Below, piece after piece: positions 1 to 32,000 of a stretch of DNA of 32,000 nt. Within the stretch, counting starts at the first letter, position 1. Each line of letters begins with the position of its first letter. The position numbers and the translations under genes are program-made. The stretch comes from Candidatus Korarchaeum cryptofilum OPF8 (GTDB lineage: Archaea; Korarchaeota; Korarchaeia; Korarchaeales; Korarchaeaceae): the NCBI RefSeq assembly GCF_000019605.1, contig NC_010482.1, forward strand, positions 390,001-422,000, in the 5' to 3' direction. Below the pieces are notes generated by a model that was not told the DNA's origin, did not search any database, and worked only from the letters and a program-made list of their open reading frames with translations.

Positions 1-44
1 CTCAACCTCTCTAGAGCAGCTCTCTTCCTCTCCTCCCATCCCAA

Positions 45-1208
45 TCAGAGACCCCTGGCCGCTAGCTCTAAAGCCATCTTGAGTTGAGCTTCCACAGGCC
101 TGGGGAGGCCCTCTATCTTGACCTCCATGAACCCCCTCACCAATATGCTCTTAGCTTCCTCCTCGCTGAAGCCCTTTGTCATCAAGTAGTAGAGCTGCTC
201 CTCGCTGAGCCTACCTACGGCAGCCTCATGGGAGAGCTGGACATCATCTATTTTAGCGTCAAGAGCCGGTAGAGTGAGTATCCTGGAGCTATCGGAGAGG
301 AGGAGCCCATCGCACTCTATGTGCCCCCTAGCACCTCTGCCCTCAGCCGATATCAGGGATCTAGTTATAACATCAGCCCTATCCTTCGTTATCACCTTTG
401 ATACTATCTCAGCTGACGTATTCTCAGCTCTCAAGAAGACGCTCCCTCCAACGTCCATCTTCGATTCTCTTGGGGCCACTATAACTGAGGAGAGGTAAGC
501 TTTCGCTCCCTCACCGACTAAATAGACCTTAGGATCCGTCTGGAGGCTGGCTATGGGGCTCATGTTTATGTAGTGGCTGACGTACTCCCCTCCCCTCTCC
601 ACTATCACTCCGGTCCTTGGCCTCACGTGGGAGGTCGGGGCCCACTGATGTATCATCGTGAAAGTCAGCCTCCCCCCTTCCTTAACGTAGAACTCTGAGA
701 TGCCAGCGTGCAAGCCCGGAGCCTCAGCGGAGGTAAGGCATCCTGTTATAACGTGGAGCTCCGCTCCCTCCTCCACTATAACTATGTTGTGAGGAGCTTG
801 TAAGGATCCAGGGGTGGAGAGGAGCAGGCACGATAGGACGGGCTGCTCGACCTTCCTACCCCTCTCGGCTATGAATACGTAGCCCTCATGCCCCCCGAAT
901 AACTCAGCTGCTGCTGTGTACTTATCAGTATCGACTTTAACGGCATTCCAGAAGTAATCTTGAACTAGCCCCTCCTCTAGAGCCTGAGAGAGGGTCAATA
1001 CCTTGACTCCAGGTATAGAGGGCCTGACCTCAACTGGCCTATTATCTACTTGGATGTAAGAAGCGCTCTCAGGATCTATTCCTATGCTGGAGAGCGCTTC
1101 CAGACCCATAGAAGAACTGGCCCTGGGCTTCAGGAAGTCCTCTATCCTCAAGTCTATCCCATAGGGGGATGGCTTATTCAAAGCTTCCTCAGCCGCTTTC
1201 TTCAACAT
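45..1208 (-). CDS. SufB/SufD-family Fe-S cluster assembly protein
   Basis: ORF 45..1235 lies immediately downstream of sufC. The C-terminal region (HEAAVGRLSEEQLYYLMTKGFSEEEAKSILVRGF) matches the SufBD family signature. The internal ATG at 1208 overlaps the sufC stop as TGATG, so I prefer 1208 as the start over 1235. I cannot tell SufB from SufD. Confidence 0.85.
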   Translation of the reverse strand: MLKKAAEEALNKPSPYGIDLRIEDFLKPRASSSMGLEALSSIGIDPESASYIQVDNRPVEVRPSIPGVKVLTLSQALEEGLVQDYFWNAVKVDTDKYTAAAELFGGHEGYVFIAERGRKVEQPVLSCLLLSTPGSLQAPHNIVIVEEGAELHVITGCLTSAEAPGLHAGISEFYVKEGGRLTFTMIHQWAPTSHVRPRTGVIVERGGEYVSHYINMSPIASLQTDPKVYLVGEGAKAYLSSVIVAPRESKMDVGGSVFLRAENTSAEIVSKVITKDRADVITRSLISAEGRGARGHIECDGLLLSDSSRILTLPALDAKIDDVQLSHEAAVGRLSEEQLYYLMTKGFSEEEAKSILVRGFMEVKIEGLPRPVEAQLKMALELAARGL

Positions 1209-1957
1209 CAGACCACCCTGACGCACCTGAGGCATTCTGAGAACCCGTACTTCTCTATGTCCTCTATCAGATCAGCTGGATTCCCGAAGCACTTCACCTC
1301 CCCATTCAGGATTATATAAGCTCTGTTAGCGTTCCTAACGTGCTTCAATATCTTCCCCATGTGAGTTACTATTATAGCAGATCTCTTCTCCCTCGCCCTA
1401 CTATCGGAAGCTCCAACTATCTCATTTATGACCTTCCCAATTATAGGGAGGCTCTCCAGATCAACTCCGGAGTCAGGTTCATCTAAAAGAGCTAATTTGG
1501 GGTTCTGAGCAGCGAGAAGCAGGAGCTCAACTTTCTTCATCTCCCCTCCGCTGAAGCCCCTGTGGAGCTCCCTATCCAATAGTCTCTCTATCCTCAGCTC
1601 CTCCGAGATCCTCCTGAGAGTATCTTGATCAGTCCCATAAATTTTAGAGAGCCTCTTTATCAGATCCCTGAGCCTAACCCCCTTAAGAGCTGGGGGAATC
1701 TGCATCATGAACCCTATCCCGAGCTTCGCCCTCTCGCTAGCGCTCATCCCAGTTATGTCGATTCCATTGAAGATTATCCTACCGGATACCTCATACCCCG
1801 GCCTCCCCATTATAGCGTGCAGGAGAGTGGATTTCCCAGAGCCGTTGGGCCCTAGCAGGGCGACTATCTCCCCCTCCCCGACTTCGAAGCTGACCTCCCT
1901 CAGTATCTCCCTCTCCCTCACCTTCACGCTCAATTCCTCGACTTTCAGCATGGCCAT
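1208..1957 (-). CDS. sufC: Fe-S cluster assembly ABC ATPase SufC
   Basis: Walker A GPNGSGKST, signature FSGGEMKKVELL, Walker B LALLDEPDSGVD, H-loop IIVTHMGK. The GRPGYEVSGRIIFNG segment is typical of SufC. Followed by the SufBD gene. Confidence 0.92.
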   Translation of the reverse strand: MAMLKVEELSVKVREREILREVSFEVGEGEIVALLGPNGSGKSTLLHAIMGRPGYEVSGRIIFNGIDITGMSASERAKLGIGFMMQIPPALKGVRLRDLIKRLSKIYGTDQDTLRRISEELRIERLLDRELHRGFSGGEMKKVELLLLAAQNPKLALLDEPDSGVDLESLPIIGKVINEIVGASDSRAREKRSAIIVTHMGKILKHVRNANRAYIILNGEVKCFGNPADLIEDIEKYGFSECLRCVRVV

Positions 1958-1969
1958 CTAGATTACTAA

Positions 1970-6527
<4,558 letters not shown>

Positions 6528-6696
6528 GGGAATAATATAAACTTTTCTGTTAAAATTATTAGCATTTTAAAAAAGTATAAGATGAATCTAACATTATAAT
6601 TTTTACAGGTCAATCGAGTGTTAAAGTAATTAGTGAGCAGCATTCTGGCTTCAAAAATTTCATAATCGAGTATTTAATTGAAAGAGAGCGTATCGC

Positions 6697-7146
6697 TCAC
6701 GGCGACCTCTTCCCACTCATCTCCTCTATCTCGATCCTTATTACCTCCACTTTATCTAACTCCTCATTTGAGATCTCGAAATCCTCATCCGAGTACTTCT
6801 TAATTATGCAGTTCAATGCTTTTCTCTTCTCCTCCCTATCCTCAACGAAACTAGCTCTACCAATTCCTATCACGCTCTTGTAAGCGAGAGTCCATTTGCA
6901 GGGGTTTCCAGATCTTATGAGGCTAATATCAATCTCTGTCTCGAAGCAGACTAAGCTGCTCCTCCTCAGGATATCTATCTTCCTCCCCTCCCTCGCGGAA
7001 TGTATGTAGATGAACCCATCGGAGTAGCAGAAGATGACGGGAACGCAGTAAGGCACTCCTCCATCGCACATAGCTATCCTGCAGATCTTAGCCCTCCTCA
7101 GGACTTCCTCTATTCCATCCTTCATCTCCTTATCGGTACGCCTCAT
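6697..7146 (-). CDS. Pyridoxamine 5'-phosphate oxidase-like (NimA-type) FMN-binding split-barrel protein
   Basis: 149 aa. The pattern MRRTDKEM...VLRRAKICRIAMCDGGVPYCVPVIFCYSDGFIYIHSAREGRKIDIL resembles the COG3467/PNPOx-like family. Confidence 0.7.
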   Translation of the reverse strand: MRRTDKEMKDGIEEVLRRAKICRIAMCDGGVPYCVPVIFCYSDGFIYIHSAREGRKIDILRRSSLVCFETEIDISLIRSGNPCKWTLAYKSVIGIGRASFVEDREEKRKALNCIIKKYSDEDFEISNEELDKVEVIRIEIEEMSGKRSP

Positions 7147-7400
7147 AAAGATGAGGAAGCGGGAGATGATATAAGCTTATCCGAAGTTATAAAAAGGTAA
7201 TTCAGCAATGAAACGCCTTAGATTCTTGAGCATCTAAGATCTCCCCTCGAAACTCTCACTGAGCTTTTTACGGAATCCTCTCGAAAGACCTCAGCGATTC
7301 CTCGGAATAAAGGGAATCGAGCCCCCTGCATTTCCTTCTAAATTCCTTTATAATAACCTTAACTACTTCAAGCCTCCAGAGGCCCTCCTCATCTCATGTA

Positions 7401-7412
7401 TATATTTATAAG
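7401..7412 (+). promoter_or_regulatory. TATA box for the 7436 gene (leaderless transcript expected)
   Basis: tatatttataag ends about 25 nt upstream of the ATG at 7436. Confidence 0.5.
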
Positions 7413-7435
7413 CTCAACAGATCGAGTGGTCTAAG

Positions 7436-8047
7436 ATGAAGCACACGGGATACGAAGCTCTGATAGGTCTGTGGGGCCCTCTCGGGATACTGGCCTTCAC
7501 CTTCCTGATAAGCTTGGTCCCCTTCGCCTCCCCATCAAACGCTGTGATGGCAGCTCTAATAGCTATGAGCTTCCCCAACATAGATAAGCTTTGGATAGGC
7601 GTATCCGTCGCTTTAGGAGCTACTTTAGCGAAACTGGTGCACTTCTCAGCATCCTACGGAGTGGGTAAGGTCATAGAGAGGAAGATGGGTGATGAGAGGC
7701 TTGGGAAGTATAGCAGGATCACGATGTACATCATGAACTTCATAGCTGCCGCTACCCCCCTACCGGATGAGTGGATAGTAATACCCATGGGCTTGGGGAG
7801 GATGAGCCCCATCTGGTTCTTCTTATCTTACCTAGCTGGGAAGCTTGTGATAACGATACCCGCGGCTTACATAGGATACGGGCTGGCCCCGATAGCTGAG
7901 GGGATCTTCGGGGGCAATACTTGGATATTCTCCGCTGTGATCGGCATAGTGATAGCTGTGATCTTCGTTTTCATAGACTTCGAGAAGCTCGGCGAGAGAG
8001 TAGCCGGGGCTCTGAGGGTGAGGAAGAGGGAGGAGCCTGGGGCATGA
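7436..8047 (+). CDS. Integral membrane protein (possibly DedA/VTT-like)
   Basis: 203 aa with about 5 hydrophobic helices and its own TATA box. The family assignment is tentative. Confidence 0.7.
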   Translation: MKHTGYEALIGLWGPLGILAFTFLISLVPFASPSNAVMAALIAMSFPNIDKLWIGVSVALGATLAKLVHFSASYGVGKVIERKMGDERLGKYSRITMYIMNFIAAATPLPDEWIVIPMGLGRMSPIWFFLSYLAGKLVITIPAAYIGYGLAPIAEGIFGGNTWIFSAVIGIVIAVIFVFIDFEKLGERVAGALRVRKREEPGA

Positions 8048-8115
8048 GCTCTAAAATTAAGATTAGGACATAACTTCAAATTCTTGAGGTACGTGTAGAA
8101 GGAAGGAGAATAGTG

Positions 8116-8238
8116 ATGAAAAGGGCCAGAAAAAGAAGAGTGCTTAAGTCTGGTAGATCTCTCACTATAGAGGAGATTGATGAAATAATAGCGAGGGGAC
8201 TGGGTGAGATGATTGCAGGAGGCAGTGATAGACACTAA
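8116..8238 (+). CDS. Small basic protein (40 aa), possible antitoxin partner of the adjacent PIN remnant
   Basis: Hand translation gives MKRARKRRVLKSGRSLTIEEIDEIIARGLGEMIAGGSDRH. ggaaggag lies 6-8 nt upstream. The 3' end overlaps the start of a PIN-like frame. It is below the ORF-track size cutoff. Confidence 0.3.
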   Translation: MKRARKRRVLKSGRSLTIEEIDEIIARGLGEMIAGGSDRH

Positions 8239-8453
8239 CGTGCTAGTTTAAGACACCTGAGGATTCCGTTCGCCATGAGATCGTATCAAAGCTCCTAGGT
8301 TGGATCGCTGGCAAAATAGGTATAGAGCTCAGGAAACGGGCAACAAAGTTAGCCTCCAGAGCTCCCTCAATCCACTCAATGTCCAGCCATGATTCCCATC
8401 ATTTCTTCAGGCAGGTGAGTTGCACTAGAAAGTATTCTCATAGATTCGTCTAA
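8213..8453 (+). pseudogene. Frameshifted or decayed VapC-like PIN-domain gene
   Basis: The frame from TTG 8213 / GTG 8225 reads (Q E A) V I D T N V L V, then a stop at 8249. Shifting +1 within the gttt run (8246-8249) continues FKTPEDSVRHEIVSKLLGWIAGKIGIELRKRA... to a stop at 8451-8453. The VIDTNVL opening is the classic PIN N-terminal motif. The total length is too short for an intact PIN domain. Confidence 0.4.
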
Positions 8454-8512
8454 CACTACTCTAGGATAGGGCAGATAACTTCAGCACTTCCATAAGCTCT
8501 CTCCATTGATAC

Positions 8513-9097
8513 TCAAATCCCAAAAGCCAGATCCAGGAACTCCAGTATCCCCAAAACTATTAGAATTACGCCTGAGAGGATTGATGGGAGCTTCCCACTC
8601 AAATTCCTTATCCTATCGCTCAGGAGAGCTGCTAGTGATATCAGTAAAGTATTGGCCAGGATGACGGCGATCACTATCCATAATACCGGGATCCCCAAGA
8701 AGGGGTAACTTATCCCCACGGCTCCCTCATCTATACTCGCTAAGGTGCCCATAGCTGTCATTGCCCAAAAGGAGGAGACTCTCTCCATAACCTCATGCCT
8801 CTCATCCTCGAGAGCTTCCCTAATTACCCGGAGTCCGACGGATGAGAAGACTATCAAGACCACCCAAGCGCTGAAGGGAGCGATCCACTCATATATAGCT
8901 AATCCGACTAGCCAGCCTAACAGGGGCAGTAATGCAGTAGATATTGAGAATGCGGCCGCTATCTTACCAGCTTTAACTATCAAATTCCTAAGGGTCCCAC
9001 CCGGCATCAATAGACTTAAAGCGAAAGCTAGGCCGAAATCATCCAAAGATAATCCTAAGGACAGCAAGATGAGAGCTAAGTAATCCAAGCTATCCAC
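8513..9097 (-). CDS. mntP: MntP-family (DUF204) putative manganese efflux pump
   Basis: Two-repeat membrane protein with the family motifs LSLDDFGLAF (N-terminal half) and SIDEGAVGIS (C-terminal half). Confidence 0.8.
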   Translation of the reverse strand: MDSLDYLALILLSLGLSLDDFGLAFALSLLMPGGTLRNLIVKAGKIAAAFSISTALLPLLGWLVGLAIYEWIAPFSAWVVLIVFSSVGLRVIREALEDERHEVMERVSSFWAMTAMGTLASIDEGAVGISYPFLGIPVLWIVIAVILANTLLISLAALLSDRIRNLSGKLPSILSGVILIVLGILEFLDLAFGI

Positions 9098-9323
9098 CCC
9101 GCCCTTCCTTTTTCATCTATCTCGCTCAATTCTGAACCCAAAAGCCCTTTTAAATTTAACTTGGGAAGAAGCTCATAGCTCCGATACAATGATAGGGCTG
9201 CGTGCGAATGCATATGACATGGAAGCGGAACTAGTGTCGGCAGGAGCCACAACGTAGATGAGGATTAGATCGTCAATTCATCAAAGAGTAAAGCTTAAAT
9301 CCCTCGTTTCATAGGGCTTGGCG

Positions 9324-11735
9324 ATGGAAAAGGGACTGAAGAGAATTTCCAGCAAGGAGTATGAGAAAATATATCCAGAAGAAGTGTTCAATATTCTCGA
9401 GAGCGGGAAAGATGGATTAAGCGATGAGGAAGCTGAAAGGAGGATCCAAATCTTCGGACCGAATGCCATAGAGGAGAGAAAAGAGAGCCCGCTGAAGGGA
9501 TTCTTGAGGAGGTTCTGGGGGCCGATGCCGTGGCTTTTGGAGGTAGCAATAATCCTCTCCCTCCTCATAGGGCATGAAGTGGAGGCATTGATCATAGCAT
9601 TCCTCTTATTCATCAATGCAGCTATCGGTTTCGCGCACTCTCAATCCAGCGAGAGGGTCCTGGAGCTCCTGAAATCGAAGCTAGCTGTCATGGCCAAGGT
9701 CATCAGATCGGGTCAGCTGAAGCTGATAGACGCAAAGAACCTAGTTCCCGGGGATTTACTGATAATTGAGTTGGGGGACATAGTGCCTGCTGACTGCAAG
9801 ATCCTGGAGGGGAGCATTTCCGTCGATCAATCCATGCTCACTGGAGAGAGCCTTCCAGTAGATCTATCCGCTGGAAATATAGCTTTCTCTGGCTCTATAG
9901 TCAAAAGGGGAAAAGCCAAGTGTATAGTGGTCAACACCGGCGCTGACACTTACTTCGGGAAGACTGCGGAGCTCGTCAGAATAGCTAGGCCGAGGTCCCA
10001 TCAACAGGAGGTGATGCTCCAGATCACGAGGTACTCCATGTACCTGGGGATCGTCGTGATGATAGCTGTCTCCATCCTCGCCTATGCGATGCACCTCAAG
10101 AATGAGCTAATATCGATCCTGACATTCGACGTGGCGATCCTCATGGGATGCGTGCCCGTCGCTCTTCCAGCTGTGATGACGATAATGCAGGCAGCAGGAG
10201 CTAGATATCTAGCTTCTAAAGGTGTTCTTGTGACGAAACTAGATGCTGTAGAGGATGCGGCCTCTGTAGATGTGCTTTGCGTCGATAAGACGGGCACTAT
10301 AACGATGAACTCCTTGGAGGTCACCTCCCTCATCCCACTCAACTCCTCGGAGGAGGAGCTGCTGGAACTCGCTCTCTATGCATCTAGCGAGGAGACTGGA
10401 GATCCAATAGATTTAGCGATTGTAAGAAGAGCTAGAGGGATTAAAACTAAAGGGAAGCGTATTTCATTCACACCCTTCGATCCATCGACGAAGAGAGCGG
10501 AGGGAGTCGTTGAGATCGAGGAGAAAAGGATCAGGGTTGTGAAGGGGGCCCCTCAAGTGATCTTGGGGATGTGCGATCCAGATGGGAAGGAGTTTATTGA
10601 GGAGAAATTGAACGAGCTAGCTTCGAAGGGATACAGAACATTACTGATAGCAGAGGGAGAGGAAGGATATCCTCTGGAAGTCGCTGGGATAATAGCTCTC
10701 TCAGATCCCCCGAGACCTGACTCGGCCGAGCTCATAAAGAGGCTGAAGGAACTCGATGTCAAGCCGAAAATGATCACAGGCGATAGCTTTCCTATAGCCA
10801 AGGAGATAGCGAGAATCGTGGGCATAGGTGATATGGGTATCTCTCTCTCAGATCTTAGGAATTTAAATGAATCTAGAGTTTTAGAAGAGATTGAGAGAGC
10901 TGATTTCCTTGCTGAAGTCTTTCCTGAGGACAAATATACTGTCGTGAAAAGCTTACAGGCCCTAGGGCATGTAGTTGGGATGACGGGAGATGGTGTAAAT
11001 GATGCGCCAGCTCTGAAGCAGGCTGAGCTCGGCATAGCAGTAAGCAATGCGACGGATGTCGCTAAAGCATCATCCGGGGTGGTGCTGCTCACCCCTGGGC
11101 TTGGTGGGATAGTTGAAGTAATAGTCCAGAGCAGGAAGGTGTATCAGAGGGCCCTGACATGGATAATCAATAAGGTGATAAAGGTAGTTCAGTTCACTCT
11201 CCTCCTGGCTATAGGGTTATTCTGGCTGGGGTACGATGTCCTGACGCTCATGGGCATGGCCCTGCTAGTACTCGCTAATGATTTCGCCACAATGTCGCTA
11301 GCTACCGATAATGCGAAGCCGACGCTGAGACCAAACAAATGGAATATGAGGAACATAATGCTATCATCAGTTGCCCTGGGCCTTCTCTTACTATCAGAGG
11401 CCCTTGTAGCCATTTATATTGGGAAAAAGCTGTTCTCTTTCTCACAGAAGGAGATGCAAACTTTCATATTGCTCACCATGGTTTTCACAAGCCAGTTCAG
11501 GGTCATCCTAGTGAGGGAAAGGGGATACTTCTGGAAAAGCAAGCCCGGGAGAGAGTTAATAGCATCGATCTCGATTGTTATAACTGCTTTTCTGTTACTA
11601 GGAGCGGTGGGAATAGTAGTAGAGCGGATCCCCTTATCTGCATCTCTTCTCTCCCTAGCGTACTCCGCTGCCTTCACTTTAGGCATCGATCCGGTAAAGG
11701 TATTGATCTTCAAGAGGAGCGGCCTCATCACATGA
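9324..11735 (+). CDS. P-type ATPase, plasma-membrane H+-ATPase-like (type III)
   Basis: Motifs TGESLPV, CVDKTGTITMN, KGAPQ, MITGDSFPIA and MTGDGVNDAPALKQAELGIAV. The overall layout and the N-terminal GLSDEEAERRIQIFGPNAIEE are typical of P3A pumps. The ORF opens at TTG 9318, and ATG 9324 is the preferred start. Confidence 0.88.
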   Translation: MEKGLKRISSKEYEKIYPEEVFNILESGKDGLSDEEAERRIQIFGPNAIEERKESPLKGFLRRFWGPMPWLLEVAIILSLLIGHEVEALIIAFLLFINAAIGFAHSQSSERVLELLKSKLAVMAKVIRSGQLKLIDAKNLVPGDLLIIELGDIVPADCKILEGSISVDQSMLTGESLPVDLSAGNIAFSGSIVKRGKAKCIVVNTGADTYFGKTAELVRIARPRSHQQEVMLQITRYSMYLGIVVMIAVSILAYAMHLKNELISILTFDVAILMGCVPVALPAVMTIMQAAGARYLASKGVLVTKLDAVEDAASVDVLCVDKTGTITMNSLEVTSLIPLNSSEEELLELALYASSEETGDPIDLAIVRRARGIKTKGKRISFTPFDPSTKRAEGVVEIEEKRIRVVKGAPQVILGMCDPDGKEFIEEKLNELASKGYRTLLIAEGEEGYPLEVAGIIALSDPPRPDSAELIKRLKELDVKPKMITGDSFPIAKEIARIVGIGDMGISLSDLRNLNESRVLEEIERADFLAEVFPEDKYTVVKSLQALGHVVGMTGDGVNDAPALKQAELGIAVSNATDVAKASSGVVLLTPGLGGIVEVIVQSRKVYQRALTWIINKVIKVVQFTLLLAIGLFWLGYDVLTLMGMALLVLANDFATMSLATDNAKPTLRPNKWNMRNIMLSSVALGLLLLSEALVAIYIGKKLFSFSQKEMQTFILLTMVFTSQFRVILVRERGYFWKSKPGRELIASISIVITAFLLLGAVGIVVERIPLSASLLSLAYSAAFTLGIDPVKVLIFKRSGLIT

Positions 11736-11909
11736 TCTCTCATCTTATTAATACAGTGGATATAATCTAATTCGTTAATATCTGGAGCTAAAGGAGGAAA
11801 GATTTCACAGCAATTTCTCCGGTCATGGGGACCTCTGGATGGTGCATTGCAGCGTAAAAGAGCTACAAAGCATACTCAAATGGATCCGCTGATGCTGAAA
11901 CATTTAAAA

Positions 11910-12725
11910 TCAAAGTATCCTTCCTATTATGAGCTCCACATCCTCTCTCTCAGCAATTCTTCTCAGCTCCTTTGCCACATCCTTATCAGCTGTCTGAACG
12001 ATTAATATCTTCCTGGGCTCCCTACCATATGCTTCCCTGATCTTCTCAGCCTTCCTGAGGAGCTTTTCTATCTTCTCAGGAGATTTCGCATGAGCTGTTA
12101 TCTCCACGACTATGAGGGGATCCTCCAGGAAGGCATCTATCTCCTCCCCCTCTATGACAGCGGGCTTAAGTTCTCTATCGGTTGGGATCTCCCCGGCCCT
12201 CCTCATTCTATCCGTGAGGAACTTCCTGACGAATTCCTCGAATGTCATTCCAGCATACTGGCTCAACTCCCCGAAAACATACATTATGGATGCGCTTAAT
12301 CCCTCGTAAATGTGATCAATTTTCCTCTCCAAGCGGTTCTGCCCGATTTTAAGCTCCTTTATCTCCTGCCAAATCTTCGTCTGCTCCTCCTTTATGGCTT
12401 TTATCTCCTGCCAAATCTTCGATATCTCCTGCCAAATCTTGGTCTGCTCCTCCTTTATCGCCTTTATCTCCTGCCAAATCTTCGATATCTCCTGCCAAAT
12501 CTTCGTCTGCTCCTCCTTTATCGCCTTTATCTCCTGCCAAATCTTCGATATCTCCTGCCAAATCTTCGTCTGCTCCTCGACCATCAGACTCATCTTTTCT
12601 GCCAGCTTCCTGATCTGAAGGGAGAATGATAACTCAGAATAAAGCTCTGCCATCTTTTCCAAGAGCTTTTTTGCTTTCTCAGGATCACTCTCAAGCTCTT
12701 TTATAAGCTCATCGACTAGGGACAT
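11910..12725 (-). CDS. Coiled-coil repeat protein with a C-terminal restriction-endonuclease-like (PD-(D/E)XK-type) domain (DUF3782-like architecture)
   Basis: The N-terminal half contains 3.5 copies of EEQTKIWQEISKIWQEIKAIK. The C-terminal part is ...GEEIDAFLEDPLIVVEITAHAKSPEKIEKLL.... I prefer the start at ATG 12725 (MSLVDELIKEL) because a TATA-like ctttttatc (12746-12754, minus strand) lies about 25 nt upstream. The ORF track extends to 12797. Confidence 0.75.
   Translation of the reverse strand: MSLVDELIKELESDPEKAKKLLEKMAELYSELSFSLQIRKLAEKMSLMVEEQTKIWQEISKIWQEIKAIKEEQTKIWQEISKIWQEIKAIKEEQTKIWQEISKIWQEIKAIKEEQTKIWQEIKELKIGQNRLERKIDHIYEGLSASIMYVFGELSQYAGMTFEEFVRKFLTDRMRRAGEIPTDRELKPAVIEGEEIDAFLEDPLIVVEITAHAKSPEKIEKLLRKAEKIREAYGREPRKILIVQTADKDVAKELRRIAEREDVELIIGRIL
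12351..12578 (-). repeat. 63-bp tandem repeat, about 3.5 copies, in frame within the CDS
   Basis: Each unit is ctcctgccaaatcttcgtctgctcctcctttatcgcctttat plus ctcctgccaaatcttcgatat. Units start at 12363, 12426, 12489 and 12552, with only 3-4 substitutions overall. The 17-nt core ctcctgccaaatcttcg occurs 6 times exactly, plus one copy (at 12426) with a single mismatch. Confidence 0.95.
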
Positions 12726-12952
12726 CGTGATATTCCACCTTTCCAGATAAAAAGATATGTGGTGAAAGCATATTTGAATATTATCCGGGACTCTCATTAA
12801 TTCATGAGTAGCTCTAATTTGGTCAACTCCTTCGGGGCCCTATTCTCCAGTTCCTTGATTCGGAATAACAATCTTCAGAGTCAGGCTCCAGATCTGGAGG
12901 ATCTACAAAGCAAGATTTTTTTTGGGAAGAGCCTTTGTCTCGAAGTGATTAT

Positions 12953-13771
12953 ATGCTGTACATCGCACTCCCCCATATGCAGATCGTTCTTCTAATAGTC
13001 ATCGCGATCTTCATTGCTCTCTTCTATGCATTGAGCTCTAAGACCTCGAAAAAATACGTTGAGGGCGCACGTCTAGTGGTCCTCGTGGACAATAATCCTC
13101 AAAAGCAGGGACTTAGAACAGCCTGGGGCCTCTCAGTTTACGTTGAGGCTAATGGAATGAGATTGCTCTTCGATACCGGGCCAGAACCGGCTGTCCTGAA
13201 GGTTAACGCTGAGGAGCTAGGTGTGGATCTGAGTAAGGTGGATTTCGTCGTAATAAGTCATTCGCATGGGGATCACACGAATGGATTGAAGCTCTTAGCC
13301 TCGATTAAGCCTGGAATCGTCGTTTATATTCCACCGGATGAGGGCCTCGAGAGGTACGTTAGGAGCTTGGGCCTGAGGCCAGTTCAAGTTAACAGTACTC
13401 TCGAGATAGCCGGAGGGATATACGTAGTTAAACCGCTCTACGGCCCTCCTATCGAGGAGGCCCTAGCCATAGAGACGAGCGGAGGATTAATTATAGTAGT
13501 AGGCTGCAGTCATCCCGGTATCGTGAACGTCGTCAGGCAGGCCGCGAGGGATATAGGAGCGAGGCCCTACATCGTTCTAGGAGGGTTCCATATGGCCGGA
13601 GCTAAGCCTCAAGAAGTTCAGGGAGTCATATCTCAGCTCCTGGAGATGGGAGTGGAGAGGATATACCCCTTACACTGCAGCGGGGAAGCCATAAGGAGCT
13701 ACCTCTATGGTGAGAGCTATAGAGGGGGCGGAGTGGGTCTGGAAATAATTCAAGATGTCGTAAACGACTAG
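12953..13771 (+). CDS. MBL-fold metallo-hydrolase (COG1237-like) with an N-terminal hydrophobic segment
   Basis: VISHSHGDH (HxHxDH) motif, and LVVLVDNNPQKQGLRTAWGLSVYVE is typical of COG1237. N-terminal IVLLIVIAIFIALFYAL. Possible starts are TTG 12935, ATG 12953 and ATG 12977. Confidence 0.8.
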   Translation: MLYIALPHMQIVLLIVIAIFIALFYALSSKTSKKYVEGARLVVLVDNNPQKQGLRTAWGLSVYVEANGMRLLFDTGPEPAVLKVNAEELGVDLSKVDFVVISHSHGDHTNGLKLLASIKPGIVVYIPPDEGLERYVRSLGLRPVQVNSTLEIAGGIYVVKPLYGPPIEEALAIETSGGLIIVVGCSHPGIVNVVRQAARDIGARPYIVLGGFHMAGAKPQEVQGVISQLLEMGVERIYPLHCSGEAIRSYLYGESYRGGGVGLEIIQDVVND

Positions 13772-14018
13772 GGGAGGCCTTAGATCGGGGAGTAGCTATT
13801 TGAGATTATTACGCTTAAATACTTTATTCGAGAGAGTCCATTGCTCCCCAATGAGCTGCCCTTACTATAAAGAACTCACATTATCGTCTCACAATTTCAT
13901 AGACTCCAAGGTTCTTAAAGGTCTTGACTCTCACTAGCACTCACATTTCTCATTTTTCAAGCTGAATAGGGCTCAGCAATTTTTATAAGACATCCCTCGG
14001 CTAAATCCGGAGGGAACC

Positions 14019-14495
14019 TTGATCGTACTGCCTAAGAAGATCGAGAGGAAGCTGAAGGAGGAAGCTGAGAAAACTGGAGTCTCCGAAGAGGAGCTCGTGC
14101 TGGAGGCTCTATCCAAAGCACTTAATGAACCCCTAGATCCGGAGGCAAGGTTAGAAGTCCACTTGAAGCTCTCGGAGAAGTACATGAGGGAAGCGGAGGA
14201 TCTCCTGGCTAAGGGGGATTACGCTCAGGCTTCCGAGAAAGCCTGGGGAGCCGCCGCTCAGATAGTTAAAGCATTAGCTGCGAGAGAGGGGAAGGAGATA
14301 AGGAGCCACAGGGAGCTGAATGAGGAGGTTTCCAGGATATCGAAGGGCACAGGGGATGATGAGATAAGAGCTCTATGGCAGTCTGCGGCAGCGCTTCACC
14401 AGAACTTCTATGAAAACTGGCTCCCTCCTGATATGGTCGAGGGAAATATCAGGGATGTGAGGAAGTTTGTGGAGAAGATGAGGAAGCTCTTCTGA
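14019..14495 (+). CDS. PaREP1-family protein (HEPN-like four-helix bundle with an RHH-like N-terminus)
   Basis: KGDYAQASEKAWGAAAQIVKALAAREGKEIRSHRELNEEV...LWQSAAALHQNFYENWL matches my recollection of the PaREP1 consensus. TTG start at 14019. Confidence 0.75.
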   Translation: MIVLPKKIERKLKEEAEKTGVSEEELVLEALSKALNEPLDPEARLEVHLKLSEKYMREAEDLLAKGDYAQASEKAWGAAAQIVKALAAREGKEIRSHRELNEEVSRISKGTGDDEIRALWQSAAALHQNFYENWLPPDMVEGNIRDVRKFVEKMRKLF

Positions 14496-14616
14496 GTTCA
14501 TGGATAGAAGCTACCTAATGCTCAACTAGTGCATCGAACATACAAGCCTTTTACAGAAGCGAGAAAATTCATTTTAAAATGTGTGGAGGAAGGTCTATTC
14601 ACGCGATCTCGGGGGT

Positions 14617-15063
14617 GTGAAGTTGAGGCTCTGGTCAATCCATCCCAAGTACTTAGATCGCATCGGTCTAGTTGCCGTTTGGAGGGAAGGTCTATTGGCT
14701 AAGCGAGTTCTCGAGGGGAAGACGAAAGGTTACCGAAATCACCCCCAACTCTTGAGATTTAAGGAGAGCGAGAGGCCGCTGGATTCAATCGATGCGTATC
14801 TCTTTCAGATATATCTAGAGGCGAGGAGGAGGGGGTATTCGTTCGATATCTCTAAAATAAGGGACATTGAGCTTCTAGGGATTCTGAAAGTAACTAGGGG
14901 GCAACTTGAGTTTGAATTCACTCATCTGCTGATAAAATTAGAAATGCGTGATAGGAGGAAGTTCGAGGAGCTGAAGAATTTAGATCTTAGAGACTTGGAG
15001 CCCAATCCGATCTTCATAGTAATTGAGGGTGGGGTAGAGAAGTGGGAGAAATCTTCAATATGA
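14617..15063 (+). CDS. Pyrimidine-dimer DNA glycosylase / T4 endonuclease V-like family protein
   Basis: RLWSIHPKYLDRIGLVAVWREGLLAKRVLEGKTKGYRNHPQLLRF is the hallmark N-terminus of this family. The ORF opens at GTG 14581. Family members start at M-R-L-W, which favours GTG 14617 or TTG 14623. Confidence 0.8.
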   Translation: MKLRLWSIHPKYLDRIGLVAVWREGLLAKRVLEGKTKGYRNHPQLLRFKESERPLDSIDAYLFQIYLEARRRGYSFDISKIRDIELLGILKVTRGQLEFEFTHLLIKLEMRDRRKFEELKNLDLRDLEPNPIFIVIEGGVEKWEKSSI

Positions 15064-15265
15064 CTGATAATTCCCTAAAACCGGCTAATTATGAATTAAT
15101 CGATCATAGCGTTATAATCGCGATTAACGCACTTCAGCTTCATTGAGTATTTAGGCGGCTGAAATCCGCATCGCTCCTTTACTCTGAATCTATCCTCTAT
15201 CCCTTCTACGATGGGGAAGGAGAAGCTCCGCTCATATATCTTTAAAAAGATCGAGGGAAGCTCCC

Positions 15266-15907
15266 ATGATGCTCCCCCTGATCTTAGCGATCATAACACT
15301 ACTGATAGCGAGCTTATACGACCTGAAGGATAGGCAGGTCCCCGATGAGCTCTGGGTACCGGGGGTAGCGGTTGGCTTATCCATCAAGGTATTGGAATGG
15401 GAGCGAACTGTGAAATTCCTAGAGAATTACTGGCCCTTCCTCCTTCTCCTCGCGATAATGCTCTTAATAGAGTGGTTCCTCTCTACATCAGGTGAGGCTG
15501 ACCTCCTAGCTTACCTTACACTAGCATCACTGATGTCCGGAAAGTGCTGGTTTCCAGACGCCCTCATCATATACATAGCATCGAAGGTGCTGATGGTCCT
15601 AACTCTGCCCTTCCAGTTCTTATTGAACTTGATCACTGTGATGAGGCATCCCGAGTTAATTGAGGGATTCGATGAGCCTATCTGGAGGAAGTTGCTTGCT
15701 CTGCTACTATTGACTCCCTACAGGAGGCCTCTCTCCTTCTACGCAACGGTAGCTGAGATTGAGGTGGGAGGGAAGAGGAAGTTCGTCTTGAGAGCTGCTC
15801 TCAAACCCATAAGCGATGAGATGCCGGAGGAAGGGAAGTGGATAGCACCCACTTATCCTATGATTCCCTTCATACTGGCTGCGACCATCATAACCGCATT
15901 ATGCTGA
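15266..15907 (+). CDS. A24-family aspartic peptidase (archaeal prepilin/preflagellin peptidase-like)
   Basis: Polytopic membrane protein. First catalytic Asp motif ASLYDLKDRQVPDELW. Candidate second motif SGEADLL (a variant of GxGD). TATA-like tatatctttaaaaag at 15233-15248. Confidence 0.7.
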   Translation: MMLPLILAIITLLIASLYDLKDRQVPDELWVPGVAVGLSIKVLEWERTVKFLENYWPFLLLLAIMLLIEWFLSTSGEADLLAYLTLASLMSGKCWFPDALIIYIASKVLMVLTLPFQFLLNLITVMRHPELIEGFDEPIWRKLLALLLLTPYRRPLSFYATVAEIEVGGKRKFVLRAALKPISDEMPEEGKWIAPTYPMIPFILAATIITALC

Positions 15908-16182
15908 AGTGAAACTGAAAATTCTGAAGGGCTTCAAAACATTTCTACTGCGTCTCCGCGGCATCGAGTAACTCTCTCAGCTCCTTCTTCATAGATCTCC
16001 TCTCTATATGGTTCGCAGATGATTTCCCTAAACTTATCTACGGAGCCCTAGGATAATTTCGAGTGCATTTTCTCAGTTCCGCAGTATAACTCGCCCCCTA
16101 TAACGCTTCAGATTGATCGCTTAAAAGAGATCTTCTCCGGCTCAGAGGGGTTCTATAATCCTCATATGCGGTCAGAACGGCT

Positions 16183-16914
16183 TCAGAGATGCCTAGGCGC
16201 GGCCTCCGCTAATTCCATGAAAGATATCACGGGCACCCCGAATTCTTCTTCAAGTCTTTCGCGCATCTTTCCGATGGATATCACAGTGAATATACCTGAG
16301 ACATTAGCTCTAGCCTCTCTGCAGAGATTCATCAATGCTCTCATTGCAGCTCCTGTCCTGATTATATCGTCAGCTAGGAGTACGTACTCCCCTCTCCTCA
16401 GGGCATCCTTATGCAAGTAGATGTACCTATAAGTCCCGGATCCGAAGACCTGCTTTATCTCTATGAACTTCCTCACGCCTATCTCCTTCGATTTCCTGGC
16501 TACCGCTACTTCCTTACCGAATATAGAGGCTATCTGATATGCTACGGGTATCCCATCGGTCTCTATCGTTAGCACTCTGTCTATCTTCACGGAGTTCATC
16601 CTCTCATACTCCGATAAAATGATATATTTTAGAAGAACCGGATCATATATTATAAAACTGTTATCCACTACACCGAACTCATCAACTATAATTCTATTCT
16701 TCACTTCCATTATTAGGTATTTTTTCTTGAGGAGATTGAAGATAGAGCGGGCTATCTCGAGTCCGGGGATGACGTGTCCATTCACGTACCTACTCAGAGC
16801 GGTAGGTGGTATATTCAGCATGGATGATAGCTCCTTGTAGGGCATCATCGTCTTGAGTATCCTCAGGGCTTCGATGGAGTTGAGCCTGTACATCAACTCC
16901 TCAAATTTCTTCAA
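16183..16914 (-). CDS. PurR-like protein: N-terminal HTH fused to a type I phosphoribosyltransferase domain
   Basis: HTH segment YKELSSMLNIPPTALSRYVNGHVIP. PRPP-binding loop VLLADDIIRTGAAMRAL. The architecture matches PurR/GfcR-type PRT-fold regulators. Confidence 0.75.
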   Translation of the reverse strand: MKKFEELMYRLNSIEALRILKTMMPYKELSSMLNIPPTALSRYVNGHVIPGLEIARSIFNLLKKKYLIMEVKNRIIVDEFGVVDNSFIIYDPVLLKYIILSEYERMNSVKIDRVLTIETDGIPVAYQIASIFGKEVAVARKSKEIGVRKFIEIKQVFGSGTYRYIYLHKDALRRGEYVLLADDIIRTGAAMRALMNLCREARANVSGIFTVISIGKMRERLEEEFGVPVISFMELAEAAPRHL

Positions 16915-16967
16915 CTACCTGGCCCCCGCTCAATCCCCCACGATAAAAAGTTAAAGTGAAGCTTACT

Positions 16968-17558
16968 CTAGGCCCTCTCAACTCTCTTGAACACAGGGAG
17001 CTCATCGAGGTATATTAGATCACCCTCATACCAGGGACCCTCTATCCATATCGCGGCCTTGCAGGCGATTATGCCTTCAGCTCTCTCAATCAATCTCTCT
17101 AAGGCGGTGATAGTCCCTCCTGTCGAAACCACGTCGTCGATAATGCACACTCTCTTGCCTCTCACCCTATCCACATCCTCCTTAACCAGTATCAGGACTT
17201 GCTTGGCTTTAGTAGTGATAGAAGAACACTCCTCAATGAGGTAATCGGTCATATAAGCTTTCACCGATTTCCTAGCTATCACTAACCTCTTATGCCCGAG
17301 CCTCTTAGCTAACTCATAAGCGAATGCTATAGCCTTGGCTTCAGGCGTGACTAATATCTCGGGGTCGTATCGTTTAACCTTATCATGCATCAACTCGGCT
17401 GCGGCTTGTATGAACTCCATATCCCCGAGGATGAGATCCGCATTGGAAGCTATCCACAGATCCTCCGAGACTTGTATAACTGGAAGCTCTCTGACCACTC
17501 CACCTATATTGATAGTATGACTCTTCTGCCCTCTATACTCTAATACTCGTTTATTCAT
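16968..17558 (-). CDS. Type I purine phosphoribosyltransferase (APRT / 6-oxopurine PRT-like)
   Basis: PRPP loop VCIIDDVVSTGGTITAL. The ORF extends to 17615, but the ATG at 17558-17556 (MNKRVLEY...) overlaps the ecfT stop as ATGA, so I take it as the start. Confidence 0.8.
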   Translation of the reverse strand: MNKRVLEYRGQKSHTINIGGVVRELPVIQVSEDLWIASNADLILGDMEFIQAAAELMHDKVKRYDPEILVTPEAKAIAFAYELAKRLGHKRLVIARKSVKAYMTDYLIEECSSITTKAKQVLILVKEDVDRVRGKRVCIIDDVVSTGGTITALERLIERAEGIIACKAAIWIEGPWYEGDLIYLDELPVFKRVERA

Positions 17559-18274
17559 ACCGAACTCACCAAGATGCTGTCGCAGTAGAGCAGAAGGGCT
17601 ATTAGTAGGAGGCATCCGAAGGTGATAAGTAAATCCCTAGCCCTCAAAGGGCTGGATCTCTTACTGGTCAGCAGAGTGGGCCTGAGCTCCAAAGCCAGCA
17701 CCATCTTCTCCGCGCTATCTATACTCCTAATTAGCAGCGGGAGGAGCAGGGGGATGTGCGATTTGACCCTCTTGATGAGGGAGCCCTTATCGAGTTCGAG
17801 GCCTCTTGAAGTGTGAGCTTCCTTAATTGATTTATAGTCTTCAGCGATTATATAGAGGGTTCTGAGAGCTAACGCTAGCACTGCAGTGACTACTGGCGGA
17901 ACTCTCAATGAGTTCAGGGCTCTAACTATCTCCGTGGGCTTAACGGATATTAAGAAAGTCATCGATATCATTATGATCAAAAGCAACCTGATCGTCATGA
18001 ATAAGCCTAGAGATAAATCGAATCCAGTTGATGCGTGGAATAAGGACCACTTGTTCAGGAAGGTCCAGAGGGGAAACGCTAGAAGGATGATGGGTATGAA
18101 GTTCCTCAGTCTTGAGAGCACTGATGCGAGGGAGCCTGTGAGCGCTAGGATGATCATAGATGAGACCAGTAATGAAATTAGAGAGTAGATGCTCTTGCAT
18201 AAGAACGCTGAGGAGAACCATGCGGCAAATAGGAAGAGCTTAACCCTAGGATCCAACCCTATCCTGTAATACAT
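17555..18274 (-). CDS. ecfT: ECF transporter transmembrane (T) component
   Basis: Polytopic protein. Coupling-helix motifs EAHTSRGLEL and KMVLALELRP correspond to the two A-R-G type motifs of EcfT/CbiQ. It follows the ATPase gene with overlapping reading frames. Confidence 0.8.
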   Translation of the reverse strand: MYYRIGLDPRVKLFLFAAWFSSAFLCKSIYSLISLLVSSMIILALTGSLASVLSRLRNFIPIILLAFPLWTFLNKWSLFHASTGFDLSLGLFMTIRLLLIIMISMTFLISVKPTEIVRALNSLRVPPVVTAVLALALRTLYIIAEDYKSIKEAHTSRGLELDKGSLIKRVKSHIPLLLPLLIRSIDSAEKMVLALELRPTLLTSKRSSPLRARDLLITFGCLLLIALLLYCDSILVSSV

Positions 18275-19703
18275 TTACCCTCACCTCTGCCGATAGAGGC
18301 TCTATCCCCGCTTCCTCAACCAACCTATCATCGCTCAGGAGCTTCGATGGGTCCCCCTCCGCATATACAGTGCCATCCTTCAGTATAGCCAATCTATCCG
18401 CCACCGATAGTGTGAAGTCAGAATCGTGAGTCACTATTACGACTGTCTTACCGGAATTGGAGAGCTTCTCTATTACTTCCCTTATCTGCCTCAATGTATC
18501 CTCATCCTGACCTGTAGTGGGCTCATCGAAGACTATTATCTCGGGATTCATCGCTAGAACTGAAGCGGCATACAGCCTGATCTTCTCCCCCATGCTCAAG
18601 GAGCCCGGGCTATCGTCCTTCCTATCTAAGAGGCCCAGCATGCGCAAAGCTTCTGCGACTCTCTCCTCCCCAAACCCGAGATTCCTAGCACCGAAAGCGG
18701 CTTCATCCCAAACGGTCTCAGAGACGAAATACCTCTCCGGATTCTGGAAGACCATGCCCACGAATTTAGACATAGATGCCGGGCTGACGCTCCGAGTATC
18801 TATGCCCTTAACTATTACGGAGCCCCTCGAGGGTTTGAGGAGCCCGTTGATGTGCTTCATTAAGGTGGTCTTACCTGAACCGTTAGGCCCCATTATCGCG
18901 AAGACCTCGCCCTTCCTTATACTCAGCGTGATATCCTTCAGTACGTAATCTCTATCCTTATTATACCTGAAATGTACCCCTCTGAACTCAATTATGGGTC
19001 CTCCGTAATTACCATCGCACATTCTCGGGATCTTCGCTTCTCCGAATATCATATGATTTTCATAGCTCTGCCTCAGATGGACCACTCTATCTATCACATC
19101 CTCCAATCCCCTGAGTTTCCTAGTGAGCACAACGATCCCTTTTCCATCTTTTTTTAATAATTCTATCGTTTTAGCTATTATTCTTCTACCATTCCAATCA
19201 AGGTTAGCTAGAGGATCATCCATTACAATGTATTTAGGATCGGATAGCATCATGGAAGCTATGACTAACCTGTGCTTCAAACCTCCTGAGAGCTCGTGAG
19301 TATAGTAATCTCCGTACTTTTCCAGCCCGAAGAACTCTAAGATCCACTCAATATTCCCTTCCCCTCTGAGGCTTATCTCAAGATCCTCCTCTACTGTCAA
19401 GCCGAATATCTGCAACTCGTAATTCTGGAGGACTACACCAATCGAACTTATCCTCTCCCTTATTGAGCTGCCGGATAGATCCTCTCCATCGACCTTAATG
19501 CTCCCCCGCAAATCAGCGAATATCCTATTCGGGATTATCCCTGAGATGCAGTGAGCTAGAGTGGTCTTGCCTGAGCCCGATGGGCCCACTATCGCTAACG
19601 CCTCACCGGCTTTGACATAAAAAGATAGATCTTTGAGTATCCAGTCTGAGTTAGGATACCTGCAGCTTAAATTCATCACTTCTAGGGCCCTCAAAGCCTC
19701 CAC
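18246..19703 (-). CDS. Fused double ABC ATPase of an ECF transporter (EcfA-EcfA')
   Basis: Two NBDs. NBD1: GPSGSGKTT / LSGGLKHR / IVMDDPLANLD / VVLTRKL. NBD2: GPNGSGKTT / LSMGEKIR / IIVFDEPTTGQD / VVIVTHDSD. Confidence 0.9.
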   Translation of the reverse strand: MEALRALEVMNLSCRYPNSDWILKDLSFYVKAGEALAIVGPSGSGKTTLAHCISGIIPNRIFADLRGSIKVDGEDLSGSSIRERISSIGVVLQNYELQIFGLTVEEDLEISLRGEGNIEWILEFFGLEKYGDYYTHELSGGLKHRLVIASMMLSDPKYIVMDDPLANLDWNGRRIIAKTIELLKKDGKGIVVLTRKLRGLEDVIDRVVHLRQSYENHMIFGEAKIPRMCDGNYGGPIIEFRGVHFRYNKDRDYVLKDITLSIRKGEVFAIMGPNGSGKTTLMKHINGLLKPSRGSVIVKGIDTRSVSPASMSKFVGMVFQNPERYFVSETVWDEAAFGARNLGFGEERVAEALRMLGLLDRKDDSPGSLSMGEKIRLYAASVLAMNPEIIVFDEPTTGQDEDTLRQIREVIEKLSNSGKTVVIVTHDSDFTLSVADRLAILKDGTVYAEGDPSKLLSDDRLVEEAGIEPLSAEVRVNVLQDRVGS

Positions 19704-20257
19704 TTAATCAGCCCCCTCTTGAGGAGAGGCGGCGTTATAGCACCCACCACTATGGGCGTCCCTATGAGTATCGGAGGTATATCGCTCAATATCAGGAGTA
19801 CTACAGCCGCTCCGAATGGGGCCACGCCCACGAGATCGAACCCTATAGCGACTATCGGTACCATTACAATACCTGAGATCAAGCTGACTAAAGCCACCTT
19901 CAGCAATCCCCTCTTGGATAAAGAGTCATTCGGCTTGCAGAAGTACCCCGGAATCAAACCCGTCAAACCAACCCCTATCAAGTCGAAGATAGGCGTTGCG
20001 GGGTTGAAGTACCCACCTATTATGGCCCAGAGCGTGTTACCGAGGGCTCCGGCCACGAATCCCGTGATGGGGCCATAAAGTATACCGAAGACGCAAGGTA
20101 GGAATGCTAAGACACGCCAGTGTATAGCTCCGGGGATGAGAGGTATAGGAGCCGTTAATAGGAATCCGATAGCTGTGACGGCTGATGAAACGGCCATATA
20201 TGTTACTGCTGTGAGTGCATCCGGTCTCCTGAACACAGCAGGGCTCTCCTGACTCAT
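19691..20257 (-). CDS. ECF transporter substrate-specific (S) component, specificity unknown
   Basis: 188 aa with about 6 TM helices. It is the first gene of the S-AA'-T unit and overlaps the ATPase start by 13 nt. I cannot assign it to a known S family by eye. Confidence 0.65.
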   Translation of the reverse strand: MSQESPAVFRRPDALTAVTYMAVSSAVTAIGFLLTAPIPLIPGAIHWRVLAFLPCVFGILYGPITGFVAGALGNTLWAIIGGYFNPATPIFDLIGVGLTGLIPGYFCKPNDSLSKRGLLKVALVSLISGIVMVPIVAIGFDLVGVAPFGAAVVLLILSDIPPILIGTPIVVGAITPPLLKRGLIKWRL

Positions 20258-20276
20258 ATGATGAGCTCTTACATCA

Positions 20277-20287
20277 TTTATATAAAA
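20277..20287 (-). promoter_or_regulatory. TATA box of the ECF/PRT operon
   Basis: The minus strand reads ttttatataaa, centred about 25 nt upstream of the ATG at 20257. This implies a leaderless transcript and a promoter separate from purP. Confidence 0.5.
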
Positions 20288-20380
20288 TTGACTGACAGGT
20301 ACCTAGAAAATTAACAAGATCATGTAAGGCGCTTTTCATCTCCGGTCTCGGGAAGATTTCTCCCCGTCCCGTCCGATAAT

Positions 20381-21481
20381 TTAATAAATTATTTTATGAA
20401 GAGAACCCGACTTCACGGCTTCTTTTATCTCTCTAGCTATCCTCCTACCCATGGACATAGGCTCATCGTAGTAATAGTAAGAGTAAGGTGAGCCATCGGT
20501 GTAGAGGTTCGTCCCAGCTACTATCCTAGCGGATACCTCGAATGTGATGAAGCCCCTGGAGGGATTATATATCATCTCCATGCAGAACGGACCTATCAAG
20601 CCGGGATAGAAGAGCCTCCTCGACGAGGAAATTATCTTAACAGCATCTCTCAGCAAATCAACTAGATATTTCTCCCTCACGATCACGGGTATGTTGCCGG
20701 TGACGGTATAGTCCATGAAATCCTCCATGAGATCGGGTAAGCCCCTATGTATCTCATCGATAACCTCAAGACGGCGATCTATCCCCAATAACTCAAGTCT
20801 CCCCCCCTCTAAATCTGCTATATTCTCCCCCTCGATCGGGCTGAAGAAGAAGTGCGGGTAGAACCTCACCCCGACTATGAATTCCTCTATCACGACATCC
20901 TCGAGACTCCCAACTAAACCCCTCTCCTTGAGCTCACTGAACTTTTCGTAGAATTCCTCAGGGCTTGAGGCTTTGAAATATCCCTTTCCACCCTTAGCTC
21001 CATGTAGCTTGACTATCACAGGCCTATCTATATCCTCAGGACTCCTATATATTCTCGGAGTCGGTACGCCCGCATCCTCCAGCCATTTCCTCTGCCTCCT
21101 CCTATCCCCCTCCCAGTAGAGCGTCAATCTATTGCCGAACATGGGCACTCTGAATCTCTCCAGTATGTTCTCACTCCCTACGTATTCTACGAAAGATCCG
21201 TGAGGTATCATTATGACGTTCTCAGAGATGAGCTCCTCCTGAGTCTCTTCGCTCAGCAGATCTCCGTAACTATCGACTTCAATGAATATATCTGGCGATG
21301 CCCTCGGGAAGCTCTCATAATAGGGCTTATTCTCCCTCAGAACTATACCGACGCTTCTGAGACCTTCTCTCCGCGCTCCATTGAATATCTGAAGGGAGGA
21401 GTGGGAGCATATAGTACCTATCTTCACGTCGGACTCATCGTACTTCGATAGGACACTGAGTATCCTCTCCCTAGGTATCAT
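20381..21481 (-). CDS. purP: PurP-family ATP-grasp enzyme (FAICAR synthetase, formate- and ATP-dependent)
   Basis: N-terminal IGTICSHSSLQIFNGARREGLRSVGI followed by an ATP-grasp body. It is collinear with the upstream paralog. The start overlaps the upstream stop as ATGA (21478-21481). Confidence 0.85.
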   Translation of the reverse strand: MIPRERILSVLSKYDESDVKIGTICSHSSLQIFNGARREGLRSVGIVLRENKPYYESFPRASPDIFIEVDSYGDLLSEETQEELISENVIMIPHGSFVEYVGSENILERFRVPMFGNRLTLYWEGDRRRQRKWLEDAGVPTPRIYRSPEDIDRPVIVKLHGAKGGKGYFKASSPEEFYEKFSELKERGLVGSLEDVVIEEFIVGVRFYPHFFFSPIEGENIADLEGGRLELLGIDRRLEVIDEIHRGLPDLMEDFMDYTVTGNIPVIVREKYLVDLLRDAVKIISSSRRLFYPGLIGPFCMEMIYNPSRGFITFEVSARIVAGTNLYTDGSPYSYYYYDEPMSMGRRIAREIKEAVKSGSLHKIIY

Positions 21482-22617
21482 GTCACTACCTCCTCCAGCA
21501 TACCTCTCTTCAACGCTTCCCTTATCTCAAGGGCGATCCTCCTACCCACGCTCATCTGAACCCCCCAGAGGTCCTCTGAGTAGGGGGTGAACTTTATCCC
21601 AGGGGATCCAGGGACCCTGACGCTCACATCGTAAACTACTATATCCTCATGAGGCGGGCCGGGGATTACCACGCTTTGGAGAGCGAAAGGACCTATCACT
21701 CCAGGTGGGCATAGCTCTCTCGCCGCTCTCACAAATCTCTCAGCTAGTTCGAAAGCTCCCTCCAAGAGCGACTCCCTTATCGTGCAAGCCACGTGCCCCA
21801 CCTCTATATTCCTCACCTCAAGATACCTCAAAGCTTCGAGCTGCTGTGTAGCGGGCAGCCTCACTATACCATCTATATTAGTCTGCCTCCTCATATCGAT
21901 CCCTAGGAGCTCTATCTCACCATCCAGAGGTGAGTAGAAGAAGTTGAAGTTGAAATAGGCCCCTATCAATAGCTCCTCTATGACAGCTTCATCTAAAGCT
22001 TCCTTTTTTATCAAACCCCTCTCTAAAAGCTCCCTGGACCTCTCTTCGAACTCTCTAGGAGAGGATACTATGAAGAAAGCTCTCTCATAGCCTCTAGCCG
22101 CTTCGGATACTTTGACTATAGCTGGCCCGTCTATCTCATCAGGGTCCTTGAATATCCTGGGGTGGGGTATACCGGCCCTCTCGAGCAATTCGTACTGATT
22201 GAGCTCGCCCCCTCTCTCCTCAACCCTGAGCAAGTACCTGTTCCCGAATATAGGTATGTAAAGCGAGTTCTCTATAGCTTCATAACCTACGTATACGCAA
22301 AGGCCTCTATGGGGCACTAAGATAGTGTTCCTCTCCCTTATCTCCTCCTGCACTTCCTCATTCACGATATCCCGGAACTTATCGAGGACGATCACCTCAT
22401 CGATTATCCCGACTCTCCTACCGAACCTCTCCCTTGAGATGTAGTACCTCGAGTAAGTCCTCTCCCTTCCCCTCTGGCATATGACTAGCGTCCTGAAACC
22501 CTCGTCCTTCGCGCCTCTACTTACTTCTAGGGCGGAATGGGTCCCAAGGACACCTATTGTCAGCTCCCGCCCTGAGTAGCCCTCGAGGATCCTCGCTATC
22601 TCCACCCTGCTTACCAT
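21478..22617 (-). CDS. purP: PurP-family ATP-grasp enzyme, second paralog
   Basis: IGVLGTHSALEVSRGAKDEGFRTLVICQRGRERTY... is alignable by eye to the downstream paralog along its whole length. Confidence 0.85.
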   Translation of the reverse strand: MVSRVEIARILEGYSGRELTIGVLGTHSALEVSRGAKDEGFRTLVICQRGRERTYSRYYISRERFGRRVGIIDEVIVLDKFRDIVNEEVQEEIRERNTILVPHRGLCVYVGYEAIENSLYIPIFGNRYLLRVEERGGELNQYELLERAGIPHPRIFKDPDEIDGPAIVKVSEAARGYERAFFIVSSPREFEERSRELLERGLIKKEALDEAVIEELLIGAYFNFNFFYSPLDGEIELLGIDMRRQTNIDGIVRLPATQQLEALRYLEVRNIEVGHVACTIRESLLEGAFELAERFVRAARELCPPGVIGPFALQSVVIPGPPHEDIVVYDVSVRVPGSPGIKFTPYSEDLWGVQMSVGRRIALEIREALKRGMLEEVVT

Positions 22618-22690
22618 CGAGTGAGCTCATCTCACAACGATTAAAAAGGTACATGCGATCGAATTTTATTTGAGGGTATCAGGTAATAGT

Positions 22691-22984
22691 ATGCTCATAG
22701 TCGAGATAGCTGTGGATCCGATAGGCACCAGTTCCCCTAGCGTCGGGGATTACATAAGGAGAGTGGTGGAGGTGATAAAGAGGAGGGGATTGAAGCACTG
22801 GGTAGGGCCCATGGGGACTTCAATCGAGATATCCAGCTTTAAGGAGCTCGGGGAACTCCTCCAAGATATACACGATGAGCTCAACAGACTGGGGGTCATG
22901 AGGATCGTGACCGCTGTGAGGATCGATGATAGGAGGGATAAGGGAATAGACATGGAGTATAAAGTGAGGAGGGCGAGCGGATAA
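22691..22984 (+). CDS. MTH1187/YkoF-like (UPF0045) small ligand-binding protein
   Basis: MLIVEIAVDPIGTSSPSVGDYIRRVVEVIKRRGLKHWVGPMGTSIE matches the MTH1187-family pattern (ferredoxin-like fold; some members bind thiamine or HMP). ATG 22691 is preferred over TTG 22670. Confidence 0.75.
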   Translation: MLIVEIAVDPIGTSSPSVGDYIRRVVEVIKRRGLKHWVGPMGTSIEISSFKELGELLQDIHDELNRLGVMRIVTAVRIDDRRDKGIDMEYKVRRASG

Positions 22985-22991
22985 TAAAACT

Positions 22992-23645
22992 TCAGAAGAT
23001 GACCCTCACCTCCTCCCCCTCTCCCCCTGATGTCTCCAGTATGAACTCCAGGGTGAGGAAGGCGGCTCTCCTGAGCAAGGAGGCATCTACACCAGGAACT
23101 CCAGCGGCCACTATGAGGACTTCCCTCGTTCCCTGAGTTATCATGGTCCTCACACTATCCCTGTGAGGGTAGAGGAAGATAGGGCCATCCTCATCAGCTA
23201 GGACAGGCTCCCCTCCGGACAGGACCTTCTCACCCCCTCCTATCGGCTTGAAGATCTCCCCAGGCCTGGCTAACCTCAGCTCCAGCTTCCCCCTCACTTT
23301 CCCCAGATCGTAGAGGCCTATTGGCACCAATGTGATCGCGCTAGCCGCATTTCCGGAGTCGACGATGCTATTTATAGATGGCAAACCTTCCTTAAGGATC
23401 CTCCTGACTAGGGCTTCGCTGCTGGGCCTCACCTTAGTTGGATCTATTCCTATCCTCCAGTAGAAGTCCCTGTATGCCCTGACTACAGGATCCTCCTTCA
23501 AGCTCTCCAGAGTGTACTTCCTCCTGACCTCCTCAACAGCCAGCTCTATAACCTTACTCCCGGATCCCCTCACCTCCACGCCTCTCGCTCTCGAGAAGGC
23601 TATCGAGATCCCGAGGGCTCTAGCGTCCTCTCCCAGCTCTATCAT
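22992..23645 (-). CDS. B3/B4 domain protein (PheRS beta-subunit B3/4-like, COG3382)
   Basis: DPVVRAYRDFYWRIGIDPTKVRPSSEALVRRILKEGLPSINSIVDSGNAASAITLVPIGLYD is characteristic of stand-alone B3/4 proteins. Confidence 0.75.
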   Translation of the reverse strand: MIELGEDARALGISIAFSRARGVEVRGSGSKVIELAVEEVRRKYTLESLKEDPVVRAYRDFYWRIGIDPTKVRPSSEALVRRILKEGLPSINSIVDSGNAASAITLVPIGLYDLGKVRGKLELRLARPGEIFKPIGGGEKVLSGGEPVLADEDGPIFLYPHRDSVRTMITQGTREVLIVAAGVPGVDASLLRRAAFLTLEFILETSGGEGEEVRVIF

Positions 23646-23824
23646 AATCCCTCAGTAAGATCACCTCCTATTTAAATCAGTACCAAGCGAGATTTACGGG
23701 ATTAAATCTGAGTGAGAGATGCTTGAAGAGGGATCCAAATTCTCGGGGATTCGAGCATACATTAAAGTGGTCAATGCTTTAATTAAACTTAGGGCGGTCA
23801 GGACCTCCTATAGGAGGAGATATC

Positions 23825-24862
23825 ATGTGCCCCATGGGCTTGGATCTAGAGTTAGCTGTAGCAGCTCTGAAGCTCGTTAGGGACATTATGAAAGTGAGGG
23901 AGGGGGAGGAGGTAGTCATAACTGCTGATACTGGCTGTGACTGGAGGGTCGCTGAAGCTACCGCTCAAGCAGCCGCCCAACTTAATGCGAAGCCCATAGT
24001 AGTGTGGTACATGTCCCCCCCAGGTGTGGGGAAGGCAGCAGATCCTCACATACCCCTAAAAGCCTTGAAAGCCCTTTTGAGCGAGTCGGATGTCTGGATT
24101 GAGTTCAATAAATCCTGGTTGCTCTATTCGACACCTTATGAGAGTGCGATGAGCGCCGGTAAGGTTCGTTATATCTGCTTAGTTGGGATGGATGCTGATA
24201 TGGCCACTAGGACTATAGGGAGGGTGAAAGTCCCCCTCCTCTACGAGTTCCAGAGGAGGTTAGCTAGGATAACGGAGAGATCGAGGCATATGAGGATAAA
24301 AACACCGGCTGGAACTGATGTGGAATTTGAGAATGATAGGGAGAGGCCCGTGCTCGTGGAAGGGGAGGTAGAAGGGCCCGGGGAGTACATGCTCTTCGGT
24401 CAGGTTGATTGGGCCCCAGTAGAGGATAGCATAAATGGATCCATAGTATTCGATGGATCCGTATGGCCCCCATCTGAGCTAGGTCTCCTCAGGAGTCCCA
24501 TAAAGCTGCACGTTAGGGATGGGACTATAGTCAAAGTTGAGGGAGGTAGCGAGGCCAAGGTCTTCGAAGCTTGGCTCAAGTCTTTCAAAGATCCGAATAT
24601 GCTCAGGATAGCTCACCTATCCTACGGTTGCAATCCCGGAGCTAAGCTCACTGGGAACATATTGGAGGATGAGAGGGTTTGGGGTTCCTCAGCAGTTTCC
24701 AGAAAGTTAACTTTATATAACCTTATCTGGATATACCTACACGATAAAATTTATAAATTGAGAGATCTCGCATTCTGTGCCCGATATGTGGTGATACGTA
24801 GCACCGAATGGGCACATGCACAGGATGAGGGGAGCCCCGTTGCCCCTGAAAGCCATCAATGA
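23825..24862 (+). CDS. M29 aminopeptidase / NicX-like family protein, with the 3' end apparently replaced (likely truncated or a pseudogene)
   Basis: Family-like sequence runs up to ...LRIAHLSYGCNPGAKLTGNILEDERVWGS (about 24690). The last ~55 codons are AT-rich promoter-like DNA and structured RNA-like sequence with no family resemblance. GGAGG lies 7 nt upstream of ATG 23825. Confidence 0.7.
   Translation: MCPMGLDLELAVAALKLVRDIMKVREGEEVVITADTGCDWRVAEATAQAAAQLNAKPIVVWYMSPPGVGKAADPHIPLKALKALLSESDVWIEFNKSWLLYSTPYESAMSAGKVRYICLVGMDADMATRTIGRVKVPLLYEFQRRLARITERSRHMRIKTPAGTDVEFENDRERPVLVEGEVEGPGEYMLFGQVDWAPVEDSINGSIVFDGSVWPPSELGLLRSPIKLHVRDGTIVKVEGGSEAKVFEAWLKSFKDPNMLRIAHLSYGCNPGAKLTGNILEDERVWGSSAVSRKLTLYNLIWIYLHDKIYKLRDLAFCARYVVIRSTEWAHAQDEGSPVAPESHQ
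24701..24720 (+). promoter_or_regulatory. Strong BRE/TATA promoter inside the 3' tail of the M29-like ORF
   Basis: agaaagttaaCTTTATATAA, with a second TTTATAAA at 24750-24757. Confidence 0.5.
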
Positions 24863-24984
24863 GGATAGCAGCAGTGCTATCCGAGATGGAACGGGTAGTA
24901 AATGTTAACTACCCGACAACGGAGATTATGGCTGAAGCAAGCGATACTCGGAATGCATGATTGGAGCGATCGATAGACTTTTTT
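24745..24984 (+). ncRNA. Candidate structured non-coding RNA or long structured leader, class unknown
   Basis: A BRE/TATA lies upstream. Nested helices: 24770-75/24951-56, 24776-82/24810-16, 24790-93/24802-05, 24851-56/24928-33, 24863-70/24875-82 and 24892-98/24909-15. A T6 run at 24979-24984 could act as the terminator. The ends are estimates only. Confidence 0.35.
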
Positions 24985-26268
24985 CATGTAGAAACTAGCG
25001 TTCCTCTCATTAAGTTCGGAGCCCATCGAAGGAAATGGGAACCGTTATACCGCTGCGTTGGCAGATCACCGGGTGAGAGGCTGAGTAGGAATTCGATCAA
25101 GTTTTTAGCAGCTCTTCTGCTCCTCATCATGGGTGCACTAGTGCTATATGAGAGGAAGCCCGGCTTCGTTGTGGCGAGTCCCCTCGATTCTTACACGGAT
25201 TTCTCAATGGACCTCACCTCCAGGATAGGGCTAGGGGAGAGGAACACAGCTATTTCCCCATATAGCGTCTACATCGCCCTTCTCATGCTGACAGAAGGTG
25301 CTGGAGGCGATACTAAGGACGAGCTCATGAGAGCGATGAGGATCTCCTCCCTGGATGAAGCTAGAAATTGGTTCAACGCGAGCATCGAGAGGTTCACGGG
25401 TGTCGAGAGAGGGGCGAGGGCTGAGGTAGCTGACAGCGTATGGGTGAAGGAGGGATTCCCGGTCAGTGAGAAATATCTGGAGGTCGTCAGAAAATACTAC
25501 TTAGCTGAAGTGCTCAGCTTCAGAGATCCAGCTGATGCCGTGCCCAGGATAAATGGATGGATCTTCAATAGAACTAACGGGCTGATAGATAAGGTAGTCG
25601 ATGAACTGGATCCTAGAGCTGTGGTAGTGCTAGTGAATACGATCTACTTCAAGGCGAACTGGACGATTCCGTTCGAGAGAGTTGAGAAGGGGGATTTCCA
25701 CTCCCCTGATGGCATTGAGACAGCTGACTATCTCAGGGGCCGAGTTAAGGCCAATTACTTAGATGCTGGGGATTACGTAGCTCTGGCCCTCAGTTATAGT
25801 GGTACTGATGTCAAGTTCGTCGTCCTCATGCCTAAGGGCGATCTGAAAGGATTCTTGGGTGGCATGGGGAGGGAGAAGCTGCTGGAGATATTCGAGAAGC
25901 TCTTCAACTCGTCTGAGAGTGATATAGACCTATCATTACCGAAGTTCGATATAGATAGCGGCCCCCTCGACCTCGAAAGCGTGCTGGTATCGATGGGCAT
26001 GAAGAAGATATTCATCCCAGGGGAGGCTGATTTAAGCCCCATGGTGGAGGGGAGCGAGGAGCTGTGCGTCGATAAAGTGCTGCACAGGGCTAGGGTGAAG
26101 GTGGATCTCTACGGGACCGAGGCTGCTGCTGCGACAGCCGTAATAATAAGATTGACAGCAATGCCTTCCCAGGAGATCTCAGTGAAGATAGACAGGCCCT
26201 TCGCTTTCTTCCTAGTCGATCCAGAAAATAAGGCGATACTCTTCGCTGGGAGCTTCGTCCATCCTTAA
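24961..26268 (+). CDS. Serpin (serine protease inhibitor) with an N-terminal signal-anchor
   Basis: SPYSVYIALLMLTEGAGGDTKDELMRAM, NTIYFKANWTIPF, hinge and reactive-centre loop GTEAAAATAVIIRLTAMPSQ, DRPFAFFLVD. TM segment IKFLAALLLLIMGALVLY. The only in-frame start upstream of the TM is TTG 24961. ATG 25129 is an alternative that would remove the anchor. Confidence 0.85.
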   Translation: MERSIDFFHVETSVPLIKFGAHRRKWEPLYRCVGRSPGERLSRNSIKFLAALLLLIMGALVLYERKPGFVVASPLDSYTDFSMDLTSRIGLGERNTAISPYSVYIALLMLTEGAGGDTKDELMRAMRISSLDEARNWFNASIERFTGVERGARAEVADSVWVKEGFPVSEKYLEVVRKYYLAEVLSFRDPADAVPRINGWIFNRTNGLIDKVVDELDPRAVVVLVNTIYFKANWTIPFERVEKGDFHSPDGIETADYLRGRVKANYLDAGDYVALALSYSGTDVKFVVLMPKGDLKGFLGGMGREKLLEIFEKLFNSSESDIDLSLPKFDIDSGPLDLESVLVSMGMKKIFIPGEADLSPMVEGSEELCVDKVLHRARVKVDLYGTEAAAATAVIIRLTAMPSQEISVKIDRPFAFFLVDPENKAILFAGSFVHP

Positions 26269-26634
26269 CCTTCAAGCTCTTCCCCCTTCACCTCCTCAAC
26301 TTTCTCCTGAGGCTCCCCATCCTGACCCCTTCAGGATGTTAAACTGAATCATCTAATTCCAAATAAGAAATATTCTACTTATGCTCCAATCCCTGGTATG
26401 ACTCTCTTACCCCAAGGCCTCATCAATCCCAGAATATTAGAGAGCTCCCGGGGCTTAATAGGTAACTTAGATGCCAGATCGCTGCTCCAATTCTCCTCTA
26501 CTGAATAGGATCTGGATCCTTAAGCAAGCGTCGAGAGTAGCCGATTTATTTGAGGAAATGTTTCCGAACAGTAAGTTCAACAAAATTCCCTCTAGGAATT
26601 CATATAATCTATGGAGTAGCCTAAAAACTTTGAA

Positions 26635-27015
26635 TTATATGGCCCCTATCAACCTGAGGAGTATTGGAATTACAGTCGCTCCCCATATCGTCAGAATGAT
26701 CCCTATGACCCATTTAAAGTCGCTGTGCATCTCCTTCCTCAACTGATTAATTTCCTCCCTCAGCTGTGTTATCTTTTGGTCCACTTCTACCCTCAACTGG
26801 TTCATTTCCCCTCTCAACTGATTAATTTCCTCCCTCAATTGGTTAATCTCTCCCCTCAACTCCCTTATGTCTTCCTTTTTGGCCACGTCAGCTATAATCG
26901 AATTTATCATCAAAATTCTCACATCCGGTTCCGTCACGAGAAGCTCCGCGAGCCTCTTCCTCAGCCTCTTATCAGCTTCTATCTCATTTATCACCCTCTC
27001 CGCGAGCGGCTCCAT
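26635..27015 (-). CDS. Coiled-coil protein with a C-terminal TM anchor (DUF1640-like)
   Basis: VAKKEDIRELRGEINQLREEINQLRGEMNQLRVEVDQKITQLREEINQLRKEM, followed by KWVIGIILTIWGATVIPILLRLIGAI. Confidence 0.7.
   Translation of the reverse strand: MEPLAERVINEIEADKRLRKRLAELLVTEPDVRILMINSIIADVAKKEDIRELRGEINQLREEINQLRGEMNQLRVEVDQKITQLREEINQLRKEMHSDFKWVIGIILTIWGATVIPILLRLIGAI
26738..26837 (-). repeat. Heptad-encoding 21-bp periodic repeats, including a 25-nt exact duplicate
   Basis: ctcaactgattaatttcctccctca occurs at 26738-26762 and again at 26813-26837, with related 21-nt units in between. Confidence 0.85.
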
Positions 27016-27430
27016 TCGACATCACTCAGAATTGGAGAGAGAAATATATAAACTTCACTGGGGAAAAGTTTTCCTAGGCGCACGCTTTTCTCTCACTTCA
27101 GTGCAACTGTTGTTCGGCTATTCAAGTTACCTCTAATGAGCCCATTTCCCTAGGTCAAGCGTAGAGTCTTCGCTCAGGGGGAAATCTTACTTCGAAATCA
27201 CGTGATGCTGAGGTGTGAAGCGATCCTCAGAGCTACTCATAGATGAGCTATATATTCTTTCAGGGAATTAGTAGCTTTCATAAAATCCCCCTCAAGCCGA
27301 AATTATCCTTCAAGTCCCTCATCTCCTTAATCGATTCGCCTAACCTGAGGCCCACTCGAACCTCGGCCATTGAGCTAGACCACACGAGCTATAAGATTAG
27401 CTCCACGCTCAAATATAAGCTCGGCGGCAG

Positions 27431-27440
27431 ATTTTTATTC
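27431..27440 (+). promoter_or_regulatory. TATA box of the antitoxin/PIN module
   Basis: atttttattc lies about 25 nt upstream of ATG 27461. Confidence 0.45.
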
Positions 27441-27460
27441 TCGAAAAATGATAATAATTG

Positions 27461-27685
27461 ATGCCCAGCATCGAGGAGTGGGAGGAGCTTGAGGAGGAAG
27501 CCAGGGAGCTGAGGAGGAGGGAAGCTGATTGGGATTTCATAGAGTCGCAGCCCCCAAGGTTGAGGGCAGCCCTGAAGTTCTATGTGGAGACGGGGGACCT
27601 TTACGTAGCATCCAGGATAGCCGATATGAGCATAGAGGAGTTCAACGATCTCAGGAAGAGGGCGAGGATTCCGAATGTCTGCTGA
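27461..27685 (+). CDS. UPF0175-family antitoxin-like protein
   Basis: The C-terminal LKFYVETGDLYVASRIADMSIEEFNDLRKRARIP resembles the UPF0175 HTH tail. The gene overlaps the following PIN-like ORF by 11 nt. Confidence 0.6.
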   Translation: MPSIEEWEELEEEARELRRREADWDFIESQPPRLRAALKFYVETGDLYVASRIADMSIEEFNDLRKRARIPNVC

Positions 27686-27935
27686 GGCCTTCGCTATAGC
27701 CGATACTTGCTTTCTAATAGATTGGGCATCTTGGAGGCAGAGGGACCTCTTATTCAAGCTCTTCAAAACAGTTTTCGTCCCCGAATCTGTCATCAAGGAG
27801 ATATCTATTCTCAAGGCCTCGGCCAGCCGCATATATCGTTGGCGCATATTATGCCTGAGATTACCGCAGCCTCCACTCCCCCTCCGGGGAAAGTCGATGC
27901 CCCCACCAAATAGAGGCCCCTTATCGGCGTCTTGA
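27675..27935 (+). pseudogene. Truncated PIN-domain (DUF3368-type) toxin remnant
   Basis: The first ~45 aa, AIADTCFLIDWASWRQRDLLFKLFKTVFVPESVIKEI, fit the DUF3368 PIN N-terminus. After ~27805 the frame runs antisense through the genuine 3' end of the 27811..29832 gene and loses all family resemblance. Confidence 0.5.
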
Positions 27936-29832
27936 AGTAGGGCCTCTTAACGCCTATGGATTGATCGAAAGCATATATAGCGCCCTCAGGCATCGAGGTG
28001 TACCTCTCGAATGTCTTGGGAGTGGCTTCATCTTGCACAACTATCTTTTCCCTTATACCGGGGATTATCCTATCTGCTTCACTTATCAGAGTTTCGGCAA
28101 TCTCCTTCTTCATCCTCAGGTACTCATCGGTCCCCCTCTCGGGGAAATCCCTGTAGTTAGCTGGAGCTATTATTGTGACGCTGGCCTTACCGGGTGGAGC
28201 TAAGCTCCTGTCAGCGTTAGAGTTTATGACGATATCGCAACTCCCGTCCAAGTTCTTTATCAGCGTCGGGTAGCTGGATAGATCCATATCGACGCCCAGG
28301 AAGACCATGAAGCAAGATGGGGACATCTTGAGTCCCCTTATGTAATCAACGAACTCCCTACTCAAGTGCTCCTCCCCGACCAACTCGAGGAAGGTGGTCT
28401 TGGCGTTCACGTTCGAAACTATTATCGGAGCTCTGATCAAATTACCGCCTGCAATCACTCCAATAGCTCTACCATCCCTCACCACTATCTTATCGACCCT
28501 CCTATTGACCAGTACTTGGCCCCCATGCTCCCTTATGAATTCAGCTAGGGCCTCAGCGAAAGTACCCGCCCCTCCCTTAGGGAAGAAGCCACCGTGGATG
28601 TAGTAGGAGACGCAGGCTGTTAAAGCGCTACTAGCTGGAGCTTTATCCGGGGATGTCCCAACGTAACCTATGAGGGCGCTTAAGAGTTCCTTCAGCCCCT
28701 CATCCCTGAAGTACTCATCGAGCTTCTCCTTGAAGCTCTTCCCCATCCAATCGTAGAAGTGGGGATGCTCCCTAGGGTAATCGAGGAGCTTCCTCTCCCC
28801 AAAGACTTTCACTATCAACTCAGCCGGTAGGGGGACCCCGTATACATCATCCCTGTAGCACTCCTCATAAGCCCTCTCAGCTTCATAGAAGAACCTCTCT
28901 ATGTTCTCCCTCTCACTCGGGAACATCTCATATAGGGCAGCGATGAACTCCACCAGGCTATCAGCCCTTATGGCCTTCCCCCTGAATATGAACATCCTGG
29001 AGTTCTTCACGAATAAATCATCCTTTTTGAGACCTAATTCTCTGAGAAGATATGTTATAGGTCCTTTCTCCCATAGACCGCTCACATCCTCCACTCCTGA
29101 ATTGAAAACGAAGCCCCTCCTCCTGAAGGAGGAGCAGTAGCCACCCACTTGATAGTGCTGCTCCAACACCAATACTCTGTAGCCCCTCTTGGAGAGGAGG
29201 GCCCCGCATGTGAGGCCTCCTATGCCCGAGCCGATTATTATCACATCGTAATCCCCGCCCCCAGTTCTCACTTCCCAATCGTACTTCTTGAACTCAGACA
29301 CAGCTCTCATGGCTGGGAGCTTCACGGGGAGGATGGATGAGAGGAATATGCCTAAAGCTATCAGGGAGTTGGAGAGTATGAGGGTGAGGGGGAAGCTCAG
29401 GAGCAAGAATATCAGGGAGTTCAATGCGAAGATGAAGGCCCAGGAAGCCGTTATAATGTTATTTATCATTGTGAAGGATTCATCTTTCCAGTAAACCTCG
29501 GGATAATCCCTCATAGAGACTTGCAATGTGTAAGGCCTCCTGAGGGCTATGGATAATGCTGCCATTAGGAAGAGGGTCAAGTAGCCCAGGAAACCGCTCT
29601 CATCCACGAAGATGCTGAGGCCGAACGCGAAGGTGGCGAGGGAAGCTAGGGAGAAGTAGAGGAAGGAAACGAGATCCATTATGTTGAAACTACGCTTAAA
29701 GATCTGAGGTATCAGGAGGATCGAGGATATCGCTAGCGGAATTATGATCCCTAAGTAGCTCCCGATCCCGCAGAGTGTCCAGTAGAGGATCCATGGTATG
29801 AAGGAAATTAAGATGTAGAGAATGCCTCTCAT
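27811..29832 (-). CDS. Fusion of an N-terminal ~175-aa polytopic membrane domain to a phytoene-desaturase-like (CrtI/COG1233) FAD oxidoreductase
   Basis: 5-6 hydrophobic helices, then DYDVIIIGSGIGGLTCGALLSKRGYRVLVLEQHYQVGGYCSSF (Rossmann GxGxxG) and the C-terminal YLVGASTFPGGGVEAAVISG. Confidence 0.85.
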   Translation of the reverse strand: MRGILYILISFIPWILYWTLCGIGSYLGIIIPLAISSILLIPQIFKRSFNIMDLVSFLYFSLASLATFAFGLSIFVDESGFLGYLTLFLMAALSIALRRPYTLQVSMRDYPEVYWKDESFTMINNIITASWAFIFALNSLIFLLLSFPLTLILSNSLIALGIFLSSILPVKLPAMRAVSEFKKYDWEVRTGGGDYDVIIIGSGIGGLTCGALLSKRGYRVLVLEQHYQVGGYCSSFRRRGFVFNSGVEDVSGLWEKGPITYLLRELGLKKDDLFVKNSRMFIFRGKAIRADSLVEFIAALYEMFPSERENIERFFYEAERAYEECYRDDVYGVPLPAELIVKVFGERKLLDYPREHPHFYDWMGKSFKEKLDEYFRDEGLKELLSALIGYVGTSPDKAPASSALTACVSYYIHGGFFPKGGAGTFAEALAEFIREHGGQVLVNRRVDKIVVRDGRAIGVIAGGNLIRAPIIVSNVNAKTTFLELVGEEHLSREFVDYIRGLKMSPSCFMVFLGVDMDLSSYPTLIKNLDGSCDIVINSNADRSLAPPGKASVTIIAPANYRDFPERGTDEYLRMKKEIAETLISEADRIIPGIREKIVVQDEATPKTFERYTSMPEGAIYAFDQSIGVKRPYFKTPIRGLYLVGASTFPGGGVEAAVISGIICANDICGWPRP

Positions 29833-29850
29833 AAGCCTCCCAGGGGCTCA

Positions 29851-29862
29851 GGATATATAAAC
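29851..29862 (-). promoter_or_regulatory. TATA box for the oxidoreductase fusion gene
   Basis: The minus strand reads gtttatatatcc, centred about 25 nt upstream of ATG 29832. Confidence 0.5.
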
Positions 29863-30299
29863 TTCCCCTCGAAAATTCCTCGGATGACCCTTAAACTTTT
29901 CCATCAGCTGCTTATGTTCGGGAAGGCTCTGTGGAAAAGGTTAAATAGGAGCCTTGAGCTATTATATGGATTTTAGAGTATATGCCTCGATGAAAAGAGG
30001 ATTGAAAGTAAGCCTCTCCACCTCTCTCATCAGATCTTCCTCATTTTCAGGCAACTTACCTCACTGCAGGTCATTGGAGGGACCTTATTTATCTTTTTTT
30101 GATACGCTCGAGCGGAGTTCGTTCGGATAAATGTATTAGCCCTATGTCTCAGAATTCATTATTGAGGATATAATTTTACCAGAAAATTGAGGTTTTGCGA
30201 GAACTCTCAGCAGCTCACTGCGGATTTCAAGTTCCCCCCTAAGGAGGAAACTTCTAATGTTTCCCCCTGTAGCACCATAGTACGGATCTGAGGAGGTAC

Positions 30300-30810
30300 A
30301 TGCTGACCTAAAAGGAGAGCATAAGGGATCTGAGAGTCGAGGACAGAGATATAGAAGTTAGGGAAAACAAAAACTTCATATCATCTATGATAGGGCCTAG
30401 AAGAGCCGGAAAGACTTACTTCCTCTACAACTTGATCCGGAGGAGGGGACTCGGAGATGGGGATTTCATCTTCCTGAATTTCGAGGAGCCGGTAGAGATA
30501 GAGGAACTGGATGAAGCTCCTTGAGAACGTCGTGTTCATCTAGCTACTGAAGAGAGGACTTTCTCAGAATGAAAACATATTTTACTTCAGCTTCGGGGGT
30601 TACGAAGTGGAATTCTTGGTCAAGGATGGAGGAATTAAGTTGCAAGTCACTCACGCCTCAGGGAGGGCTGAGATAGATGAATATTGAGGCCGGAAGTATA
30701 TTTAACTCGGATGCTCAGTGGCTTGGGACTATGAGGATGGGCTCCTTCAGGGGAACAAGAGGATAAAGATCCTGCCACTTTGGAAGTGGATCGCAGAATT
30801 TGAAAATTAG
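30300..30810 (+). pseudogene. Decayed COG1373-type AAA ATPase (DUF4143 family) with an internal deletion and frame breaks
   Basis: Frame 30312-30524 reads ...NFISSMIGPRRAGKTYFLYNLIRRRGLGDGDFIFLNFEEPVEIEELDEAP*. Shifted frames then read KLLENVVFI*, ...NIFYFSFGGYEVEFLVKDGGIKLQVTHASGRAEIDEY* and ...WDYEDGLLQGNKRIKILPLWKWIAEFEN* (stop at 30808-30810). The N- and C-terminal family segments are present but the middle ~200 aa are missing. Confidence 0.6.
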
Positions 30811-30998
30811 CTGTTTGAAGCCTCTCCCGAGATTGAGAAGCGATCCCTCAGGGAGAACTCCCTCCTGAATTTCCCATGGGACTCCTCTATCGCATCCAAA
30901 TGCTTAAGGCTGAGCTCTCTCAGCTTCCTGAAGGACCTCCTAATAGCGAGCTCCCTCAAGGATTCCTCTCTCACTAAACCACCTCGCGATTTAATCAT
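30807..30998 (-). CDS. Hypothetical small basic protein (63 aa)
   Basis: Codon composition fits the minus strand (GAG/AGG-rich). A TATA-like aaaattataag lies just upstream (31008-31018), but the spacing to the ATG is short. No family was recognised. Confidence 0.3.
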   Translation of the reverse strand: MIKSRGGLVREESLRELAIRRSFRKLRELSLKHLDAIEESHGKFRREFSLRDRFSISGEASNS

Positions 30999-31117
30999 GA
31001 TCGGCTTATAATTTTAGCTGCATCTTCTCGAGGCCGTGCGTCGCTACTTCAGTTGGATTCCTCGGCATCCGATCCCTAACAGGTTAGCTATTGAACTTAA
31101 CAGCTCCAATAAAAAAT

Positions 31118-31882
31118 TCAGTCTAGAGTGCTCCTATTGAACACCCTAGCCGATAGGAGCGTGAATATCGATGTGAGCAGCAGGAGAGCTGAGAGGCTCA
31201 GATATATGGGGAGCGAGGAGATCCCCGTCATGAAATATCTGGTTAAATCGACTGAGTAAGTCAGCGGGTTTACGTAGAATATGGGCTTCACCACATCAGG
31301 TAAGTTGTTTATCGGGTAGAATGCACCGCTCAGGAATATCAGCGGGAATATCAGGACATTCACTATGAGCTGGAATCCCTCAGGGCTCCTCATCTTCGAG
31401 GCTATAGCTATTCCCAAGCTGTTGAACATCAGCGAAGTTATGAAGCATATCGCGATAGCGAATGGGAGGCCCTCTATCCTGAGGGATGGTACTATGACGT
31501 ACATCAAAGCTATTATCAGTAGAGACTGAAGGGCGGATGTTATAGAATCCCCCAAGGCCCTCCCGATTATAGCGTAAGTCCTGGAAGCTGGTGCAACTAG
31601 CACTTCCTTGAGGAAACCGAACTCCTTGTCAAATATCACCGAGATGCCCCCTATGAAGCTGGAGGAGAAAGCAGTCATTACAGCTATCCCAGGAGCTAAG
31701 AAGGCGAGGTAATCCACCCCTATCGCCGCGGACATCCCCCTCATGGAGGCGCTGAATCCCATCCCTAGGAAGAGGAAGAACATGAGGGGATTTATTATGG
31801 TCCCTAAGACCCTGGATCTAGCCCTGAAATATCTCTTCAACTGTCTGTACAGCATAGCGTAGACTATATTCCTCTCATTCAT
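31118..31882 (-). CDS. ABC-2 type transporter permease
   Basis: About 6 TM helices with the ABC-2 pattern YAMLYRQLKRYFRARSRVLGTIINPLMFFLFLG. ATG 31882 (MNERNIVY) lies 5 nt after the stop of the upstream ATPase. The ORF track extends to 31927. Confidence 0.8.
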   Translation of the reverse strand: MNERNIVYAMLYRQLKRYFRARSRVLGTIINPLMFFLFLGMGFSASMRGMSAAIGVDYLAFLAPGIAVMTAFSSSFIGGISVIFDKEFGFLKEVLVAPASRTYAIIGRALGDSITSALQSLLIIALMYVIVPSLRIEGLPFAIAICFITSLMFNSLGIAIASKMRSPEGFQLIVNVLIFPLIFLSGAFYPINNLPDVVKPIFYVNPLTYSVDLTRYFMTGISSLPIYLSLSALLLLTSIFTLLSARVFNRSTLD

Positions 31883-31887
31883 CTTAA

Positions 31888-32000
31888 TCACCTCACCCTG
31901 TGCCTCATCCTCACGCTCTCCCTCCAATCCGCTTCCTCATCCCTTATCTCCCTCCCGGTGTAATGGAGGAAGACATCGCTCAGAGAAGGCTGGGTATACT
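31888..32000 (-). CDS. ABC transporter ATP-binding protein, C-terminal fragment (runs off the window edge)
   Basis: Hand translation of the minus strand gives ...YTQPSLSDVFLHYTGREIRDEEADWRESVRMRHRVR*. PSL-DVFL--TG is the usual C-terminal motif of ABC-2 partner ATPases. Confidence 0.6.
   Translation of the reverse strand, partial: YTQPSLSDVFLHYTGREIRDEEADWRESVRMRHRVR

What the first reader, a model, noticed from the sequence alone, without database searches (positions are those of the whole stretch)
16183..22617. purP-purP, a dedicated ECF importer, a translationally coupled PRT and a PurR-like HTH-PRT: candidate purine/AICA uptake-and-trapping module
Seen in sequence: seven same-strand genes, in the order purP paralog, purP, a 123-nt spacer with its own TATA, ECF S component, fused EcfA-A', EcfT, type I PRT, a 53-nt gap, then an HTH-PRT fusion. 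S/AA', AA'/T and T/PRT all overlap (13 nt, 29 nt and ATGA), so the PRT is part of the transporter operon. Established knowledge: group I ECF modules carry a dedicated S component that fixes substrate specificity. Type I PRTs convert imported bases to nucleotides using PRPP. Adenine PRTs can also phosphoribosylate AICA to AICAR. PurP converts AICAR, formate and ATP to FAICAR. B. subtilis PurR is a PRT-fold, PRPP-sensing repressor. Inference: the S component may import a purine base or an imidazole precursor such as AICA. The coupled PRT would then trap it, PurP would feed it towards IMP, and the HTH-PRT would sense PRPP or nucleotide levels. As far as I know, a PRT hard-wired into an ECF operon is not a described arrangement. 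Competing hypothesis: a YkoEDC-like HMP/thiamine-precursor importer. YkoD is also a fused double ATPase, and an MTH1187/YkoF-like gene sits nearby at 22691-22984.
Basis: partly seen in the sequence, partly recalled or inferred. Interest (0 to 1): 0.72.

Follow-up and report, generated by a model that had tools for sequence, protein, structure and literature searches.

The report
Archaeal purine-precursor uptake-and-trap operon
In Korarchaeum cryptofilum, an archaeon reported to lack de novo purine synthesis, a dedicated ECF importer is fused into one operon with a phosphoribosyltransferase next to two PurP genes, which probably imports the imidazole base AICA (or a purine base) and would explain where this organism gets its AICAR.

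Summary
Seven minus-strand genes lie in the stated order, with 13-nt, 29-nt and ATGA overlaps, a 123-nt spacer and a 53-nt gap.

The PRT is 100% identical to a protein NCBI labels Candidatus Korarchaeum cryptofilum OPF8, so I take the window to be that genome or a near-identical strain. The purP pair then corresponds to Kcr_0400/0401. Brown et al. 2011 report no other de novo purine genes and no histidine genes there, and propose AICAR comes from "some unidentified salvage pathway".

S-AA'-T-PRT is conserved in 42 of 42 assessable loci from many archaeal lineages. A PurP-family gene lies within 8 kb in 18 of 31 fully flanked loci. In several lineages its start overlaps the PRT stop codon. The other recurrent purine neighbours are guaB, purA, purB and guaA; no early de novo gene recurs.

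The S component forms one tight family and matches no vitamin-specific family. The nearest solved PRT homologue is an adenine PRT. A conserved 16-bp palindrome marks the S promoter.

Best reading: AICA is imported, converted to AICAR, and passed by PurP towards IMP. The substrate is inferred, not shown; adenine or another purine base is the main rival. This is a new variant of known kinds, and directly testable.

The parts
21478..22617 (-). purPa: PurP-like ATP-grasp, cluster II type (His in place of the AICAR-carboxamide Asn; long non-P-loop)
   Evidence: DUF1246+DUF1297. E 1e-82 to M. jannaschii PurP 2R7K, where 'EVGHVACTIRE' aligns to 'ITGNIPVVIRE'. Cluster definitions from PMC3261824.
20381..21481 (-). 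purPb: PurP-like ATP-grasp, cluster Ib type (KGGKG P-loop, Asn conserved); candidate formate-dependent AICAR formyltransferase
   Evidence: DUF1246+DUF1297. E 1e-92 to 2R7K with 'VTGNIPVIVRE'. Best NCBIfam equivalog scores 384 bits, below its cut-off of 590.
22618..22690 (.). Divergent intergenic region between purPa and the MTH1187-family gene. Candidate purPa promoter (CCTTTTTAAT at 22648..22639, about 27 nt upstream of the ATG)
   Evidence: Read from sequence. No match to the S-promoter palindrome at 11 bits or more. Function inferred.
20258..20380 (-). 123-nt spacer holding the promoter of the ECF-PRT operon. TATA-like TTTTATATAAA at 20287..20277, so the mRNA is probably leaderless
   Evidence: Sequence. 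Upstream regions of the homologous loci show the same layout.
20312..20327 (.). Conserved 16-bp palindromic operator candidate (consensus TTACAT-N4-ATGTAA; here TTACATGATCTTGTTA on the minus strand), centred about 37 bp upstream of the TATA box
   Evidence: PWM score 20.6 bits, and the only site of 11 bits or more in the 32-kb window. The window site alone is not significant: 1 match against 0.63 expected. Its positional conservation is: 24 of 25 exact matches to WTACAYNNNNNTGTWA in 52 loci lie just upstream of S.
19691..20257 (-). ECF S component (substrate-capture subunit) of a new, very tightly conserved archaeal family
   Evidence: PF07155 at 42.5 bits. Homologues are 63-93% identical across phyla. 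The family is a single 50%-identity cluster. AF2 model pLDDT 89.8 with S-component fold.
18246..19703 (-). Fused EcfA-A' ATPase. The N-terminal NBD is degenerate (IVMDDP, LTRK) and the C-terminal NBD is canonical
   Evidence: Two ABC_tran domains; TIGR04520 at 322 bits. Motif survey.
17555..18274 (-). EcfT transmembrane coupling subunit
   Evidence: PF02361 CbiQ at 89.5 bits.
16968..17558 (-). Type I PRT of the PRK07322 (APRT-like) subfamily, translationally coupled to EcfT. Proposed trapping enzyme (base + PRPP gives the ribonucleotide)
   Evidence: NF005592 at 193.9 bits, cut-off 143. 41% identical to an APRT-labelled solved structure, 5ZGO, E 6e-34. PRPP loop VCIIDDVVSTGGT. 100% identical to a K. 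cryptofilum OPF8 protein.
16915..16967 (-). 53-nt gap with a TATA-like ACTTTTTATC. Possible separate promoter for the HTH-PRT gene
   Evidence: Sequence only. Inferred.
16183..16914 (-). HTH(XRE)-PRT fusion. Candidate ligand-sensing transcription factor of the operon
   Evidence: HTH_3 + Pribosyltran; NF006328 at 305 bits. The PRT domain is closest to B. subtilis PurR (1P4A/1O57, E 1e-14). Adjacent to the ECF-PRT operon in 12 of 48 other loci, either upstream or downstream.

Best explanation
This is a purine-precursor salvage module that works by uptake and trapping.

Proposed mechanism:
1. A dedicated (group I) ECF transporter, made of S, fused A-A' and T, captures a small heterocyclic base outside the cell. 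The most likely substrate is 5-aminoimidazole-4-carboxamide (AICA).
2. The co-translated APRT-like PRT immediately condenses the base with PRPP to give AICAR (ZMP). This makes uptake irreversible.
3. The adjacent PurP pair formylates AICAR with formate and ATP to give FAICAR, which closes to IMP.
4. IMP feeds the PurA/PurB and GuaB/GuaA branches.
5. The HTH-PRT fusion probably binds the conserved palindrome in the S promoter. It would adjust expression to PRPP or a nucleotide through its PurR-like PRT-fold domain.

Shown here: the gene order and overlaps, the family assignments, the conservation of S-AA'-T-PRT, the PurP linkage, the organism's identity, and the conserved promoter palindrome.

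Inferred: the substrate, the PRT reaction, the role of each PurP paralogue, and the regulator-operator pairing.
For: - Core operon. S-AA'-T-PRT is conserved in 42/42 assessable loci. In the window the junctions overlap.
- PurP linkage. The PurP family is the most frequent conserved neighbour after the PRT-fold genes (20/48 loci; 18/31 with at least 3 kb on both sides). It occurs in at least six different arrangements.
- Operon membership of purP. The PRT stop overlaps the purP ATG in L042, L048 and L041. The L015 and L024 junctions also appear to overlap, but those purP starts are TTG codons taken from the longest ORF and are unverified. Gaps are 11-17 nt in L046 and L021. In L016 a PurP gene sits 16 nt upstream of S. 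The gene order therefore reads importer, then PRT, then PurP, which fits consecutive steps.
- Other neighbours. The remaining recurrent purine neighbours are guaB-purA-purB (L002, L005, L006) and guaA (L042, L046, L048). No early de novo gene recurs.
- Organism. The window is K. cryptofilum. Brown et al. 2011 found there only purP x2 and purB, no histidine pathway, and proposed an unidentified AICAR salvage route.
- PRT type. The PRT belongs to the APRT-like PRK07322 subfamily. APRT is reported to convert AICA to AICAR (PMC12541799, title and abstract only; otherwise established knowledge).
- S component. It is an ECF S component but matches no vitamin family.
- Transporter swap. One distant PRT homologue follows an APC-family permease instead of an ECF module, which fits a transporter-plus-PRT logic.
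- Regulation. A conserved palindrome sits at the S promoter, and the HTH-PRT is adjacent in 12 loci.
Against: - No binding or activity data exist for any component.
- The nearest characterised homologue family, Thermus APRT, prefers 6-aminopurines and did not accept 1,2,4-triazole-3-carboxamide, an AICA-like base. AICA itself was not tested (PMC6317416). I assume, but did not verify, that the enzyme in that paper is the one solved as 5ZGO.
[quoted passage not shown] The PurP step is therefore itself uncertain.
- Both purP genes score below the NCBIfam equivalog cut-offs.
- No IMP cyclohydrolase is known in this organism.
- 13 of 31 well-flanked loci have no purP nearby.
- ECF transporters are typically low-flux micronutrient importers, whereas purine demand is bulk. 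This point rests on my own knowledge.
- The palindrome is absent from the purPa promoter.
Confidence: 0.5

Rival explanations
1. This is a general purine-base importer with a trapping PRT. Adenine is the most likely substrate; hypoxanthine, guanine or xanthine are possible. The neighbouring purP, guaB, purA, purB and guaA genes would simply reflect a shared purine-nucleotide gene neighbourhood.
For: - The nearest solved homologues are labelled adenine PRTs (5ZGO and 6FSP, E about 1e-33, 41% identity), and the NCBIfam subfamily is named adenine phosphoribosyltransferase.
- Thermus APRT prefers 6-aminopurines.
- K. cryptofilum must salvage purines anyway.
- guaB, purA, purB and guaA are neighbours in six loci.
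Against: - It does not explain why purP, rather than any other purine gene, is the dominant partner and is often translationally coupled to the PRT.
- It leaves the retained purP pair of K. cryptofilum without an AICAR source.
- AMP, IMP or GMP made directly by a PRT needs no PurP.
Confidence: 0.3
2. The importer takes up another related compound. Candidates are AICA-riboside or another nucleoside that is cleaved before phosphoribosylation, a 7-deazapurine, or an unknown base. [quoted passage not shown]
For: - The function of cluster Ib/II PurP-like enzymes is unproven.
- The S family has no characterised relatives.
- PfkB kinases occur near the operon in three loci, which I did not follow up.
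Against: - No nucleoside phosphorylase, hydrolase or kinase is a conserved neighbour.
- A PRT acts on free bases.
- purPb keeps the residues that contact AICAR in MJ0136, namely Asn258 and the P-loop.
Confidence: 0.12
3. This is a vitamin or cofactor-precursor importer. It could be YkoEDC-like for HMP/thiamine, as the nearby MTH1187/YkoF-like gene suggests, or RibU-like for riboflavin. The PRT would be an unrelated passenger.
For: - YkoD is also a fused double ATPase (established knowledge).
- An MTH1187-family gene lies at 22691..22984.
- The best Pfam hit for S is the RibU-type family PF07155.
Against: - The MTH1187 neighbour is conserved only in the closest relative, L001.
- S scores 20.7 bits against a cut-off of 99 for the RibU equivalog.
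- YkoE (5EDL) is only rank 20 in the fold search, at E 0.14 and 14% identity.
- No riboswitch was found.
- The PRT is present in 42/42 loci, so it is not a passenger.
Confidence: 0.03
4. The operon-encoded PRT is not mainly an enzyme. It would be a PRPP- or nucleotide-sensing accessory subunit that gates the ECF transporter.
For: - PRT folds have been recruited as sensors: PurR, and the HTH-PRT next door.
- The stoichiometric coupling implied by overlapping genes fits a subunit role.
Against: - The PRT keeps a canonical PRPP loop, VCIIDDVVSTGGT, and is full-length collinear with an APRT-labelled solved structure, 5ZGO.
- It has no extra docking domain.
- It also pairs with an unrelated APC permease.
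Confidence: 0.05

Closest known systems
Group I (dedicated) ECF transporters such as YkoEDC, BioMNY and CbiMNQO
   Same: The S, A/A' and T genes sit in one operon. The S fold, the CbiQ-type T and the ECF-type ATPase domains are all present. As in YkoD, A and A' are fused.
   Different: - The S family is new and matches no named specificity family.
- A soluble PRT is a constant fourth gene.
- The genomic context is purine nucleotide metabolism, not vitamins or metals.
- The N-terminal NBD is degenerate.
APRT-labelled solved structures 5ZGO and 6FSP (PRK07322 subfamily), which I take from my own knowledge to be Thermus thermophilus enzymes
   Same: Same subfamily, collinear over the full length, 41% identity, canonical PRPP loop.
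   Different: The archaeal enzyme is hard-wired to an importer and to PurP, and its base specificity is unknown. The Thermus enzyme described in PMC6317416 prefers 6-aminopurines, and AICA was not tested. Whether that is the same protein as 5ZGO was not verified, and the Thermus genomic context was not examined here.
APRT-dependent AICA salvage in mammals and bacteria (AICA + PRPP gives ZMP, then PurH/ATIC gives IMP)
   Same: The proposed chemistry is the same for the first step, and the product enters the last two steps of purine synthesis (PMC12541799; established knowledge).
   Different: There it is a side activity of housekeeping APRT, with no dedicated transporter. Here there would be a dedicated importer, a dedicated PRT and formate-dependent PurP instead of folate-dependent PurH.
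M. jannaschii PurP (MJ0136; 2R7K), FAICAR synthetase
   Same: Both window genes are full-length homologues (E 1e-92 and 1e-82). purPb keeps the P-loop and Asn258.
   Different: They belong to clusters Ib and II, whose activity is not established. purPa has His in place of Asn258 and a longer loop. Both score below the equivalog cut-offs.
Bacillus subtilis PurR (PRPP-sensing pur repressor)
   Same: A PRT-fold effector domain is joined to a DNA-binding domain. It is the best PDB match for the PRT half, at E 1e-14.
   Different: The DNA-binding domain is an XRE-type HTH_3, not the PurR winged helix. TIGR01743 scores 75.8 bits against a cut-off of 258.7. The candidate operator is a 16-bp palindrome, not a PurBox. 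The ligand is unknown.

Membership tests
ECF transporter, group I (dedicated module) | S component with the ECF S-component fold | tested here: met
   PF07155 at 42.5 bits, cut-off 26.7. The AF2 model (pLDDT 89.8) has solved ECF S components as its top 24 PDB hits, at TM 0.45-0.64.
ECF transporter, group I (dedicated module) | EcfT (CbiQ-family) subunit and two EcfA-type ATPase domains encoded with S in one operon | tested here: met
   PF02361 at 89.5 bits. TIGR04520 at 322 bits, cut-off 315, with two ABC domains. Overlapping reading frames.
ECF transporter, group I (dedicated module) | ATP-dependent import of the S-bound substrate | not testable with these tools
   Needs proteoliposome or whole-cell uptake assays.
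RibU (riboflavin S component) | Score at or above the NCBIfam equivalog cut-off | tested here: not met
   NF010182 at 20.7 bits against a cut-off of 99. 15-20% identity to solved RibU structures.
YkoEDC (HMP/thiamine-precursor ECF) | YkoE-type S component, with a conserved thiamine-related context | tested here: not met
   No YkoE family hit. 5EDL ranks 20th at E 0.14 and 14% identity. The MTH1187 neighbour is conserved only in L001. No THI element was found.
PRK07322-type adenine PRT subfamily (type I PRT) | Score at or above the subfamily cut-off, with an intact PRPP-binding loop | tested here: met
   NF005592 at 193.9 bits, cut-off 143. Loop VCIIDDVVSTGGT. E 6e-34 to 5ZGO.
PRK07322-type adenine PRT subfamily (type I PRT) | Adenine as the physiological base | not testable with these tools
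   Needs enzyme kinetics with adenine, AICA, hypoxanthine, guanine and xanthine.
PurP (formate-dependent AICAR formyltransferase) | PurP architecture (DUF1246 + DUF1297 ATP-grasp) | tested here: met
   Both genes hit both domains. E 1e-92 and 1e-82 to MJ0136.
PurP (formate-dependent AICAR formyltransferase) | Equivalog-level score and the AICAR-carboxamide Asn258 plus the (K/R)GG(K/R)G P-loop | tested here: inconclusive
   The scores (384 and 325 bits) are below the cut-offs of 556-603. purPb has both Asn and KGGKG. purPa has His and no P-loop, as described for clusters Ib and II.
B. subtilis PurR family | PurR-type N-terminal winged-helix domain plus PRT-fold domain, scoring at equivalog level | tested here: not met
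   TIGR01743 at 75.8 bits against a cut-off of 258.7. The N-terminus is HTH_3 (XRE). Only the PRT-fold half resembles PurR.
B. subtilis PurR family | PRPP-modulated DNA binding | not testable with these tools
   Needs EMSA with and without PRPP or nucleotides on the 20312..20327 palindrome.

The most novel reading that the evidence does not exclude
AICA is the physiological substrate. The S-AA'-T-PRT operon plus PurP would then form a previously undescribed short-cut purine pathway: external AICA to AICAR to FAICAR to IMP. This pathway would be the missing AICAR source of K. cryptofilum. It would let purine-auxotrophic, mostly geothermal archaea, including DPANN lineages, rebuild purines from an imidazole breakdown product. 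It would also be the first ECF transporter for a nucleobase precursor, possibly with the PRT working at the transporter as a transport metabolon.
Probability: 0.4. Interest if true: 0.85.

Novelty: new variant of a known kind. Interest (0 to 1): 0.74.

Why it matters
- It offers a concrete, testable answer to a question left open in 2011. K. cryptofilum keeps two purP genes although it has no de novo purine or histidine pathway to make AICAR.
- It defines a new and unusually conserved ECF S-component family. Its genomic context points to a substrate class (nucleobase or imidazole precursor) outside the usual vitamins and metals.
- It shows a recurrent design in which a trapping enzyme is built into a transporter operon, in 42 of 42 assessable loci.
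- It gives a candidate archaeal purine regulator (XRE-HTH fused to a PRT fold) together with a conserved operator to test.
- It bears on how auxotrophic thermophilic archaea and DPANN lineages obtain purines, and so on attempts to cultivate them.

Tried and rejected
- RNA elements. An Rfam scan of 15900..23000 at E up to 1 gave only a chance miRNA hit, so there is no riboswitch or leader.
- Shared operator. I looked for a common site at the purPa and S promoters. GAGCTCA lies just upstream of both ATGs in the window, but I did not test it in other loci and do not rely on it. The conserved palindrome from the S promoters has no site of 11 bits or more at purPa, nor in the 53-nt gap upstream of the HTH-PRT gene, nor anywhere else in the window. 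On the window alone that palindrome is not significant: 1 match against 0.63 expected.
- Fold search for S specificity. All solved S components match about equally, so the fold gives no substrate call.
- Distant relatives of S. All ten that I scanned were unnamed in NCBIfam.
- Prior descriptions. Four full-text searches found none: ECF with phosphoribosyltransferase, ECF with purine, ECF with aminoimidazole, and ECF with APRT. Rodionov et al. 2009 was not retrievable under the PMC id I tried. The supplement of the 2026 Korarchaeota paper is not held. Prior mention there cannot be excluded.
- First synteny pass. It used a frame-shifted PRT query and was redone correctly.
- Whole-genome inventory of pur and his genes. 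This could not be run. I rely on Brown et al. 2011 for it.

Full report
**Observation.**
- purPa is 22617..21478 and purPb is 21481..20381, with an ATGA overlap.
- A 123-nt spacer (20380..20258) carries TTTTATATAAA at 20287..20277, centred 25 nt upstream of the S ATG. The mRNA is therefore probably leaderless.
- S is 20257..19691. The fused EcfAA' is 19703..18246 and overlaps S by 13 nt. EcfT is 18274..17555 and overlaps AA' by 29 nt.
- The PRT is 17558..16968, with an ATGA overlap on T. The longer ORF starting at 17615 is not the gene: the NCBIfam match begins just after the internal Met, and public gene calls give 196 aa.
- A 53-nt gap follows, then the HTH-PRT at 16914..16183.
- Gene calls on four near-identical metagenome contigs give the same boundaries.

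**Family assignments.**
- Both purP genes have DUF1246 + DUF1297.
- S hits PF07155 at 42.5 bits.
- AA' has two ABC domains, and TIGR04520 scores 322 bits against a cut-off of 315.
- T is CbiQ.
- The PRT hits NF005592/PRK07322 at 193.9 bits against a cut-off of 143.
- The HTH-PRT has HTH_3 + Pribosyltran, and NF006328 scores 305 bits against a cut-off of 184.

**Identity of the window.** The 196-aa PRT is 100% identical to a protein that NCBI labels [quoted passage not shown], carried on a 1,590,757-bp contig. I therefore take the window to be that genome or a near-identical strain. On that basis the two purP genes would be the adjacent cluster Ib and cluster II pair, Kcr_0400/0401, discussed by Brown et al. 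2011 (PMC3261824). I infer this from the organism and the cluster types, not from a direct match to those locus tags. purPb has the KGGKG P-loop and keeps the Asn that contacts the AICAR carboxamide (VTGNIPV), so it is cluster Ib. purPa has His at that position (EVGHVAC) and a longer loop, so it is cluster II.

Brown et al. list K. cryptofilum among the archaea that cannot make purines. They found only the purP pair and purB, and no histidine pathway, which is the other cellular source of AICAR. [quoted passage not shown] They also noted a full set of IMP-to-AMP and IMP-to-GMP enzymes and no known IMP cyclohydrolase.

**Synteny.** S-component homologues are 63-93% identical across many archaeal lineages. 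I used an alignment of 20 of them to scan one genome per GTDB species. This returned 48 loci, named as Nitrososphaeria/Aigarchaeota (Wolframiiraptor, Geocrenenecus, Terraquivivens), Methanomethylicota, Bathyarchaeia, Brockarchaeota, Thermoproteales, Aenigmatarchaeota and Woesearchaeota.

tblastn with the window proteins shows S, then AA' (fused or split), then T, then PRT in every locus that extends far enough. That is 42 of 42.

All-against-all clustering of the ORFs in these loci shows only a few families shared by more than four loci:
- S (48 loci);
- the PRT and HTH-PRT fold (43);
- T (42);
- AA' (37, plus the split forms);
- the PurP family (20);
- generic ABC ATPases (15).

Approached from the PRT side, two of three sampled distant PRT homologues again follow S-AA'-T. 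The third follows an APC-family permease instead. That transporter swap fits a transporter-plus-PRT logic.

**The PurP link.** A PurP-family gene lies within the fetched 8 kb on either side in 20 of 48 loci, and in 18 of the 31 loci with at least 3 kb on both sides. The arrangements differ:
- a purP pair directly upstream of S (the window and L001);
- a purP pair, then guaB-purA-purB, then S (L002, L005, L006);
- a purP pair directly after the PRT (L012, L042, L048) or after the HTH-PRT (L028, L034);
- a single convergent purP (L036-L038, L047);
- a single long PurP variant of 459-488 aa, with DUF1246 + DUF1297, directly after the PRT (L015, L021, L024, L046) or directly before S (L016).

The junctions are tight. 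The PRT stop codon overlaps the purP ATG in L042, L048 and L041. The L015 and L024 junctions also appear to overlap, but those purP starts are TTG codons from the longest ORF and are unverified. Gaps are 11-17 nt in L046, L021 and L016. In Thermoproteales and Aenigmatarchaeota, and probably Methanomethylicota, purP is therefore part of the same operon, with gene order importer, PRT, PurP.

A Pfam census of 291 neighbouring ORFs found, as recurrent purine functions, only IMPDH, adenylosuccinate synthetase and adenylosuccinate lyase (three loci) and GMP synthase (three loci). No early de novo gene recurred. The census lists only families seen at least twice, so single occurrences would be missed.

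**The S component.** It passes the Pfam threshold for the broad RibU-type family. It fails the RibU equivalog (20.7 bits against 99) and the FolT subfamily (17.2 against 60). An exhaustive phmmer search of 1.84 billion cluster representatives found one hit below 1e-30 and 41 below 1e-3. The family is therefore essentially a single 50%-identity cluster with few distant relatives, and those I scanned are unnamed.

An AlphaFold model (pLDDT 89.8, pTM 0.87) matches RibU, HmpT/PdxU, BioY, PanT, ThiT and FolT about equally, at TM 0.45-0.64 and 14-25% identity. The YkoE structure 5EDL ranks 20th. It is a genuine S component with no affinity to any vitamin-specific family. The MTH1187/YkoF-like neighbour is conserved only in the closest relative. 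The YkoEDC alternative is not supported.

**The PRT.** Its best solved homologues are 5ZGO and 6FSP, labelled adenine or adenine/guanine PRT (E about 1e-33, 41% identity). Next come an adenine phosphopsicosyltransferase (7F06) and 1VCH. From my own knowledge I take 5ZGO and 6FSP to be Thermus thermophilus enzymes. The PRPP loop is canonical.

Thermus APRT is reported to prefer 6-aminopurines and not to accept 1,2,4-triazole-3-carboxamide. AICA was not tested (PMC6317416). I did not verify that this is the same protein as 5ZGO. APRT-type enzymes are the ones known to phosphoribosylate AICA (PMC12541799; established knowledge). The enzyme is therefore of the right kind for AICA, but equally for adenine.

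**Regulation.** The regions upstream of S share a 16-bp palindrome, TTACAT-N4-ATGTAA. A PWM built from 26 of these sites gives 74 hits of 11 bits or more in 637 kb. All of the top 28 hits lie upstream of S or at its very start. Because the PWM was trained on these sites, the informative point is that comparable sites are absent elsewhere.

With an exact degenerate pattern, 24 of 25 matches in 52 loci fall just upstream of S. In the window the site is 20312..20327. It scores 20.6 bits, is centred about 37 bp upstream of the TATA box, and is the only site of 11 bits or more in the 32 kb. Taken alone, this site is not significant. Many loci also have a weaker second half-palindrome overlapping the TATA region.

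No such site precedes purPa, and none lies in the 53-nt gap upstream of the HTH-PRT gene. The HTH-PRT is adjacent to the operon in 12 other loci, either downstream of the PRT or immediately upstream of S with the palindrome between them. Its PRT half is closest to B. subtilis PurR (E 1e-14), but its DNA-binding half is XRE-type. It is therefore PurR-like in logic and not a PurR family member. That it binds the palindrome and senses PRPP or a nucleotide is inference.

**Interpretation.** The data establish a conserved four-gene uptake-and-trap unit that is linked to PurP more than to anything else. It sits in an organism that retains PurP without any known AICAR source.

The simplest reading has four steps. 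The ECF system imports AICA. The PRT converts it to AICAR. The PurP pair takes it to FAICAR and IMP. IMP then enters the AMP and GMP branches. I put this at about 0.5.

The main rival, at about 0.3, is a purine-base importer, most likely for adenine. It is favoured by the specificity of the nearest characterised homologue. It leaves both the in-operon purP genes and the K. cryptofilum purP pair unexplained.

Three smaller possibilities remain: another base or nucleoside (0.12), a sensor rather than an enzyme role for the PRT (0.05), and a vitamin-type substrate (0.03).

The model has several weak points:
- There are no biochemical data for any component.
- The IMP cyclohydrolase is missing.
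- ECF transporters usually carry micronutrients, not bulk nutrients.

**Novelty.** I found no description of an ECF-PRT operon or of an ECF link to AICA in the searchable literature. The 2009 ECF comparative-genomics paper and one relevant supplement could not be read. All the parts belong to known kinds: ECF transporter, type I PRT, PurP, and a PRT-fold regulator. The new features are the combination, the S family, the inferred substrate class and the operator. I class it as a new variant of a known kind, with interest 0.74. It makes a 2011 open question directly testable and applies across many archaeal lineages.

Noticed in passing
window 18246-19703 (EcfAA'), and homologues in L001-L038: The N-terminal ATPase domain is degenerate. 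Walker B reads IVMDDP (the catalytic Glu is replaced by Asp), and the H-loop reads LTRK (no His). The C-terminal domain is canonical (VFDEP, VTHD). In the 35 other two-domain fused homologues the position after the Walker B Asp is Asp or Asn in 29 and Glu in 6, which suggests one catalytic and one non-catalytic ATP site.
   Followed up: partly
window 19691-20257 versus 16968-19703; loci L002-L048: The membrane S component is far more conserved (65-82% identity outside the near relative L001) than its own partners AA' (27-66%), T (29-59%) and PRT (39-74%). The whole S family collapses into one 50%-identity cluster. The cause is unexplained; it could be strong constraint or horizontal spread.
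   Followed up: partly
L015:9164-10630, L016:6587-7966, L021:11345-12790, L024:4005-5420, L046:11629-13017: A long PurP variant of 459-488 aa (DUF1246 + DUF1297, about 31-33% identical to purPa) replaces the purP pair. It sits directly next to the ECF-PRT operon in Methanomethylicota, Bathyarchaeota and Geothermarchaeum MAGs. It may be a distinct PurP paralogue class.
   Followed up: partly
JGI contig carrying P0237 (no DNA held): A PRT homologue 53% identical to the window PRT lies 64 nt downstream of an APC-family permease (AA_permease_2, 529 aa) instead of an ECF module. A purine DNA glycosylase gene is nearby. This is an apparent swap of the importer.
   Followed up: no
L007:9134-10333: An ORF immediately after the PRT has a weak, partial match to the NCS1 cytosine/purine/thiamine/allantoin permease family (29 bits).
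   Followed up: no
window 22691-22984 (+) and 22992-23645 (-): An MTH1187/YkoF-family 'thiamine-binding' protein gene is divergent from purPa, and a B3/4-domain protein gene follows it. This pairing with the purP-ECF cluster is kept only in the closest relative, L001.
   Followed up: yes
window 20262-20268 and 22623-22629: The heptamer GAGCTCA lies 4-5 nt upstream of the ATG of both S and purPa, where the transcription start of leaderless mRNAs would fall. It might be a second shared control element. I saw it only in this window and did not test it in other loci.
   Followed up: no
neighbour ORFs of L001-L048: His_biosynth (HisA/HisF-type) proteins occur in 3 of the neighbour ORFs, PfkB-family kinases in 3, and additional PF12822 S components in 3. 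The loci were not identified individually.
   Followed up: no
window 24961-26268 (+); 2018-3565 (+); 45-1957 (-); 23825-24862 (+): Other genes in the window, none purine-related: a serpin (268 bits), a fused NAD(P)HX epimerase/dehydratase, and SufBD with its ABC ATPase. A 345-aa ORF at 23825-24862 has no Pfam hit.
   Followed up: no

Follow-up and report, generated by a model that had tools for sequence, protein, structure and literature searches.

Between a truncated peptidase-like gene and a serpin gene in the window analysed here (a stretch of 32,000 nucleotides from Candidatus Korarchaeum cryptofilum OPF8, a hyperthermophile) lies a short, highly structured block of DNA. We identify positions 24684-24922, with high confidence, as a protein-less, 'MITE-like' derivative of an IS607-type transposon that has a module from the 3' end of tnpB, the template of an omega RNA, aboard. 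To the overall explanation, namely an IS607-derived mini-element with an omega-RNA scaffold and an adjoining deletion, we assign a probability of about 0.85. The element and its left junction are as follows:

24684-24922, plus strand: whole non-autonomous IS607-family element, 239 nt, without an open reading frame, terminal inverted repeats or target-site duplication
24682-24683, no strand: GG core dinucleotide of the left junction, which is also the deletion junction; every copy is preceded by ..(A/T/G)(A)GG
24684-24711, plus strand: left-end tip, candidate TnpA-binding region, homologous to the left ends of full-length elements

The boundaries emerge from comparison of the copies, which read ...GG^(G/A)TTC(C/G)TCAGCAG...CCGACAACGG^ (carets mark junctions) between flanks that are unrelated from copy to copy. 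The left ~92 nt are a transposon left end, with the promoter of tnpA and its inactivated start codon, and the right ~147 nt are the last portion of tnpB, down to the right end ...CCGACAACGG. The GG dinucleotide characteristic of IS607 is found at every copy (..GG^(G/A)TTC...CAACGG^). Terminal inverted repeats are absent, as GTTCCTCAGCAG at the left end is no inverted copy of CCGACAACGG at the right end, and comparison of occupied with empty sites shows no duplication of host bases beyond GG. Published hallmarks of IS607 are GG at both the termini and the target and the lack of terminal inverted repeats and of target-site duplication (PMC6188088); since the ends of the copies and the empty sites in G000 agree with them, they were counted for IS607 identity. 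The motif GTTAAC, at 24706-24711 in the left-end tip, recurs at 24904-24909 in the right end.

Full-length relatives are present in the same genome (G000, contig C1). At C1:1381569-1383428 and 1543509-1545371 the same two ends recur 1.6 kb apart, the left one upstream, with genes for TnpA and a 393-aa TnpB between them, and the left-end tip of the window element is homologous to their left ends at C1:1381569 and 1543509. The TnpA encoded at C1:1381629-1382261 matches the IS607 transposase family NF033518 with 206.7 bits (cut-off 110) and the Pfam families Resolvase, HTH_17 and MerR; a serine-recombinase transposase is therefore encoded by relatives whose ends are homologous to those of the window element. 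Wherever these elements occur, the genome also encodes an IS607 TnpA.

Mini-element copies number two in G000, at least six in the sister species G017 and three in G047, a member of another genus, and several partial copies occur in G000 as well. The second G000 copy (C1:1335137-1334907) is 93% identical to that in the window. Eleven copies from the three genomes possess both the left and the right end. Their flanks share 27-31% identity and are thus unrelated, and identity among these protein-less copies reaches 89% in the left-end tip and 85-92% in the scaffold, compared with 62% in the left-end interior (24712-24775). G000 contains the empty sites of two G017 copies, L023 and L026 (the sites read TTAGG^GAATAT and GAAGG^AGCC), and in both the insertion took place at GG with no duplication. 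Multiple insertions, unrelated flanks and sites polymorphic between genomes indicate, on sequence comparison, that the element has been mobile. An empty site for the copy at C1:1335 was sought in 21 genomes of the genus, in which no homologous region was found. In G016 the locus is intact and has no mini-element, and this genome yielded no covariance-model or TnpB match and no TnpA match above the family cut-off.

The left end of the element abuts a truncated gene:

23825-24683, plus strand: truncated NicX/M29-like gene, first 285-286 codons, from ortholog comparison

The closest solved relative of its product is the 2,5-dihydroxypyridine dioxygenase NicX (7cn3, E 6.7e-11). In G016, G017 and G015 the orthologs have 344-351 aa and continue ...EDERVWG^AVEWGIGYQSPTF...RYG; the window departs from them at 24684-24686, and the listed open reading frame reaches 24862 merely by reading through into the element. 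The missing 63 C-terminal codons were not found anywhere in the genome, which rules out a split or relocated gene. At the junction the window reads ...GTTTGGGGT^TCCTCAG, the intact G017 gene ...GTTTGGGGT^GCCGTGG and the left flank in G017 ...GAGAAGGGT^TCCTCAG, so that the gene and the ancestral left flank have GGGT in common. One reading in the first-pass annotation was an element that had truncated the M29-like gene by inserting, with the block as its structured end. The block is indeed an element end and the gene is truncated exactly there, but the alignments indicate that the truncation is due to a 2.3-kb deletion abutting the left end rather than to the insertion. This deletion, later than the insertion and joined at GGGT beside the left end, removed the 3' end of the NicX/M29-like gene together with three further genes. 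One cause, the element with its deletion, thus accounts for the break in composition that had been noticed at this point (a real break, at ~24685-24690), for the truncated gene and for the odd context of the serpin start.

Transposons with the RNA-guided nuclease TnpB use the 3' end of tnpB as template for the scaffold of their guide RNA, the omega RNA or reRNA. The right ~150 nt of the window element are such a 3' end, and three features bear on this origin:

24906-24908, plus strand: vestigial tnpB stop codon TAA in the P3 loop, from the translation of frame 24822-24908
24816-24821, plus strand: scar where 63 nt (21 codons) inside the parental tnpB 3' end have been deleted, from alignment with C1:624081-624292
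24923-24942, plus strand: flank directly 3' of the right end, agattatggctgaagcaagc, at the guide position of an omega RNA; each copy has its own sequence past ...CAACGG

G000 has an intact gene for a 382-aa TnpB (C1:623130-624278, 'c624'), with whose 3' end the right end shares 97% identity; the gene product matches NF040570 guided_TnpB with 148 bits (cut-off 100). Positions 24822-24908 translate as RMRGAPLPLKAINEDSSSAIRDGTGSKC followed by a stop, representing the last 28 residues of the TnpB C-terminus; the c624 TnpB ends ...RMRGAPLPLKAINEDSNRAIRDGTGSKC, again followed by a stop. The earlier observation that the frame crossing the block lacks family resemblance holds for that frame, whereas the other frame, 24822-24908, is this C-terminus. 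As expected of an omega RNA, the c624 scaffold spans the last ~200 nt of tnpB; the P3 loop of the c624 element contains the tnpB stop codon, 14 nt from the right end. The 63-nt deletion removed one complete stem-loop, the segment folding as a 10-bp stem AUGCCCGCG...CGCGGGCAU. It is common to all mini-element copies in the three genomes, and the stem-loop is kept in every TnpB-linked copy. Owing to this missing stem-loop, the mini-element scaffold may fail to bind TnpB.

The flank that follows CGG is different at each copy and matches the copy's own locus alone. In a characterized IS607 system the omega-RNA scaffold ends ...CGG beside the guide (bioRxiv 10.1101/2023.11.20.567912), and from what is known of TnpB we infer a guide role for 24923-24942; a flank specific to each copy is what such a role predicts. 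The 16-mer of agattatggctgaagcaagc has no second genomic target with fewer than two mismatches in the G000 genome, and a search with the putative guides likewise returned no second target below that threshold; there is thus no sign of TldR-like trans-regulatory targeting.

The left part of the element contains the promoter signals and a remnant of tnpA:

24711-24720, plus strand: TATA box CTTTATATAA of the parental tnpA promoter, aligning with AGTTAACTTTATATAG ~30 nt upstream of the tnpA ATG in a full-length IS607-type element
24741-24743, plus strand: vestigial tnpA start codon, ATG changed to ACG, from the left-end alignment (tacACGat in the window, tacATGat in the full-length element)
24750-24757, plus strand: second TATA-like box TTTATAAA, 19 nt upstream of hairpin 1

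Both motifs reported from the first reading, a BRE/TATA (agaaagttaaCTTTATATAA, 24701-24720) and the second box TTTATAAA, lie where they had been placed; alignment of the left end with that of a full-length element identifies the supposed textbook promoter as the tnpA promoter of the parent transposon. AGAAAGTTAA precedes the TATA box CTTTATATAA and is read as its BRE. This first TATA is poorly conserved among the mini-element copies, and the former start codon at 24741-24743 probably marks where a leaderless transcript from it would be expected to start. The second box retains TTTATA(A/G) in 10 of the 11 copies, within an interior that is otherwise far more variable, and is a candidate for a dedicated RNA promoter. 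A scan for sigma-70 promoters and hairpin terminators, including a stem followed by a T-run, returned nothing; such a scan is ill-suited to archaea.

The conserved RNA structure is confined to the tnpB-derived part and consists of the following helices:

24776-24816, plus strand: hairpin 1, with outer stem tgtgccc/gggcaca and inner stem ggtg/cacc, derived from TnpB zinc-finger codons (CPxCG...PNGH)
24829-24846, plus strand: possible pseudoknot stem, GGGG 24829-24832 with CCCC 24843-24846, with the 5' arm of P1 in its loop
24837-24922, plus strand: three-way core of an omega-RNA-like scaffold (P1, P2, P2a and P3), from the RNAalifold consensus and covariance model R1
24837-24842 with 24917-24922, plus strand: P1, ccguug with caacgg
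24853-24857 with 24885-24889, plus strand: P2, ccauc with gaugg
24863-24882, plus strand: P2a, a variable hairpin, previously listed as an 8-bp hairpin
24892-24898 with 24909-24915, plus strand: P3, cggguag with cuacccg, previously listed as a 7-bp hairpin

Folding is better than in shuffled controls, as the first-pass annotation would lead one to expect: the minimum free energy of 24765-24984 is -78.6 kcal/mol, compared with -60.0 +/- 4.3 for 200 dinucleotide shuffles (z -4.33), and the block originally delimited, 24770-24956, has z -5.6. The signal is restricted to 24776-24922 (z -4.4), with z -5.3 for the core at 24822-24922. Neither the AT-rich left part of the element (z -0.1) nor the flank, 24923-25007 (z -1.0), is structured. 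The arms of the helices noted by eye are all present at their coordinates. Three of these helices have comparative support (24776-24816, 24863-24882 and 24892-24915), but the two closing helices, gcattc/gaatgc (24770-24775 with 24951-24956) and agccat/atggct (24851-24856 with 24928-24933), do not. They were rejected because each pairs the element with flank past 24922, which is different at every other copy, and their conserved alternatives are P2 and P1, respectively pairing 24853-24857 with 24885-24889 and 24837-24842 with 24917-24922.

Covariance model R1 has 47 matches in 10 of the 43 genomes of the phylum. Compensatory changes, which had been proposed as a check, were found over 34 distinct aligned sequences: 96.9% of cells pair, a figure somewhat inflated by the fitting of the alignment to the model, and 12 of the 19 pairs change on both sides. 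Slid alignments pair at 25-55%, and none of 500 shuffles reaches the observed values. The P1-P3 core therefore has the covariation-supported, conserved structure expected of an omega RNA. Support is weaker for the pseudoknot stem, in which 78% of cells pair and which is the weakest helix; other subfamilies have the variants GCCG/CGGC and GAGGAG/CUCCUU at this stem, and the three-way core may close into a pseudoknot. In the window copy the minimum-free-energy fold favours a local GGGG/CCCC hairpin over P1. Hairpin 1 is 87% identical among mini-element copies and translates as LCPICGDT, stop, HRMGTC, so that the zinc-finger codons are now broken by a stop. The third pair of its inner stem covaries, being GGUG/CACC in the mini-elements, GGAG/CUCC in the c624 type and GGC/GCC in the full-length IS607 type. 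The conservation of the right ~150 nt could in part reflect recent spread or the needs of TnpA binding and not RNA function. The Rfam scan suggested for the block places this RNA in no family: 24300-25400 (E up to 10) and the parental loci L033 and L062 (E up to 1) yielded nothing but noise, with no match to RAGATH-18 or the IS605-orfB motifs.

Downstream of the element lie two further features:

24961-26268, plus strand: serpin gene, Pfam PF00079 (E 1.3e-79)
24979-24984, plus strand: T6 run, seen in the sequence, a possible archaeal terminator in flanking DNA outside the element

The serpin ortholog in G016 has its own TTTAAAT and ATG (MLPIGIKFG...) and no element, and its homology to the window begins only at 25008; the ancestral serpin promoter and ATG have thus been replaced by the element plus 85 nt of unplaced sequence (24923-25007). 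The T6 run had been correctly located, but it lies 57 nt outside the element and is replaced by TTTTTATATAAAA in G017.

Two readings would give the block a role outside mobile DNA. One, an RNA independent of mobile DNA (a free-standing sRNA of the cell, a riboswitch or an attenuator), had been among the initial proposals, and the significant fold with promoter-like and T-run signals on either side is what such an RNA would show. We consider it very improbable, since the RNA has no Rfam match, the two helices that would set its size extend beyond the element and lack conservation, and the unit is bounded by transposon ends, occurs in multiple copies with unrelated flanks and derives from a tnpA promoter and tnpB coding sequence; together these results largely refute it. 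The origin from tnpA and tnpB sequence also led us to drop a CRISPR leader, a relative of tRNA, SRP or RNase P RNA, and the end of a group II intron. A leader that regulates the serpin is contradicted by the structure's presence beside unrelated genes at at least 10 other sites and by the G016 serpin, which does without it; conservation of the structure upstream of orthologous serpins, in a context-specific manner, was not what we found. The element could nevertheless have been exapted as the serpin promoter and 5' leader, with element-driven transcription passing through the scaffold and the T6 run, and the RNA or bound TnpB modulating the serpin. The element and the gene have the same orientation, the right end is followed after 38 nt by the earliest in-frame start (TTG 24961), the window lacks the ancestral TATA and ATG that G016 still has, and the arrangement is common to G000 and G017. 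This exaptation nonetheless appears improbable to us: the element is a mobile repeat found beside unrelated genes, a T6 run stands between it and the body of the gene, G017 has a separate TATA-like TTTTTATATAAAA downstream of the element and a broken TTG frame, and nothing links the fold to the serpin.

The more delicate question is whether the IS607-derived mini-element still yields a usable RNA. In the mechanism that we propose, the IS607 TnpA (C1:1381629-1382261) would move the element in trans, recombining at GG. An RNA initiated at the left-end promoter (start near 24741) or at the second TATA (start near 24777-24780) would run through the scaffold into the flank, where 24923-~24942 would serve as guide. 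The sole intact cognate TnpB (C1:623130-624278) could then load the mini-element RNA in trans and cut the 'empty' donor site upon excision, thereby favouring retention of the element. We rate present-day expression of the RNA and its use by TnpB at just short of an even chance. An inert fossil is a plausible, if somewhat less than even, prospect: the identity would be the same IS607-derived one, with the fold a relic of the parental tnpB/omega-RNA region in a copy that is no longer transcribed into a working guide and that caused the deletion but serves no function today. The loss of the 63-nt stem-loop of all TnpB-linked scaffolds points in this direction, as do broken pairs in hairpin 1 and P2 of several copies and the failure to detect a cognate TnpB in the G017 assembly, which holds most of the copies; the IS607 copies of that assembly lie at the ends of contigs, and a gap in it may be the reason. 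Arguing for activity are the conservation of the scaffold and second TATA well above the left-end interior across 11 copies in two genera, the clean removal of the stem-loop by a deletion common to all mobile copies, which has not prevented their spread, and the intact cognate TnpB in G000, whose scaffold core is 97% identical to that of the window. A bolder version, which we think rather unlikely, is that of a free-living guide-RNA gene. Its archaeal promoter would yield an omega RNA minimised by nature, one stem-loop short, which would act in trans as a parasite of the single TnpB encoded by a different element. The dispersed protein-less copies of Korarchaeia would each be guarded against loss by a nuclease that they do not encode, and the transcript might also provide the only upstream promoter of the serpin at this locus.

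Identification of the element removes a false lead for a novel sRNA or riboswitch and provides a covariation-supported omega-RNA family of Korarchaeia that is not in Rfam, with exactly known transposon ends and one natural variant lacking a whole stem-loop. If active, this variant would inform the design of minimal scaffolds and would show guide-only use of TnpB in trans within archaeal IS607 lineages; even then current concepts would be unchanged. Selfish elements of this kind are already known. Among them, PATEs derive from IS200/IS605 elements, have no protein genes and in many cases encode omega RNAs for use in trans (Meers et al. 2023, PMC10055086). The window element resembles them in being a minimal non-autonomous unit with transposon ends and a guide-RNA template, presumably reliant on TnpA and TnpB encoded elsewhere. 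PATEs, however, end in palindromic hairpins and transpose as single-stranded DNA through a Y1 (HUH) TnpA, whereas the window element has IS607-type ends with GG core sites; its left end shows no sub-terminal palindromic hairpin (z -0.1) and its transposase is a serine recombinase. It is thus an analogue of PATEs and not a member. Like classical prokaryotic MITEs it is short (239 nt), non-coding, multi-copy, derived from an insertion sequence by internal deletion and probably mobilised in trans, but it has no terminal inverted repeats or target-site duplication and can be called a MITE only loosely.

The closest parallels are IS607 elements with TnpB, such as CboIStron/IS607 (Zedaveinyte et al., bioRxiv 10.1101/2023.11.20.567912) and ISFba1 (Ren et al. 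2024, PMC11061315). Shared with these are a serine-recombinase TnpA and TnpB in the full-length relatives, GG at the target and right terminus without terminal inverted repeats or target-site duplication, and a scaffold that overlaps the 3' end of tnpB, stops at ...CGG, is followed by variable flank and may form a pseudoknot. By contrast, the window copy is gene-less, its scaffold lacks one parental stem-loop, is not RAGATH-18, has no Rfam model and ends ACGG instead of UCGG, and its host is an archaeon of the Korarchaeia, with an archaeal BRE/TATA promoter. The left flanks of the Korarchaeia copies are G-rich ((A/G)AGG(G)), similar to the TAMs TGGG, GAGGG and AGGAG reported for IS607 TnpB systems.

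A search of the genome of strain OPF8 (1,590,757 bp, one contig, C1) showed that window 24682-24923 is a repeated sequence. One copy (C1:1335137-1334907) is 93% identical, 24816-24922 matches C1:624186-624292 at 97%, and weaker fragments lie at about six further places. At two loci in this genome the repeat occurs in two pieces, its left ~40 nt and its right ~150 nt, with 1.6 kb between them that encodes a serine recombinase (210 aa) and a TnpB (393 aa). The recombinase carries Resolvase and MerR/HTH_17 domains and scores 206.7 bits against the NCBIfam IS607 transposase model (cut-off 110); these two loci are full-length IS607-family elements. At least 6 additional copies of ~235 nt in the sister species (G017), and 3 copies in another genus, have the left end joined to the right end. 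Alignment of the copies fixed the element ends, the left one starting with (G/A)TTC(C/G)TCAGCAG directly after GG and the right one closing with CCGACAACGG; the flanks outside are 27-31% identical between copies, the random level. For two insertions in G017 the corresponding site in the OPF8 genome is empty, and comparison of empty and occupied sites revealed insertion at a GG, with host bases not duplicated and inverted repeats absent. These are published hallmarks of IS607 transposition (PMC6188088; bioRxiv 10.1101/2023.11.20.567912), and the structure of the window copy, referred to here as the mini-element, agrees with that of IS607 elements:

24682-24683: core GG, directly 5' of the mini-element
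24684-24922, plus strand: mini-element, ends fixed by copy alignments

The full-length elements align over their left end with the left part of the mini-element (24684 to ~24775). Within this alignment lies AGTTAACTTTATATA, which in the full-length elements is found ~30 nt 5' of the tnpA ATG; the 'textbook promoter' of the first-pass annotation is therefore the tnpA promoter, and the tnpA start survives as ACG (24741-24743). A tnpB 3' end makes up the right part (24776-24922). It shares 97% identity with the corresponding end of an intact gene of the parental type (C1:623130-624278), whose 382-aa product scores 148 bits against NF040570 (cut-off 100) and has the D...E...D motifs by inspection. 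Translation of 24822-24908 gives the last 28 residues of this TnpB and the stop codon, while 24775-24821 is the remnant of a broken zinc finger. Compared with the parental gene, the mini-element is short by 63 nt (21 codons), which in the parent fold as a separate 10-bp stem-loop. This deletion is common to all protein-less copies in three genomes, which therefore go back to one founder that later spread.

The region encoding the omega/reRNA scaffold of TnpB elements spans the 3' end of tnpB and extends as far as the right end, the adjoining flank being the guide (bioRxiv 10.1101/2023.11.20.567912). The motifs from which a structured RNA had been proposed for this block were all found in place, namely BRE/TATA-like agaaagttaaCTTTATATAA (24701-24720), a second TTTATAAA (24750-24757), the helix arms and the T6 run (24979-24984). 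The minimum free energy of 24765-24984 is -78.6 kcal/mol, with shuffled sequences at -60.0 +/- 4.3 (z -4.33); the minus strand of the block has z -3.1, and 24770-24956, with a separate set of shuffles, z -5.6. The folding signal lies entirely within 24776-24922 (z -4.4; core 24822-24922, z -5.3); neither the AT-rich left part (z -0.1) nor the downstream flank 24923-25007 (z -1.0) stands out from its shuffles. RNAalifold analysis of 11 copies gave a three-way core:

24837-42 / 24917-22: P1, ccguug paired with caacgg
24853-57 / 24885-89: P2, ccauc paired with gaugg, capped by a variable hairpin (24863-82)
24892-98 / 24909-15: P3

A covariance model of this core retrieved 47 matches in 10 of the 43 genomes of the phylum. 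In the alignment of 34 distinct sequences, 96.9% of cells are paired. Both sides have changed in 12 of 19 pairs (for example G-C to C-G in P1, U-A to C-G in P2 and G-C to A-U in P3); none of the shuffles attained the observed values, and slid partners pair at only 25-55%. The absolute values are somewhat generous, because the sequences were aligned to the model. Minimum-free-energy folding of the parental region also recovered P1 unaided, and the inner pair of hairpin 24776-24816 covaries between subfamilies. A GGGG/CCCC stem (24829-32 / 24843-46) is weaker than the core (78% pairing) and would plausibly make P1 an H-type pseudoknot. The block has a conserved RNA structure supported by covariation, though not quite the structure drawn in the first-pass annotation: the two closing helices of that proposal pair the element with flank past 24922, and since that flank differs at all other copies we treat them as fortuitous. 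An Rfam covariance-model scan of the block returned no match, and the element belongs neither to RAGATH-18 nor to any other Rfam family.

The mini-element is a mobile, protein-less sequence of IS607 type that carries a covariation-supported tnpB-3' RNA structure, which agrees with omega RNA in both position and structure. We put the probability that it is an IS607-derived element with a tnpB-3'/omega-RNA module at about 0.9. The known systems closest to it are the IS607-family TnpB/omega-RNA elements, of which it is a further one, in an archaeal lineage. By its logic it is also close to the protein-less PATEs of IS200/IS605, although it is not itself a PATE, nor is it a strict MITE.

The intact TnpA encoded at C1:1381629 would mobilise the element in trans. 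Transcription initiated at the left-end promoter, or at the second TATA, which is better conserved and retained in 10 of 11 copies, would yield a scaffold RNA extending into 24923 to ~24942. The single cognate TnpB may load this RNA in trans and then cut the vacated site after excision, as has been demonstrated for elements of the IS605 and IS607 families and suggested for PATEs (bioRxiv 10.1101/2023.11.20.567912). Production of the RNA and its loading by TnpB are favoured by the conservation pattern of the non-coding copies: identity is 85-92% in the scaffold and 89% in the left-end tip but far lower, at 62%, in the left-end interior. Against both count the one stem-loop missing from the window scaffold and the failure to find the cognate TnpB in the G017 assembly. 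Matches to the putative guides are confined to their own flanks, a pattern expected of homing rather than of gene regulation. We put a present function of the RNA at a little short of even odds.

The main value of these results is that the locus is explained and that a testable minimal scaffold becomes available together with a compact TnpB, from an apparent hyperthermophile. Orthologs of the NicX/M29-like upstream gene (closest solved structure, 7cn3) are 344-351 aa long and have a conserved 63-residue tail past ...EDERVWG. The window diverges from them exactly at the left junction of the mini-element, and a genome-wide search found the tail absent from the whole OPF8 genome. In G017 the intact upstream gene is followed by a nitroreductase-like gene (184 aa), a 103-aa gene, a gene for a 332-aa membrane protein, the element and the serpin gene; the OPF8 genome has therefore lost ~2.3 kb between the upstream gene and the left end of the element. 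The deletion junction lies inside a GGGT common to both partners, compatible with an adjacent deletion by TnpA at a (T)GGG(G) site or, alternatively, with a deletion through microhomology. The 332-aa protein is polytopic; its gene (1038-2036, minus strand, of L021, the equivalent locus of G017, between the 103-aa gene and the element) is missing both from the OPF8 genome, by deletion, and from the related genome G016, so the gene content upstream of the serpin varies within the genus. Directly after the right end, at window 24922/24923, the G017 sequence is longer by 50 nt (~3611-3660 of the L021 reverse complement). These comprise a second copy of the right-end tip (18 nt, TTAACTACCCGACAACGG) and another 32 nt and are flanked by GG at either end, resembling a scar left by a second IS607-type insertion and a deletion at the right-end GG.

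On the downstream side, G016 has no mini-element at the locus, no match to the covariance model or to TnpB, and no IS607 TnpA above the family cut-off. Its serpin gene has its own TTTAAAT box and ATG (MLPIGIKFG...), and homology to the window resumes only at 25008, so that the native serpin promoter and start are gone from the window. The 85-nt stretch in between (24923-25007) is kept in G017 and has no other match in the OPF8 genome or in G016; it contains the T6 run, in place of which G017 has TTTTTATATAAAA. A serpin riboswitch, also suggested for this RNA, is not supported for the element. For the serpin gene (24961-26268), TTG 24961 is the only upstream in-frame start in OPF8. In G017 a 2-nt difference breaks this frame, and the first start is the ATG equivalent to 25130, within the signal-anchor helix. 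The ~40 codons before this ATG show mostly non-synonymous changes between the two genomes (3 versus 1), and translation may no longer include the N-terminal anchor.

Several further IS607-type genes and relics were seen in OPF8. In the second full-length element tnpA is frameshifted (C1:1543573-1544201; a 139-aa ORF, the rest in another frame) and tnpB (393 aa) is intact; only one intact IS607 TnpA gene is left in this genome. Solo tnpB elements without tnpA lie at C1:623083-624292 and C1:861910-863079, both open (382 and 389 aa). The former has an IS607-type left-end remnant, AGTTGACTTTATATAC, immediately 5' of tnpB, which at this locus therefore appears to be transcribed from the tnpA promoter. 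Two more protein-less relics, of a different subfamily (C1:890183-890432 and C1:1413670-1413433), have the left end fused to the tnpB 3' end and still contain the stem-loop that the mini-element lacks; an ortholog of the former, sharing its right flank, is present in G017.
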